Assembly (NCBI GenBank): GCA_963749705.1 | Contig: CAVVNQ010000015.1 | Location: 384,001-448,000, forward strand | Origin: an uncultured Chloroflexia bacterium | GTDB taxonomy: Bacteria; Chloroflexota; Limnocylindria; Limnocylindrales; CSP1-4 | Length of the DNA stretch: 64,000 bases | Direction: 5' to 3' | In this document: piece after piece, positions 1-64,000 of the stretch | Layout: every line of letters begins with the position of its first letter | How positions within the stretch are numbered: position 1 is the first letter of the stretch | Notes under the pieces: model-generated | Told to the model about the DNA's origin: nothing | Databases searched by the model: none | The model's input: only the letters and a program-made list of their open reading frames with translations | Made by a program: the position numbers and the translations under genes

Positions 1-317
1 CACCGCCCGTCTCCGGCCCGGTCGGGATCGCGACCTCGCTGGGCGAGGTGTTCCGGGGCAGCGGGCCGATCCTCACGCTCTACGTGGCCGGCATCCTGTC
101 GGCAAACCTGGCGCTCGTGAACTTCCTGCCGTTCCCGCCGCTCGACGGGGGACGGATGGTCGTGCTCGTGCTCAAGGCCATCCCGCGCTACGGCTCCCGG
201 ATCTCGGTCAGGGCCGAGCGGCTCACGTACGCGATCGGGTTCATCGCCCTGTTCACGTTCCTGATCTGGATCACCGTGTTCGATGTCGTCCGCCAGGTGG
301 GTGGCGGCACTCCGTGA
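1..317 (+). CDS. rseP: RseP/M50 intramembrane metalloprotease, C-terminal part (5' truncated by window edge)
   Basis: [16 protein letters not shown] motif (NLLPxPxLDG); ends in TxxD helix; sits directly upstream of ispG. Confidence 0.9.
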
Positions 318-1561
318 CCTCGCCCGATCAGCTGCGTCCCGCGCGCCGGCCAACGGTGTCGGTGGACGTCGGCGGCGTGCTCGTGGGATCCGCGCACCCG
401 ATCGTCGTCCAGTCCATGACCAACACGGACACCGCAGATCCGGATGCGACGGCGATCCAGGTTGCCCGCCTCGCCCACGCGGGCAGCCAGCTGGTGCGGG
501 TCACCGTCAACACGGACCAGGCGGCGGCCGCCGTCCCCGAGATGGTCGCAAAGGTTCGCGGCCTGGGTGTGGACGCCCCGATCATCGGCGACTTCCACTA
601 CAACGGTCACAAGCTGCTGGTCGACTACCCGGAGATGGCGGCCGCGCTCGACAAGTACCGGATCAACCCGGGCAACGTCGGGACGAAGCATCACGACGTC
701 AACTTCCAGACGATCGTGCGGGTCGCGGCGGACAACGGGAAGCCGGTCAGGATCGGGGTCAACTGGGGATCGCTGGACCAGCAGCTGCTGACCGATCTCA
801 TGGAGGCCAACGCGAAGGCACCCGAGCCCCGCGAGGCACGGGACGTGATGATCGAGGCGATGATCGAGTCCGCGATGCGCTCGGCGGAGCTGGCCGAGGA
901 GACCGGGCTGGGCCACGACCGGATCATCCTGTCGGCCAAGGTGTCGGGCGTCCGCGACCTCGTCGATACCTATCGTCTGCTGGCACCGCGCTCCGACTAC
1001 CCGCTCCACCTGGGCCTGACCGAGGCCGGCATGGGCATGAAGGGGATCGTGACGTCGACGGCGGGCCTCGCGATCCTGCTCAACGAAGGGATCGGCGACA
1101 CCATCCGGGTCTCGCTGACGCCGGAGCCGGGAGCCGGCCGCGAGCTCGAGGTCGAGGTTGCGCAGCAGGTCCTGCAGTCGATGGGACTCCGTTCGTTCCT
1201 GCCCCAGGTCTCCGCGTGCCCGGGTTGCGGACGGACGACGTCGACCTTCTTCCAGGAGATGGCGCGTGACATCACGGACCACCTCAAGCGCCGCATGCCG
1301 GAGTGGCGCGAGACGCACCCCGGCGTCGAGGAGCTCAAGGTCGCGGTGATGGGCTGCGTGGTCAACGGACCCGGGGAGTCCAAGCACGCGGACATCGGGA
1401 TCAGCCTGCCCGGCACATTCGAGGCGCCCGTGGCACCGGTGTTCGTGGACGGCAAGCTCGACCGCACGCTGCGCGGCGACGCGATCGTGCCCGAGTTCAT
1501 CGAGATCCTCGAGGCGTACGTCGACCGGCGGTACCTGCCGGACGCGGTCGAGGCGCGCTGA
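314..1561 (+). CDS. ispG: (E)-4-hydroxy-3-methylbut-2-enyl-diphosphate synthase
   Basis: [59 protein letters not shown] motifs. Confidence 0.97.
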
Positions 1562-1586
1562 GCGCCGCCCGGAACGGCGTCGGGCC

Positions 1587-1622
1587 AGGTTCGCCCGCAG
1601 GTTCGCGCGGAGGTTCGTGCGG
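1587..1622 (+). repeat. 3 x 12-bp imperfect tandem repeat (AGGTTCGnnCGn)
   Basis: aggttcgcccgc aggttcgcgcgg aggttcgtgcgg read directly after the ispG stop. Confidence 0.8.
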
Positions 1623-1980
1623 CGGGGGGCGCCGGCCGGCTCGCCGGCCCACCGCATGCCCGGCTGTTCGCTCCGCGTTCTTCCTGACATCTGTCCACGA
1701 GGCGAGCCTTCGCCGGATCCAGGGACCACTTGCGGAGATTCCGACTGTCGGATGTCCACCACACGGTCCGGCAGCCGGCACCGCGGCACGTTCGGGGGAG
1801 GACCTGGGCGGAACCGTTGGCGAACGCACGCTGCACGGACATCTGTCATGGTCAGGCGGCGGGAGGCCTGGCGGGCCACGTCGGCCGCCCGGGACGGAAG
1901 GCCGGGACGCGAGACCGGGACCCGCGCCGGGACAGGCCACGAGACAGGCGCCCGCCGGGAGCGATCCACGTACCCGGGTG

Positions 1981-2043
1981 TATACTTCCGCGGAATAACG
2001 CGGGGCCGCCACCAAACGTGGGTGACCAACCCACGTTTCTTTG
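1981..2043 (+). promoter_or_regulatory. nusA operon leader: -10 TATACT followed by a terminator-like attenuator hairpin
   Basis: TATACT 1981-1986; perfect 10-bp stem AAACGTGGGT(2014-2023)/ACCCACGTTT(2029-2038) with a U-rich tail TTTCTTTG; same position as rimP-nusA leaders. Confidence 0.7.
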
Positions 2044-2087
2044 TGTCGCGGCGACCCTGCCGCCATCGAGCAGTGATCAGGAGGCGC

Positions 2088-3503
2088 ATGATGAGTCGCG
2101 ACTTCGTCGGTGCGCTGCTCCAGCTCAATGCCGAGAAGCAGGTATCGCGCGAGGCGCTCGTACGAGCGCTCGAGGAGGGGATCCAGGCCGCCTATCGGCG
2201 CGTCGCGGGCGAGGAGGACATCTTCGTCAAGGTCGAGCCCGACAGTGGCCGGATCGATGTCTACCGCGGCAGGTACGTCGTGGACGAGATCGAGGATCCG
2301 ATGGTCGAGGTGACCGTCGACGAGGCACGCCGGACGGACCCCGAGGCCAAGGCCGGCGACGTGATCGAGCTCGAGCAGCTCGACGGCGAGCATTTCGGTC
2401 GCATCGGCGCGCAGACCGCGAAGCAGATCATCCTGCAGCGGATCCGCGAGGTCGAGCGCGACCAGGTGTTCGACCAGTTCGCGAGCCGTGAGGGCGAGCT
2501 CATCACGGGCTCGGTGAGCCGGGTCGAGCCACGCGCGATCATCCTCGACGTCGGCAAGGGCGTGGAGGCGATTCTCGCCACCAGCGAGCAGAGCCCGCTC
2601 GAGCACTATCGCATCGGGCAGCCGGTCAAGGCATTCGTGCTCGAGGTGCGCCGCTCCGCGCGGGGACCCCAGATCCTCGTCTCGCGGACGCACAAGGGCT
2701 TCCTGCGGCGGCTGTTCGAGCTCGAGGTGCCCGAGATCCACGGGGGCACGGTCGAGGTCAAGGCCATCGCGCGCGAGGCCGGCAGCCGCTCGAAGGTTGC
2801 GGTGGCGTCGCGTCAGGACGGGCTCGATCCCGTGGGGGCGGCGGTCGGACAGCGGGGCACGCGGGTGCAGGCGGTCGTGGCCGAGCTTGCGGGTGAGAAG
2901 ATCGATGTCATCCCATGGAACGACGATGCATCCGTGTTCGTCGCCAACGCGCTGTCGCCGGCCCAGGTCCTCGGCGTACAGATCGACGAGGAGCACCGGA
3001 TCGCCAGCGTGACCGTGCCCGAGCGGATGCTGTCGCTCGCGATCGGCCGTGAGGGCCAGAACGCGCGGCTGGCCGCGCGGTTGACCGGCTGGCGGATCGA
3101 CATCCGCAGCGACGTGGTCAGCGCCGAGCCCGCAGCCGAGGCGCCGGCCGGCGAGGCGCCCGCAGCCGAGGCGCCCGCCACCGAACCGCGAGCCGGCGAG
3201 GCACCGCCCGCAGCCGAGGCGCCCGCCACCGAAATGCCGGTCGCGGTGGCGCCCGCGACGGAAGCGCCCGCCGCCGAAGCCCCGGCCGCAGGACCGTCGG
3301 ACGCCGCCGGGCCCGCGAGCGAAGGGGTCGAGCTGCCCGAGGCCGCTCAGGCCAGCGCCCCGGCCGACGGCGCCGCGACCGCGGCGACGGCCACAGAGGC
3401 GCCGCCCGCCGAGCCGGCGAGCGACGCCGCACCCGCCGAGCCGGCCGCGCCGGCGAAGCCCAAGCGGTCGCGCAAGAAGGTCAACGAGGAGGTGTCGTCG
3501 TAG
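2088..3503 (+). CDS. nusA: Transcription termination/antitermination factor NusA with Ala/Pro/Glu-rich C-terminal tail
   Basis: FGRIGAQTAKQ, AREAGSRSKVAV, DPVGAAVG, SLAIGREGQNARLAARLTGWRIDI; SD AGGAGG at 2079; start is ATG 2088 or 2091. Confidence 0.96.
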   Translation: MMSRDFVGALLQLNAEKQVSREALVRALEEGIQAAYRRVAGEEDIFVKVEPDSGRIDVYRGRYVVDEIEDPMVEVTVDEARRTDPEAKAGDVIELEQLDGEHFGRIGAQTAKQIILQRIREVERDQVFDQFASREGELITGSVSRVEPRAIILDVGKGVEAILATSEQSPLEHYRIGQPVKAFVLEVRRSARGPQILVSRTHKGFLRRLFELEVPEIHGGTVEVKAIAREAGSRSKVAVASRQDGLDPVGAAVGQRGTRVQAVVAELAGEKIDVIPWNDDASVFVANALSPAQVLGVQIDEEHRIASVTVPERMLSLAIGREGQNARLAARLTGWRIDIRSDVVSAEPAAEAPAGEAPAAEAPATEPRAGEAPPAAEAPATEMPVAVAPATEAPAAEAPAAGPSDAAGPASEGVELPEAAQASAPADGAATAATATEAPPAEPASDAAPAEPAAPAKPKRSRKKVNEEVSS

Positions 3504-3892
3504 CCGGGGCGGCCGGAGCGAGCCGGCCTATCCAGGCACGCCGCCCGCCGCAGCGGAGCTGCGTCGCGTGTCGCACGGCGCGGCCCAAGCGCGACCTGGT
3601 CCGGATCGTGCGTGCGCCCGACGGCACCATCGCGATCGATCCGACCGGCCGGGCCGCCGGGCGCGGCGCATACCTGTGCCACGACGCGGCCTGCTGGCAG
3701 ACCGCCGGCCGGAAGCGCGCCCTCGAGCATGCGCTCGGGACGTCGCTGCCGGGATCCATCATCGAACTTCTCGCGGCCGGGCCCGACGCGGTCGCCGCCA
3801 CCAACAGCAACCATCCGGCGGGTGCCCAGGGCGCCCGCCCCATCCCGAACCCCGACCCGATCACCGAAGGAGGAGCCCGTGGCCAGGAGTAG
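3500..3892 (+). CDS. ylxR: YlxR (DUF448) RNA-binding protein; start codon uncertain
   Basis: PQRSCVACR...KRDLVRIVR...GRGAYLC motifs; lies between nusA and infB; first canonical start (3608) is downstream of the conserved N-terminal motif. Confidence 0.85.
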   Translation, partial: VAGAAGASRPIQARRPPQRSCVACRTARPKRDLVRIVRAPDGTIAIDPTGRAAGRGAYLCHDAACWQTAGRKRALEHALGTSLPGSIIELLAAGPDAVAATNSNHPAGAQGARPIPNPDPITEGGARGQE

Positions 3893-5786
3893 GAGCGGTA
3901 CCCGCGGCCGACGCGGCCCGCGCAAGCCCCCGCGACGTACCGGCAGCTTCGCGCCGGGCGCCGTCACGGTCGTCGATCCGAGCGAGCGCGGCCCGATCGA
4001 GCTGCCCTCGACGATCACCGTCAAGGAGCTCGCCGAGCTGCTCGGAGTCAACCCCGCGGACATCATCCGCGAGCTCATCAAGAGCGGCATCTTCGCGACC
4101 ATCAACCAGCTCATCGACCGCGACACGGCGTCGCTGGTCGCGGAGGAGCTGGGTTACGAGGTCGCCGAGGCCAACGCCGCCTCGGCCAGCGCCGAGGACG
4201 AGGAGGGAAGCGGCCCGCCCGCGGAGGCGACCAAGGAGGTCCTGTTCGAGGAGGACGCCGCCGCCGACCTCGTCGGCCGTGCGCCGATCGTGACCGTCAT
4301 GGGCCACGTCGACCATGGCAAGACCAGCCTGCTCGACGCGATCCGCTCGACCACGGTCGCGGCGGGGGAGCGTGGCGGGATCACGCAGCACATCGGTGCG
4401 TCGGAGATCACCACCAAGGACGGCAAGCGGCTCGTGTTCCTCGACACCCCGGGTCACGAGGCGTTCACCTCGATGCGTGCCCGTGGTGCGCGCGTCACCG
4501 ACATCGCCGTGATCGTCGTCGCGGCCGATGACGGCGTGATGCCCCAGACGCTCGAGGCGATCAGCCATGCCAAGGCGGCCAAGGTGCCGCTGGTGATCGC
4601 GATGAACAAGATCGACCGTGCCGAGGCCAACCCGGACCGGGTTCGGACCGAGCTGGCCGAAGCCGGCGTCGTGGTCGAGGACTACGGTGGCGATACGCCG
4701 CTCGTGCCGGTCTCGGCCAAGACCCGGGTGGGCATCGACGCGCTGCTCGAGATGATCCTGCTCGTGGCGGATCTCCAGGAGCTCAAGGCGAACCCCAAGC
4801 GGTCCGCCATCGGGACGGTGATCGAGGCGCAGCTCACCAAGGGCCGCGGACCCGTCGCGACGATCATCATCCAGACGGGCACGCTGCGCGTCGGCGACAT
4901 CGTCACGGTGGGCAACACCTGGGGCAAGATCAAGGCCCTGGAGAACAGCGAGGGCAAGCGGACCGCGAAGGCCGGCCCCGCGTCCGCCGTCGTCGTGCTC
5001 GGCCTCAACGACGTCCCCGAGGCCGGCGACGTCATGCGCGTCGTGGCCGACGAGAAGGCCGCCCGCGGCGTGGTCGAAGGCCGCAAGATCGAGCAGGCCA
5101 CCCGTGAGGGCGGCGGCGCGAGCCGAGCCACGCTCGAGGACCTGTACCGGCAGATCCAGGCCGGCCAGGCCAAGGAGCTGCGGCTGATCCTCAAGGCCGA
5201 CGTGTCGGGCTCGCTGGGCGCGATCACGCATGCGCTCGAGCAGCTGGGCACGGACGAGGTCAAGATCAACGTCCTGCTCGAGGCCGCGGGCGACATCACC
5301 GACAACGACATCATGCTGGCCACCGCATCGAACGCGATCGTGGTCGGCTTCAACACCGGGATCACCGACACCGCGCGGCGCGAGGCCGAGGCCGAGGGCG
5401 TCGACGTCCGGCAGTACGACATCATCTACAAGCTGACCGACGACATCGATGCCGCCCTCAAGGGCATGCTCGAGCCGGAGATCGTGGAGGTGATCGAGGG
5501 CCGGGCCGAGGTGCGCCAGATCTTCCGGGTGGGCAAGAGCACGGTCATCGCCGGCTGCTACGTCACCGACGGCCGGATCGTCCGCGCCGGCGGCGTCCGC
5601 GTCTGGCGCGGCGGCAAGGTCGTGGCCACCGACCGGATCGAATCGCTGCGGCGCTTCCGGGACGATGTCCGTGAGGTCGCGCAGAACTTCGAGTGCGGCA
5701 TCGGCCTGGTCGGCTACAACGACCTGGTCGAGGGTGACATCATCGAGTGCTTCACCAACCAGACCCGCAGCCGGGTGACCGGCTGA
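3879..5786 (+). CDS. infB: Translation initiation factor IF-2
   Basis: [33 protein letters not shown]; GTG start after AAGGAGGAG. Confidence 0.98.
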
Positions 5787-5839
5787 ATCCTCGGGCCGAC
5801 GGCTCGCAGGAGCGTCGCCTCGGACCTGGGAGGGTCACG

Positions 5840-6406
5840 ATGAGCCAGCGTACCCAGCGCGTCGATGAGCTGCTTCGCCAGGAGATCGGTGCGCTGCTGG
5901 CCAAGGAGATCGCGGATCCCCGGATCGGGTTCGTGACCATCACTGAGGTCGAGACAGCGCCCGACCTGCGGCATGCCAAGGTGTGGGTCAGCGTGATCGG
6001 CGGCAAGACCGATCGCGACGAGACCGTACGCGCGCTCCAGCAGGCGATGGGCTACGTGCGGCACCAGCTGGGGCAGCGGCTGCGCATCCGGCGGATCCCG
6101 GAGCTCCACGTCCGGCTCGACGATTCGGCCGAGCGTGGCACCCGGCTGCTGCACCTGATCAACGAGCTCGAGTCGGGTGCGGACCCCGAGGCCATCACCC
6201 CGCTCGACGAGGACCTGCCGACGCCGGTCCAGCGGCTGCCCCACGAGGGCGATACCCCGGACACGGACGCCGGGGAGACGCAGGCGCCGACGCCGGCGCC
6301 GGCCGGCCGCCGGCCGTCGACCCGCCGGGGACCCGGTGGCAGCCGCGCGGGCCGCGGCGCGCCCCCGCGCAGCGAGGCCCGGAAGCCTCGCAGCCACCGC
6401 GGATGA
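5840..6406 (+). CDS. rbfA: 30S ribosome-binding factor A with disordered C-terminal extension
   Basis: RTQRVDELLRQE, DPRIGFVTITEVE, DLRHAKVWVS, RRIPELH; follows infB. Confidence 0.95.
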   Translation: MSQRTQRVDELLRQEIGALLAKEIADPRIGFVTITEVETAPDLRHAKVWVSVIGGKTDRDETVRALQQAMGYVRHQLGQRLRIRRIPELHVRLDDSAERGTRLLHLINELESGADPEAITPLDEDLPTPVQRLPHEGDTPDTDAGETQAPTPAPAGRRPSTRRGPGGSRAGRGAPPRSEARKPRSHRG

Positions 6407-7434
6407 GCACGGCTCTCGTCCTCGCCGACATCGCCCGGTCGGTGGTGCCGGATCCCGTGCTGGCGCGGCTGCGTGGCGCCCGGAACGTGCTGGCCGTCGG
6501 CCATGAGAACCCCGACGCGGACACGCTCGGCGCGACCCTCGCGGTGTGCGCGATCGTGGAGGCGCTGGGCGGCCGCGCGACGCCCGTGTGCACCGACCCG
6601 GTCCCGCCGCTGTACTCGTTCATTCCGGGCGTGGACCGCTTCCGGACGGACCCCGAGCCCGACCAGGCCTACGACCTGGTGGTGATCTCCGACTGCGGCT
6701 CGTTCGAGCGGGTGGGAGACGTCGCCGGGCGCCATGCCGACCTGTTCGCGGCGCTGCCGCACGTGATCATCGATCACCATGCCTCGAACGACGCGGCGGG
6801 CGAGGCCGACTGGATCGATCCCGGCGCTGCGGCGACCTGCGAGCTGGTCACGCTGCTCGCGACCCGGCTGGATGTGCCCCTGGCGACCGGCCACGGGTCG
6901 CTGGCGACCGCGCTGATGGCGGGTGTCGTCATGGACACCGCGACGTTCGCGCATCCGAACGCGACGCCCCGCACGCTCGCCGTCGCAGCGGCGCTCGTCG
7001 AGGCGGGCGCGCCGCTGTCGGACATCTCGCGCCGCCTGTACCGGACGAAGCCCGATTCGCAGCTGCGGCTGTTCGGCCGGGTGCTCGACCGGCTCGAGGC
7101 CACCGATGACCACCTCGTGGTGTGGTCCGACCTGCGGCTGGCCGACCTTGCGGCGACGGGAGCGCTGCCGACCCACTCCGAGGGCATCATCGACCTCCTG
7201 GCGCAGGCCGAGGAGGCGGAGGTGTCGATGCTGCTCAAGGAGCAGGCGGACGGGACGACACGGCTCAGCGTGCGCACCCGGCCCGGGGGCGTGGACGCAA
7301 CGACGCTGACGGGGGTGTTCGGTGGCGGCGGCCACGCCCGGGCGGCCGGCGCCTCGATCGACGCCCCACTGGCAGAGGCCACGGAACGGGCCCGCGAGGT
7401 GGCCGTCCGGCTGGCAGCCCAGGTTCGCCGGTGA
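6403..7434 (+). CDS. nrnA: DHH-family phosphoesterase (NrnA-type nanoRNase/pAp phosphatase)
   Basis: HENPDADTLG, IIDHH, DTATF, GGGGHARAAG motifs; position between rbfA and truB. Confidence 0.88.
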   Translation: MSTALVLADIARSVVPDPVLARLRGARNVLAVGHENPDADTLGATLAVCAIVEALGGRATPVCTDPVPPLYSFIPGVDRFRTDPEPDQAYDLVVISDCGSFERVGDVAGRHADLFAALPHVIIDHHASNDAAGEADWIDPGAAATCELVTLLATRLDVPLATGHGSLATALMAGVVMDTATFAHPNATPRTLAVAAALVEAGAPLSDISRRLYRTKPDSQLRLFGRVLDRLEATDDHLVVWSDLRLADLAATGALPTHSEGIIDLLAQAEEAEVSMLLKEQADGTTRLSVRTRPGGVDATTLTGVFGGGGHARAAGASIDAPLAEATERAREVAVRLAAQVRR

Positions 7435-8414
7435 GGCGGGGCGACCGCAGCGGCGGGCTGGACGGCGTCCTCGTCGTCGCCAAGCCGTCGGGCCCCACCT
7501 CGCACGACGTGGTGAGCCTGGTGCGACGGCTGTCGTCCACGCGGCGGGTCGGCCACGGGGGAACGCTGGATCCGTTCGCCGCGGGCGTGCTGCCGGTGTT
7601 CCTGGGACGGGCGACCCGGCTGGTCGAGTACCACCTCGGGGCGACCAAGTCGTACCGCGCCACGATCTGCTTCGGCGCCACCTCGACCACGGACGATCTC
7701 GACGGCGAGCGGACACCGATCGATGGCCCGCCGGTCACCCGCCCCGCGCTCCAGGCAGCCCTGGGCGCGTTCACCGGTCCGATCCGGCAGGTTCCGCCGG
7801 TGTACAGCGCCGTCCAGATCGCGGGACGCCGGGCGTACCAGATGGCCCGCGCCGGGGAGATCGTCGAGCTGGCACCGCGGGACGTGGTGATCCACTCGCT
7901 GGCGATCCGTGAATGGGACGACAGCGACGCGGAGCGGCCGGTCGCGGTGGTCGATGTCGAGTGCGCCGCCGGCACCTACGTCCGCGCGCTGGCGCGGGAC
8001 ATCGGTGAGCACCTCGGCAGCGGGGCGTACCTCGGCGCCCTCGTCCGCACCGCGTCCGGCGACTTCCGGCTCGATGAAGCGGTGTCGCTGGACGAGCTCC
8101 GCGCCCATGCCGCGGACGGGCCGGCCGGGGTGCTGCGAGCGCTGCGACCCATCGACGCCGGGCTCGAGCACCTTCCCCACGCCCCCGTGACCGACGACGA
8201 GGTCCGGCGCCTGGGCGAGGGCCTGATCACGGCCCCGAAGACGCCGCTCCCGGTCCGCGATGCGCCGCTCGTGCTCGCGGTCGGCAGCGACGGGCGGGTT
8301 GTCGCCGTGTGCCGCGCGGTCAGCGGCGCGCTCCATCCTCACAAGGTGCTGGCGGATCGCCCGGCCGAGGCCGGACGGCCGCTCCGCCGCGCGACCGCGG
8401 GCGACGCGGTCTGA
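7431..8414 (+). CDS. truB: tRNA pseudouridine(55) synthase
   Basis: KPSGPTSHDVV, VGHGGTLDPFAAGVL, QVPPVYSA, GTYVRALARD. Confidence 0.96.
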   Translation: MRRGDRSGGLDGVLVVAKPSGPTSHDVVSLVRRLSSTRRVGHGGTLDPFAAGVLPVFLGRATRLVEYHLGATKSYRATICFGATSTTDDLDGERTPIDGPPVTRPALQAALGAFTGPIRQVPPVYSAVQIAGRRAYQMARAGEIVELAPRDVVIHSLAIREWDDSDAERPVAVVDVECAAGTYVRALARDIGEHLGSGAYLGALVRTASGDFRLDEAVSLDELRAHAADGPAGVLRALRPIDAGLEHLPHAPVTDDEVRRLGEGLITAPKTPLPVRDAPLVLAVGSDGRVVAVCRAVSGALHPHKVLADRPAEAGRPLRRATAGDAV

Positions 8415-9193
8415 TGGACGTCGCCGCCGGGCTGCGCAACCTGGATCATTCGCCCGACCCCGTGTTCGTCGTGGTCGGCGTGTTCGACGGGCTGCACCTC
8501 GGCCATGCCTACCTGCTGCGGCACCTGGTCGCCGAGGCGTCGTCCCGCACGGCCCGGCCGGTCGTCATCACGTTCGACCACCATCCCGACGAGATCATCA
8601 CGGGCAGCGCGCCACCGCTGCTGTGCGACCCGGCCGAGCGGCTGGAGCGGCTGGCCGCCGCGGGCGTGGACACGACCGTGGTCGTCCACTTCGACCGCCA
8701 GCTCCGCGAGACGACCTACGACGCATTCGTGGCGATGATCGCGGCCCGCGCGCCGGTCGCGGGGTTCCTGATGACGCCCGATGCCGCGTTCGGCTACCAG
8801 CGGGCCGGCACCCCCGACGCGTTGGCGGCGCTGGGACGGACGGAGGCGTTCGAGGTCGTCGTCGTGCCGCCGCTCGAGCTCGACGGACGGCCGGTCCGAA
8901 GCACCGAGGTCCGGGACGCGATCGCGACCGGCGACCTCGATCGCGCCGCACGGCTGCTCGGCCGGCCGCACGCCGTGGTCGGATCGGCAACGCCGGACGC
9001 GGACGGGGTGCACCTCGCGTTCGCGCTGCCGGTCGCCATGCCACCGGACGGGCAGTACCGGGTGAACATCGACGACGCGGGGGAGGGGACCGCCATGGTG
9101 CGCGACGGGACGGTCCGGCTGCCCGATCATCCGGCTGGGCGCGCGGTCCGGGTGGCGTTTCTCGAGCGCCTGTCCGTGCCGGCGAGGCGTTGA
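8414..9193 (+). CDS. ribF: FAD synthetase (FMN adenylyltransferase) with degenerate riboflavin-kinase domain
   Basis: GVFDGLHLGH, TFDHHP, FGYQRAG, RSTEVR, LLGRP; the C-terminal part is short and has no GFPTAN motif. Confidence 0.8.
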   Translation: MDVAAGLRNLDHSPDPVFVVVGVFDGLHLGHAYLLRHLVAEASSRTARPVVITFDHHPDEIITGSAPPLLCDPAERLERLAAAGVDTTVVVHFDRQLRETTYDAFVAMIAARAPVAGFLMTPDAAFGYQRAGTPDALAALGRTEAFEVVVVPPLELDGRPVRSTEVRDAIATGDLDRAARLLGRPHAVVGSATPDADGVHLAFALPVAMPPDGQYRVNIDDAGEGTAMVRDGTVRLPDHPAGRAVRVAFLERLSVPARR

Positions 9194-9230
9194 CCGACTT
9201 GGGGCGGGTATGTAATATGGTCGTACAAAT
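9190..9230 (+). promoter_or_regulatory. sigma70-type promoter for xylAB, overlapping a possible operator
   Basis: TTGACC(9190)-17 bp-TAATAT(9213); imperfect inverted repeat TGTA...TACA across 9211-9227. Confidence 0.7.
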
Positions 9231-9296
9231 GCGCCACGTGGACCTCCTGTCGGTGGCCGCGGCGCGGGTGGGGCGAACCGCATGGAGGTAACGGGC

Positions 9297-10631
9297 GTGG
9301 GCCAGGACTTCTTTACGGAGGTGCCGGCGCCGATCCCGTTCGGCGGCCTCGATTCGACGGATCCGCTGGCATTCAAGGTCTATCAGCCGGACCGGATGGT
9401 GCTCGGCAAGCGGATGGAGGACCACCTGCGGCCGGGCGTGTGCTTCTGGCACTCGTTCTCGTGGGACGGCCGCGACATGTTCGGGATCGCGACGCTCGAC
9501 CGGCCGTGGCTCACCGCCGCCGACGAGATGGGCGGCGCCCGGACGAGGATGGCCGCCGCGTTCGAGTTCTTCACCAAGCTGGGCACCCCGTACTACTGCT
9601 TCCATGATCGGGACGTGGCGCCCGAGGGAGACTCGTTCGCGACCTTCCGCGACAACCTGGACGCGCTCACGGACGACGCGCTGGGATACCAGGAGCGCAC
9701 CGGTGTCCGGCTGCTGTGGGGCACGGCCAACCTGTTCACCCATCCGCGCTACCAGGGCGGCGCGGCGACCAACCCCGATCCCGAGGTGTTCGCGTACGCC
9801 GCCGCGCAGGTCAAGCACATGCTCGAGGTGACCCAGCGCCTGGGTGGCAGCAACTACGTCCTGTGGGGCGGCCGCGAGGGCTACGACACGCTGCTCAACA
9901 CGGACCTCCGCCGCGAGCAGGCGCAGCTGGCCCGGTTCCTGCACCTGGTGGCCGAACACAAGGCAAAGATCGGCTTCCAGGGGCAGCTGCTGATCGAGCC
10001 CAAGCCACAGGAGCCGACCAAGCACCAGTACGACTACGACGTGGCTACGGTGCACGGCTTCCTCGTCCGCAACGGGCTCGAGGGTGAGTACCGGGTCAAC
10101 ATCGAGGCCAACCACGCGACGCTCGCGGGCCACAGCTTCCACCACGAGGTCGCGTTCGCCGCCGCCAACGGGGTGCTGGGCAGCATCGATGCCAACCGGG
10201 GCGATCCCCAGAACGGCTGGGACACCGACCAGTTCCCGAACTCCGTCGATGACCTGGTGATGCCCATCTACGAGATCCTGCGAAACGGCGGCCTGGAGCC
10301 GGGCGGCTTCAACTTCGACGCCAAGCTGCGCCGCCAGAGCACCGACCGGACCGACCTGTTCTACGCCCACATCGGCGGCCTCGATACGCTCGCACGGGCG
10401 CTGCTGGCGGCCGCCGACCTGGTGACGGACGGCGCGCTCGCAGCCCGGGTCGATGCGCGCTACGCGGGCTGGTCGGGCGAGCTGGGAGCGGCGATCCTCG
10501 ACGGGCGCGAGAGCCTGGACTCCCTCGAGGCCAAGGTCGCGTCAGGACAGATCGACCCGAGCCCTGTCTCGGGTCACCAGGAGCTGCTCGAGAACCTGGT
10601 CAACCAGCGGACCTGGGCCGCCGGTCGCTGA
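9297..10631 (+). CDS. xylA: Xylose isomerase (class II)
   Basis: [60 protein letters not shown]; GTG after GGAGGT. Confidence 0.97.
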
Positions 10632-10636
10632 TCCCG

Positions 10637-12127
10637 ATGGCGTACGTCATCGGGATCGACGCATCCACGACGGCGACCAAGGCCGTCCTGATCGACGAGG
10701 CCGGCGCCGTGGCCGGCATCGGCGTGTCCGAGTACGGGTTCGACCAGCCCCATCCGCTGTGGAGCGAGCAGGACCCGCGGCTGTGGTGGGACGGCGCCGT
10801 GACTGCGATCCGCGCCGTCCTGGCGTCCTCGGGCGCGGACGCGGCCGACGTTCGGGCGATCGGGCTCACCGGCCAGATGCACGGGCTCGTCATGCTCGAC
10901 CGCGACGGCCAGGTGCTGCGGCCGGCGATCCTGTGGAACGACCAGCGCACGGGCGCCGAATGCGACGCGATCCGCGCCGCGGTGGGCCCGGAGCGGCTGG
11001 TGCAGACCACGGGGAACGACGCGCTGACCGGGTTCACGGCCCCCAAGCTGGCGTGGGTCCGGGACCACGAGCCGGACGTCTGGCGGCAGGTCGCCCACGT
11101 CCTCCTCCCCAAGGACTACGTCCGGTTCCGGCTGACCGGGGACTACGCCACGGACAAGGCCGGGGGATCGGGCACGATCCTGTTCGACCTTGGCGCGCGC
11201 GACTGGTCGCCGCTGATGCTGGAGGCGCTGGGCATCGACCCCGGCTGGATGCCGCCGACGTTCGAGGGCCCCGACGTGACGGGCGCCGTGTCGGTGTCGG
11301 GGGCGGATGCGACGGGGCTGCGAGCCGGGACGCCGGTCGTGGCGGGCGGCGGTGACCAGGCCGCGAACGCGGTCGGTGTGGGCGTCGTGAACCCCGGGCG
11401 GATGGCGCTGTCGCTGGGTACGTCGGGGGTCGTGTTCGCGGCGACCGACCGCCCGCTGTACGAGCCGGCCGGGCGGGTGCACGCGTTCTGCCACGCCGTC
11501 CCGGGCCGCTGGCACCTGATGTCGGTCATGCTCTCGGCGGCCGGCAGCCTGCGCTGGTTCCGCGACGCCGTCGCGCCCGGCGTCGACTTCGGCGACCTCA
11601 CCGCGGCCGCCGCGGAGGTCCCGGCGGGCAGCGACGGGCTCCAGTTCCTGCCGTACCTGTCGGGGGAGCGGAGCCCGCATCCCGATCCTCTGGCGCGCGG
11701 GGCGTTCGTGGGTCTCACGCTCGCCCACGACCGGCGCCACCTCGCCAGAGCGGTGCTCGAGGGCGTCGCATACGGACTGCGCGATGGCCTGGATCTCATG
11801 ATCGAGGCCGGCATGCCGGCTCCCGACCAGATCCGTGCTTCGGGTGGCGGCACGGCCAGCCCGCTGTGGCGCCAGGTCCTCGCGGACGTCCTGGGCGCCG
11901 AGATCGCGACCGTCAGCACCACCGAGGGCGCCGCGTATGGCGCGGGGCTGCTGGGGGCCGTCGGGGCGGGCTGGTTCCCCACGGTCGATGCCGCCGCCGA
12001 CGCGGTGATCCGGGTGTCGCCGGTCGCCGAGCCTGGGCCGGACACGCCGAGGTACGCCGAGGCGCACCGGATCTACCGGGGCCTGTACCCCGCGCTGGCG
12101 CCGGCGTTCCACCGGCTCGGCGGCTGA
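10637..12127 (+). CDS. xylB: Xylulokinase (FGGY family)
   Basis: GLTGQMHG, AILWNDQR, LLPKDY, GGGDQAA, FLPYLSGERSP; follows xylA. Confidence 0.95.
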   Translation: MAYVIGIDASTTATKAVLIDEAGAVAGIGVSEYGFDQPHPLWSEQDPRLWWDGAVTAIRAVLASSGADAADVRAIGLTGQMHGLVMLDRDGQVLRPAILWNDQRTGAECDAIRAAVGPERLVQTTGNDALTGFTAPKLAWVRDHEPDVWRQVAHVLLPKDYVRFRLTGDYATDKAGGSGTILFDLGARDWSPLMLEALGIDPGWMPPTFEGPDVTGAVSVSGADATGLRAGTPVVAGGGDQAANAVGVGVVNPGRMALSLGTSGVVFAATDRPLYEPAGRVHAFCHAVPGRWHLMSVMLSAAGSLRWFRDAVAPGVDFGDLTAAAAEVPAGSDGLQFLPYLSGERSPHPDPLARGAFVGLTLAHDRRHLARAVLEGVAYGLRDGLDLMIEAGMPAPDQIRASGGGTASPLWRQVLADVLGAEIATVSTTEGAAYGAGLLGAVGAGWFPTVDAAADAVIRVSPVAEPGPDTPRYAEAHRIYRGLYPALAPAFHRLGG

Positions 12128-12167
12128 CGCCGGCCTGTGACCGCGGCCGCCGGGGCGCCGATCGAGG

Positions 12168-12962
12168 CTAGCCGCGCAGCTCGATCGCGGCCTTGTCGGT
12201 GTCGGTGACCTCGTCGGGCTGCTTGCCCAGGATGATCATGCCCAGCACCTCGTCAGCGGTGACCGATGCCTTGTCGACCGTGCCCACGATCTCCCCGTGG
12301 TACATGACGGCGATGCGCTCGGACAGGTCGAACACGTCGTGGATGTCATGGCTGATCAGGAAGATCCCGATGCCCTCGCTCTTGAGCTGCCGGATCAGGT
12401 TGCGCACCTGCGCCGTCTCGGCGGGACCGAGCGCCGCCGTCGGCTCGTCCATGATCAGGATCCGGGCGTTGAAGTAGACCGCGCGCGCGATCGCGACGGC
12501 CTGGCGCTGGCCGCCGGAGAGCGACTTCACGGGCATCTTGAAGCGCGTGAAGTTGGGGTTCAGGCGCCCCATCACCTTGCGCGTCTCGGCCTCCATGGCC
12601 GTGTCGTTCATGGATCCCAGGCGGGTGGTCTTCTCGCGGCCCAGGAACAGGTTGCCGGGCGCGTCGATGTTGTCGGCGAGGGCCAGCGTCTGATAGATGG
12701 TCTCGATGTTGAACCGCTTGGCGTCGCGCGGGTTCCGGATCGTAACGGGCGTGCCGTTGACCCGGATCTGGCCGCTGTCCGCCGGGTGTGCTCCCGAGAG
12801 CACCCGCATCAGCGTTGACTTGCCGGCGCCATTGCCGCCGACGAGGCCGATGACCTCGCCGGCGTACAGGTTGATGCTCACGTCCCTGACGGCATGCACG
12901 CCACCGAACGCGACGCTGATGTTGCGCATCTCGACGAGCGGCGTGCGCTCCGCGACGGTCAT
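12168..12962 (-). CDS. Sugar ABC transporter ATP-binding protein (single NBD)
   Basis: GGNGAGKST Walker A, LSGGQRQ signature, IMDEPT, ISH; ATG after AAGGAGGA. Confidence 0.93.
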
Positions 12963-12982
12963 CGGTCGTTCCTCCTTGCCGT

Positions 12983-14305
12983 TCACGAACCGCGCCGGCG
13001 GTTGAAGGTGTCCAACCCGACGGCCAGGATGAGCACGACGCCTGCCGCCACGTTCTGGCCCGGCGAGTTGACGCCCACGAAGCTCAGCCCGTAGGCGAGC
13101 GACTGCATCACGAACGCGCCGAGCACGGCCCCCGGGATCGTCCCGATCCCACCGGCGAACGAGGTGCCGCCGACCACAGCCGCGGCGATCACGTACAGCT
13201 CGTAGCTCTGGCCGATGTCGAGCGTCGCTCCATTGAGGCGTGCCGATGCGATGGCGGCCGCGAGGGCGCACAGGATCCCCATCACGATGAACGTCTTCAT
13301 GATCGTCCAGCGCGTGTTGATGCCCGCCAGCTCAGCCGCGTCGGGATTGCCACCGTACGCGTAGACGTATCGTCCGAACCGTCGTCGGTTGGCCATGAAC
13401 GTCATGACCAGGGTCACGCCGACCAGAAGCATGATCGGATCCGGGAAACCGGTCGGGATGTTCCAGCCGCCCTGGGGTGCGGGCCCCCAGCCCTGCTCGG
13501 TGGCAATCCGGGTGGCGAGGCCCTCGGGCCAGAGGTTCGCATTGGCGAACGCCGCCAGCCCGATCATCACGAGGCAGCCGACCCCACCGATCAGGATCTC
13601 CGCCCACATCGGTCGCACAGGGAAGTCGAACCGCCGACGTTGACGCCGGCCGTTGAACAGGAACACCACGATGGCGAGGCAGCCGACGATGCCGAGGCCC
13701 CAGGTCAGCGTTCCGCCGATCGATCCCTGGGCGCCACCACCGATGAGCTGGAAGGTGGGATCGAGGCCTGACACGGCCGCGCCGCTCGAGAGGTACCAGA
13801 CCAGACCGCGAATGGACAGCAGGCCGCCGAGGGTGACGATGAACGACGGCACGCCGATGTACGCGATGATGAAGCCCTGGAGCGCGCCGAAGCCCGCCCC
13901 GATCGCGATGCCGATCGCCAGCGCGATGGCCCAGCGGAACGGGAAGTCGACGCCCATCCCGAGGATGTTCGGGAGCCAGTCGGTCATCAGCAGCGCATAG
14001 CTCATCGCGACGAAGCCGACGAGGGACCCGACCGACAGGTCGATGTTGCGCGACACGATGACCAGGACCATTCCGGTCGCGATGATCGCGACCCCGGAGG
14101 CCTGGACGGCGAGCGTGACCATGTTGGTCGGCTGGAAGAACCGGCCGTCGACGAAGTTGAAGCCAAACAGGATCGCGGCCAGGGCGACCAGCATGCCGAA
14201 CAGGCGGAAGTCGAGCTCGGTCGCGGCCAGCAGGCTGCTGATTGAGGTGCGGGCAGGGGGTGGGGACTTCGCCTTGCCTGGAGCCGATTCAGCCACGTTC
14301 GTCAC
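12983..14305 (-). CDS. Sugar (xylose) ABC transporter permease, XylH-like
   Basis: [41 protein letters not shown]; multiple TM helices. Confidence 0.92.
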
Positions 14306-14337
14306 GGCGATCCCTCCGGTCCCTGGCTAGAGAGAAT

Positions 14338-14368
14338 GCGACCTGCGCGTCGGGGACGCGCAGGTCGC
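14338..14368. terminator. 14-bp perfect hairpin between the SBP and permease genes (mRNA stabiliser or partial terminator)
   Basis: GCGACCTGCGCGTC-GGG-GACGCGCAGGTCGC. Confidence 0.7.
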
Positions 14369-14393
14369 TGGCTACGTCAGTGGTTGGGGATGG

Positions 14394-15578
14394 TCACTTG
14401 CAGGCGGCGGGTGCCGTCGCTGCGTCGACGCCCTTGCACAGGTCGGCCTTGGTGATCTGGCCGGCGTCGATAGCCACCTGCAGGTTGTCCGCGGTGAGCG
14501 GCGTGGGCTGCAGGATGAACGACTTCACCACGGTCCCGTTCGGGGTCGTGAAGTCCTTCGCGGAGAGACCGGCGGCCGGCGCGACCGTCGGGTCGAGGAG
14601 ACCGTCGGGAAGCGTCAGGTCGGCCATCGCCGTGCCGGCGCAGAGGGCGAGCGCAGCGGCACCCGCCGCCTTGCCCAGCTCGTTGGCGTTCTTGAACACG
14701 TCGACGTACTGCTTGCCCAGGGCGACGTTGTTCAGGTTGGCGGGATCGCCGTCCTGGCCGCTGAGGGGCGGGTACCCGTAGCTCTTCTGAGTCAGGGCAC
14801 CGACCACGCCGAGGGCCGTGCTGTCGTTCTCCGCCAGGATGGCATCGATCTTGTTGCCGTCGGCGACGGCCTTGTCGATGATGGCTTCCATGTTGGACTG
14901 GGCCTTCTCGGTCTTCCACGCGTCGGTGAACGTGCCGTCAGGTCCGTTGAGGATCTTGATGTCGCCGGAGGCGACCTTGTCCTTCAGCCCGGCCTCGTCC
15001 CAGCCCTGCGGCAGGAAGGTCGACGCGTTCGGATCGCCCGGGTCGCCCTTGATCAGGACGTAGTTGCCGGTCGGGACCTTCTTGATGATCGCGTCCGCCT
15101 CGGCCTTGCCGACGAGGACGTTGTCGAAGGTCAGGTAGAGGATGCTCGGATCTTCGATCAGCCGGTCATAGGCGATGACCGGGATGCCCGCGTCCTTCGC
15201 CTTCTGGAGTGCCGGCAGGATCGCCTTGTTGTCCTGCGCAAGCAGCACCAGGACCTTGGCGCCCTGCGAGATCAGCGAGTCGACGTCGGTCAGCTGCTGC
15301 TCTGCGCTGAGGTTTGCGTCGGCGGAGATGTACTTCCCGCCGGCATCTTCCACGGTCTTCTTGAGGTTGGGCTCGTCATGCGCGGCCCATCGCGGCTGCT
15401 GGAAGTTGTTCCAGGACACGCCGACGATGCAGTCGGATGCCGTGGCGCTCGCCGCCGCGCTCGCGGCGGTGCTCGGCGCCGAGCTCTCGCCGGGCGACGT
15501 GGTCGCCGTCCCGCTCCCGCAGGCGGCGACGAAGATGGCCGTGGCGCCCAACAGGGCGGCGGCTTTGCGAAGGTTCAT
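14394..15578 (-). CDS. Sugar ABC transporter substrate-binding lipoprotein, XylF-like
   Basis: Lipobox VAAC, VGVSWNNFQQPRW, IPVIAYDRLI, FDNV, SGQDGD. Confidence 0.9.
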   Translation of the reverse strand: MNLRKAAALLGATAIFVAACGSGTATTSPGESSAPSTAASAAASATASDCIVGVSWNNFQQPRWAAHDEPNLKKTVEDAGGKYISADANLSAEQQLTDVDSLISQGAKVLVLLAQDNKAILPALQKAKDAGIPVIAYDRLIEDPSILYLTFDNVLVGKAEADAIIKKVPTGNYVLIKGDPGDPNASTFLPQGWDEAGLKDKVASGDIKILNGPDGTFTDAWKTEKAQSNMEAIIDKAVADGNKIDAILAENDSTALGVVGALTQKSYGYPPLSGQDGDPANLNNVALGKQYVDVFKNANELGKAAGAAALALCAGTAMADLTLPDGLLDPTVAPAAGLSAKDFTTPNGTVVKSFILQPTPLTADNLQVAIDAGQITKADLCKGVDAATAPAACK

Positions 15579-15708
15579 ATATCTCTCCTCCAATGGCGAC
15601 GACAACTTGTCGAGCGCCAGCACAGTGCCGCGCTACGGTACCCGATGAATCGTTCCTTCACATGCCCTCACTTGAAAGTCGCCGGTCAGGCATCGGGACC
15701 TCCGAGCC

Positions 15709-16944
15709 TCATGCGGTTGCCAGATGAACAGCGCCGGCTCGCTGGCTCATCCATGCGGACGGATCTGCCAGCAGCGGCTCGAAGGCCAGCTCCGCCGCGC
15801 CGAGCAGCGGGGCGTCGATGCCCAGGGTTGCCGGAACGATGCGCACCAGCTCGTGCGACGCCGGAAGGGCCCGGCGCGCAAGCTCACGCTCGAGCGAACC
15901 GGTCAGCAACGGCAGCAGCCGGCCGAACAGGCCGCCGAGCACGATCAGCCGCGGGTTGAGGACGTTGACCAGGCCGGCGAGGCCGGTGCCCAGCCATGTC
16001 CCGACGTGATCGAGCGCCTCGATCGCGAGCTCCGATCCGGCGGCGGCATCGGCCAGCACGCTGGACACGCCCGCCGGTCCATCCTGCGGCGATCGACCGG
16101 CCCGGGTCAGCAGGGTTCGCTCACCGACCTCGGTCTCCCAGCAGCCGATCGAGCCGCACCGGCAGGGCGAGCCCGCCGGGTTGACCGGCATGTGCCCGAT
16201 CTCGCCACCGAACCCTGCCGTCCCGGTCAGCGGCCGGCCACCGCTGATGATGCCGCCGCCGACCCCGACCTCGCCGGACACGAACAGCACGTCGTCGACG
16301 CCGATGGCGGCGCCGCGCCGGTGCTCCGCGAGCACGCCCAGGTCGGCCTCGTTGGCGACCGAGATCGGGACCGTCACGCCAAGGCGGCGAGCAAGCTCGG
16401 CGGCGAGCGAGACCTCGCCCCAGCCGAGGTTCGGCGCCATCGTGACCAGCCCGTCCTCACGCCGCACCACACCGACGATCGCGGCCCCGACGCCGATCAG
16501 GTTGTCGTCGATCGAGACGTCCGCGCGCAGCCCGTCGACGAGGCTCGCGATGTCGTCCAGGACATCGTCCGGCGACGAGGTGCCGCGGACGCGATCGGCT
16601 CGCACGAGCCGGATGACCTCGCCGCCCAGCCCGACGACGGCCACTGCCGTGGAGTCCACGGCGATCTCGATGGCGAGCACGACCGCGCTGTCGGGGTTGA
16701 GGCGCACGATCGGCGACGGACGGCCCGGCGTGCCCAGGGGCACGGCCGGCGTCTCCGACACGAGGCCCGCGATCTCGAGCTCGCCGACGAGCCCTCGGAT
16801 CGCGCTGCGCGTCAGGCCGGTGGTCGCGACAAGGCTCGAGCGGGAGACCGCGCCACGCTCGTGGAGCCCGCGGACGATCGCGCTCAGGTTCGCCCGGCGG
16901 ACCGTCTCGCTCCGCTGCCCGATGTCCGATCTCTCGATCCGCAA
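15709..16944 (-). CDS. ROK-family transcriptional regulator (XylR-like)
   Basis: N-terminal wHTH ending in GRP, ANEADLG, GVGGG, GEIGH, CRCGSIGCWE Zn motif; TTG start after AAAGGAA (alternative ATG at 16989). Confidence 0.9.
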   Translation of the reverse strand: MRIERSDIGQRSETVRRANLSAIVRGLHERGAVSRSSLVATTGLTRSAIRGLVGELEIAGLVSETPAVPLGTPGRPSPIVRLNPDSAVVLAIEIAVDSTAVAVVGLGGEVIRLVRADRVRGTSSPDDVLDDIASLVDGLRADVSIDDNLIGVGAAIVGVVRREDGLVTMAPNLGWGEVSLAAELARRLGVTVPISVANEADLGVLAEHRRGAAIGVDDVLFVSGEVGVGGGIISGGRPLTGTAGFGGEIGHMPVNPAGSPCRCGSIGCWETEVGERTLLTRAGRSPQDGPAGVSSVLADAAAGSELAIEALDHVGTWLGTGLAGLVNVLNPRLIVLGGLFGRLLPLLTGSLERELARRALPASHELVRIVPATLGIDAPLLGAAELAFEPLLADPSAWMSQRAGAVHLATA

Positions 16945-17097
16945 CGGTTTGTGTTCCTTTCGCCTAAATACTGTGCCAGACTCTTCCATGCGCGCCTGCG
17001 TGTCAAGTCTGGAGGTTGCGGATATGGGACAGGTCGAAGCCGGGATGAGCGCGGGCGTGGGGGCCGGTCGAGGACGGCCCGGGTCAGGAGCACGGCG

Positions 17098-18099
17098 ATG
17101 AGCGTGCCCGGCATCGTTCGCTGGGGCGTGCTCTCGACGGCGAACATCGCCGTGCGCAAGGTGATCCCGGGGATGCGCCGGGCGGCCAATGTCGAGGTGC
17201 TCGGGATCGCGTCACGGGACGCGGACCGGGCCCGGGTCGTCGCCGGCGAGCTGGGCATCCCGCGCGCCTACGGCACGTACGAGGACCTGCTCGCGGACCC
17301 CGACATCGACGCCGTGTACATCCCGTTGCCCAACCACCTCCATGCACGCTGGACGACCGAGGCGGCGCTCCACGGGAAGCACGTCCTGTGCGAGAAGCCC
17401 CTGGCCATGACCGCGGCTGATGCCCGCACGATGGTCGAGGTCTGCCGGGGTGCGGGCATCGTGCTCATGGAGGCGTTCATGTACCGCCTCCATCCATCGT
17501 GGGTGGCCGCCCGCGAGCTCGTGGCGTCGGGACGCATCGGGCGGTTGCGCGCGGTGGACAGCTGGTTCTCGTACTTCAACGATGACCCGGCCAACATCCG
17601 CAACATTCGCGAGGCCGGGGGCGGCGCCCTGTTCGACATCGGCAGCTATTCCGTCAACCTCTCGCGGATGCTGTACGACTCGGAGCCGGATGCCGTCAGG
17701 TCGGTCGTGCTCCGTGACCCGGTCAGCGGCGTCGACGTGGTGACGAGCGGGCTGCTGCGGTTCGGCGACGGCGTGGCCACGTTCACCTGCTCCACGCGCA
17801 GCGAGCCGGATCAGCGCGTCGACATCTACGGTGACCGGGGCCGGATCTCCATCGAGATCCCGTTCAACATCCCGCCCGACCGGCCGACCCGGATCTCCGT
17901 GATCGCCGGCGGCGACCCGCCCGTGGCTCCGGACGCCGAGGTGATCGAGTTCGAGACCCGGGATCCCTATGCGGAAGAGCTCGAGCTGCTGTCCGCGGCG
18001 ATCCTCGACGGCCGGCCGGCGCCGACCGCACCCGAGGATGCGGTGGGCAACCTGGAGGTCATCGAGGCGCTGTTCGCCGCGGCGGCCGAGGATCGCTGA
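17098..18099 (+). CDS. Gfo/Idh/MocA oxidoreductase (possible xylose dehydrogenase)
   Basis: WGVLSTANIA, AVYIPLPNHLH, GKHVLCEKP, EAFMYR, GGGALFDIG. Confidence 0.9.
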   Translation: MSVPGIVRWGVLSTANIAVRKVIPGMRRAANVEVLGIASRDADRARVVAGELGIPRAYGTYEDLLADPDIDAVYIPLPNHLHARWTTEAALHGKHVLCEKPLAMTAADARTMVEVCRGAGIVLMEAFMYRLHPSWVAARELVASGRIGRLRAVDSWFSYFNDDPANIRNIREAGGGALFDIGSYSVNLSRMLYDSEPDAVRSVVLRDPVSGVDVVTSGLLRFGDGVATFTCSTRSEPDQRVDIYGDRGRISIEIPFNIPPDRPTRISVIAGGDPPVAPDAEVIEFETRDPYAEELELLSAAILDGRPAPTAPEDAVGNLEVIEALFAAAAEDR

Positions 18100-18156
18100 C
18101 GGCGGTACGATCGCCGGGCCCGGTCCGCGCCCCGGCTCGGCGAGGAGGTTGATCGA

Positions 18157-20064
18157 ATGGCGGACCTTGCGCCCGCTCCCACGCCGCGCTCCCGGCCGGG
18201 CCGTCGGCGCGTGCTGGTCATCGCCGGCGCGCTGGTGATGCTGGCGGCGGTGGCCGGTGGCGTGGCGGTGAGCCGGCCATGGGCGAGCGCACCGACCTGC
18301 CCCGCGCCGGCGGAGCACCCCGAATGGTCGGTCGCGCGACGCTGGGACGAGGCGCTGCTCGATGCCATCCGGCGAGCCCTGCCGGCTCCGACGGTCCACG
18401 CCCGGAACCTGTTCCACACCTCGGTCGCGATGTGGGATGCGTGGGCGGCCTACGACGGGACCGCGATGGGCTACCTGGTCGACGCGAAGGCCACCGCCGG
18501 CGACGTTCCGGCAGCCCGTGACGAGGCGATCAGCTACGCGGCGTATCGGGTGCTGTCCGAGCGGTACATCGGGTCCGTGGGCGGCTCCGAATCGCTGTCC
18601 GAGTTCGCCGACCTGATGGATGCGCTGTGCTACCCGCTCGACGTGACCACGACCGAGGGCGACACGCCGGCCGCGCTCGGCAACCGGATCGCGGCCGCGA
18701 TCATCGCGTATGGCAGGACCGACGGGTCCAACGAGGACGGCGGCTACGCGGCGACCGATTACACGCCGGTCAATCCGCCGCTGCCCGTGGCATCGACGGG
18801 CACGACGATGACGGATCCGAACCGCTGGCAGCCGCTCCAGATCGAGCACATGATCTCCCAGAACGGCATCCCCGTGACCAATGGCGTCCAGCAGGCCGTC
18901 GGCCCGCACTGGGGCCACGTGACGTCGTTCGCGCTGCCGCCGGATACCGGCAACGGCGCCCCGATCGACCCGGGACCACCGCCCCACCTCGGCAACCCCG
19001 TCACCGACCAGGCGTTCAAGGAGGAGGCGATCCAGGTCATCCGCGACAGCAGCATGCTCGACCCCGGCGACGGCACGACGATCGACATCTCGCCGGCGTC
19101 GCTGGGCGGCAACTCGCTGGGTGCCAACGACGGGCACGGCCATGCGGTCAATCCGGCGACCGGACAGCCGTACCAGCCGGACGTCGTGCTCGAGGGCGAC
19201 TTCGGGCGGGTGATGGCGGAGTTCTGGGCCGACGGCCCGAGCTCCGAGACGCCGCCGGGTCACTGGAACGTGCTGGCCAATCTCGTCTCCGACGAGCTGT
19301 CGCCGGACCTGCGGATCGCGGGCCGGGGCGAGGCCGTCGACCGGCTCCAGTGGGACGTGAAGCTGTACCTCGCCGTCAACGGTGCCGTCCACGACGCTGC
19401 GATCGCCGCGTGGGGCCTCAAGGGCTACTACGACTCGACCCGCCCGATCTCGATGATCCGGTACATGGGCGGGCTGGGCCAGTCGAGCGATGCGTCGATG
19501 CCGTCCTACAACGCCGAGGGCCTGCCGCTGGAGCCGGGCCTGGTCGAGCTGGTCACGTCCGCGACGACCGCGCCGGGGCAGCGGCATGCCGCGCTCCGGG
19601 GCCACGAGGGCGAGATCGCGATCCGCGCCTGGACCGGGACGCCCGCCGATCCCCGGACCCAGGTGGGCGGTGTGGCCTGGATCCTCGCCGCCGACTGGGT
19701 GCCGTACCAGCTGCCGACGTTCGTGACGCCGTCGTTCCCGGGCTACATCTCAGGGCACAGCACGTTCAGCCGGGCGGCCGCCGAGGTGCTGACCGGGTTC
19801 ACGGGCAGCGAGTACTTTCCGGGCGGCATGAGCGGCTACACGATCAAGGCCGGATCGCTCAAGTTCGAACGCGGTCCGTCGACCGACATCCATCTCGAGT
19901 GGGCGACCTTCTTCGACGCGTCGGACCAGGCCGGCCAGTCGCGGCTGTGGGGCGGGATCCACATCCAGTCGGACGATTTCGCCGGGCGGCGGATCGGGTC
20001 CGCGTGTGGCATCGCCGCCTGGGCGCTGGCCCAGCGGTACTACGACGGGACGGCGGGCTCGTGA
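18157..20064 (+). CDS. Membrane-anchored/secreted vanadium-dependent haloperoxidase-like protein (PAP2 superfamily)
   Basis: N-terminal TM helix; KGYYDSTRP (KX6RP), FPGYISGHS, SRLWGGIHIQSD (SRX5HX3D). Confidence 0.82.
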   Translation: MADLAPAPTPRSRPGRRRVLVIAGALVMLAAVAGGVAVSRPWASAPTCPAPAEHPEWSVARRWDEALLDAIRRALPAPTVHARNLFHTSVAMWDAWAAYDGTAMGYLVDAKATAGDVPAARDEAISYAAYRVLSERYIGSVGGSESLSEFADLMDALCYPLDVTTTEGDTPAALGNRIAAAIIAYGRTDGSNEDGGYAATDYTPVNPPLPVASTGTTMTDPNRWQPLQIEHMISQNGIPVTNGVQQAVGPHWGHVTSFALPPDTGNGAPIDPGPPPHLGNPVTDQAFKEEAIQVIRDSSMLDPGDGTTIDISPASLGGNSLGANDGHGHAVNPATGQPYQPDVVLEGDFGRVMAEFWADGPSSETPPGHWNVLANLVSDELSPDLRIAGRGEAVDRLQWDVKLYLAVNGAVHDAAIAAWGLKGYYDSTRPISMIRYMGGLGQSSDASMPSYNAEGLPLEPGLVELVTSATTAPGQRHAALRGHEGEIAIRAWTGTPADPRTQVGGVAWILAADWVPYQLPTFVTPSFPGYISGHSTFSRAAAEVLTGFTGSEYFPGGMSGYTIKAGSLKFERGPSTDIHLEWATFFDASDQAGQSRLWGGIHIQSDDFAGRRIGSACGIAAWALAQRYYDGTAGS

Positions 20065-20101
20065 TCCGATGGCTCGGTCTGCGTCGGGCGGTCGTGGCGG
20101 C

Positions 20102-21778
20102 ATGAGGCGCGCGGGTCCTCGCGGCCGCCTGGTGCTGGCAGGCGCTGCCCTGATGCTCCTGCTGATCGCCGCGGCCGCCATCCTCCTTCCCCGCCTCGGC
20201 GGCGGCGCGACCCCGACCTCGGCGCTCGGAGCGCCGCAGTTCGTCGAGGAGACGGCGACGTCGGGTGTCAGCCATACGTTCGGCGGCAGCGACACCTCGT
20301 ACATCGGCGGTGGGGTGGCGGTCCTCGACTGCAACGACGACGGGATGCCCGACCTGTACCTCGCCGGCGGGGGCAACCCGGCGGCGCTGTACCGGAACGA
20401 CAGCCGGCCGGGCGGGAGCCTCGCGTTCTCACCGATCGTTGATCCCGTGGTGAACGTGCAGGACGTGATGGGCGCGTACCCGCTGGACATCGACGGTGAC
20501 GGTCGGGTGGACCTGGCGGTCCTGCGCGTCGGCGGGGTGGACCTGCTGCGCGGCCTCGGGGACTGCCGGTTCGCGCGTGCGAACGACGCCTGGTCGTTCG
20601 CCTCGCCCACGGACTGGACCACCGCGTTCAGCGCGACGTGGGAGGGGAACGCAGCGCTGCCCACGCTGGCATTCGGCAACTACGTCGGCCTGGATGCGCA
20701 GGGCAACGCGACGTACAAATGTCCGGACAACGAGCTGTATCGGCCGAGCCCGGGCGGAGCGGGCTACGCACCCTCGATTGCGCTCGCGCCCGGCTACTGC
20801 GCGCTGTCGATGCTGTTCAGCGACTGGGACGGCTCGGGCCGCCGGGACCTGCGCGTCAGCAACGATCGCCACTACTACGACAACCGGGTCGGCCAGGAGC
20901 AGCTGTGGCGGATCGAGGCGGGCCAGCCGCCGCGGCGGTACACGGCCGCCGACGGGTGGGTCGAGCTGCAGGTCTGGGGGATGGGGATCGGGAGCTACGA
21001 CGTGACCGGTGACGGCCTGCCCGACGTGTACCTGACCAGCCAGGGTCCCAACATGCTCCAGACGCTGCTCGCAGGGGCGGGTGTCCCGACGTATCGGGAC
21101 ATCGCGATCAAGCGCGGCGTGGTGGCGACGCGGCCGGCCGCCGGGGGAGACCCGCTCCCGTCGACGGCGTGGCATCCGGAGTTCGACGACGTCAACAACG
21201 ACGGGTTCATCGACCTGTTCGTGTCCAAGGGCAACGTGAGCGAGGAACCTGACTACGCGTCGCGTGACCCCAGTGACCTGTTCCTGGGCCAGCCCGACGG
21301 GACGTTCGTGGATGCAGTGGCGCAGGCGGGCATCCTCAACTATGACCGGGGCCGCGGCGCGGCCCTCGCGGACTTCAACGCCGACGGCCTGCTGGACCTG
21401 GTCGAGGTCAACCTCGACGCGCCGGTTCGCCTCTGGAGGAACGTCGGCGAGGGCACGGCCGACGATCCCCGTCCGATGGGCGGCTGGCTCGGTGTGCGGG
21501 TGCACCAGCCGGGCCCGAACCGCGACGCGATCGGTGCGGTGCTCGAGGTCAGGGCGGGGGAGTCCGTGATGCGCAGGGAGCTGGTCGTCGGCGGCGGGCA
21601 CATCGGCGGCCAGCTGGGCTGGACCCACGTCGGCGTCGGGCCGGCGGCCACCGTCGACGTGCGCGTCACCTGGCCGGACGGCGAGACCGGGCCGTGGATC
21701 CCGGTGACCGCGAACCAGTTCGTGGACATCGAGCGGGGGAGCGACACGGCGACGCCGTGGGTGCCGCCGGGCGGCTGA
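20102..21778 (+). CDS. CRTAC1-like FG-GAP repeat / ASPIC-UnbV domain protein
   Basis: Signal/TM segment; repeated DxNxDGxxDL Ca-binding loops; RGAALADFNADGLLDL; NRDAIGA...HVGVG...VRVTWPDG C-terminus. Confidence 0.88.
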   Translation: MRRAGPRGRLVLAGAALMLLLIAAAAILLPRLGGGATPTSALGAPQFVEETATSGVSHTFGGSDTSYIGGGVAVLDCNDDGMPDLYLAGGGNPAALYRNDSRPGGSLAFSPIVDPVVNVQDVMGAYPLDIDGDGRVDLAVLRVGGVDLLRGLGDCRFARANDAWSFASPTDWTTAFSATWEGNAALPTLAFGNYVGLDAQGNATYKCPDNELYRPSPGGAGYAPSIALAPGYCALSMLFSDWDGSGRRDLRVSNDRHYYDNRVGQEQLWRIEAGQPPRRYTAADGWVELQVWGMGIGSYDVTGDGLPDVYLTSQGPNMLQTLLAGAGVPTYRDIAIKRGVVATRPAAGGDPLPSTAWHPEFDDVNNDGFIDLFVSKGNVSEEPDYASRDPSDLFLGQPDGTFVDAVAQAGILNYDRGRGAALADFNADGLLDLVEVNLDAPVRLWRNVGEGTADDPRPMGGWLGVRVHQPGPNRDAIGAVLEVRAGESVMRRELVVGGGHIGGQLGWTHVGVGPAATVDVRVTWPDGETGPWIPVTANQFVDIERGSDTATPWVPPGG

Positions 21779-21795
21779 TGCGCCATTCGAGGTGC

Positions 21796-22029
21796 CTCGC
21801 CGCGTGGTTCGCCGCCGCCGATTCGCCGCGGATTCGCCGCGTGCTGACTCGCCGTACGCGTCAAATGTCGGACCGGCGCCCTGTGATCGAGCCCCGAAGG
21901 ACCGTTCCCGGCCCTCCGCCTGGGCGCTGAGCCTCCAGTTGACTCGCCGCGTGCGTCAGCCGCCGCGCGCGGTTCGCCGCGCGTGGTTCGCCGCGTGATC
22001 CGCCGCGTGATCCGCCGACGTTCACCACG
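21796..22029. repeat. Two clusters of short degenerate repeats with core (T/C)CGCCGCG
   Basis: Units such as gttcgccgc, gattcgccgcg (x2), gactcgccg (x2), gatccgccg (x2); about 12 copies at 21796-21857 and 21941-22029. Confidence 0.65.
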
Positions 22030-22042
22030 AGGCCGCGCACGT

Positions 22043-22071
22043 TTGCCCCTTCCGAGTGCGCCTGATATCCT
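22043..22071 (+). promoter_or_regulatory. rpsO promoter
   Basis: TTGCCC-17 bp-TATCCT with extended TGn motif. Confidence 0.6.
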
Positions 22072-22125
22072 CCGCCGGTCAAAGAAGAGGAATAGGTTCA
22101 GATTCAGTTCGTGTCGGAGGATCGA

Positions 22126-22395
22126 GTGCCGCTCGCGCGGGAGAAGAAGCAAGAGGTCATCGAGTCGTTCGCCGTCAAGGACGGTGACACCGGCTCCCCA
22201 GAGGTCCAGGTCGCGCTCCTGACGGAGCGGATCCGGGACCTGACGGAGCACCTCCGCAGCTTTCCGAAGGACAACCATTCGCGCCGCGGCCTCCTCAAGC
22301 TCGTGGGACAGCGCCGGCGCCTTCTCGCCTACCTGGTGAAGAAGGACGCCACACGCTACCGGGCCGTCATCGGCTCGCTCGGACTCCGCCGCTAG
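22126..22395 (+). CDS. rpsO: 30S ribosomal protein S15
   Basis: [41 protein letters not shown]. Confidence 0.98.
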
Positions 22396-22408
22396 GATCC
22401 GCCGCTTC

Positions 22409-22436
22409 GAGGCCCCGGGTGTGATCCCGGGGTCTT
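22409..22436 (+). terminator. Hairpin between rpsO and pnp
   Basis: GAGGCCCCGGG-tgtgat-CCCGGGGTCTT. Confidence 0.55.
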
Positions 22437-22520
22437 GCGCATCCGGCCCCCTTGCCGCCGCCCGGCCCCATTCGCCCCAGGTCGCTCCCACCCCGTCACG
22501 ACCAAGGAGGTCGTTTACAC

Positions 22521-25106
22521 GTGCCCACACCCACCACGCTCGAGATCGAGTTCGGCGGTCGTACGCTCATCCTCGAGACCGGCAGGCTCGCCGGCAATGC
22601 CGGTGGCGCCGTCACGGCCCGCTACGGCGACTCGATGGTCCTCGGGACCGCCAACCGCTCCCAGCCGCGGCCGGGCCTCGACTTCTTCCCGCTCACCGTG
22701 GATTTCGAGGAGCGGATGTACGCCGCGGGCAAGATCCCGGGCGGCTTCATCAAGCGCGAGGGCCGCGCATCCGAGGCTGCGACGCTCGCGGCGCGCCTCA
22801 CCGACCGCCCGATCCGCCCGCTGTTCCCCGAGGGGTACAAGGATGACGTCCAGATCGTCATCACGACCCTGTCCACGGACCAGGAGAACGAGCTCGACGT
22901 GCTCGGCACGATCGCTGCGTCGGCGGCGCTGACGATCAGCGAGATCCCGTTCCAGGGCCCGATCGGTGCGGTCCACGTCGGCCGGATCGACGGCGAGTTC
23001 GTCCTCAACCCGACCACCAGCCAGCTCGCGGAGTCGGAGCTCGACCTGATCGTGTCCGGCACCCGCGACGCGATCATGATGGTCGAGGCGGGCGTCAAGA
23101 TCCTGCCCGAGGACGTGATGGCCGAGGCGATCATGTTCGCCCACCGGTCGATCGCCCCGCTCATCGACATGCAGGAGGAGCTGCGCGAGAAGGTCGGCAA
23201 GCCCAAGCGCCTGCCGTACCTCGAGCCGCTCACCGACTCCGTGCTCAAGTTCGCCGAGCGGGCCCGCGCCGGCGGCGAGTTCGTCGTCGTCGACGTCGAG
23301 ACCACCGGCACCGACCCGCAGCTGGCCGACCTCGTCGAGGTCGCCGCCGTCCGCGTCAAGGGCGGCAAGATCACCGACCGGTGGTCGACCTTCGTCAACC
23401 CCGGGCGCCCGATCGTCGGCAACCAGATGCACGGCATCACCGACAAGGACGTCAAGGGCGCGCCCAGCCCGGCCGAGGCGGCCCGCAAGGCGCTCGACTT
23501 CGTCGGCGGCGCCCCGCTCGTCGGCCACTCGGTCGGCTTCGACATCGCGTTCCTCGAGGAGGCGCTGGGCGACGGCACCCGCATCGAGCAGGGCACCTAC
23601 CTGGACACGCTGGTCATCGCTCGCGAGGGATACCCGGATCTCGAGAACTACAAGCTCGGGACCCTGGCGGCGTTCTTCGGCATCGAGCTGACCGCCAGCC
23701 ACCGCGCCCTGCCGGACGCGGAGGCCACCGCCAACCTGCTGATCTGGTTCGCCAAGGACCTCCCCGGCCGCATCGACACCCTGGCCGACGGGATCGCGAC
23801 CGCGGTCCGCGCCACGCGCAAGGACAAGGACGAGTCGGCGAAGCTGCTCGAGGCCGCCCGCCGCAACGCGCGCTTCAGCAAGAGCCTGTTCGGGCTGGTG
23901 CAGAAGAAGACCGTGCGCAAGCTCGTCCTCGACGAGGGCGTCCGGATGGACGGCCGCGCGCTCGATGAGATCCGCCCGATCTCGGTCGAGGTCGGCCTCC
24001 TCCCGCGTGCCCACGGCTCAGGCCTGTTCACCCGCGGCCAGACGCAGGCGCTGACCGTCGCCACGCTCGGCGCGTCCTCGGACGTCCAGCGGATCGACAC
24101 GATCAGCCCCGAGACCGAGAAGCGGTACCTCCACCACTACAACTTCCCGCCCTACAGCACCGGCGAGAACAAGCCCATGCGCGGCCCCAGCCGGCGCGAC
24201 ATCGGGCACGGCAACCTCGCCGGACGAGCGCTGCTCCCCGTCCTGCCGAGTCAGGAAGAGTTCCCGTACGTCATCCGCCTCGTGTCCGAGGTGGTGGCCG
24301 GCAACGGCTCGACGTCGATGGCCTCGACCTGCGGCTCGACCCTCGCCCTGATGGACGCGGGCGTGCCGATCAAGGCGCCGGTGGCCGGTGCGGCGATGGG
24401 CCTCGTGCTCGACGCCGAGACCGGCAACTTCGTGGTCCTCACCGACATCCTCGGCAAGGAGGACTCGATCGGCGACATGGACTTCAAGGTCACCGGGACC
24501 ACCGAGGGCATCACCGCCCTCCAGATGGACATCAAGGTCAAGGGCATCGACGAGCGGGTCATCCGCGAGGGGCTCAAGCAGGCGCTCGCCGCCCGCCTGT
24601 TCATCCTCGACAAGATGACCGCGGTGCTGCCGAGCGCCCGCGAGGAGATGTCCGACTTCGCGCCGCGGATCATCACGATCAAGATCAACCCCGAGAAGAT
24701 CCGCGAGATCATCGGCAAGGGTGGGTCGATGATCCGCAAGATCCAGGAGGAGACCCAGACCGAGATCAACGTCGAGGACGACGGCACCGTGGAGATCGCG
24801 GCCGTCTCCGGCGAGAACTCGCGCAAGGCGATCACCTGGATCGAGAGCCTGACCCGCGAGGTCGAGGTCGGTGCGCTGTACCTGGGCAAGGTCACCCGGC
24901 TGATGACCTTCGGCGCGTTCGTCGAGATCCTGCCGGGCAAGGAAGGCCTGGTCCGGATCGGCGAGCTGGCCGACTACCACGTGCCGTCCGTCGAGGACGT
25001 CGTGTCGGTCGGCGACGAGGTGATGGTGGTGGTCATGGAGATCGACCGCCAGGGCCGCGTCAACCTGTCCCGCAAGGCCGCCATGCAGCGGCATCTCGCC
25101 AAGTAG
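22521..25106 (+). CDS. pnp: Polyribonucleotide nucleotidyltransferase (PNPase) with an inserted DEDDh exonuclease domain
   Basis: DFFPLTVD, AAGKIPGGFIKREG, DRPIRPLFP, HGSGLFTRGQTQ, SRRDIGHG, DMDFKV, KH (IIGKGG) and S1 (FGAFVEI) domains; 861 aa with a DnaQ-like insert at 23280-23750. Confidence 0.97.
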   Translation: MPTPTTLEIEFGGRTLILETGRLAGNAGGAVTARYGDSMVLGTANRSQPRPGLDFFPLTVDFEERMYAAGKIPGGFIKREGRASEAATLAARLTDRPIRPLFPEGYKDDVQIVITTLSTDQENELDVLGTIAASAALTISEIPFQGPIGAVHVGRIDGEFVLNPTTSQLAESELDLIVSGTRDAIMMVEAGVKILPEDVMAEAIMFAHRSIAPLIDMQEELREKVGKPKRLPYLEPLTDSVLKFAERARAGGEFVVVDVETTGTDPQLADLVEVAAVRVKGGKITDRWSTFVNPGRPIVGNQMHGITDKDVKGAPSPAEAARKALDFVGGAPLVGHSVGFDIAFLEEALGDGTRIEQGTYLDTLVIAREGYPDLENYKLGTLAAFFGIELTASHRALPDAEATANLLIWFAKDLPGRIDTLADGIATAVRATRKDKDESAKLLEAARRNARFSKSLFGLVQKKTVRKLVLDEGVRMDGRALDEIRPISVEVGLLPRAHGSGLFTRGQTQALTVATLGASSDVQRIDTISPETEKRYLHHYNFPPYSTGENKPMRGPSRRDIGHGNLAGRALLPVLPSQEEFPYVIRLVSEVVAGNGSTSMASTCGSTLALMDAGVPIKAPVAGAAMGLVLDAETGNFVVLTDILGKEDSIGDMDFKVTGTTEGITALQMDIKVKGIDERVIREGLKQALAARLFILDKMTAVLPSAREEMSDFAPRIITIKINPEKIREIIGKGGSMIRKIQEETQTEINVEDDGTVEIAAVSGENSRKAITWIESLTREVEVGALYLGKVTRLMTFGAFVEILPGKEGLVRIGELADYHVPSVEDVVSVGDEVMVVVMEIDRQGRVNLSRKAAMQRHLAK

Positions 25107-25125
25107 GCAGCCCTCGCATTCGCAC

Positions 25126-25160
25126 GACGCGCCTCCGGATCCCGGAGGCGCGTCTTGATT
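25126..25160 (+). terminator. pnp terminator
   Basis: GACGCGCCTCCGG-atc-CCGGAGGCGCGTC followed by TTGATT. Confidence 0.75.
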
Positions 25161-25194
25161 CGCCCGGCCGGTGGTGCGGGGTGGGGTCGGCGGC

Positions 25195-25235
25195 GCCTGC
25201 CAGGTGTCAGTGCCTGCCAGGTGTCAGTGCCTGCC
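25195..25235. repeat. 17-bp tandem repeat, 2.4 copies
   Basis: gcctgccaggtgtcagt gcctgccaggtgtcagt gcctgcc. Confidence 0.85.
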
Positions 25236-25376
25236 CGGCGAGGTCGACGTGACCCCGCTGGAGAGGCAGCGGGACCAGATCGAGCCGCCGCGTGGTCGGA
25301 TCGATGTCCCGCATCGCCTGCCACACCGATGGCGCCCTGAGGCCGAGGTCGGAGCGCTCTGGTACGCCTCGGCCGC

Positions 25377-26270
25377 TCAGGGATCGAACCGGATCGAGTC
25401 GATGACGTCCTGGAGCGCGGCCACGTCCCGGGCAGATGCCGACGCAAGAGCGTGCCCGACGACGATGACCGGATGGCCGGCGTCGACGACGTAGAACCAG
25501 AGCGTGTCGCCGGGGGCTGGCGGATACTCCGCGTCGTAGTTCCGGTTGAGGAACTGCAGTCGCCTGCGGTCGCACAGGTGGGATGCGAGGTCGGCCGGGA
25601 TCGAGGTCTCGACCAGCGTGGCCGGTGTTCCGCCCAGAGACACGGCACGCGGCGCCGTCACGTGCATGCCTGACTGGTTTGCCAGAGCATCCGCAAGCTC
25701 CCGCGCTGTCGGCATCGACTGCCACACGTTCGCCTTCCAGTGACACGGGTCGGCGTTGACCTGGTCCACGAACTGCCGGAGCTCGAGCATGACCGTTGCG
25801 GATGTGCCGTCGTTGGGACCGTTGAACACGATGCCGTCTCCGCTGTACCAGCCGGCGGGAACGGTGAGGCGCATCTGCGGCCAGCCCCGGTAGCCGGCCA
25901 GACCCGCCACGTATGTCCCCGGCTCGAGAGGCGCGCCAGGATAGGGGTTGGCAGACGGCAACGGGATGGGGGTAGGCGCCGCAGTCGCCGTCGCCGTGGT
26001 CGTCGGCGATGGCGATGCGCCGGTCCCGAAGCCGGGCATGCCGGGCAGGAACCCGAACGCGATCGTGACCGCCAGCGCGACGGCGGCCACTGCCAGCATC
26101 GGGCGTCGGCCGGGCATGATGACCGGCGCACTCCACGGGCCGACAGGGATGCGCTGTTGCGTGCGCTCGGTTGCGGCACGCACCGACGCGTACGACCGCT
26201 CCGGCAGGCGGTCCACGCCTGGATCGAGGTAGGCCTCGATGATGTGCGTCAGGTCGCGTTCGATCGTCAT
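25377..26270 (-). CDS. Single-pass membrane protein, putative anti-sigma factor
   Basis: Overlaps the ECF sigma stop (ATGA); short cytoplasmic helix, TM, Thr/Pro linker, extracytoplasmic domain. Confidence 0.65.
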   Translation of the reverse strand: MTIERDLTHIIEAYLDPGVDRLPERSYASVRAATERTQQRIPVGPWSAPVIMPGRRPMLAVAAVALAVTIAFGFLPGMPGFGTGASPSPTTTATATAAPTPIPLPSANPYPGAPLEPGTYVAGLAGYRGWPQMRLTVPAGWYSGDGIVFNGPNDGTSATVMLELRQFVDQVNADPCHWKANVWQSMPTARELADALANQSGMHVTAPRAVSLGGTPATLVETSIPADLASHLCDRRRLQFLNRNYDAEYPPAPGDTLWFYVVDAGHPVIVVGHALASASARDVAALQDVIDSIRFDP

Positions 26271-26839
26271 GCCAGTCGCTCCGTGGGGATCGACGACAGT
26301 CGCGCGTCAGCCTCGAGGCTGGCGCGCAGCGCCGCCGTTGCGTGATGAAGCCGGGACTTGGCCGTTCCGAGCGGGATCCCGAGCCGCTCGGCCACCTCGG
26401 GCAGGGCCAGGCCGACGTAGTGATGGAACACCAGCACCGCGCGCTGCTCGACGGTGAGCCTTCGGAAGGCCCGGTCGAGCTGATCGCGATTCTCGACGGT
26501 CAGGATCCCGGTCGATTCCGCTTGGGCGTCGAGCGACAGCGCTCGGATCTCGGCCCGCATCCGCGTGCGCCGCCTGGCCTCCGCGTAGCACTCGTGGGTC
26601 AGGATGCGGTGGAGCCACGGCTCGAAGGCATCGGGGTCGCGCAGCGCCCGAAGCTGCCGCCAGGCGGCAATCAGGGCGGCCTGCACCGCGTCGTCGGCCC
26701 GATCGGCATCGCGCAGGATCCGGAACGCGATCGCCATGCACCGATCGCCCACCATACGGGCAAGGGCATCGAAGGCCTCGCGATCACCGGTCCTCGCACG
26801 TTCCACGAGCGCTCGCACCTGGCTCTCCCTCACCTCCAT
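26267..26839 (-). CDS. ECF RNA polymerase sigma factor
   Basis: ARTGDREAF, ADDAVQ, FEPWLHRI, region 4 EVAERLGIPLGTAKSRLHHA; start approximate. Confidence 0.92.
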   Translation of the reverse strand: MEVRESQVRALVERARTGDREAFDALARMVGDRCMAIAFRILRDADRADDAVQAALIAAWRQLRALRDPDAFEPWLHRILTHECYAEARRRTRMRAEIRALSLDAQAESTGILTVENRDQLDRAFRRLTVEQRAVLVFHHYVGLALPEVAERLGIPLGTAKSRLHHATAALRASLEADARLSSIPTERLA

Positions 26840-27011
26840 CCACCCTCGACCGGGCGGATCACACCAGGGAGTCCAACGGTAGGCGCAAAGGTTCAATCCT
26901 TGCGACCCGGGAACGCGAGTGCGACCCGTCAGGCACGTGGACGGCCGTTCGTTCGGTGGTGCGCGCCTCCGCAATAGGGCGGTCGCCCGGGGCGGAACGT
27001 CCGAGGCCCGC

Positions 27012-27020
27012 TGCTATACT
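27012..27020 (+). promoter_or_regulatory. Extended -10 promoter upstream of asd
   Basis: TGCTATACT, 7 nt before an in-frame GTG at 27028. Confidence 0.6.
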
Positions 27021-27060
27021 CGCGCCCGTGCCCGACAACCCGTCGATAGCAGGTCGGACC

Positions 27061-28146
27061 ATGCCCGGAACACGCCCCGAACCCCTCGTCGTCGCCGTCG
27101 TCGGTGCCACCGGCGCCGTCGGCCGGACGATGACCCAGGTGCTCCTCGAGCACGACGTCCAGATCCGCGAGCTTCGGCTGCTCGCGTCCGAGCGATCGGC
27201 CGGCAAGACCGTGACCGTCGGGGGCGAGCCGTACGTCGTGGGGCTCGCCACGCCCGAGGCGTTCGAGGGGGTCGACATCGCGCTGTTCAGCGCCGGTGGC
27301 GAGACCTCGAAGGTGCTGGCGCCCGAGGCCGCGGCCCGGGGTGCCGCGGTGATCGACAACTCCAGTGCGTGGCGCATGGATCCCGGCGTGCCCCTGGTCG
27401 TATCGCAGGTCAACCCGGACGACCTCGAGTGGCACGAGGGGATCATCGCGAACCCCAACTGCTCGACGATGCAGCTGATGCCGCCGCTGATGGCGCTCCG
27501 CGATGCGGTGGGCATCGAGCGGATCGTCGTGGACACGTACCAGGCCGTTGCCGGGACCGGCCACAAGGCGATCGTCGAGCTCGAGGAGCAGGTCCGCGCC
27601 CACGCGGAAGGACGGCCCAAGGTGGCCAGGGTTTACCCGCATCCGATCGGCTTCAACGCGCTGCCGCACATCGACAGCTTCCTCGACAACGGCTACACGA
27701 AGGAGGAATGGAAGGTCGTCGCCGAGAGCCGGAAGATCCTCCACCTGCCCGAGCTGCGCGTGTCGTGCACCGCTGTTCGCGTGCCCGTGTTCGTGGGCCA
27801 CTCGGAGGCGGTCCACGTCGAGACGCGCGATCCGATCACCCCGGCCGAGGCGCGCGCGCTGTTCGCCGCCGTCAAGGGGGTCGTCGTCCAGGATGACCCG
27901 TCGGCCAACGTCTACCCGCTGGCGACGGAGGCCGCCGGATCCGATGACGTGTTCGTTGGCCGGGTGCGGCAGGACGTGTCGATCCCGGGCAACCGCGGCC
28001 TCGCGTTCTGGGTCGTCTCGGACAACCTGCGCAAGGGCGCGGCATCCAACGCGGTCGAGCTCGCCGTCATCCTGGCCGAGCGCGGGTGGGTCCGGCGCTC
28101 GAGCGATCGCGTGGCCGTGGGAGCCTCCGGGGGGCGGCCCGCGTGA
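27061..28146 (+). CDS. asd: Aspartate-semialdehyde dehydrogenase
   Basis: VVGATGAVG, IDNSSAWR, IIANPNCST, TYQAV, GHSEAV, DNLRKGAA; alternative start GTG 27028. Confidence 0.97.
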   Translation: MPGTRPEPLVVAVVGATGAVGRTMTQVLLEHDVQIRELRLLASERSAGKTVTVGGEPYVVGLATPEAFEGVDIALFSAGGETSKVLAPEAAARGAAVIDNSSAWRMDPGVPLVVSQVNPDDLEWHEGIIANPNCSTMQLMPPLMALRDAVGIERIVVDTYQAVAGTGHKAIVELEEQVRAHAEGRPKVARVYPHPIGFNALPHIDSFLDNGYTKEEWKVVAESRKILHLPELRVSCTAVRVPVFVGHSEAVHVETRDPITPAEARALFAAVKGVVVQDDPSANVYPLATEAAGSDDVFVGRVRQDVSIPGNRGLAFWVVSDNLRKGAASNAVELAVILAERGWVRRSSDRVAVGASGGRPA

Positions 28147-28913
28147 CGCGCGACGAGCGCCGGGTGGCGCTCGATGCGATCGCCACCGAGGTCCGCGCCT
28201 GCACCCGCTGCCGTCTCCACGAGGGTCGCACGAAGGCGGTTCCGGGCGAAGGCGAGCCCGACACCGAGGTCGTGTTCGTCGGTGAAGGCCCGGGCTTCAA
28301 CGAGGATCGCGAGGGCCGCCCATTCGTGGGCCGCGCCGGCGGCCTGCTGGTCCGGCTGCTCGCGTCGATCGGCTGGCGGCGCGAGGACGTGTTCATCACC
28401 AACGTCGTGAAGTGCCGGCCACCCGACAACCGTGACCCGGAGCCGGACGAGATCGCCGCCTGCGCCCCGTTCCTGCGGCGACAGCTGGAGGTGCTCGATC
28501 CGGCCGTCGTGGTGACGTTGGGCCGGTTCTCGATGGCCACGTTCATGCCCGGCGCCCGGATCGGCCAGGTGCACGGCACCACGACGCCGGCCGATCCGGA
28601 GACGGGGGCCCGCGACGCGCTCGCGTTTGCGATGTACCATCCGGCGGCGGCGCTCCGATCGCCGGCCGTCGAGCGCGACAGCCTCGAGGACATCGCCCGG
28701 GTGCCCGGCGTCCTGCTCCGATCCCGCGACCTTCGATCGGCGCATACCGAACAGCCGGCGGTCGGTGCGCCCGTCGACGCCGCGCCAACCGACGCCGCGG
28801 CAACCGACGCCGCGGCGGCCACCGCGGCTGCCGCCACCGACCCGGCGGCACCGGCGAACGCCACCCTCGATGGCCGCACGGCCGACGATGCGGCCCAGCT
28901 CACCCTGTTCTGA
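28143..28913 (+). CDS. Family 4 uracil-DNA glycosylase ([4Fe-4S])
   Basis: CTRCRL, VGEGPG, PFVGRAG, NVVKCRPP, YHPAA; ends in QLTLF. Confidence 0.93.
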   Translation: MTRDERRVALDAIATEVRACTRCRLHEGRTKAVPGEGEPDTEVVFVGEGPGFNEDREGRPFVGRAGGLLVRLLASIGWRREDVFITNVVKCRPPDNRDPEPDEIAACAPFLRRQLEVLDPAVVVTLGRFSMATFMPGARIGQVHGTTTPADPETGARDALAFAMYHPAAALRSPAVERDSLEDIARVPGVLLRSRDLRSAHTEQPAVGAPVDAAPTDAAATDAAAATAAAATDPAAPANATLDGRTADDAAQLTLF

Positions 28914-28937
28914 CCAATCCGTACGGACGACAACCTG

Positions 28938-30605
28938 ATGGCTGATCCCAACACGCCGCTCCGAATCATCCCGCTCGGCGGGGTGGGCGAGATCGGCAAG
29001 AACTGCTACTGCTTCGAGTACGGCGATGACATCGTCGTGATCGACTGCGGCCTGATGTTCCCGGACGAGGAGATGTTCGGCATCGACCTCGTCGTGCCCG
29101 ACGTGACGTATCTCAAGGAGAACCGCGACAAGGTCCGCGCGTTCCTCATCACCCACGCCCACGAGGACCACGTCGGCGGCCTGCCGTACGTGCTGCCCGA
29201 GTTCCCGGGCGTGCCCGTCTACGCCAGCAAGCTGGCGCGTGGCCTGCTGGGCAACAAGATCAAGGAGCACCGGCTCCACAACAACCCGCTGCGCGAGCTC
29301 GAGCCCGGGGACGAGCTGGAGATCGGCCCGTTCACCGCGATCCCGTTCCGGGTCGGCCACTCGATCCCCGATGCCATGGGGATCGCGCTCCGGACGCCGG
29401 TCGGCATCGTGGTCCATACCGGCGACTTCAAGTTCGATCACACGCCGGTCGACGGCAGGCTGTCTGACTTCCACACCCTCGCCCGCCTGGGCCAGGAAGG
29501 CGTCGTGTGCCTGCTGTCCGACTCGACGCGCGCCGAGAACCCGGGCTACACGCCGTCCGAGCGCACGGTGGGCGAAGCGTTCCGCGAGATCATGGAGCCG
29601 CTCGAGGGCCGGGTCATCGTGGCCACCTTCGCGAGCAACATCGCGCGCATCCAGCAGGTCCTCGATGCCGCGGCCGAGATGCACCGCAAGACGACGGTCA
29701 TCGGCCGGTCGATGGAGCAGAACTTCCGGATCGCGACGGACCTGGGCTACCTCAAGTACGAGCCATCCGCGATCGTCGCCAAGGACAAGATCAAGGACGT
29801 GCCCGCCGACAAGCTGGTGATCGCCACCACCGGCGCCCAGGGCGAGCCGATGGCCGGTCTGGCGCGGATGGCCAACCGGGACCATCGGTTCGTGGAGATC
29901 CAGCCGGGCGACACCGTGATCGTGTCGGCGAGCCCGATCCCCGGCAACGAGGAGTACGTCGCGCGGACGATCGACAACCTGTTCAAGGCCGGCGCCAACG
30001 TCTTCTACCACACCATCAAACGCGCCCACGTGTCAGGTCACGCGAGCCAGGAGGAGCTCAAGCTGATGCTCGGGCTCACCAAGCCGCAGTACTTCATCCC
30101 GATGCACGGCGAGTTCCGGATGCAGGTGCAGCACGGCCGGCTGGCGACGGAGACCGGCGTCCCGGCCGAGAACGTGTTCATCATCGAGAACGGGATGCCG
30201 ATCGAGATCTTCGCCGACGGCAGCGCCCGGCGCGGACAGCCGGTGGCCGCGGGGTACGTGTTCGTGGACGGGCTGTCCGTGGGCGAGGTCGGTGACGTCG
30301 TGCTGCGCGACCGGCGCGCGCTTGCGAACGACGGCATGTTCATGATCGTGGTCCAGGTCGACAAGCAGGCGGGCCGGATCGTCGGGCGGCCCGAGATCAT
30401 CACCCGCGGGTTCGTCCACGGCGCCGAGGAAGACCGGATCATCGAGGAGGCGATCCGGCGCATGCACGAGGCGGTCGACCAGCCCGGCGACCGGATCAGC
30501 GAGATCGCGATGATCAAGACGCAGATCAAGGACAGCCTGTCGCGCTTCCTGTACGAGCAGACCAAGCGGCGCCCGATGGTGTTCCCGGTCGTGGTCGAGG
30601 TCTGA
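28938..30605 (+). CDS. rnj: Ribonuclease J
   Basis: PLGGVGEIGKN, THAHEDHVGG, HSIPD, HTGDFKFD, HVSGH, PMHGE. Confidence 0.97.
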   Translation: MADPNTPLRIIPLGGVGEIGKNCYCFEYGDDIVVIDCGLMFPDEEMFGIDLVVPDVTYLKENRDKVRAFLITHAHEDHVGGLPYVLPEFPGVPVYASKLARGLLGNKIKEHRLHNNPLRELEPGDELEIGPFTAIPFRVGHSIPDAMGIALRTPVGIVVHTGDFKFDHTPVDGRLSDFHTLARLGQEGVVCLLSDSTRAENPGYTPSERTVGEAFREIMEPLEGRVIVATFASNIARIQQVLDAAAEMHRKTTVIGRSMEQNFRIATDLGYLKYEPSAIVAKDKIKDVPADKLVIATTGAQGEPMAGLARMANRDHRFVEIQPGDTVIVSASPIPGNEEYVARTIDNLFKAGANVFYHTIKRAHVSGHASQEELKLMLGLTKPQYFIPMHGEFRMQVQHGRLATETGVPAENVFIIENGMPIEIFADGSARRGQPVAAGYVFVDGLSVGEVGDVVLRDRRALANDGMFMIVVQVDKQAGRIVGRPEIITRGFVHGAEEDRIIEEAIRRMHEAVDQPGDRISEIAMIKTQIKDSLSRFLYEQTKRRPMVFPVVVEV

Positions 30606-30607
30606 GG

Positions 30608-33028
30608 GTGACCCAGCGCAGGCGCACGAGCACGCGAACCCCGAGCACCCGCCGGTCACGCTCCGGCGCGCACCGTCGCGGCGGGGCCCTGCCGCTGCCC
30701 AGGATCTCGCTGGGACTGTCGCCCGCGGTCGCCCGCTCGCTGATCGGCATCGTGCTGCTGGTCATCGGCGCGGTCACCCTGATCGCGCTGGCGCTGCCCG
30801 GCCAGGGCGCGCTGACGGACTGGTGGCGCAATCTCGCGGTCCCGTTCTTCGGGTCGGGGCGCTGGCTGCTGCCGTTCGTGCTCCTGCTGGCCGGCTGGTA
30901 CCTCGAATGGGGCCCCGGCCACGATCCTGGCGCCGCCTGGGGCCGGACGCTGCTCGGGATCGGCCTGGCCTACGCAGGCGTGCTGGGGATCTTCCAGATG
31001 ATCGCGTTCTCCGGGGAGTTCACGGGCGGCCGGATCGGACGGTTCCTGGCCGGCCTGCTGGACCCGGCGCTGACGACGCCCGGCGCGTTCGTCATCCTGC
31101 TCGGCGCCACGCTCGCGGGGCTGCTGATCGCGTTCGACCTGCCGCTGCGGACCCTGCTGGCACCGGTGGTCGGCGCCGGCCGAACGGCAGCGGCGTCCCT
31201 CCAGGACCGCGCCCCGCGTGCCTCGGCACAGAAGCCGGACCGGCGTGCTGCTGACGCACGGGCGGGCGGGGATGCCCGGGGAGCGGGCGTGGCGGCATCT
31301 GCGGCTGCCACCGGCACCGAGGGTGGTCGCCGGGGCCGCGCCGGTCGGATCCCGGCGGTCGATGCGCCGGGCCAGACCGGCATGTGGGGCTCGGAGGCGC
31401 CGTCGTCGACCAACGGCGAGGGCTCCGTGTCACCGGTGTCGGCGACGTTCGCGCCCGCGCGTCCGAACGGGTCGGCAGCCGCGGTCGCGCGGAGCGGCGA
31501 GCTTCGGGCGACCCGCGAGGCCCGGCCGGTCGAACGCGATCCGGAGGACGTCACCGACGCCTCGGACTCGCCGCCCAAGCAGGACATCGAGTGGCGCCTG
31601 CCGCGCTACGACCTGCTGGACCCCGGCGAGGCGCTCGCCCCGACCGCGAACCAGGATGCGATCCATGCCTGGAACGAGGACCGGATCATCGAGAAGCTCG
31701 CGAGCTTCGACATCGAGGCGCGGATCATCGGCCGCAACGCCGGTCCCGTGGTGACCCAGTACGAGGTCCAGCCCGCGCCGCACATCAAGCTCAGCCGGAT
31801 CGAGGCGCTGTCGGACGACCTGTCGATGGCGCTCGCCGCGCGCAGCATCCGGATCGAGGCGCCGATCCCGGGCAAGGCGGCCGTGGGGATCGAGATCCCC
31901 AACCGCGAGTTCAACGTCGTCGCGCTCCGCCGGATCCTGGACGAGGTGGACTTCCCGGCATCCGGATCGCGGCTGACGTTCGCGCTCGGCCGCGACGTCG
32001 CCGGGCGGGCCCAGGCCGTGGACCTGTCGAAGATGCCCCACCTGCTGATCGCGGGCGCCACCGGCTCGGGCAAGAGCGTGATGGTCAACGCGCTGATCAC
32101 CAGCCTGCTGTGCAACGCGACCCCGGACGACACCCGGATGATCCTGATGGACCTCAAGCGGGTCGAGCTGGCAGGCTACAACGGCCTGCCGCACCTGCTG
32201 GTGCCGGTGATCACGGAGCCCGAGCGCGCCAAGGCCGCGCTCAAGTGGGCGGTGGGCGAGATGGAGAACCGGTATCGCCGGTTCGCCGGCGCCACGGCGC
32301 GCAACATCAAGGCGTTCAACGAGACGAGGGTGGATCCGGCCGACCGCCTGCCGTACATCGTGATCGTGGTCGACGAGCTCGCCGACCTGATGATGCGCGA
32401 GGGCAAGAACGTCGAGGATCCGATCGTCCGGCTCGCCCAGAAGGCCCGGGCAACCGGGATCCACATGGTGCTCGCGACACAGCGCCCGTCGGTCAACGTC
32501 GTCACCGGCCTGATCAAGGCCAACTTCCCCAGCCGGATCGCGTTCGCGATGGCGTCCCAGATCGACAGCCGCACGATCCTCGATTCACCGGGCGCCGAGG
32601 ACCTCATCGGCCGGGGCGACATGCTCTACCAGCCAAGCGACCTGCCACGCCCGATGCGCCTGCAGGGGGTGTTCGTGTCCGACGCCGAGATCGGCAAGGT
32701 GACCCAGCACTGGCGTGACCAGATCGGCGATCCGCACTATGACCTCTCGATCGTGGACTCCGGTGACGAGTCCCAGGGCAGCGTGGAGGACACGCCGGAC
32801 GAGGATGCCGACCGGCTGCTGCAGGATGCCGTATCGGTCGTTCGGGAGTACGATCGGGCCTCGGCATCGCTGCTCCAGCGACGCCTGCGCATCGGCTACG
32901 CGCGGGCGGCAAGGATCATCGATCAGCTTGAAGCGCGAGGGTACGTCGGGGCATTCGACGGCTCGAATGCCCGGGTCGTCCTCCGCCGGGATGATGGTCC
33001 GGGCGACATGGACGAGGGCAACGGATGA
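30608..33028 (+). CDS. ftsK: DNA translocase FtsK/SpoIIIE
   Basis: N-terminal 4-TM region, PHLLIAGATGSGKS, VDELADLM, ATQRPS, gamma domain SASLLQRRLRIGYARA. Confidence 0.97.
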   Translation: MTQRRRTSTRTPSTRRSRSGAHRRGGALPLPRISLGLSPAVARSLIGIVLLVIGAVTLIALALPGQGALTDWWRNLAVPFFGSGRWLLPFVLLLAGWYLEWGPGHDPGAAWGRTLLGIGLAYAGVLGIFQMIAFSGEFTGGRIGRFLAGLLDPALTTPGAFVILLGATLAGLLIAFDLPLRTLLAPVVGAGRTAAASLQDRAPRASAQKPDRRAADARAGGDARGAGVAASAAATGTEGGRRGRAGRIPAVDAPGQTGMWGSEAPSSTNGEGSVSPVSATFAPARPNGSAAAVARSGELRATREARPVERDPEDVTDASDSPPKQDIEWRLPRYDLLDPGEALAPTANQDAIHAWNEDRIIEKLASFDIEARIIGRNAGPVVTQYEVQPAPHIKLSRIEALSDDLSMALAARSIRIEAPIPGKAAVGIEIPNREFNVVALRRILDEVDFPASGSRLTFALGRDVAGRAQAVDLSKMPHLLIAGATGSGKSVMVNALITSLLCNATPDDTRMILMDLKRVELAGYNGLPHLLVPVITEPERAKAALKWAVGEMENRYRRFAGATARNIKAFNETRVDPADRLPYIVIVVDELADLMMREGKNVEDPIVRLAQKARATGIHMVLATQRPSVNVVTGLIKANFPSRIAFAMASQIDSRTILDSPGAEDLIGRGDMLYQPSDLPRPMRLQGVFVSDAEIGKVTQHWRDQIGDPHYDLSIVDSGDESQGSVEDTPDEDADRLLQDAVSVVREYDRASASLLQRRLRIGYARAARIIDQLEARGYVGAFDGSNARVVLRRDDGPGDMDEGNG

Positions 33029-34401
33029 CGGCGCGAGACGAGCTGCGGAGGGCGCGCGGGGAGACCCGTGATTCGGACCGCGCCTACGCGACCGAGGCCG
33101 GTCCGGATCTCCCGGAGCGGCTGACCGCCGCGCGCGAGCACAAGGGCGTCGACCTGTACCGCGCCGAGCGCGACACCAAGATCCGCGTCCACTACCTGGC
33201 CGCGCTCGAGCGGGGCGAGTACCGCGAGCTGCCGGGAGCCGTGTACACCAAGGGCTTCCTGCGCAACTACGCGCTGTACCTCGGGCTCGATCCGGACGAC
33301 GTCATCCGGCAGTGGAAGCGCGAGCGGGGAGGCGCCGCGATCCCGGCCGAGCCGGTGCTGGCCGTTCCAAAGCCATTGACGGCACCGCGGGCGGGACTGG
33401 TGTTCTCGCCGGTCGTCATCGTCGCCGCGCTCCTGACCGTGCTCATCGCCGTGTTCGCGGTGTACATCGGGATCCAGCTCGTGCGGTTCGCCAAGCCGCC
33501 CACGCTCGCGGTCACGAGCCCGGCGCAGGCGGTGATCGACGTCGCCGAGGATGCGACGTCCTACACCCTGCGCGGCACGTCGATCCCGGGCGCGACGATC
33601 ACGATCGACGCCGCGGGGCGGGACCAGCCGTACCGGGTCTCGGCCGATGCCAGCGGGCGCTGGACCGCCGACGTCGAGCTCCGCCGCGGCCGGAACCAGT
33701 TCGACATCAGCGCGCTCGATCCCGAGACCGGCAAGGAGGCAGAGACGCCGGCACGCGTGTTCATCACGGTGCCGTTCCTGGTCATCGAGGCGCCAACGCT
33801 GACCGTCGATTCGCCCGCCGAGGGAGCCCAGTTCGAGAACGGGGCGATCCCCGTCAAGGGCATGACGACCAACGCGGTGACGGTCACGGTCTCGGCGAAC
33901 CTGGTCGCGGACGCGACCGGCACGCCCACGGCCACCCCGGACCCATCCGCATCACCCGGTCCGCCGGCGGTCGGTCCGGTGACCGTCGATGTCGGCACGG
34001 ACGGGTCGTTCGACACCCCCCTCGACCTGTCGGCCGGCCAGTGGCAGATCGTGATGACCGCCACGTCCGCGGGTGGCAAGGCGGTCACCCTGACCCGCAA
34101 CGTGTCGATCAAGTACCAGGGCGTCAACCTCGTGATCACGATCCAGTCGTCGCGTGCCTGGCTCAAGGTCTGGGTGGACGGCAAGGTGTCCAGCGTCACC
34201 GGGCAGGCGGGCACGATCTACCAGCCCGGCAAGGTCCTGACATTCACGGCCAAGGAGTCGATCGAGGTCCGGACGGGCAAGTCGAGCTCGACCTACTTCA
34301 CGCTCAACGGCAAGGACCTGGGCCGGATGTCGACCAAGGGCAACCCGGAGACGTGGCTGTTCGCCCCGCCGGCCGACCCGGTCAAGACCAACCGCACCTG
34401 A
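33025..34401 (+). CDS. rodZ: RodZ-like HTH membrane protein with Ig-like repeats and a C-terminal DUF4115-like domain
   Basis: [28 protein letters not shown]; TM; beta-rich repeats; WLKVWVDGK; downstream of ftsK. Confidence 0.75.
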
Positions 34402-34403
34402 TC

Positions 34404-34913
34404 GTGCCCGGCGACGAGCTCGTCGATCTGGCGCGCCGCCTGCAGGTCGCCTGCGTGGCCCGCGGCATGAGCGTCGCGACGGCCGAATCGTGCACCGGCG
34501 GGCTGGTCGCGCACGTGCTCACGGAGGTGCCGGGCTCGTCCGCGTACGTTCGCGGCGGGGTCGTCGCCTACGCGGACGACGTCAAGCGCGATGTGCTGGG
34601 CGTGCCCGGTGCCATCCTCGCCGCCCATGGAGCGGTATCGGCGCAGGTGGCCGTGGCCATGGCCGAGGGAGTCTGCCGCCATCTCGGGACCGACCTCGGG
34701 GTCGGGGTGACCGGGGTCGCCGGACCCGGCGGGGGTACGGACGCCAAGCCGGTGGGGCTCGTGTACATCGCGGTGGCCGGCCACGGCCCGACGACGGTGC
34801 GGCGGTTCCAGTGGGATGGGGACCGGTCCGCCAACAAGCGCGACAGCGCGCGCTCGGCCCTCGAGCTGCTGGTCGAGCAGGTGGAGCTCGTCGCGCCGGA
34901 TGGCGGCCGGTGA
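34404..34913 (+). CDS. CinA C-terminal / NMN deamidase (PncC-like)
   Basis: [36 protein letters not shown]. Confidence 0.92.
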
Positions 34914-36493
34914 GCGTGCGCGGCGCCGCGGAGATCGGCGCCGGCCTCGAGCCGGCCCGCGAGGCGCGGCCGATCCGCGACGGGGAGCGACTCCACGTCG
35001 TCGGTGTTGCCGGGGCCGGGGCGTCCGCGGCGGCACTGCTCGCGCACTGGTCCGGTGCCGTGGTCGATGGGTGCGATCCCGCCGGCGCCGGGCCATACAC
35101 GCCACCGCTCGCCGCCGCCGGCATCCCGATCGCGGCGGCCCATGATCCGGCGCACGTGCGAACGACGCCGCCGCCCGCGCGGCTCGCGGTCACCAAGGCA
35201 TTGACGGCGATCGACCCGTACCACCCGGAGCTCGCGGCGGCCCGCGATGCCGGGATCCCGCTCGAGTCCTGGCAGCAGGTCGTCGCCGATTCCGCGTTCG
35301 ACCGCACCCTGGCCGCGGTCGCCGGGACGCACGGCAAGAGCACCTCGGCAGGCTGGCTCGTCCACGTGCTCGCCGCTGGTGGTCTCGATCCGGGAGCGTT
35401 CGTCGGGGCGCTGCTGCCGGGATCCCTGACCACGATCGGGCTGGCGGCGACCGCGCGCCGTGGCCAGGGGACGGCGTTCGTGGTCGAGGCGGACGAGTAC
35501 GCCGGCAACTTCGACGCGTACCGGCCGGACGTGATCGTGCTGACATCGGCGGAATGGGACCACCCCGACGTGTTCACCGATCGATCCGCGGTGATCGACG
35601 CGTTCGAGGCCTGGATCCGCCAGGCCGGGGAGTCGGGGCGTGCCCGAGGGCGGACGCCGGTGCTGGTGGCGAACGTGGCCGACACCGGGGTCGCCGAGCT
35701 CGCGACGCGGCTGGCCGACTGGCCGGGCCGGATCGTCGCCACGGCGGTCGCCGACGTGGCGCCGCAGCGGGTCGGGGGCTTCGCGCGGGGGATCGCTGAC
35801 CGGTTCGGCACACCGGCCGGCCCGGCCCATGCGCTGCTGGGACGGATCACGGCGGCGCTCCCGGAGGCGACGCTGATCGACATCGCGGGGCTTGATCCCC
35901 TGGCCGGGCCGTTGCCCGTCCGGATCGCGACGGCGGGACGCCACAATGTCGCCAACGCGCTCGGCGTGGCCGGTGCTGCCACCGCGCTCGGGCTCGCGCC
36001 CTCCGCCATCGTCGATGGCCTGGCCTCGTTCGAGGGTGTCGGCCGCCGGCTGGAGCGCAAGGGGGAGGCTCGCGGCGTCGTGGTGTACGACGACTACGGG
36101 CACCACCCGACCGCGATCCGGGAGACGCTCGCGGCCGTTCGCCAGCGGGAGCCGGGACGCCGGGTATGGGCGGTCTACGAGCCGCTCACCTACCACCGGA
36201 CCGCGGCCCTCCTGGACCAGTTCGCCGAGGTGCTTGCCGGCGCCGACGCCGTCGCGATCGCCGACATCTGGGCGGGCCGGGACCCGGACACGACGGTCGC
36301 GTCCGCCGCGGAGCTGACCCGAGCGGTCGCGATGCGGGCACCAGGCATCCCGTGCGCCGCACCCGGGTCGGTGGAATCGACGGCGACCTGGCTGGCCGGC
36401 GAGGTTCGCCCGGGCGATGCGGTCCTGGTCATGGGCGGCGGACGCTCGTACCGGATCGGCGAGCTCCTGCTCGAGCACCTGGCCGGCGCATGA
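34910..36493 (+). CDS. murC: UDP-N-acetylmuramate--L-alanine ligase (MurC/Mpl family)
   Basis: [46 protein letters not shown]. Confidence 0.8.
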
Positions 36494-36876
36494 CGATCGA
36501 CTACGCGCACGGCCATGACATCCTCGAGGCGCTCGTCCGTGCGCGGATGGCGTACGACGGGGACGCCTACACCGACCTGTTCGACGAGCGTGGGGAGCTC
36601 GTGCTCGACCCGTTCGACGCGCCGCTCGCCGGACACAACGCGCTGCGGGCATACTTGCTCCAGGCGGCCGAGGACGAGCGGTACTACGACCAGGCGATCG
36701 AGCGCCACTGGGTCGTCCGCGACATGATCCTCGCCGCGTGGCACGCCAGCTGGACCCGTCGCGCCGACGAGGCGAAGGTCCGGCAGGCCGGTTTCCTCTC
36801 CGCCGAGGTTGGGGAGGACGGACGCATCACGCGTCTGCGACTGTGGACCGTCGCCCGCGAGCACCTCGCGGGCTGA
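36490..36876 (+). CDS. SnoaL/NTF2-like protein
   Basis: 128 aa; D..AYTDLF...DPF....GHNALRAY and DGRITRLRLW pattern. Confidence 0.7.
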   Translation: MTIDYAHGHDILEALVRARMAYDGDAYTDLFDERGELVLDPFDAPLAGHNALRAYLLQAAEDERYYDQAIERHWVVRDMILAAWHASWTRRADEAKVRQAGFLSAEVGEDGRITRLRLWTVAREHLAG

Positions 36877-36892
36877 GCAGGAAGGAGGAGGG

Positions 36893-37384
36893 ATGGCGGG
36901 CGAGATCTCGTTCGACGTCGTCTCGGACTTCGATCAGCAGGAGCTTCGCAACGCGCTCGACCAGGTCCGGCGCGAGGTGATCCAGCGCTACGACTTCAAG
37001 GGCGCCAAGGTCGACATCGCACAGGAGAAGGACCAGCTGCTGCTGGTCACCGACAGCGAGATGCGTGCTCGCGCCGTCCGAGACCTCATCGAGTCGAAGG
37101 CGGTGCGGCGAAGCCTGTCGCTCAAGATCTTCGACTGGGGTGAGGTCGAGCCTGCGGGCGGCAACCTGGTGCGCCAGCGGATCGGGCTCCGGCGCGGGCT
37201 GCCGGACGACCTGGCCCGGAAGCTGGTCAAGCTGATCCGCGACGACTTCCCGAAGGTGCAGCCCCGGATCCAGGGCGACGCCATCCGGGTCGCCGCGAAG
37301 AGCAAGGACGAGCTCCAGCGAGTGATCGTCCGGTTGCGCGAGCTGGACGAGGCCGTCCCGCTCCAGTTCGAGAACTACCGCTAG
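36893..37384 (+). CDS. yajQ: YajQ family nucleotide/c-di-GMP-binding protein
   Basis: SFDVVS, NALDQ, RYDFKG, IQGDAIRV, KDELQ, LQFENYR. Confidence 0.95.
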   Translation: MAGEISFDVVSDFDQQELRNALDQVRREVIQRYDFKGAKVDIAQEKDQLLLVTDSEMRARAVRDLIESKAVRRSLSLKIFDWGEVEPAGGNLVRQRIGLRRGLPDDLARKLVKLIRDDFPKVQPRIQGDAIRVAAKSKDELQRVIVRLRELDEAVPLQFENYR

Positions 37385-37395
37385 GGAGGTATGCC

Positions 37396-37506
37396 GTGCC
37401 CGGAGCCCGTGCGGCCCGGATCGTCATGATCATCGTCGCCATCATGGTGGTGGCCGGGCTCCTCGCGGCGATGCTCGCCGCACCGAGCGTCGTCGCCCCG
37501 AGCTGA
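37396..37506 (+). CDS. 36-aa single-TM small protein (not in the ORF track)
   Basis: GGAGGT SD 5 nt before GTG; MPGARAARIVMIIVAIMVVAGLLAAMLAAPSVVAPS; GC3-rich codons. Confidence 0.65.
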   Translation: MPGARAARIVMIIVAIMVVAGLLAAMLAAPSVVAPS

Positions 37507-37582
37507 TCCAGCGCGCCGCATCCAGTTCGCATGCCCCGGCTTCGGGCGGACCGCCGTCCCCGCCGGTCACCAGGAGGTCGCG

Positions 37583-39622
37583 ATGCAACCCCAGCCCGAC
37601 CAGCCGCCCGTTTCCGAGGCACCCGCCGTCGATGAGGACCCCATCACCCCGGACGAGGCGCTTCCGCCCGGCGATGAGCCCGTCGCAGGCGATGAGGCAG
37701 CCACCAGCGACGAGCCAGCCACCAGCGAGGTGTCGCCGGCGGGCGACGAGCCCGCTCCCGCCCTGGAGCCGGAGGCGCCGGCCGACATCGTGGCCGATGC
37801 GCCGGCCACCAGCGATCAGCCGCCGGCGGGCGACGTGCCCGCCATAGGCGATGAGCCAGCTGAGCCGCCGGCTGTCGATGAGCCGGCCACCAGCAAGCCC
37901 GCCGACGGGGAAACGCCGCCCGAGCCCGCCTCACCCGAGGCCCCGACCATCCCGCGCACGGTCGCCGAGCTGATCGCGGCGACGCTCCGCGCCGCGGGCG
38001 TTCGTCTCGCGTTCACCGTCCCGGGCGAGAGCTTCCTGCCCGTGCTCGACGCGTTCGAGACCGTCGGGATCCGCGTCGTGGCAACCCGCCACGAAGGCGC
38101 GGCTGCGTTCGCGGCCGAGGCGTACGGCCAGCTCACCGGGCGGCCCGCGGTGTGCCTCGGCACGCGTGCCGTCGGTGCCGCGAACCTGGCGATCGGGGTG
38201 CACACCGCAACCGCGGACTCGACGCCCATGTTCGTCCTGATCGGCAACGTCACGTCGGAGGTCAGGGGTCGCGAATCATTCCAGGAGGCCGATCTCGTCG
38301 GCACGCTGGGCCGCCTGGCGAAGTGGACGGGCGAGATCGAGGATCCTGCGCAGGCGGCGGGGACCCTCGAGACGGCCGTGCGCGCGACCGTCGAGGGCCG
38401 GCCGGGCCCATCGGTCCTGGTCGTCCCCGAGGACGTCCTCGCGCTGGCGATCCCGGAGGGCACCGTCGCACCCGTCGTCCGGCCGCATCCGGAGCCGCCC
38501 GACACCGCCGACGTGCGAGCGGTTCTCCATTTCCTGGCCGGGGCCGAGCGTCCGCTGATCCTGGCCGGTGCGGGCGTGCTCCGGGCGCGATGCTCGAACG
38601 ACCTCGTGCGGCTGGCCGAGCTGCTGCACGTCCCGGTCGTTGCGAGCTGGCGTCGCGGTGACGTGATCCCGAACGATCACCCGCTGTACCTGGGCATGAC
38701 CGGCTACGGCAGCCCCTCGATCGTGCGGGAGCGGATCGCGGCCGCGGACGCGCTGCTCGTGCTCGGCTCGCGGCTCAACGAGCCGACGACCTCCGGCTAC
38801 CGGGTCCCCGCACCCGGCCAGCGCTGGATGCACGTGGATCTCGAACCTCGTGAAGGCGCGATCGGTGACACGCCGGCGCCGGTTCGGGCGATCCGGGCCG
38901 ATGCCCGAGCGTTCGTCCGGGCGGCGCTCACGAGGCTCAGGGAGGCCGTCCTGCTGGCCCAGCCACTCCAGGCGAGGGATCGGCACAACCCGGCCGATCG
39001 GGCGGCCTGGGAGGCCGCGACGATCGTCGACGACAGCGCGTGGGACGGACCCGGCATCCATCCCGGCCGGATCGTGACCGAGCTGCGGCGGCTGCTGCCG
39101 GAGGACGCGATCATCACGACCGACGCCGGCGGGTTTGCCGGCTGGGCCGCACGGGGCTTCCGGTTCGGCCGCCCGGGGACGTTTCTCGGGCCGACCTCGG
39201 GCGCGATGGGCTACGGGCTCCCGGCGGCGATCGCCGCCGCGCTCGTCCACCGCGAGCGACGGGTCGTCGCCCTGCTCGGCGATGGCGGCCTGGGCATGAC
39301 CCTCGCGGAGCTCGAGACGGCCGTACGGGTCGACGCCCACGTGGTCGCGATCGTGTTCGACAACGAGTCATACGGGATGATCCGCGGGCACCAGGGGCTG
39401 AGCGGCAGCCCGACGCTGCCCGGGACCAACCTGGGCCCGTTGGACTTCGCGGCGGTCGCGCGGGCGTGTGGCGCACGAGGGGTGCGAGTGGACACCGACT
39501 CGGCATTCGAGCCGGCGCTGCGCACCGCGCTGGCCGCGTCCGGCCCGACCGTGATCCACCTTGCGCTGGACGCCCGGTGGGTCTCGGTGGACGACCATCC
39601 GGGCGTGACGCCCGCTCCATGA
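37583..39622 (+). CDS. Thiamine-diphosphate-dependent enzyme (acetolactate synthase-like) with acidic N-terminal extension
   Basis: VPGESFL, RHEGAA, GAMGYGLPAA, GDGG...FDNESYGMI ThDP motif; SD CAGGAGG. Confidence 0.88.
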   Translation: MQPQPDQPPVSEAPAVDEDPITPDEALPPGDEPVAGDEAATSDEPATSEVSPAGDEPAPALEPEAPADIVADAPATSDQPPAGDVPAIGDEPAEPPAVDEPATSKPADGETPPEPASPEAPTIPRTVAELIAATLRAAGVRLAFTVPGESFLPVLDAFETVGIRVVATRHEGAAAFAAEAYGQLTGRPAVCLGTRAVGAANLAIGVHTATADSTPMFVLIGNVTSEVRGRESFQEADLVGTLGRLAKWTGEIEDPAQAAGTLETAVRATVEGRPGPSVLVVPEDVLALAIPEGTVAPVVRPHPEPPDTADVRAVLHFLAGAERPLILAGAGVLRARCSNDLVRLAELLHVPVVASWRRGDVIPNDHPLYLGMTGYGSPSIVRERIAAADALLVLGSRLNEPTTSGYRVPAPGQRWMHVDLEPREGAIGDTPAPVRAIRADARAFVRAALTRLREAVLLAQPLQARDRHNPADRAAWEAATIVDDSAWDGPGIHPGRIVTELRRLLPEDAIITTDAGGFAGWAARGFRFGRPGTFLGPTSGAMGYGLPAAIAAALVHRERRVVALLGDGGLGMTLAELETAVRVDAHVVAIVFDNESYGMIRGHQGLSGSPTLPGTNLGPLDFAAVARACGARGVRVDTDSAFEPALRTALAASGPTVIHLALDARWVSVDDHPGVTPAP

Positions 39623-39961
39623 CTCGGCCCACGCTGCACCTCGTCCCGGAGGCCGTCTGGGATGCCCACGACGCGGGTGCGCCGTACCTGCCCGCCGCAT
39701 ACCCCGATGACGGGTTCGTGCACTGCACGGATGGCGACGAGCTGATGGTCGACGTCGCGAACCGGTTCTACCGCGACGACCCGCGGCCGTTCCTGCTGCT
39801 GACGCTCGACCTCGAGCGGACCGGCAGCCCGTGGCGGTTCGACGACGCCGGTCGGAAGTACCCGCACGTGTACGGGCCGATCGACCCGGCCTCGGTGCTC
39901 GACGTTCGGCGGCTGGCTCGCGATCCGGACGGAACGTTCGTGCGGCATCATCGCGCGCTGA
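39619..39961 (+). CDS. DUF952 family protein (probable 1-nt insertion near 39941 displaces the stop)
   Basis: GFVHC, YPHVYGPI, DGTF motifs; the nearest plausible stop (TGA 39959) is in another frame. Confidence 0.8.
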
Positions 39962-40053
39962 GCCGGCGACCCGCGAGGATCCGGCGAGGATCGCCGGCCT
40001 GCCGCGACCGGCGACCGCCCCAGTGTCCGTCGACGCGCCCGGCGGGACGCCCT

Positions 40054-41289
40054 TCAGGTGCCGGCGACGTCCTGGCGCGGCGGCGTCCGCGGGATGAGCC
40101 ACCAGGCGACCAGCGCGCCCAGTGCCGTCGCGACCACGGCCACCGCGAGTGCCGCCTCGATGCTGATCCCGACGAGCACGCCGCCGATGGCGGCCCCGAA
40201 CGGGTAGCCGAGGAAGTTGAGCGACATCGACACTGCGAACGCGCGACCCAGCCAGGCCGGATCCGTCCGGCGCTGGCGCAGCGTGAACAGGGCGACGTCG
40301 AGCGGGCCGTTGAGGAACCCGGTGATCGCCATGATCGCGATCAGCACGGCGAGGGTGGGGGAGGCGAGCAGGACGGCCGTGGCCACGGCCATGCCGGCCA
40401 TCGGCAGCATGAGCATCTGCCGCTCGCGTCCCTGTGTGCGCCACCGGCCCGCCAGCAGCGCGCCGACGCCGCCCGTGACGCCGGACACCGCGAACACCGC
40501 GCCCACGACGGCTTCGCCCTGGCCCAGGCGCTGGAGGACGAGCACGGGCAGTGCGATCGTCACGATGCCCCAGCCCACGTTGAGGATCGCGAGCGAGATC
40601 CCGAGCGCTCGAAGCGTCGGGTTGAGCAGCGTGTAGCGAAGCCCCTGCCAGGCGTCCACGAGGAGCTTGCCCGTCGATTCGGTCTCGTTGTGCGGATCGG
40701 CCACGCGAACGAACACCACGGCCGCGATCCCGAACAGCGCGCCGATCACGAGCAGCGTCCGTGGACCACCGGCCAGCTGGACCAGGAGGCCGGCCGCGGG
40801 GGGCCCGATGAGGGTCGCGATGACGTAGCCGTTGGAGTCGAGCGCGTTGACGCGCTCCCACAGGCGCTTCGGGACGAGCAGCGGGAACAGCGTGCGCAGC
40901 CCGACCGAGCTGAGCGGTGCCGTGAGCCCCGCGACGGCGGTGACCAGCACCAGGATCACCGGGGTGAGGGCGTCGGTGAGTGCCAGGCCGGCGATCAGGA
41001 TCAGCGACGCGGCGCCGACGAGCTGGTCGATCACGATCAGCCGCGCCCGTCCGTGCCGATCGAGCAGCGCCCCGGCGATCGGGCTGACGATCAGGCCGGG
41101 ACCGACGCTCGCAAACGTGACCAGCCCGGCGAGGGCAGGGGAGTCGAACCGGTCGAGGGTGAACAGCACGATCGCGACGCCGAACATGCTGCCGCCGATC
41201 CGGCTGAGCGCCATGCCCAGCAGGATCCGACCGATCGTCGGGATCCGGAGCAGCTCGCGATACGAGGCGGGACCTTCGGTATGGGGCAT
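40054..41289 (-). CDS. MFS transporter
   Basis: About 12 TM helices; GALLDRHGR motif A; LRQRRT...LGRA. Confidence 0.9.
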   Translation of the reverse strand: MPHTEGPASYRELLRIPTIGRILLGMALSRIGGSMFGVAIVLFTLDRFDSPALAGLVTFASVGPGLIVSPIAGALLDRHGRARLIVIDQLVGAASLILIAGLALTDALTPVILVLVTAVAGLTAPLSSVGLRTLFPLLVPKRLWERVNALDSNGYVIATLIGPPAAGLLVQLAGGPRTLLVIGALFGIAAVVFVRVADPHNETESTGKLLVDAWQGLRYTLLNPTLRALGISLAILNVGWGIVTIALPVLVLQRLGQGEAVVGAVFAVSGVTGGVGALLAGRWRTQGRERQMLMLPMAGMAVATAVLLASPTLAVLIAIMAITGFLNGPLDVALFTLRQRRTDPAWLGRAFAVSMSLNFLGYPFGAAIGGVLVGISIEAALAVAVVATALGALVAWWLIPRTPPRQDVAGT

Positions 41290-41385
41290 CGAGCGGACGC
41301 TATCAGACGCCGAACCCTCGGCGCCGGCCCGGTCACGATCGCTGGCGATGCCCTCCGCGCGCCGGCTGGCGGCCCGGCCGGCGGC

Positions 41386-41769
41386 TCAGCTGCGATGGCG
41401 ACGAGGGGTGTGGGCACGGCCGACGAACCCGGGGCGTCGAAGGACGAGCCCCCCGATCGCAGCCAGGCTGATCCCGGTCAAGACAGGGACCGCCGCCTTC
41501 GCCGCTCGCGGTGGCAGGATCAGCTCGAAGAACGGAACGGGATCGCCCCATTCGGCCTGCAGCGGCCCGACAGGGCAGTTGCCGTGCCCGACGACGAGCG
41601 CGGCTCCCTCGCTGACCAGGAACGCGACGCTGGCCCAGACCTTGTATGTCCGTCGGCGCGTTGCGACGCACGCCCAGATGTAGGCAAGGCACCCGAGCTG
41701 TGCCACCGACCACGAAGCGTGGGCGATGCGCCAGGCCTTGGCGCGTGGTGGCAGCGACTGCCACGTCAC
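41386..41769 (-). CDS. Hypothetical membrane protein (DUF2784-like GNCP motif)
   Basis: Three hydrophobic segments, H in the first helix, GNCPVG; start uncertain. Confidence 0.55.
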   Translation of the reverse strand: MTWQSLPPRAKAWRIAHASWSVAQLGCLAYIWACVATRRRTYKVWASVAFLVSEGAALVVGHGNCPVGPLQAEWGDPVPFFELILPPRAAKAAVPVLTGISLAAIGGLVLRRPGFVGRAHTPRRHRS

Positions 41770-42015
41770 CAAACCATCGTCCCCAACAGAGACCTCCCGC
41801 CTCGGCCGACGCGTACCCCCGGCCCTTGTTGTGACCAATCTCCCGACCAGCGTACGGCGAGAAAGTGACATTCGGCGGTTTAGCCCTTCCCCAAACGGCC
41901 CGCAGGCTTCCTGGATGCGTTCGGCGGTCGCGGACGGGAGCGGAGGAGTCGCATGAGTCTGGGAGCTTCAGCGGAGTCCATCCAGGACACACGGAGCACG
42001 AAGGAACGCTCGAGA

Positions 42016-42294
42016 ATGGAACTGGCCTTCAACGTTGTCGTCTTCACCCTGTTCCTCGTTCTCTGGATAGCCTTCACGTATGGCCTGGTGGCGAACCAGG
42101 GTGGCCTGGACAACATCTGGAAGGCGATCCAGGGCCTGCCCCTCATCGCCCAGGTGATCGTGTGGCTGCTGTTCCTGCCAGTCACGGCCGGGCTGTGGAT
42201 CTGGGAGGCGTCGTGGCCGCTGCTGGTCCGACTGCCCCTCGTGGCGGCATTGGCGGGCTGGAACATCTGGATGTTCTTCCCGTTCAAGAGCTGA
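42016..42294 (+). CDS. Small Trp-rich membrane protein
   Basis: 92 aa, three TM segments, SD GAAGGA upstream. Confidence 0.65.
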   Translation: MELAFNVVVFTLFLVLWIAFTYGLVANQGGLDNIWKAIQGLPLIAQVIVWLLFLPVTAGLWIWEASWPLLVRLPLVAALAGWNIWMFFPFKS

Positions 42295-42421
42295 CGCCGT
42301 GCCTTACTGACTGCCCGGACGAGGACGCGCAAGACGGTCCGCCAACTCAGGTCCAGAAAGCACTTCATCGAACCGTGGCGGGACCGGATTCTCTCCGCGG
42401 CGAGCGTCTGACACGGGCGCG

Positions 42422-42886
42422 ATGGTTCCGGACGGGATGACGCTCATGGGAGCTGGAGGTTCGGCCGTGGTCAGGCTGTTCGACGCGACATTCATGCTTG
42501 GCACCGTTCTCGTCGTTGTGGCGCTCGGCCTCGCCGTTGCGGCTGTGGCGCGCGACGACCTGCCGCTCATTGGCACAGGTGTCGGGGCGCTCATCGCCGT
42601 GGCTGTCATCGGGATGACGGGGTGCGCCGTCGGCGGCATCTCACAGGCCCCGGTGGCAGGCTGGACGAGTCCGACGATCATCCTCGGCGTCGTACTCGGT
42701 GTCCTCGCTCTGGTCGTCGTGGCCGCGGGCGTGTTCGGCTGGACCGGCGTTCTGGGGCCCATTGCCCCGCTCGTCCCGGGTCAGGCCGGGACTGTCGCGC
42801 CGGCCCGCGTGGCGATCGTGGCGCTGGGCGCGCTGATCGCCGTGAAGTGGCTCGTCGCCACAGCCATGGCCGCAGTCGCGAAATGA
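42422..42886 (+). CDS. Hypothetical membrane protein
   Basis: Four hydrophobic segments; start uncertain. Confidence 0.55.
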   Translation: MVPDGMTLMGAGGSAVVRLFDATFMLGTVLVVVALGLAVAAVARDDLPLIGTGVGALIAVAVIGMTGCAVGGISQAPVAGWTSPTIILGVVLGVLALVVVAAGVFGWTGVLGPIAPLVPGQAGTVAPARVAIVALGALIAVKWLVATAMAAVAK

Positions 42887-42942
42887 CAGCCCGCTGCCGC
42901 CTGGCCGTCGCTGTTCGCAGCCGCGGGCGGACGCGATCGACG

Positions 42943-44985
42943 TCAGCCTGAGTCGCCTCTCGACCATGTCTCGACCGACGCCGCCCGGCCGAACAGATAG
43001 CCCTGCCCGAAGCGAACCCCGATGCCAAGCAAGGCGGAGCGTTCCCCGTCAGTCTCGACGCCCTCCGCGACCAGGCGCGCACCGAGCTCGGTCGCGAATC
43101 GATGGAAGCCCATGATGGCAGCCAGGCGCGCGGGATCGCGGTCGGCGCCCGCAACGAGGGATCGGTCTAGCTTGATCTCGTCCGGCTGAAGCTCGACGCA
43201 ATGGCGGAGGCTTGCGAATCCGGCCCCCGCATCGTCGATGCTCCAGCGGACACCTGGAAAGCTCGTGAGGGCGGCCCGCAGCCCCGAGTAGTCGTCGATC
43301 TGGTCGCGCTCGGAGATTTCGAGGGTGAGCGATCGTTGGCATCCTCCCAGAAGAGCGCGCAGGCCATTCGGCTCGAGAACGAGCGCTGGCGAGACGTTGA
43401 GGGCCACCGGGACGTCGGGTGGGAGAGCGCGGGCAGACCTCAACGCCATCGCGAGCGTCGCATGCTCGAGCTCTGGTGACAGCCCGACTGCTGCCGCCTC
43501 GGCGAACCGTCGTTCAGGTGGAGCGTTGTCATCGAACCGGGTCAGCGCCTCGTACCCGACGGTGAGGCCATTATCGAGAGAGACGATCGGCTGGAACACG
43601 GCCCGGAATCGTTGATGGGCGATGACCGCCCGAATCTCGGCTCGCAGGACGTCGGACTTCTCTCGCTCGCGCAGGTCGGGTCCGAGACGGGCCGACACGA
43701 TGGCCCCCACCTCGGCGTATGTGCTCAAGTGACGCTCGAGCGCCGTGACACCGGCTGGCTGGCATGTCGAGAGAACCATCAGCCCCCGGGTTTCACCGGC
43801 TGTCCTGAGCGGTTGGTAGGCGACCGCGGTGATCCCCACGCGGCTCAGCGCCAACCCGTAGCTTCCGTCCGCCTCGCGGGGATCCCAGGGTTCAACCCAC
43901 GCCCCCTGCCGGGCCCGACGGCGCAGGTACCGCGCCCTGGTTGCCGGTAGGCGAACACCTGCTGTCAACGTTGGCACCGAGAGCCCTTCGGCGGCGAACA
44001 GGAAGACCAGCCCCCTGGGTCCGAAGCCGAGGATGCTCACGCGGTCGACATCAGGGAGATCCACGAGCTCGGTCGCAATCGCGCGGGCCTGGGCATCGAG
44101 CCCGAGCAGTGGGTCAAGCCCCTCGAGGGCGAGCTCGACGACGGCCCGCTCCCGATGTTCGCGCGCCGCTCGGTCCTCGAGCCGCCGCTCCGACGTCACA
44201 TCGGTCGAGACGCCGATCAGGCTCGAGATCATCCCTCCCGCATCGCGGAGCGGCTCGACGACGGTCGCGAAGACGCGCCCGGCGAGCGCCAGGTCGACGA
44301 ACAGCCGCTCTCCGCGCAACGCGCGCTCGAACTGAGCGAGGAGCCGAGTGGTGCCGGATTCCAGCTCGTCGAGACGCCGTCCAACGAGTTCCTCGCTGGT
44401 GCGTCCCACGGCCGCAAGGCCGGCACCACGGGCGAGCGTGATCGTCCCAGTCAGGTCGAGCGCCCAGACGATGACCGGCGCGCCGCCCACCACCGTGTCG
44501 AGCTCGTGCCGGGTCCGCTCCAGTGCCTCTTCCGCAACCACCCGTGCGGTGACATCGCGGGCAATCCCCTCGACAGCGACCAGACGGCCGGCTCGATCAA
44601 GAACTGGCACGGGGGTGGACTCGAGCGCGGCCCAGGTCCCGTCTGTCCGCCGCCAGCGCCAGGTGGAGGGACGGATCGCGCGCGGATCGGTAGGCGTCGA
44701 CCGCATCTCATCCAGATGGGCCGGATCGACGAGCCGGTATGCGAGCTCAGGATCCGCGTAGAGCTCCTCGGCCGTGACGCCGAGCAATCCCTCGACCGCT
44801 CGATTGACGAACTCGAGCCGCGGAGGGACGAACCCGAAGCGATACACGACGTCAGGCAGGTGTTCGACGAGCCGTCGAAAGGAGATCCGCGTCCCGCGCG
44901 GGGCGTCCGGACGGAGGGATCCGGGGCCCCGCGCTGGACGGGAGCTTTCAAGGTCGGGCGGTTCGGCTGGCTTCGTTGCGGTCAT
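42943..44985 (-). CDS. PAS-PAS-GAF-EAL c-di-GMP phosphodiesterase
   Basis: Two PAS/PAC repeats (GIARDVT, GVSTDVT), GAF-like segment, FQPIV, YEALTR, LNVSP, IDDAGAGFAS, IKLDRS, VAEGVE, GQGYLF. Confidence 0.9.
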   Translation of the reverse strand: MTATKPAEPPDLESSRPARGPGSLRPDAPRGTRISFRRLVEHLPDVVYRFGFVPPRLEFVNRAVEGLLGVTAEELYADPELAYRLVDPAHLDEMRSTPTDPRAIRPSTWRWRRTDGTWAALESTPVPVLDRAGRLVAVEGIARDVTARVVAEEALERTRHELDTVVGGAPVIVWALDLTGTITLARGAGLAAVGRTSEELVGRRLDELESGTTRLLAQFERALRGERLFVDLALAGRVFATVVEPLRDAGGMISSLIGVSTDVTSERRLEDRAAREHRERAVVELALEGLDPLLGLDAQARAIATELVDLPDVDRVSILGFGPRGLVFLFAAEGLSVPTLTAGVRLPATRARYLRRRARQGAWVEPWDPREADGSYGLALSRVGITAVAYQPLRTAGETRGLMVLSTCQPAGVTALERHLSTYAEVGAIVSARLGPDLREREKSDVLRAEIRAVIAHQRFRAVFQPIVSLDNGLTVGYEALTRFDDNAPPERRFAEAAAVGLSPELEHATLAMALRSARALPPDVPVALNVSPALVLEPNGLRALLGGCQRSLTLEISERDQIDDYSGLRAALTSFPGVRWSIDDAGAGFASLRHCVELQPDEIKLDRSLVAGADRDPARLAAIMGFHRFATELGARLVAEGVETDGERSALLGIGVRFGQGYLFGRAASVETWSRGDSG

Positions 44986-45224
44986 CCGCGATGGCGCTCC
45001 CCAGACTCCGGGATGTCGGGCTCTTCGACACGGCAGGCGGGGTGCCTGGGCTCGAACCAGGCAGATTCGGGCGCCTGTCACATCGACGGTTGTAGCCGTC
45101 GGGGCCGCGGATGTCCAAGACGTAGATTCGCTCGCAGCTACACCACCAGGGTTATCGATCCCCCGGCGCACGCAGGCAAACGACCTGACAGCGCCCTGGC
45201 GTCATGCTCGGCAGGTCGGCCTTG

Positions 45225-46175
45225 TCAGGCCGGCCGTCGCCCGCGCGTTGGAACGGTGCGTCGTCGTCTGGGCGATCTTGTTTCCGACACCGCCGACGCG
45301 CCCGACCTCGGCCGCCGCACCAGGTCAATGGCCCGCTGCACGGCCTTCGGATGGGGACCCTCCAGCCACAGCACAGCAAGCACGAAGTCGGGAGCATCGA
45401 CGAGCGTCACGAGCCTGAGACCCTTGGGTAACTGTCGGGCGATCGTTGGCGGCAGGATTGCGCACCCGGCGCCATCTGCCACGAGCGCGAGCACCGCGCT
45501 CAGCGCATTGGTCTCGATGACGATCTGGGGCGCAACGTCGCGCCCGGCGAACACGTAGTCGAAACAGCTCCGGAGCCCGGTGCCCGGTCGGGTCACGATG
45601 AAACGCTCCTGGGCAAGATCGCCAACGCCGACCGAATCCCTCTCTGCCAGCCGGTGATCCTGTGTGACCACGAGGGCATACCGTTCGCGTCGGACGACGG
45701 TGTGGCCCAGGCCAGTCAGATCGATGCGATCCGGCAGGGTAACCATCGCGAGGTCGAGCGCGCCTCGGCGGAGCCCCGCGAGGGACTCGGAGGTGGGCCA
45801 CTCGACGATCGATACCTCGACTCCGGGGTTCTTGATCGTGTAGTCGCTCAGGTACCTGACCATCTGAGGATCGGCCTGGTGCCACCACGATGTCCGCAGG
45901 ACGCCGCGCGTGCCCTGGTCGAACTCGCTCATCGCATCCGAGAGGTCGCTCAGCTCGGCCAACACGCGTCGCGCGCCAGAGAGGAATGCCTCGCCTGCGT
46001 CCGTGAGGGCGACATGCCGGCTCGTACGCTCGAAGAGACGAACGCCGAGCTCGTCCTCAAGATGCCGGATCGCGGCCGAAACGGCCGGCTGCGCGACATG
46101 GAGCTCGTTCGCTGCCCGCGTGAAGTTGCCGTGGCGGGCGACCGCGTCAACGAATTCGATCTGGCGGATATCCAT
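45225..46175 (-). CDS. LysR-family transcriptional regulator
   Basis: NFTRAANELHVAQPAVSAAIRHLEDELGVRLFERT. Confidence 0.93.
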   Translation of the reverse strand: MDIRQIEFVDAVARHGNFTRAANELHVAQPAVSAAIRHLEDELGVRLFERTSRHVALTDAGEAFLSGARRVLAELSDLSDAMSEFDQGTRGVLRTSWWHQADPQMVRYLSDYTIKNPGVEVSIVEWPTSESLAGLRRGALDLAMVTLPDRIDLTGLGHTVVRRERYALVVTQDHRLAERDSVGVGDLAQERFIVTRPGTGLRSCFDYVFAGRDVAPQIVIETNALSAVLALVADGAGCAILPPTIARQLPKGLRLVTLVDAPDFVLAVLWLEGPHPKAVQRAIDLVRRPRSGASAVSETRSPRRRRTVPTRGRRPA

Positions 46176-46338
46176 GGCGCGCCACCCTCCGTGGGCTCCT
46201 GTCTCCCCAGTCCGTTGATCCGACTGCACCGTACTCCTCGGTTTCCGGTCGCGCACCCCGTGAAATCGTGCTTCTTGCGCGGACCGGCGCAGGAGCCAGT
46301 GGCGGCCTGCCCCTTGCGTCCAGGCGATAATCGACGCG

Positions 46339-47265
46339 ATGAAAGCGGCCGGGATCCGGGTCCTGGGTGGGCCGATCGAACGGCTGGAGCTTCCGGCTCC
46401 ACCCCCGCCCGACGGCAACGAAGTGCTGATCGAGGTCAGGGCCGCCGGGATCGGGAACTGGGACGACCTCGTCCGCACCGGTGCATGGGACGTTGGCACA
46501 ATTCCGCCGATGGCTTTGGGCGTGGAGGCGGCCGGCGTGGTGCGTGCGATCGGTGCCACGCAGACGCGGTTCGCCCTGGGAGATGAGGTCCTCGTCCATT
46601 CCGTACCGCTTCGCCACCACGGGGCCTGGGCGGAGTGGTTCCTCGCTCCAGGTGGTCACGTGGCGGCCAAGCCGGCAGGCCTCGACTGGACCGTCGCGGG
46701 CGCACTCCCGGTGCCAGCTCTCACGGCCAGCCAGGTCGTCTCGCGCCTCGGTAGCGGGAGCGGCGACGAGGCGCTGATCCACGGGGCCGGCGGCGTGACC
46801 GGCGGGCTGCTGGTGGCGCTCGCGGCCGCGACCGGCTGTCGCGTCGTGGCCACCTGCTCGCCCCGCGCCTCAGGACGCGTCCGCGGCTACGGGGCGAGCG
46901 CCGTTGTTGATTACCACGCCGCTGACTGGCCTTCGCAGGCGCTGCGTGCCACGTCGGCGCGGTTCTCGGTGGTGATCAACGCGGTGCGTGGCGCCTCCGC
47001 AGCGCTGCTGCCGCTGGTGGCGGACGGGGGACGCCTGGCGACCATCACTGGCGACCCGCCGCAGGGCGAGCGGGGCATCCTGGTGGTCGACGCCTACGTC
47101 GCCCCGGATGGACCGACCCTCGAGGCCGCCGTGGGTCAGTTCGTCGCACGAAGCCTTGCCATCCCGATCGCCGGCATCTACGGCCTCGGCGACGCAGCCT
47201 TTGCTCTCGACACCGTCGCGACTGGTCGCGCCGAGGGGGCATGCGTGGTCGATCCACGGAAGTGA
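46339..47265 (+). CDS. NADPH:quinone oxidoreductase-like MDR protein
   Basis: EVLIEVRAAG, LGVEAAGVV, GDEV, IHGAGGVTG; divergent from LysR. Confidence 0.88.
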   Translation: MKAAGIRVLGGPIERLELPAPPPPDGNEVLIEVRAAGIGNWDDLVRTGAWDVGTIPPMALGVEAAGVVRAIGATQTRFALGDEVLVHSVPLRHHGAWAEWFLAPGGHVAAKPAGLDWTVAGALPVPALTASQVVSRLGSGSGDEALIHGAGGVTGGLLVALAAATGCRVVATCSPRASGRVRGYGASAVVDYHAADWPSQALRATSARFSVVINAVRGASAALLPLVADGGRLATITGDPPQGERGILVVDAYVAPDGPTLEAAVGQFVARSLAIPIAGIYGLGDAAFALDTVATGRAEGACVVDPRK

Positions 47266-47281
47266 CGGCGGCCGTCCGGGG

Positions 47282-47554
47282 CTACTGTGGCCTGTCGTGG
47301 CCCCTCGGAGCTCCCTTCCGCGCACGTTTCTCATCGGGGGAGGCCTTCTCGCCCCACGCGTCGGTGATCTGCTTGAACACCTTGCCCATCCCCGGACGCA
47401 TCAGGGCGCGGCGCTCCGCCTCGGCCTCGCGGTCCCGCCGGCGGTCGCGCGCGGCCTCGCGTGGATCCAGGGCGTCGTCGAGGTCCTCATCGACCTCGTT
47501 GCCGTCCTCCGGCGCGTCCGGATCGAGCTCTTCGTCGGGGGCATCCTCGTTCAC
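47282..47554 (-). CDS. Small hypothetical protein with acidic N-terminus
   Basis: Strong GC3 codon bias; TTGACG-17-CACGAT immediately upstream of GTG (possibly leaderless). Confidence 0.55.
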   Translation of the reverse strand: MNEDAPDEELDPDAPEDGNEVDEDLDDALDPREAARDRRRDREAEAERRALMRPGMGKVFKQITDAWGEKASPDEKRARKGAPRGHDRPQ

Positions 47555-47585
47555 GGCGCCATCGTGGGCGTGCGCCTGATTGCCG

Positions 47586-48446
47586 TCAATCCCGTTGCGC
47601 GACGATCGAGAACGACAGCGGCACGCGCCCGCGTTCCTCCGGCCGCACGTCACGATGCCCGGCCCACCAGTCAACCGGGTGCTCCGCCACCTGCTCGAGG
47701 TGCAGGCCGGCGCGGAGCAGCGCCGTCACGATCTCGCTCAGCGTCCACGCCCGGGCGAACTTCCACGCCTGGTCGTCCTCGGGGACCGAGAGCCGGTCGA
47801 TGTACTCGGGCGCCCAACCCTTCGAGGCCTCAGGCCCCGCGAAGTAGTCGTAATCGGTCAGCATCCAGTGCCCGTCGGCGTCGGCGTCGAACAGCCACTC
47901 CGCCGGGTGGCCGTCGAAGATCACGAGCCGCCCGGTGGGGGACAGGAGGCGCCGCAGCACGGCCGCCCACGCGTCGAGATCCTGGAGCCAGATGATCGCG
48001 CCGCGGCCCGTGTACACGAGGTCTCCGGTGCCGTCGAGCTCGTGCGGCGTGTCGAGGACGTCGCTCTCGATCCACCTGGCGGGCGCGCCCGTGGCTGCGG
48101 CGAGCCTCCCGGCGAGGTCGAGCATCCGCGGGCTGAAGTCGATGCCCACGACCTCGTCCGCGCCCAGGTTCCACAGCGAGAGCGTGTCTCGGCCACCGGC
48201 GCACTGGAGGTGGATTGCCCGGCGGCACCGGCCGTGGAGGTCGCCGATGAGGTCGGCCTCGACCGGCAGCAGGTTCGAGCCGCCCGACCGGATCAGCGCG
48301 ACGGCCTCGTCGATCCACCCCTCGTATCGCTCGGCTGCCTCGTCCCACGCTGCACGGTTGGCCGCGTGCATCGCCCGGACGTCGGTGGTCTCGGCCGGCG
48401 TCGCAGGCCTGACGTTGCGGGTCTCGGCGGGGTCGACATCGCGCAT
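47586..48446 (-). CDS. Class I SAM-dependent methyltransferase
   Basis: NRAAWDE, IHLQCAGGRDTLSL, GIDFS, DLVYTGRGAIIWL, LSPTGRL. Confidence 0.9.
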   Translation of the reverse strand: MRDVDPAETRNVRPATPAETTDVRAMHAANRAAWDEAAERYEGWIDEAVALIRSGGSNLLPVEADLIGDLHGRCRRAIHLQCAGGRDTLSLWNLGADEVVGIDFSPRMLDLAGRLAAATGAPARWIESDVLDTPHELDGTGDLVYTGRGAIIWLQDLDAWAAVLRRLLSPTGRLVIFDGHPAEWLFDADADGHWMLTDYDYFAGPEASKGWAPEYIDRLSVPEDDQAWKFARAWTLSEIVTALLRAGLHLEQVAEHPVDWWAGHRDVRPEERGRVPLSFSIVAQRD

Positions 48447-48525
48447 ACGGAGATGGTAGCGGCCGAGCGGGCGTCGACCGCCGGCCGGGATCCGACCACC
48501 GGGACCCGCCGCCGGGCCATGCGAA

Positions 48526-48549
48526 AGGCCGTCGCCCTCGCGACGGCCT
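48526..48549 (-). terminator. 10-bp hairpin, possible terminator
   Basis: AGGCCGTCGC-cctc-GCGACGGCCT with a short T-run on the minus strand. Confidence 0.5.
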
Positions 48550-48970
48550 CAGCGATCTGTGACGAAGGGCCTGCACGCGCTCGACCCTGCCGGGTCACGG
48601 GGCCGGTGTGGTCATCCCCGCGACCGCGCCTGACTGCCCGCCCTGGCGTCGCTCGATATGTTCCCCGCTCGGGGGACCGTCGCCGTGTTGGAAGCACCGC
48701 GCGATGCGTCTTCGCTCGCGGTCAACCGACGCCGAGCCTGCCAGCGTCGTTGCGAGCCTGGCCAACCAGCCGTTCGCATCGTCATGTCTCGGTGACCTCC
48801 CGGGGGACGACCTCCGAAGGGGAGGGTGGGTTGTCCAGACCATTATCACCCGGTCCGCAAGACGTCCTCGCCGAGGAGCTGTTGCCGTCGTGGGTGCTGC
48901 CTGGCAACACGCAGCCGCGCCGCGCTCCGGCCCGCCATCGGCGGTAGGCTCCGCCGAGGAGGTGATGCCG

Positions 48971-49339
48971 GTGACCGAAGCGCCCCATGTCGTCGATGAT
49001 CTGCTCGCCGAGGTGGCGCCGCCGCCGCACGGGATCCTGAGCCTGACGATCCACGACGGCAACGATCTGCGGCTCGTGCTGTTTGGGTTCGCAACGGGCG
49101 AGGAGCTGTCCGAGCACACCGCCGCCCGGCCCGCCGTGGTCCACGTGCTGACCGGCGACGCCGATGTCACGGTCGGGGAGCTGCGGCGCTCGCTGGGCCC
49201 GGGTGCCTGGATCCACATGCCGGCCAATACGAAACACTCGATCCGGGCCAGGTCACCGCTGACGATGGCGCTCTACCTGCTGGGCGCCACCGCTCGCAGC
49301 ACAGAGGTGGACGCGCGCGGGGGACCGGCGCCCGCGTGA
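48971..49339 (+). CDS. Cupin domain protein
   Basis: LVLFGFATGEELSEHTA, VHVLTG, MPANTKHSIRA; SD GAGGAGGT. Confidence 0.88.
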   Translation: MTEAPHVVDDLLAEVAPPPHGILSLTIHDGNDLRLVLFGFATGEELSEHTAARPAVVHVLTGDADVTVGELRRSLGPGAWIHMPANTKHSIRARSPLTMALYLLGATARSTEVDARGGPAPA

Positions 49340-50619
49340 CGTCGCAGCTCCCGGTCCACAGCAGCTCCGACATCCACCTCGCGGATGCGTTCGGGATGCC
49401 GGGCTGCCCGCTGTGCGGCGAGCGCGCGCGAACCGAGGCGGCGTTCCTCGAGGCGATCCTCGCGGAGAGCGTCAACGACGTCGGGTTTCGAGCGGACCTG
49501 GACACCGCCCGCGGCTTCTGCGCGAGGCATTCCAGGGCGATCCTGGAGGTCGATCGACGCCGCGCCGGGAGCCTCGGGGCGGCGATCCTGCTCCGGGCGA
49601 CGCTGCGGATCCGGCTGGCGGAGCTGGTTGCCGCACACAGGGCGGGCGGACGATCACGGTCGAAACGGCTCGATGCGTCGGCGCGCCCGCCGGCCTGTCC
49701 CGTCTGTGACCGGATGACGCGTACCGAGACCGGGCTGATCGAAGGTCTTGTCAGGCTGACCGCCGAGCCGCCGTGGGCCGAGGCCGTCGCGGCCGCACCG
49801 CTGTGCCTCGATCACCTGCTGCCGCTGATGCGGGCCGGGACGGGCGCACTCGTCTGGCCGGGGATCGAGGCGCGTCAGCTGGCCAGGCTGCATGACCTCG
49901 TGACCGACCTGGCGGGCTATGCGCATGCGTCGAGCCACGACCGGCGCCACCTTCTGACCGATGCGCATCGGGCGTCGGTGGATGCGGGCGCAGCGGTGCT
50001 ATCCGGCACGTCCGGCCCCGCTGTCGGATCCGCGAGCCAGGCCGCCGATGCTGCGGCCGCCACCTCGCCGGTCGCGGGCCCGAGCGCCGTCGCCGTCCTG
50101 CTCACGGGCACCTACGGATCGGGCAAGACCACCATCGCGATCGAGCTCGTCGACGTGGCGAGCGCCGCTGGTGTGGGCGTGGCAGCTATCGACCTCGACT
50201 GGCTGGGCTGGTACGGCGCGGACCTGGGCCACGACGAGCACGAGGACCCCCGGATCACGTTCGCAAACCTGCGCGCCGTCCGCGACACGTACCTGCGCGC
50301 CGGGGTCGACCGGCTGGTGCTGGCCTACGCGCTCCCAAGTGCCGGGCAGCTCCAGGCGATCCGCGACGCCGTGTCGATGCCGGTCAAAGTGGTCCGGTTG
50401 GAGGTCCCGGCGGCCGAGATCGAGCGTCGGCTCACCGGCGACCCGAACGCGTCGCGCTCGGATGATCTCGCGGTCGCCCGCCGCTGGCTGCGCGACGGCA
50501 CCGGCGTCGGGCTGGAGGATTCGACGCTTGCCGGCGACCGCTCCCCGACGGTCATCGCGCAGGAGATCGCGGACCTGCTCGGCTGGACGACGGCGTCGCC
50601 CGGACCGCCGGACGCCTGA
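49336..50619 (+). CDS. DUF6062-like Cys/His domain fused to a P-loop kinase
   Basis: CPLC, GFCARH, CPVC, LCLDH; linker; LLTGTYGSGKTT, IDLDWL. Confidence 0.7.
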   Translation: MTSQLPVHSSSDIHLADAFGMPGCPLCGERARTEAAFLEAILAESVNDVGFRADLDTARGFCARHSRAILEVDRRRAGSLGAAILLRATLRIRLAELVAAHRAGGRSRSKRLDASARPPACPVCDRMTRTETGLIEGLVRLTAEPPWAEAVAAAPLCLDHLLPLMRAGTGALVWPGIEARQLARLHDLVTDLAGYAHASSHDRRHLLTDAHRASVDAGAAVLSGTSGPAVGSASQAADAAAATSPVAGPSAVAVLLTGTYGSGKTTIAIELVDVASAAGVGVAAIDLDWLGWYGADLGHDEHEDPRITFANLRAVRDTYLRAGVDRLVLAYALPSAGQLQAIRDAVSMPVKVVRLEVPAAEIERRLTGDPNASRSDDLAVARRWLRDGTGVGLEDSTLAGDRSPTVIAQEIADLLGWTTASPGPPDA

Positions 50620-50663
50620 CCTGCCGCCGGGCATCCGCCGGCGCGGCTTTTTCCGGCCGCGCC

Positions 50664-53393
50664 TCAGCGCGTCGTCAGTGCGGCCACCACCAGCCCGTCG
50701 CGATCCTCGAACGAGAACCCGTGCTCCGCGAGCAGCTCATGCATCGGCGCGTTGTCCGGTGACAGCTGCGCGATAACGCGCCCGACGTGCTCCTTGCGGC
50801 TGACCGCGATGGCCGAGCGCACGAGCTGGGCGCCGATCCCGCGGCGCTGCCAGGCGTCAGAGACGATCAGGGTGAGGCTCTTGTCGTCGCTCGCATGCAC
50901 GCGCGACAGCCGCGCGATGCCGGCGATGACCGGGCCGTCGGCCGTCGGCAGCTCGGCGACGAGCACGATCTCGCGGTCATAGTCGACGAAGCAGATCCGG
51001 GTCAGGCGCTCGTGGGCGGTCCGCTCGGCGAGGGCGAAATCGGTGCCATAACGGGCCTGGACGGTCTCGCGGGACAGCGCGGCATGGAACCGGGCAAGGC
51101 CCGGCTCATCCTCGGGCCGGATGGGGCGCACCTCGAACGGCACGCCGTCGCTGGTCACGTAGTCGCGCGCATAGTCGTGCGGGTACGGCCGGATCGCCAG
51201 CCGCGGCAGGTCGGCGTCATCGATGGTGGCCGGGTGAAGGACGACGCGGGCGTCGAGCGCGATGATCCGCTCGGGCGATGCCAGCAGCGGGTTGATGTCG
51301 ATCTCGGCGATCCGGGGCTGCTCCGCGACCAGCTCGCTGAACCGGACAAGCAGCGCGGCGAGGACGTCGACGTCGATCGGCTTTCGACCCCGAACGCCGC
51401 GCAGCGCGCCGGCGATCTTGGTGTGCTCGATCAGGCGCCTGGCCAGGGTCGTGTTGAGCGGCGGAAGGGCAAGCGCGCGGTCGCGGAAGACCTCGACCAG
51501 CTGGCCGCCCATCCCGAACAGGAGGACCGGTCCGAACTGCGGATCGGGGCTGCTGCCCACGATCAGCTCGTAGCCGCTCCAGTTGATCATCGGCTGGATC
51601 GTGACGCCCTCGAAGTGCTCGGCGCCGGCCTTGGCCGTGACCGAGTCCCGGATCGTCTCGAACGCCTCGCAGACGGCCTCGGGCGTGCGCAGGTTGAGGA
51701 CCACGCCACCCACGTCGGTCTTGTGGGTCACCGTCCGGCTGAGCAGCTTCGCGACCACCGGGTAGCCGATGTCCGCGGCAGCCGCACAGGCCTCCTCCGG
51801 GGTATGGGCAAGCTCGGTGTCTGTGATCGGGATCCCGTACGCGGCCAGGACTTTCTTGCTCTCGTACTCGGTGAGCAGGGTCCGGCCCTCGGCGCTGACC
51901 TCGGCGATGATCCGGTCGACCTCCTCGCGGAACTCGCCGCGCTCCGGAGCGACGGGCAGCGACGGCGTCTCGTACAGCGCCTTGAGGTTGTTCGCGTACC
52001 GCCACATGTGGTTGAACAGCACGCACGCCGTGTCCGGGTAGGCGAACGTCGGGATGCCGGCCGCGCGCAGGATCGCCGCGCCCTCCTCGACGTCCGCGCC
52101 GCCCATCCACGACGCGAGCACCGGCTTGCCCTCGATCCGGGCGTGCTTGACCAGCGCCCGGGCTGTGGCGGTGGGGTCGGTCATCGCCTGGGGCGTGAGG
52201 ATCACCAGCAGGCCATCGGTCTCGGGATCCGCCGCGGCGACCTCGAGCGCCTTCGCGTACCGCTCGGGCGGTGCGTCGCCGATGATGTCGATCGGGTTGT
52301 TGTGGCTCCAGACCGACGGCAGCACCGCGTTCAGACGATCCATGGTCTCGGGCGTGAGCTCGGTGAGCTCGCCGCCGCCGGAGATCAGGGCATCGGTCGC
52401 GAGCACGCCCGGCCCGCCCGCGTTGGTCACGATCGACAGCCGCCGGCCCGCCGGCCGCGGCTGCTTGGCCAAGATCTCCGACACTTCGAACAGCTCGCTG
52501 ATCGAGTTCACGCGCAGCACGCCGGCCCGCCGGAACGCGGCGTCCAGCACGTCGTCGGACCCGGTCAGCGAACCGGTGTGCGAGGCGGCGGCCTTCGCCG
52601 CCTGCGCGGTGCGACCGGGCTTGATCACGATGATCGGCTTGGTCAGCGCGACCTCGCGCGCGGACGACAGGAACGCCCGCGCGTCGCCGATGGTCTCCAT
52701 GTAGATGACGATGCTGTCGGTGTTGGGGTCGTCGCCGAGATAGTCGATGACGTCGCCCCAGCCGACGTCGAGCATCGAGCCCAGCGACACGATCGAGCTG
52801 AAGCCGACGTCCTCGTGCGCGGCCCAGTCCAGGATCGCGGTCAGCAGCGCGCCCGACTGGGACACGAAGCCGACCCGCCCGGCCGCCGCGATCCCCGCCG
52901 CGAACGTGGCGTTGAAGCCGCCCACCGGGTTCATGATCCCCAGGCAGTTGGGGCCGACGACGCGGATCCCGTATCGGCGCGCCGCGGCGAGCACCTGTCG
53001 CTCGAGCTCGACGCCCGCCTCGCCGATCTCCTTGAAGCCGGCGCTGATGATGATCACGCCGCGGACGCCCGCCTCGCCGCACTCCTCGACCAGACCGGGG
53101 GCGGTTCCGGCCGGGGTCACGATCACGGCCAGGTCCACCGGCTCGCCGATCGCGCCGATCGACGGGTAGGCCTTGACGCCCAGGATCGCCGGGCGGGTCG
53201 GGTTGACCGGGTAGACGGTGCCGCCGAACGGCGATGACAGCAGGTTCCACAGGATCGTGCGCCCCACGGAGCCGGTCTTCTCGGTTGCCCCGATCACGGC
53301 GACCGACCGGGGATGGAAGATCGCGTCGAGCGGGTGGCGGTCGACGTGGAGGATGTCGGACGACGGGTCGGTGATCTTGGTTGCGAGCGACAT
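50664..53393 (-). CDS. Acetate--CoA ligase family / GNAT fusion (Pat/PatZ-type protein lysine acetyltransferase)
   Basis: [55 protein letters not shown]; C-terminal GNAT (WQRRGIG). Confidence 0.92.
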
Positions 53394-53581
53394 CGGTGCA
53401 GGACCTCTGGTCGGGCGCCCCGGCGCGGGCGCGGCTGGGCGGCGATGGAAGACGCGACCTCCCACGCGGAGCGGCGGGTCGTGCGATGTCAAGGGTCGGC
53501 CAGGCGCCCGTCGATCACAAGGGGCCGGATGGCGAGTCGGCGGCCGATGCGGCCCCCGCGGAGGGGGCCGATCCGCCGGTG

Positions 53582-53624
53582 GTTCCCGGGACCGCGGCGC
53601 CGTCACCCGGGTCGTCCCGGGAAC
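53582..53624. terminator. 11-bp inverted repeat downstream of the moaD-like gene
   Basis: GTTCCCGGGAC...GTCCCGGGAAC. Confidence 0.45.
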
Positions 53625-53632
53625 ATGCGTCG

Positions 53633-53894
53633 TCAGCCGCCCGACACCGCGGGGATGACGTGGATGTCGTCGCCGGGCGAGACCGGCGCATCGAGACCGG
53701 ATCGCTCGCCCGCGACGAACACGTTGAGGTGGGTCCGGATCGTCCGGCCCGGCATCGACCAGGCGATTGCGCAGCCCGGGCACACGCGCGTCGAGGTCGT
53801 CGATCACCTCGGCCAGCGTCCGTCCGCTGGCCGCCATTCGGCGCTCGGTTCCCGGAAACAGCGCGACCAGCGAACGTGGCAGGTGGACCACCAC
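53633..53894 (-). CDS. MoaD/ThiS ubiquitin-like protein (apparent +1 frameshift at ~53744)
   Basis: VHLPRSL...[20 protein letters not shown], then shifted frame HLNVFV...[10 protein letters not shown]-stop (C-terminal diglycine). Confidence 0.8.
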
Positions 53895-53907
53895 GCCGGG
53901 GACCGGG

Positions 53908-54981
53908 TCAGTCAACGACGGCGGCCTCGACGGACCAGACCGGCGGCAGGTTGTCGGCGAGGAGCGACCAGCTGTCCCCTTCGTCCGTGCTGCCGTAGAC
54001 CTGGCCGGTGCTGGTCCCGAAGTACACGCCCACGGGATCGCGGTCGTCCACGGCCATCGCCTCTCGAAGCACGCCCAGGTAGGCGTCCTGCTGCGGCAGC
54101 CCGTCGCCGGCCCTGATCCAGGAGTCACCGCCGTCGTTGGTTCGCCACACGGCCGCACTGGCATCGGGCATGTAGCGGCCGCGGTCGGCTCCGTTGAGCG
54201 GGATCGTCCAGGCGGTCAGCGGGTCGCGGGGGTGGCTCGCCATCGGGAAGCCGAAGTCGGACGGCAGCCCGCTGCTGACCTCCTCCCACTGCAGCCCGCC
54301 GTTGGACGAGCGGTAGACGCCACAGTGGTTCTGCTGGTAGAGGTGCTCGCCGCCGTCGGCGGCCATGACCAGCTTGTGCACGCACTGCCCGAACTCGGGG
54401 TACCTGTCGGGGTGGAACTCCGCGCGGACGCCGCGGTTGCGGGTCTCCCACGTCCGGCCGCCGTCGCGCGTCTCGAACGCGCCGACCGCGGAGGCCGCGA
54501 CCCACATCCGGTCGGGATCCTCGCGGTGGGGGACGATCGAGTGGAGGCACAGGCCGCCGGCCCCGGGCTGCCACTCGGGTCGTGTCGGGTGGTTGGTCAG
54601 CCCCTCGACGTGCTCCCACGTGCGCCCGCCGTCGGGACTCCGGAACAGGCCCGCCGGCTCGACGCCCGCGTAGACCACGCCGTGCGCGGCCGTGACGTTC
54701 CACACGGTCGCCACCTTGGGGCCTGCGTCGCCATAGCTGAGCCCCTCGCTCGAATGCGTCCACGTCGCGCCCAGGTCATCACTCCGCCAGACCGCGGGTC
54801 CGTACCATGGGCTGCCGCCGCCGGCGAACAGTGCGCCCGAAGCCGCGTCCCGGGTGACGTCGTGGATCGGCCACCCGTCGCACAACGGTCCGCGAAGCGA
54901 CCACGACCGGCGGTCGGCGTCGCCGTCGAGGACGAAGGCGCCTTTGGGGGTTCCGAGCAGCAGCGCATGTCGCGTGGCCAT
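53908..54981 (-). CDS. BNR/Asp-box repeat beta-propeller protein (sialidase-like)
   Basis: GTPKG; multiple S/TxDxGxTW Asp boxes; [18 protein letters not shown]. Confidence 0.85.
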
Positions 54982-55047
54982 CGAGTTCCTCCTGGCGGGA
55001 AGGGCCCGCCCGTCCGTGCGTCCGGACAGGGTACGACGAAGCGCCGC

Positions 55048-55083
55048 GCGACGAGCGACGAGCTTCGGCGACGAGCGACGAGC
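55048..55083. repeat. 16-bp direct repeat with 20-bp period
   Basis: gcgacgagcgacgagc-ttcg-gcgacgagcgacgagc. Confidence 0.8.
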
Positions 55084-55139
55084 GTCGCGCGCCGATGCGT
55101 GCCCGGGCCGGCGACCGGCCCGTGATCAACCGGCCTCGC

Positions 55140-55379
55140 TCAGGCGATCCCCAGCCAGGCCGCCACCTGGTCGCGGGTCGGGATCCGGCCGGCCATCACG
55201 ACCTCGCCGTCGATGACCAGCCCGGGCGTGGACAGCACGCCGCGCGCCGCGATCTCGGCGTAGTCCGTCACGTGACGGACCTCCGCGTCGAGTCCGGCGG
55301 CATCCACCACCTCGCGGACGACCTTCTCGACATGCTGGCACTTCTGGCAGCCGGATCCGAGGACCTCGATGACGTGCAT
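55140..55379 (-). CDS. Small thioredoxin-like redox-active disulfide protein (MTH895/ArsE type)
   Basis: IEVLGSGCQKC, GVLSTPGLVIDG, GRIP. Confidence 0.9.
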   Translation of the reverse strand: MHVIEVLGSGCQKCQHVEKVVREVVDAAGLDAEVRHVTDYAEIAARGVLSTPGLVIDGEVVMAGRIPTRDQVAAWLGIA

Positions 55380-55390
55380 GGTGATCTCCT

Positions 55391-56431
55391 TCAGGCGAGG
55401 AACAGGTTGAACCCGTAGCCGACGGCCAGGATGCCGGCGGCGACGATGACGACGAACACGGCCAGCAGCCGCGGCTTCATGACCCGCCGCAGGATGACCA
55501 GCTCCGGGAAGGACAGCGCCGTGACGGCCATCATGAATGCGAGCGCCGACCCGAGCGGGAGGCCCTTGCCCAGGAGCGCCTCGATCACCGGGATCGTGCC
55601 CGCCGCGTTGCTGTACAGCGGGACGCCGAGGGCCACCAGCGCCGGCACGGCGACGGGGTTGTCGCGGCCGCCGAGCTCCACGACGAGGTCCGTGGGCACG
55701 AACCCGTGGATCAGGGCGCCGACGGCGATCCCGGCCACGACGAACGGCCACACGCGGCGCACGATATCGACGGTGGATCGCCAGGCGTCCCGAAGGCGCT
55801 CGTCGAGCGTGGGCCGGACCGCGCCAATCCCCGCGCCCGCGCGGATCGTCCACACGTAGTCCTCGACATACCGCTCCAGGCCCAGCCGGCCGATGAGCAG
55901 CCCGGCGGCGATCGCGACGGTGAGGCCGGCGGCCATGTAGGCAAGCGCGATGCCGGGGCCGAACAGGCCCCACAGCAGGACCAGCGCGACCTCGTTGACC
56001 ATCGGGCTGGCCACCAGGAACGCGAACGTGACGCCCAGCGGGACGCCGGCCTCGACGAACCCGATGAACAGCGGGACGGCCGAGCACGAGCAGAACGGCG
56101 TCAGGACGCCGAAGCCGGCCGCGGCGACGGTGCCGGGCAGGATCCCGCGGCCGGCGAGGGTCCGCCGGACACGCTCGGGCGACACGAACGAGCGCAGGAA
56201 CGACACGACGGTCACGATCCCGGTGAGCAGGAGCATGACCTTGGGCACGTCGTAGACGAAGAACGCGAGCGCGTCGCCCGCCTGCGACCCGCGCTCGAGC
56301 CGGAGCCCCTGGTACGCGAGCCAGTCGGCCGCGGGCAGGTTGACCTGCCATGCGACGACCCAGGCGACCGCGGCCAGGGCGACGATGAGCCCCAGCGGGA
56401 GGTGCGGACGGCGGGCCGCGATGGCCGTCAT
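55391..56431 (-). CDS. ArsP-family (DUF318) permease
   Basis: TPFCSCSAVPLF, FLVASPMVNEVA, GVPLYSNAAG, AFMMAVTALS.PE. Confidence 0.9.
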   Translation of the reverse strand: MTAIAARRPHLPLGLIVALAAVAWVVAWQVNLPAADWLAYQGLRLERGSQAGDALAFFVYDVPKVMLLLTGIVTVVSFLRSFVSPERVRRTLAGRGILPGTVAAAGFGVLTPFCSCSAVPLFIGFVEAGVPLGVTFAFLVASPMVNEVALVLLWGLFGPGIALAYMAAGLTVAIAAGLLIGRLGLERYVEDYVWTIRAGAGIGAVRPTLDERLRDAWRSTVDIVRRVWPFVVAGIAVGALIHGFVPTDLVVELGGRDNPVAVPALVALGVPLYSNAAGTIPVIEALLGKGLPLGSALAFMMAVTALSFPELVILRRVMKPRLLAVFVVIVAAGILAVGYGFNLFLA

Positions 56432-56757
56432 CGCAGCACCTCGTCGAGCGCGGCGCGTGCCCCGGCCACGGCATCGGCGTCGCGCTCGTAGTACAGGAAC
56501 CGCGCGTTCGCCTGGTGGCGGCTGGCCCGCACGAGGCCGGCGTCACGGAGCCTCGCCAGGTGGTTGCTGACGTTGTTCTCCCGCGCGCCCAGCGTCGCCG
56601 CAAGCTCGCACACGCAGTGCGGCCCGCCGGCGAGCAGGTGCAGGATCCCGGCCCGTACCGGATCGGCGAGCAGGGCCGCAGCCGCAGACGCGGCGGAGAC
56701 GTCGGGCGCCGGCAGGTCCAGCCGGGGCGTGGGGATCACGGGCAGCTCTGTGGTCAT
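56428..56757 (-). CDS. ArsR/SmtB-family regulator with CVCE metalloid-binding site
   Basis: LADPVR, HCVCEL, VSNHLARLRDAGLV. Confidence 0.9.
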   Translation of the reverse strand: MTTELPVIPTPRLDLPAPDVSAASAAAALLADPVRAGILHLLAGGPHCVCELAATLGARENNVSNHLARLRDAGLVRASRHQANARFLYYERDADAVAGARAALDEVLR

Positions 56758-56764
56758 GCGTGAA

Positions 56765-56788
56765 ACATCTCACGCTGCGCTGAGATGT
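56765..56788. promoter_or_regulatory. Perfect 8-8-8 inverted repeat, probable ArsR operator
   Basis: ACATCTCA-cgctgcgc-TGAGATGT, 7 nt upstream of the leftward arsR start. Confidence 0.7.
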
Positions 56789-56963
56789 CGGATGGGCCGT
56801 TGGGTCACGACCCGGCGATCCGGATGGCCCGCCGCAACCCGGGACCGCGGGCCGTTCAGGTGACCGATGACCCGTACCTTATAAGTGTCGATGACATATA
56901 CCAGCAGTACACACATGCATGGTGCATGAATATCTCGAGACATGCGCGAGGTTCGATGGGCGA

Positions 56964-57347
56964 ATGAGCGAGATCGACCAGATCCAGACGTCGCTCCTTC
57001 GCGCGCTCGCCAGCCCGCACCGGCTGCGGATCGTCCAGCTGCTGGGCGAGCGGCCGCACGAGGTCAACGAGCTGGCCCGCGAGCTCGGCATGGGGCAGGC
57101 GACGGTCTCACAGCACCTGGGCTCGATGCGGGCCGTCGGGCTCGTCGAGGCAACCCGAGACGGCCGCTCCGTCCGATACGGCCTGAGCGACCCCGAGATC
57201 CTCGCCGCCTGCGAGCTCATGCGCGCCGTCCTCGTCCGCCGCCTGTCATCGATGGGCGATCTCGCCAGCGCCGCCGGGCGCGCCACACCCACGACGGATC
57301 TCCCACGACGCGAGCCCGTCACCCCCAGCCAGGTAGGTCATCCGTGA
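56964..57347 (+). CDS. ArsR/SmtB-family regulator (single C-terminal Cys; possibly BigR/SqrR-like)
   Basis: LASPHRLRI, VSQHL, RDGRSVRY.L, AACELMR. Confidence 0.85.
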   Translation: MSEIDQIQTSLLRALASPHRLRIVQLLGERPHEVNELARELGMGQATVSQHLGSMRAVGLVEATRDGRSVRYGLSDPEILAACELMRAVLVRRLSSMGDLASAAGRATPTTDLPRREPVTPSQVGHP

Positions 57348-57751
57348 GCGACACCCTGTCCATCGTCCTGTTCTCCGGCACGGCAGACAAGCTGCACGCC
57401 GCCGCGACGCTCGCCGCGGGCGCGGCAGCCATGGACCGCCCGGTCAACATCCTGCTCCAGTACTGGGCGCTCGACGCGTTCCGGTCCGAGCGGATCGAGG
57501 CGGACCAGGGCCTCGCCTTCGACGCGGGGGCACCCGGCAGGACCAAGCCAGTGGCGGGCACGGCCGCGATCCCCTGGCTCGAGACGTTCCGGATGGCCAA
57601 GGAGCTGGGCGAGGTCTCGATCCTGGCCTGCGCGGGGTCGCTCGAGGTGCTGGGCATCGATGCCACGACGCTCGACCCGCTGGTGGACGACTCCGGTGGG
57701 ATCGCCACATTCCTCATGGCCGCCGAGGGCGGCCAGGTCCTGTTCATCTGA
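57344..57751 (+). CDS. DsrE2/DsrE-like sulfur relay protein
   Basis: LSIVLFSG..DKL, GAAAM, WAL, AKELG, ACAGS, GIATFL, LFI C-terminus. Confidence 0.8.
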   Translation: MSDTLSIVLFSGTADKLHAAATLAAGAAAMDRPVNILLQYWALDAFRSERIEADQGLAFDAGAPGRTKPVAGTAAIPWLETFRMAKELGEVSILACAGSLEVLGIDATTLDPLVDDSGGIATFLMAAEGGQVLFI

Positions 57752-57788
57752 CAGCTCCGTTCGGAGCGCAAGGCAAGGAGCACCGTTC

Positions 57789-58160
57789 ATGGCCGACGCG
57801 GAAAAGCTCGTGTTCATGGTGACGCACGGGCCGGACCATCCGGAGCACGCGACGATCCCGTTCGTGATGGCGGGGGCCGCGCTGGCGTCCGACGTCGCCG
57901 TCGTGCTCGGGTTCCAGGCCAACGGCGTCGAGCTCGTCAGGCGCGGCGTCGCGGAAACGGTCGCGGCCGACGGGTTCCCGCCGCTGGCCAAGCTCCTCGA
58001 CGACGTCCGGGAGCTGGGTGCGCAGCTGCTCGTCTGTGGCCCCTGCATCAACAGCCGCGGCATCGTCGCGCCGGACGACCTGGTCGCCGGTGCCGAGGTC
58101 GTGGCCGCCGGCCGCTTCGTGGCCGAGATCACGTCCGCTACCAACAGCCTCGTCTACTAG
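57789..58160 (+). CDS. DsrE-family protein
   Basis: THGPDHPEHATIPF, GFPPLAKL, VCGPCINSR. Confidence 0.85.
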   Translation: MADAEKLVFMVTHGPDHPEHATIPFVMAGAALASDVAVVLGFQANGVELVRRGVAETVAADGFPPLAKLLDDVRELGAQLLVCGPCINSRGIVAPDDLVAGAEVVAAGRFVAEITSATNSLVY

Positions 58161-58174
58161 GAGATCGAATTCCG

Positions 58175-58435
58175 ATGACTGCAACGCTTACCGAACTCGA
58201 AGGCATCACCGCCGCCAAGGTCATCGACGCCCGTGGCGCCGCCTGCCCCGGCCCGCTGCTCGAAGCCAAGAAGGGGATGGGCACCGTTCCCGTCGGGTCC
58301 GTGATCGAGATCCTGTCCACCGATCCGGTCACCAAGACCGACATCGGCGCCTGGTCGGCCAAGGTCGGCCATGACTTCCTCGGCACCCTCACGGCCGATG
58401 GCTACGACCGCGTGTTCGTCATTCGCCGCAAGTAG
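58175..58435 (+). CDS. tusA: TusA/SirA sulfurtransferase
   Basis: IDARGAACPGPLL, STDP..K.DI..W. Confidence 0.9.
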   Translation: MTATLTELEGITAAKVIDARGAACPGPLLEAKKGMGTVPVGSVIEILSTDPVTKTDIGAWSAKVGHDFLGTLTADGYDRVFVIRRK

Positions 58436-58505
58436 CCAGCCCGATGGTCCCGCGGGCGTTCACCACGCCCGCGGTCGACCCGATCGATCCAGGAGTCAGC
58501 GTCTG

Positions 58506-58946
58506 ATGACAGCCCCCGTCGAGACCGAGCCGCGAGCCTCCGGAGACACCTTCGTCCCCAGGATCCTCGTGTTCTCCACGAACAACATCTCCGACCCGGG
58601 GATCGACCTGGCCGGCAGCTCGCACATGCACTACTCGCCGGGCGTCGACGTCATCGGCCTGCCGTGCACGAGCGGGATCCGTCCGTCGTGGATCCTGCAC
58701 GCGCTGCAGACCGGGTTCGACGGCGTGTTCGTCGCGTCCGACGGCGACGAATGCGCCTACCTGCCCGACTGCGCCGAGCGCTCGTCTCGGATCATGAGCG
58801 AGTCGCAGGCGACTGCGTGAGCTCGGGATCGATCCCAGCGGCTGCGGATGGCAGCCATCTGCTCGGTCTGCGCCGAGCCATTCACACGGCACGTCCAGGG
58901 GTTCTCGACGGCCCTGGTGGCGCTCGGACCGGCGGTGGCGAGGTGA
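58506..58946 (+). CDS. mvhD: MvhD/FlpD-like hydrogenase delta (2Fe-2S) subunit, interrupted by TGA at 58818
   Basis: PRILVF, DLAG, LPCTSGI, GFDGVFV, ECAY, RLRMAAICSVCAEPF; LRELGIDP lies in an alternative frame. Confidence 0.75.
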
Positions 58947-58951
58947 CTGCG

Positions 58952-61725
58952 ATGACCCAGACGACCCAGGCCTGCGCCGCTCCGGGACCGACGAGGAGCG
59001 CTACGACGTCCTCGTCGTGGGCAGTGGCATCGGCGGCATGGAGTCTGCCCTCAAGCTCGGCGACATGGGCTACAAGGTCCTGCTGGTCGAGAAGGAGGCC
59101 AGCGTGGGCGGGAAGATGATCCTGCTCAGCAAGGTGTTCCCGACCCTCGACTGCGCGAGCTGCATCTCGACGCCCAAGATGGCGGCGACGATCCATCACC
59201 CGAACATCACCGCCATGACCTACAGCCGGGTGGACGGGATCCGGCGGTCGGCCGACGGCCGGTTCCACGCCTCGGTCACCCAGAAGGCGCGCTACGTCGA
59301 CGAGGCGACCTGCACCGGCTGCGCGAAGTGCGAGACCGCGTGCACGGTCGCCGTGCCCGACCAGTTCAACGCCGACCTCGTGGCCCGCCGGGCCGCCTAC
59401 ATCGCGTTCCCGCAGGCGGTGCCCAAGAAGGCCGTCATCGACCGCGCCGGCAGCTCGCCGTGCTCGTTCGCCTGCCCGGCCGGGATCCAGGCGCACGGCT
59501 ACGTGTCGCTGATCCGGAGCGGCGAGTACGAGAAGGCGTATCGCCTGGTGCTCGACGCGACGCCGCTCGTGGGCACGCTCGGGCGGGCGTGCTACGCGCC
59601 GTGCGAATCGGAATGCACCCGCGGCTCGCTCGAGGGCACGCTGCCGATCCGGCGGCTCAAGCGCTTCGTGTCCGACGCGCACGATGCCACGGGCGATGGC
59701 CCCGGGATCGAGGTCGCGCCGCCCAATGGTCGCAGGGTCGCCATCGTGGGCTCCGGCCCCGCCGGGCTGACCGCGGCCTGGCAGCTCGCCCGCAAGGGAT
59801 ACGGCGTGAAGATCTTCGAGGCGGCCCCCGAGCCCGGCGGCTACCTCCGGCTCGCCATCCCGTCGTACCGCCTGCCCGAGGCGGTCGTGGAGCGCGACAT
59901 CGACAACGTGCGAGCGATCGGGGTCGAGATCGCGACGAGCTCGCCCGTCCGCGACCTCGAGGGCCTCAAGACTGACGGGTTCGATGCGGTCCTCGTCGCG
60001 ACCGGCACCAACCGCTCCACGAGCCTGGGTGTGCCGGGCGAGGACCGCCTCGGGGTGCTGGGTGGAACCGACTTCCTGCGCAAGGTCAAGCTCGACGAGC
60101 CGCTGGACGTCGCCGGCCGCCGCGTGGTCGTCGTCGGCGGCGGCAACGTCGCCATGGACGTCGCGCGAACCGCGCGCCGCCTCGGCGCCGCGTCCGTGAC
60201 CGTCGCCTACCGGCGTGGCCGGGACGAGATGCCCGCCCACCACGTCGAGGCCGACGACGCCGAGAAGGAAGGCGCCGTGTTCAGCCTCCAGGTCACCCCG
60301 GCCGAGGTCCTGGGTGACGAGAACGGCGCCGTCAGCGGACTGCGCTGCACCCGGATGGCGCTCGGCGCGCCCGATGCCTCCGGTCGCCGAAGCCCCGAGC
60401 CCATCCCGGGCAGCGAGTTCACGCTGCCGTGCGAGATCATCGTGAGCGCGATCGGGATGAAGGCCGACACCAGCGCCTTCGCCGGTGGGCTCGCCACGAG
60501 CCCGCGCGGCCTCCTGGTCGCCGACCCGGCGACCTGCCAGACCGCGACGCCCTTCATCTTCGCCGCCGGCGACGTCGTCCACGGGCCGACCGACATCACG
60601 CGCGCCGTCGGCGAGGGCCGCCGGGCGGCGCACATGATCGACCGCTGGCTCACCGGCGGCATGCTCGACGGCTTCGACGACCGGCTGCCGGTGGTCGACA
60701 AGGAGCAGGTGCTGGCGCGCCAGAAGACCTACTCGCTGCGACGCCCCGCGTCCGAGGGCACCACCCTGGTGGCGGCGCCAACCGATTTCCGCGAGGTGGA
60801 GGCGCCGCTCAGCGAGGCGGAGGCCCGCGAATCCGCCGGGCGCTGCCTGGACTGCGCCGTGTGCTCGGAGTGCTCCGAGTGCGTGGCCGCGTGCCCGGTC
60901 GACGGCTGCATCGACCTCCACGCTCGCGACAAGCAGCACGATGTCGAGGTCGGCGCGGTCGTCGTGTCGACCGGCTTCAAGCTGTTCGCCGCGGACCTCA
61001 AGCCGGAGTACGGCTTCGGCCGGTTCAAGAACGTGATCACCGGGATGCAGATGGACCGCCTGCTGGCGCCCACCCGGCCGTTCAACACGATCCTGCGCCC
61101 GGGTGACGGCAAGGTGCCGGACCGGATCGCCTACATCCTGTGCACCGGGTCGCGCGACGAGACGGTGGGCAACCCGCTGTGCTCGCGCTTCTGCTGCATG
61201 TACTCGATCAAGCAGAACCAGCTGCTCATGGGCGCCCTGCCGCTGGCCGACGTGACTGTCCACTACATGGACATCCGGGCGCCTGGCAAGCGCTACGACG
61301 AGTTCTACGAGCAGGCGAAATCGATGGGCGCCAACTACGTCAAAGGCCGCGTCGCCGACGTCCGGGAGCTGCCCAACGGCGACCTCGTGCTCAAGTACGA
61401 GGACATCGAGAACGGGGGCGGCATCGTCGAGGCCGAGTACGACCTGGTCGTGCTGGCCGTGGGCGTGCAGCCCAACCGCGATGCGGAGCAGCTGTTCGAG
61501 GTCGAGGAGCTGTCGCTCGACGAATGGAACTACGTGGACGAGCCCGAGGAGGACCTGAACCCCGGCCAGACGAGCATCCCGGGGGTCTACGTGGCGGGCG
61601 CCGCGTCGGGCGCCAAGGACATCGCCGACTCGATCCTCCACGCCGGCGCCGCGGTCGCCCAGGTGGCCGCCCACCTCGAGGCCACCAGGGTCGAGACCCT
61701 GGAGATCGAGATGGTGCCGGCATGA
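58952..61725 (+). CDS. HdrA-like flavoprotein with inserted GltD-like NAD(P)H oxidoreductase module (frameshift near 58971)
   Basis: VVGSGIGG, KVFPTLDCASC, CTGCAKC, CPAG..GRACYAPCE..C, GSGPAG, GGGNVAMD, AAGD, CTGSRD, CSRFCC. Confidence 0.88.
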
Positions 61726-63524
61726 ACCACGAGGACCTGCGCTCAACGGCCGCTCAACCGAGTCCGGCCCAGGGCGACAACGCCGACATGGACGGCCCCA
61801 CGGGGCGCCGCATCGGGGTCTACGTCTGCCACTGTGGCGGCAACATCTCCGACTACGTCGATGTCGAGAAGGTCATCGCGGACATCAGCGATGCCGGCGA
61901 TGTCGTGGTTGCCAAGCACGAGATGTTCGCCTGCTCCGACGCCACCCAGAGCGACATGGTCGCCGACATCGAGGGCAACGCGCTCGACGGCCTGGTCGTC
62001 GCGTCCTGCTCGCCCAAGCTCCACACCTACACGTTCCGCGGCGTCGCCTCGCGTGCCGGGCTCAACCCCTACGAGTACACCCAGGTCAACATCCGGGAGC
62101 AGTGCTCGTGGGTCCACACCGACGACCCGGCGGGTGCCACCGAGAAGGCGACCGCGCTGGTTCGCGCCGGGATCTCCCGGACGCGGAACACGGTGCCGCT
62201 CGTGCCGCTCGTGGTCGACACCATTCCCCACACGCTCGTCATCGGCGGCGGCATCGCGGGCCTGCGCACCGCGGTCGGCCTCGCCGACATCGGCCTCAAG
62301 GTCACGCTGGTCGAGCGCGAGGACGTGCTCGGTGGCTGGGTCGGCCGGTTCGGCCCGATGTTCCCCCACGATCGCGACGGTCGCGAGCTGGTGGCCACGC
62401 TGGTCGCCGAGATCCGCAAGCGGCCGTCGATCACCGTCCTCACCGGCGCGGAGATGGTCGGCAAGGCCGGCAGCTTCGGCAACTACGAGGCGACCATCCG
62501 GATCGGTGGCGAGGGCGCCGGCACGATCCAGGTCGCCGTCGGATCGATCGTCGTCGCCACCGGCTTCGACAGCTATCAGCCCGAGGCAGGGGAGCTCGGC
62601 TACGGGATCGAGGGCGTCGTCACGTTGCCCGAGTTCAAGGAGCTCGTCGACGGATCGAGCGGCCCGCTGGCGTGGCACGGGCGACCCGTCCGCAGCGTCG
62701 CCTACGTGTACTGCGTGGGCAGCCGCGGGACCGCCGGGTGCGCCAACGCCTACTGCTCGCGGTTCTGCTGCGCGGCAACCGTCCAGACCGCGGTCCAGGT
62801 CTCCGGGCTCGATCCGGCGATCCGCCAGTACCACCTCTACCGGGACATGCGGACGTACGGCAAGTTCGAGCCGCTGTACACCGAGGCGCGCAAGGCCGGG
62901 TCCGTGTTCCTCAAGTTCGGCGATGACGCTCCGCCGGCCGTCGAGCGGCGCGAGGATGGCGGCCTCACGGTCACCGTCACCGACCTGCTGACCGAGCGCA
63001 CGGAGCTCGCGCTGCCCGTCGACCTTGTCGTGCTCGTCACGGGCATGGTCCCACGCGACAATCACGACCTGGTGGACGTGCTCAAGCTGCCCGCCGGCAC
63101 CGATGGCTTCTTCAACGAGATCCACCCCAAGCTCCGCCCCGTGGAGACCGTCGTGGACGGGGTCCTGATCGCGGGTGCGTGCCAGGGTCCCAAGACCTCG
63201 TCGGAGTCCGTGGCCTCGGGCCTGGCGGCCGTGACCCAGAGCGCCGCGGTGCTCAAGAAGGGGTTCACGGAGCTCGACCCGCTGGTCGCGATCGTGGATC
63301 CGGACACCTGCACGGCGTGCGGCGATTGCCTGACCGCCTGCCCGTACGACGCGATCTCGATGGCCGAGGAGGGTGACCGGCACTTCGCCGTGATCAGCCC
63401 CACCGGCTGCAAGGGATGCGGAGGCTGCGTCCCGATGTGTCCTGAGAATGCCATCGACCTGCTCGGCTATACCGACGCCCAGGTCACCGCGATGATCGAG
63501 AGCCTGGTGGAGGTACCGGCATGA
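61722..63524 (+). CDS. Second HdrA-like subunit (N-terminal Cys domain, FAD domain, C-terminal ferredoxin)
   Basis: IGVYVCHCGGNI, ASCSPKLH, NIREQCSWVH, GGGIAG, CVGSR, CSRFCC, GACQGPK, CTACGDC, CKGCGGC. Confidence 0.9.
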   Translation: MNHEDLRSTAAQPSPAQGDNADMDGPTGRRIGVYVCHCGGNISDYVDVEKVIADISDAGDVVVAKHEMFACSDATQSDMVADIEGNALDGLVVASCSPKLHTYTFRGVASRAGLNPYEYTQVNIREQCSWVHTDDPAGATEKATALVRAGISRTRNTVPLVPLVVDTIPHTLVIGGGIAGLRTAVGLADIGLKVTLVEREDVLGGWVGRFGPMFPHDRDGRELVATLVAEIRKRPSITVLTGAEMVGKAGSFGNYEATIRIGGEGAGTIQVAVGSIVVATGFDSYQPEAGELGYGIEGVVTLPEFKELVDGSSGPLAWHGRPVRSVAYVYCVGSRGTAGCANAYCSRFCCAATVQTAVQVSGLDPAIRQYHLYRDMRTYGKFEPLYTEARKAGSVFLKFGDDAPPAVERREDGGLTVTVTDLLTERTELALPVDLVVLVTGMVPRDNHDLVDVLKLPAGTDGFFNEIHPKLRPVETVVDGVLIAGACQGPKTSSESVASGLAAVTQSAAVLKKGFTELDPLVAIVDPDTCTACGDCLTACPYDAISMAEEGDRHFAVISPTGCKGCGGCVPMCPENAIDLLGYTDAQVTAMIESLVEVPA

Positions 63525-63769
63525 CGAACCCGAACGGCAGGGAGGTTCGCGAGGTCGTTCGCGACGAACCGGTGATGCGGGGTCGGATCCTCGCCGCGCT
63601 CCACGACGGCCCGCTGACCGTGCCCGAGATCGCCGCCGCGATCGACGCACCCACGCACGAGGTGGTGTTCTGGGTCATGGGCATGCGCCGCTACGGCTGG
63701 CTGGCCGAGATCAAGGCCACGCCCGTGGACGGCTACTTCCAGTACGAGCCCACCGGGCGGGTGTCCTGA
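63521..63769 (+). CDS. Small winged-helix protein
   Basis: ILAALHDGPLTVPEIAAAI...MGMRRYG; translationally coupled on both sides. Confidence 0.7.
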   Translation: MTNPNGREVREVVRDEPVMRGRILAALHDGPLTVPEIAAAIDAPTHEVVFWVMGMRRYGWLAEIKATPVDGYFQYEPTGRVS

Positions 63770-64000
63770 TGACCGCCATCGCAGAGCCGGTCGCCACCGC
63801 AGCCACCCGAGTGGACACCGGGCTCTACCCGGACCTCCAGCGCTTCGGCGCGACGGACATCAGCGCCTGCTTCAGCTGCGGGACCTGCACGGCGATCTGC
63901 CCCCTGTCGAAGACGGATTCGGCGTTCCCGCGCCGGATCATCCGCTACGCGCAGGTCGGCATGAAGGACGCGCTCCTGTCGAGCAAGGAGCTGTGGAGCT
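63769..64000 (+). CDS. HdrC/QmoC-like 4Fe-4S protein (3' truncated by window edge)
   Basis: ACFSCGTCTAICPLS, FPRRIIRYAQVG, ELWS. Confidence 0.85.
   Translation, partial: MTAIAEPVATAATRVDTGLYPDLQRFGATDISACFSCGTCTAICPLSKTDSAFPRRIIRYAQVGMKDALLSSKELWS

Follow-up and report, generated by a model that had tools for sequence, protein, structure and literature searches.

A DEDDh exonuclease domain nested within the polynucleotide phosphorylase of a Chloroflexota lineage

The window, a stretch of 64,000 nucleotides of Chloroflexota DNA, contains a gene for polynucleotide phosphorylase (PNPase) whose product combines the domains of this phosphorolytic enzyme with a domain of the hydrolytic 3'-5' exonucleases of the DEDDh type. 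We became interested in whether this second domain is genuine and intact, how it was acquired and which purpose it might serve. An earlier note on this DNA had placed the gene after rpsO, assigned 861 residues to its product and located the insert in frame inside the all-alpha linker of the enzyme. These assignments are borne out by the open reading frame, the match of the upstream gene to Ribosomal_S15, the nesting of the Pfam domains and our alignments. The reading frame spans positions 22452 to 25106 on the forward strand and its start is assigned to the GTG codon at 22521, as homologues begin at the same residue. The locus contains the following features:

22111..22395, +: rpsO, encoding ribosomal protein S15 (Pfam Ribosomal_S15, E 1.9e-35), directly upstream of pnp
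22504..22510, +: Shine-Dalgarno sequence AAGGAGG, 10 nucleotides before GTG 22521, read from the sequence
22521..25106, +: pnp coding sequence, 861 amino acids and stop codon, the genome's sole PNPase
22521..23210, +: first RNase PH module, residues 1-230 (Pfam RNase_PH and RNase_PH_C, the latter at 146-209; residues 6-230 align to canonical PNPases)
23211..23276, +: linker and short helix before the insert, residues 231-252 (without counterpart in canonical relatives in alignments A1 and A2; AF2 helix 239-249)
23277..23750, +: DEDDh (DnaQ-like, PF00929) 3'-5' exonuclease domain, residues 253-410 (Pfam, AF2, Foldseek)
23292..23300, +: Exo I, codons of D258 (23292-23294) and E260 (23298-23300) (D in 175/175 and E in 175/175 covering sequences)
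23541..23543, +: Exo II, codon of D341 (D in 176/176 covering sequences)
23700..23717, +: Exo III, codons of H394 (23700-23702) and D399 (23715-23717) (H in 176/176 and D in 175/175 covering sequences)
23751..23930, +: helical arm and remodelled rest of the PNPase all-alpha domain, residues 411-470 (AF2 helices; partial match to PF03726)
23931..24620, +: second, catalytic RNase PH module, residues 471-700 (Pfam RNase_PH 483-616; motifs RR-IGHG, NGSTSMAS and GDMDFK)
24666..24845, +: KH domain, residues 716-775 (Pfam KH_1 718-775, E 6.8e-11)
24861..25076, +: S1 domain, residues 781-852 (Pfam S1, E 7.3e-17)

Organization of the protein

In Pfam searches, the 861-residue protein matches RNase_PH twice (E 2.8e-50), RNase_PH_C twice, RNase_T, KH_1 and S1, and it passes the PNPase equivalog models NF008805 (941.8 bits, cut-off 471) and TIGR03591 (938.5 bits, cut-off 525). 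It shares its PH1, PH2, KH and S1 domains, its motifs and its place after rpsO with canonical bacterial PNPases (PH1, all-alpha, PH2, KH and S1), the closest of which are found in the related families f3 and f5 with a core identity of 58-63%, but differs from them by about 160 extra residues with the DEDDh domain nested in the all-alpha domain. The two forms also differ at the C-terminus, since insert-bearing proteins stop right after the S1 domain whereas three canonical forms from f3 and f5 carry an RG-rich tail. The motifs RR-IGHG, NGS-SMAS and GDMDFK, described as intact in the earlier note, are invariant in 24/24 aligned PNPases irrespective of the presence of the insert (R558, R559, G562, H563, G564, N595, G596, S597, S599, M600, D648, D652, D654 and K656). 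We take these PH2 signatures (RR-GHG, NGS-SM and D-x5-D-x-K) to bind phosphate and metal ions, roles known from the E. coli enzyme.

According to the alignment and the AF2 model, the insert splits and remodels the all-alpha domain, and Pfam still recognizes no more than its C-terminal half. The corresponding match to PF03726 is confined to residues 447-479 (profile positions 48-80 of 81) and scores 22.6 bits compared to a cut-off of 24.6. In the predicted structure, the Exo III helix continues as a single helix of about 36 residues (396-431), which is followed by two further helices. The helices 396-431, 436-450 and 454-472 of the full-length model correspond to 171-206, 211-225 and 229-247 of a model of the insert, and helix 239-249, which precedes the domain, to 14-24. 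The full-length model is of mediocre quality (pLDDT 70.8, pTM 0.63), with values of pLDDT below 50 at residues 56-106 and 488-602, a low confidence in the PH cores that we attribute to the shallow alignment A1. The insert was modelled with a pLDDT of 90.8 and adopts the RNase H-like alpha/beta fold of DnaQ. Foldseek relates it with a probability of 1.00 to DinG, PolC, epsilon and RNase T, with DinG from S. aureus as top match (3e-12), PolC superimposing with an rmsd of 2.0 Å over 166 columns, epsilon with 2.4 Å, and RNase T ranked lower (3e-8).

The RNase_T profile (PF00929) is matched over its full length (positions 1-164 of 164) by residues 255-407 with an E-value of 3.8e-26 and a score of 93 bits compared to a cut-off of 24. 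The catalytic motifs and codon coordinates listed in the earlier note are exact and all five residues are present, with H394 and D399 forming H-x4-D, the defining motif of the DEDDh subtype. Among 178 sequences, we found no substitution at D258, E260, D341, H394 or D399; 174 contain all five residues and the other four are gapped fragments. These sequences span families whose inserts differ by about 55-60%. In 15 pairwise comparisons among six genomes of a single genus, the exonuclease domain shows a dN/dS of 0.165, compared to 0.178 for PH1, 0.120 for PH2 and 0.205 for the KH-S1 region, while residues 411-470 constitute the least constrained part of the protein (0.426). Judged by these ratios, the insert is under purifying selection. 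Its GC content (0.70-0.73) does not differ from that of its flanks (0.67-0.72), and its composition is host-like, as the earlier note had described for its codon use.

Distribution and ancestry of the insert

The architecture is recurrent. In 120/120 listed database relatives, PF00929 is found together with PF01138. The insert occurs in three families (f1, f2 and f4) of a class of Limnocylindria-like Chloroflexota, and two sister families of these, f3 and f5, contain canonical PNPases. Among 401 genomes of the class, insert-type matches were detected in 137/137 genomes of f1, in about 139/153 of f4 at E <= 1e-29, and in 16/16 of f2, the latter with genome sizes of 1.0-1.4 Mb. The context of a full-length PNPase was confirmed in 28/28 fetched loci from the three families and in genomes G003, G009 and G011. 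Two exceptions concern the f4 genome G060, which at 92% completeness shows no insert match, and the f3 genome G259 (6% contamination), where an f1-like insert resides on a short contig.

In a phylogenetic tree of PNPases calculated without the insert columns and rooted on other Chloroflexota, all 22 insert-bearing rows form one clade (100/99), which is sister to the canonical f3 and f5 rows (100/99). A tree of the insert likewise displays a single clade with the same split of f4 from f1 and f2 as found in the tree of the PNPase core (99/98). Collectively, the sequences indicate that the domain was gained once in the common ancestor of the three families, followed by vertical descent.

The earlier note had named misassembly as a possible source of the insert. 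Contigs from independent libraries, namely the RNA libraries X1 and X4 and the DNA runs X2 and X7 of other studies (four runs of three studies in total), span both junctions and extend over 28-29 of 30 bins, although contigs from RNA libraries are no proof of transcription. Together with the recurrence of the architecture, they show that the insert is not a misassembly. Joints found in such contigs, for example from 23132 to 24659 and from 23210 to 24135, have short sides of 21-30 letters or foreign letters in between; none of the joints removes the insert cleanly and we read them as PNPases of other organisms.

With respect to its relatives, the insert is part of the DNA-acting clade encompassing PolC, DinG and epsilon rather than that of Orn and RNase T. 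A sequence search of the PDB identified the exonuclease domain of PolC as best match (9qpc, 3.4e-23; 2p1j, 1.9e-22), with DinG at 1.8e-14, and the nearest sequence families are the exonuclease domains of PolC and DinG, epsilon, PRK07883 and Cas2-DEDDh. The PDB search gave 11 sequence matches (E <= 1e-3), none of them to Orn or RNase T, and both families were likewise missing from the best 25 of 29 NCBIfam matches of the insert and the best 25 of 59 of the whole protein. The domain model TIGR00573 (dnaq) was passed with 80.5 bits (cut-off 71.5). The insert alone did not reach the epsilon equivalogs TIGR01406 (75 bits, cut-off 222.7) and NF004316 (69.9, cut-off 196), the DinG model NF005981 was not reached either (127.8, cut-off 789), and the PolC models of NCBIfam were far under their cut-off (129 against 873).

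The phylogeny of the domain does not single out a donor. In a quick tree, the inserts stand alone. A constraint uniting them with the DinG exonuclease domains of the class in one clade was not rejected in an AU test (p-AU 0.79), with a log-likelihood 41.7 above that of the quick free tree, but a control constraint uniting inserts and PolC also withstood the test (p 0.33, log-likelihood -27.5), and therefore neither of the two stands out as source. A careful tree of 61 rows does not place the inserts with DinG but weakly (82/90) beside the stand-alone DEDDh proteins L031 and L032 of the class, one of which is located on a 2-kb contig. All domain trees left out L003 and 110/120 close PNPase relatives (P0002-P0121); seven fragment rows were also dropped from the trees of the AU test, and short and intermediate rows, except for 22 picked at random, from the 61-row tree. 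P0144 (273 residues, 49% identical) was considered as a free-standing relative and rejected as fragment, since it is encoded on a 943-bp contig and has a tail without matches.

The repertoire of related nucleases is small. In the genome containing this locus, which is 88% complete, the PNPase insert is the sole match to PF00929, and RNase_PH domains are confined to pnp, which has two of them, and to an RNase PH gene on contig 3, which has one. The same genome shows no match to RNB (RNase II/R) or PF13307, neither genome nor protein contains a match to DEDDy exonucleases (PF01612), and no helicase family is found in the insert-bearing protein. Exactly one PF00929 match was counted in 31/37 genomes of f1 and 36/40 of f4. 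In f3 and f5, the families with a canonical PNPase, the DEDDh domain instead resides at the N-terminus of DinG. The DinG helicase domain PF13307 is present in 38/38 genomes of f3 and 1/1 of f5, compared to 1/36 of f1, 0/5 of f2 and 1/40 of f4. Within the class, DEDDh domains are otherwise carried by DinG only, and insert and DinG show complementary distributions, a pattern that originates from one evolutionary event and therefore counts as a single observation. RNB was found in 1/121 genomes of the class. A lack of RNase II/R was considered as explanation of the insert and rejected, because these enzymes are also missing in the families with canonical PNPases.

Beyond the earlier note, the data establish the insert as a lineage-wide feature, gained once and under purifying selection, in what is the only PNPase and contains the only DEDDh domain of its genome.

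Putative role of the combined nuclease

We lean towards a reading in which the only PNPase of the organism carries on each protomer a DEDDh exonuclease that is most probably active, and in which this site would act on RNA in cooperation with the PH ring. The protein presumably assembles as trimer with one such domain per protomer. In this arrangement, the KH and S1 domains and the PH ring would engage single-stranded 3' ends of RNA and degrade them by phosphorolysis, and the tethered DEDDh site would add a metal-dependent, phosphate-independent and irreversible second chemistry. The latter would operate on 3' ends that are poor substrates of the ring or are let go by it, such as short 3' tails, limit oligonucleotides and substrates encountered at low phosphate or high NDP concentrations. 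The result would be a nuclease uniting phosphorolysis and hydrolysis in a single polypeptide, in a lineage without detected RNase II/R or other DEDDh enzyme, whose extra domain appears to have been captured once and kept by selection since, even at genome sizes of 1.0-1.4 Mb.

A bolder version, which we regard as less likely than not, is that the ancestor of the three families moved its lone DEDDh domain into PNPase and lost DinG, giving rise to a self-contained 'mini-exosome' trimer with three sites each for phosphorolysis and hydrolysis, where the DEDDh domain, positioned by the helical arm of 36 residues at the face of the ring from which products emerge, would take over stalled or departing 3' ends. 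RNA decay would in that case be irreversible and phosphate-independent, which would be of advantage in soil and freshwater habitats with little phosphate and for organisms that lack RNase II/R. The likeness to the eukaryotic exosome, already drawn in the earlier note, lies in the shared concept of a PH-type ring combined with hydrolytic 3'-5' sites, and it holds as functional analogy, not as homology of the assembly. In the exosome, an inactive ring is joined by nucleases in the form of separate subunits, Rrp6 being a DEDDy enzyme (PF01612) and Rrp44 containing an RNB domain, whereas here the ring motifs are intact, the nuclease resides in the same chain and neither PF01612 nor RNB was matched.

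The placement of the insert in a clade of DNA-acting enzymes makes action on single-stranded DNA, which the earlier note had listed as an option, a serious rival, although on balance we consider it unlikely. According to this proposal, the domain would act on DNA or RNA:DNA hybrids and inherit the exonuclease job of DinG, for example in trimming 3' ends of single-stranded DNA or removing RNA from R-loops at stalled forks, with the PNPase body mainly serving as binding scaffold. It finds support in the nearest sequence and fold relatives, which are the exonuclease domain of PolC, DinG, Cas2-DEDDh and epsilon, in the complementary distribution of DinG, in the single DEDDh domain of most genomes, which in f3 and f5 resides on DinG, and in the unrejected clade of inserts and DinG. 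Moreover, DinG of B. subtilis is reported to degrade single-stranded DNA and the RNA strand of hybrids (PMC12525004). The protein itself argues otherwise, its host being an RNA enzyme with KH domain, S1 domain and phosphorolytic motifs intact. The careful tree weakly groups the inserts with stand-alone proteins and not with DinG, the PolC control was not rejected either, and the complementary pattern amounts to one event. In addition, DEDDh enzymes of the PolC, DinG and epsilon clade often cut RNA and DNA alike.

Firmicute-type DinG, with an N-terminal DEDDh domain and an XPD-like helicase (as in S. aureus, 8zef, and B. subtilis), is the top structural neighbour, but its helicase domain (PF13307/DEAD_2) is absent here. 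PolC contains a DEDDh domain of the same clade, which is likewise found inside another catalytic domain, as illustrated by P0177, where PHP (350-705) surrounds RNase_T (438-592). The host of the present domain is a phosphorolytic RNase instead of a DNA polymerase, and the context of proofreading is missing.

In a narrower version of the reading that we prefer, the domain would be a dedicated nanoRNase, an equivalent of Orn or REXO2 fused in cis that only clears the 2-5-nt limit products of PNPase, which we hold to be improbable. Degradation by PNPase and subsequent hydrolysis by a separate DEDDh enzyme is a well-known arrangement, exemplified in bacteria by Orn and in mitochondria by REXO2 together with PNPase-SUV3; here, both activities would reside in one polypeptide, with a domain of the DnaQ/PolC/DinG clade and not of the Orn/REXO2 type. 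In favour of such a role, neither Orn nor any further PF00929 protein was detected in the genome of this organism, and in solved PNPases the all-alpha domain is located near the PH2 active site. Conversely, the insert falls outside the clade of Orn and RNase T, and f3 and f5 manage without such a fusion. A nanoRNase may also already be present in form of a DHH/DHHA1 protein encoded in the same window, which is weakly NrnA-like (72.6 bits, cut-off 350) and which slightly weakens the earlier suggestion that the domain finishes oligonucleotides.

A non-catalytic role, in which the domain would for example bind RNA, dock partners or regulate PNPase, appears highly improbable. Nothing specific speaks for it beyond the tolerance of the helical domain to change, reflected in the fast evolution of residues 411-470, and it is at odds with the five catalytic residues, unsubstituted across inserts that otherwise diverge strongly between families, and with the low dN/dS. 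An origin of the insert as assembly or binning artefact or as selfish element (intein or mobile element) can practically be dismissed, given the hundreds of independent assemblies that contain it, among them genomes in a single contig, the contigs bridging its junctions, the absence of a composition shift, the joint divergence of insert and host, and Pfam searches showing no intein or homing-endonuclease family in the protein.

To our knowledge, no second catalytic domain of different chemistry has been reported inside a PNPase. A full-text literature search found no description of a PNPase with built-in DEDDh domain either, in line with the earlier note, which likewise knew of none. If the DEDDh site is active, the protein would be a natural bacterial counterpart of the exosome ring and its hydrolytic nucleases, with the difference that its ring is active and that everything resides on a single chain. 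Three long-standing questions would then become directly accessible to experiment, namely the reason for which phosphorolytic and hydrolytic 3' exonucleases are paired in cells, the limits of PNPase on short tails and limit oligonucleotides, and the way in which RNA decay proceeds when phosphate is low. The insert shows that a domain of the DnaQ/PolC/DinG type can be re-hosted by an RNA enzyme, and the pattern of one DEDDh domain per genome, in either DinG or PNPase, would tie RNA decay to the maintenance of DNA and R-loops, in an abundant and as yet uncultured lineage of soil and freshwater.

Public names of insert-bearing PNPases are inconsistent and include 'hypothetical protein', 'DNA polymerase III epsilon subunit family exonuclease' and 'polyribonucleotide nucleotidyltransferase'; the second, an automatic JGI name, reflects the insert domain only.

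A DEDDh domain within the all-alpha linker of PNPase

The start of pnp was assigned to GTG 22521, which provides the same first residue as found in homologues of our PNPase alignment (A1) and defines a protein of 861 residues. The gene and its surroundings contain the following elements:

22111–22395 (+): rpsO (S15), just 5' of pnp
22452–25106 (+): open reading frame enclosing pnp, from a search for such frames in the window
22504–22510 (+): Shine-Dalgarno sequence AAGGAGG upstream of GTG 22521, from direct reading of the sequence

Between the stop of rpsO and the start of pnp, a candidate GC-rich hairpin was read by eye at 22411–22434 (+; GGCCCCGGG, loop TGTGAT, CCCGGGGTC), which is predicted and could terminate transcription or serve for processing of the leader between the two genes.

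In Pfam, the protein displays two RNase PH modules (PH1 and PH2), a KH and an S1 domain. Located between the PH modules is a full RNase_T/DEDDh domain (residues 255–407, profile positions 1–164 of 164, E 3.8e-26), and the all-alpha domain of PNPase is matched in its C-terminal half alone (residues 447–479). The catalytic motifs and codon positions that the earlier note had assigned to this insert are exact, with D258 encoded at 23292, E260 at 23298, D341 at 23541, H394 at 23700 and D399 at 23715. No step in GC content is found at the insert, the score against the NCBIfam PNPase equivalog is twice the required cut-off and the motifs of PH2 are invariant in all 24 aligned PNPases. Public names of insert-bearing proteins disagree, ranging from 'hypothetical protein' to 'DNA polymerase III epsilon subunit family exonuclease' and 'polyribonucleotide nucleotidyltransferase'.

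Among proteins of known structure, the closest sequence relatives of the insert are PolC exonuclease domains (3.4e-23 and 1.9e-22), followed by S. aureus DinG (1.8e-14), Cas2-DEDDh and epsilon, with neither Orn nor RNase T among its 11 matches in this search. The top NCBIfam ranks are similarly occupied by PRK07883-type DEDD proteins, PolC and DinG. An AF2 model of residues 226–482 is of high confidence (pLDDT 90.8), and in a Foldseek comparison its top match is S. aureus DinG (3e-12), ahead of PolC (rmsd 2.0 Å, 166 columns), epsilon (2.4 Å) and, at a lower rank, RNase T. In the model, the helix carrying Exo III extends over about 36 residues and is followed by two helices matching the end of a normal all-alpha domain. 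The DEDDh domain is therefore inserted after the first helix of the linker.

The same architecture is found in independent data. A database search with residues 235–430 as query identified 1704 proteins at E ≤ 0.001 among 7999 scored candidates. Among the matches listed, PF00929 and PF01138 occur together in 120 of 120, and the relatives are mostly 859–864 residues long with an insert identity of 75–93%. Those that are named originate from Chloroflexi/Chloroflexota or Candidatus Limnocylindrales bacteria, with one cluster assigned to Candidatus Limnocylindrus. Additionally, contigs from two RNA libraries of one study (X1, X4) and from two DNA sequencing runs belonging to other studies (X2, X7) cover 28–29 of 30 bins of the gene and bridge both junctions of the insert (e.g. 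X1 23157–23441, X4 23652–24019, X7 23118–23432), where the RNA-library contigs document the presence and continuity of the gene and are not proof of its transcription. The architecture described in the earlier note is thus confirmed, and its origin in a misassembly or other artefact is ruled out by the database relatives and the junction-bridging contigs.

Distribution, descent and selection of the insert

Within Limnocylindria-like Chloroflexota, the insert query matched 386 of 401 genomes. The class-wide tallies of the insert, PF13307 and PF00929 include some unpublished genomes, which are excluded from the fetched and aligned sequences.

Matches of the insert query in five families of the class (f1–f5)
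f1 (family of the window): 137/137 genomes; strong, within open frames of about 860–1000 residues
f2 (same order as f1, genomes of 1.0–1.4 Mb): 16/16; strong, PNPase context as in f1
f4: 143/153 (about 139 at E ≤ 1e-29, 4 weak), 10 without match; PNPase 62% identical over residues 7–861
f3: 87/92; weak, from 1e-8 to 1e-28, to the exonuclease at the N-terminus of an 867-residue DinG-type helicase
f5: 2/2; weak, N-terminal exonuclease of a DinG-type helicase as in f3

The unmatched f4 genomes include G060, at 92% completeness. In f3 and f5, PNPase is of the canonical form, with open frames of 737–749 residues and about 69 residues in the region where the query has 231. An f1-like PNPase insert in the f3 genome G259 (79% complete, 6% contamination), located on a short contig (G259:C380:341-898, 73% identity), is probably a binning contaminant. 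All three canonical f3/f5 PNPases in our alignment carry an Arg/Gly-rich C-terminal tail of 40–50 residues (A1 columns 870–921), whereas the 21 insert-bearing proteins all end within a few residues of S1.

The search for the architecture encompassed Chloroflexota genomes, a global sequence library with the insert as query and ESM Atlas clusters, a scope that independent insertions in other phyla would escape. Phylum-wide, at E ≤ 1e-30 in 401 genomes, the insert query matched f1 (23/23), f2 (4/4), f4 (17/17) and 3 of 356 others, the latter having a canonical PNPase and an exonuclease sited elsewhere. The global search returned 49 representatives at E ≤ 1e-30, and of five examined, four (P0128, P0124, P0139, P0158) are PNPases or fragments thereof and one (P0144) is an uninformative fragment. 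The next tier, at 40–46% identity, contains PolC, FAN1/VRR-NUC fusions and other architectures. ESM Atlas clusters combining RNase_PH and RNase_T are all mostly from Chloroflexota.

In a tree of the PNPase core (28 rows, 673 columns, insert columns removed, other Chloroflexota as outgroup), all 22 insert-bearing proteins fall into one clade (100/99), whose sister is formed by the canonical f3 and f5 proteins (100/99). The insert domains likewise form a single clade (99/98), with f4 separated from f1 and f2 as in the core. The insert was gained once and then descended vertically. Its five catalytic positions show no substitution in 178 sequences (the window, 29 loci and 148 proteins from databases), with the D-E-D-H-D set being complete in 174 and the remaining four being fragments with gaps. 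Within the genus of the window (six genomes, 15 pairs), dN/dS of the exonuclease domain is 0.165, compared to 0.178 in PH1, 0.120 in PH2, 0.205 in KH-S1 and 0.426 in the helical arm (residues 411–470). The insert is also retained in genomes streamlined to about 1.1 Mb.

Nuclease repertoire and candidate donors of the domain

The genome from which the window originates (3.6 Mb, 22 contigs, 88% complete) contains a single PNPase and, apart from it, one RNase PH, and the insert is its sole PF00929 match; at this completeness, no RNB, DEDDy or DinG helicase domain was found. RNB (RNase II/R, PF00773) was detected in 1 of 121 class genomes, at a contig edge in a genome with 6% contamination. The principal 3' exoribonucleases in this lineage seem to be PNPase and RNase PH.

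PF13307, the DinG helicase domain, is present in f3 (38/38) and f5 (1/1) but rare in f1 (1/36), f2 (0/5) and f4 (1/40), and exactly one PF00929 match was counted in 31 of 37 f1 and 36 of 40 f4 genomes. Members of the class typically contain one DEDDh domain, hosted by either DinG or PNPase. Because this split reflects one evolutionary event, we regard the pattern as a single observation and not as a statistic. A stand-alone DnaQ/epsilon homologue was not found in the window's genome, and most class genomes contain a single PF00929 domain; replicative proofreading presumably depends on a different domain, for instance PHP in DnaE.

The DinG of the sister families f3 and f5 is of the Firmicute type with an N-terminal DEDDh exonuclease (e.g. 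L016:3491-6094 (+); genomes G001 and G013). A 2041-residue open frame in the f1 genome G086 (G086:C10:19756-22632), which matches PF00929 weakly and also matches the PF13307 helicase, may represent a giant fusion of DinG type that differs from the f3/f5 protein. In four of the five small f2 genomes, a DnaQ-like open frame occurs in addition to the insert in PNPase (e.g. G011:C2:301392-301853), of 206 residues in G011, G056 and G065 and 246 in G104.

For a possible derivation of the insert from the DinG exonuclease, a tree constrained to group the inserts with DinG exonucleases was not rejected and scored above a quick free tree, and a control constraint with PolC was likewise not rejected. In a careful tree, the inserts are weakly placed beside stand-alone DEDDh proteins.

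Presumed function

The DEDDh domain is folded, under selection and catalytically complete, resides inside the sole PNPase and, after a single gain, was kept in hundreds of genomes. The interpretation in the earlier note is supported in part: the complete domain within PNPase stands, and we infer that this domain would be active as exonuclease and act on RNA 3' ends jointly with the phosphorolytic ring. In PNPase structures, the all-alpha domain is located on the face opposite KH/S1, near the active site of PH2, so a DEDDh domain placed there may come into contact with short products after their release or with 3' ends.

Full-text literature searches found no description of a PNPase-DEDDh fusion. 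Publications naming both 'PNPase' and 'DEDDh' treat, by their titles and abstract openings, separate enzymes, and a term search of the main text of a 2026 genomics study of the lineage (PMC13212565) found neither PNPase, polynucleotide nor DnaQ.

The main alternative to a role in RNA 3'-end processing is a function on DNA or R-loops inherited from DinG. Two observations favour it: the DEDDh clade of the insert (PolC/DinG/epsilon) and the loss of DinG in insert-bearing families, a pattern complementary to that of the insert. B. subtilis DinG, according to PMC12525004, degrades single-stranded DNA and the RNA strand of hybrids.

The window's genome also encodes two DHH proteins, one of which belongs to the window's nusA-infB-truB cluster:

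5983–7434 (+): DHH/DHHA1 protein, between infB (3612–5786) and truB (7122–8414)

The best NCBIfam match of this protein is NrnA, at 72.6 bits against a cut-off of 350, and it is a possible nanoRNase.
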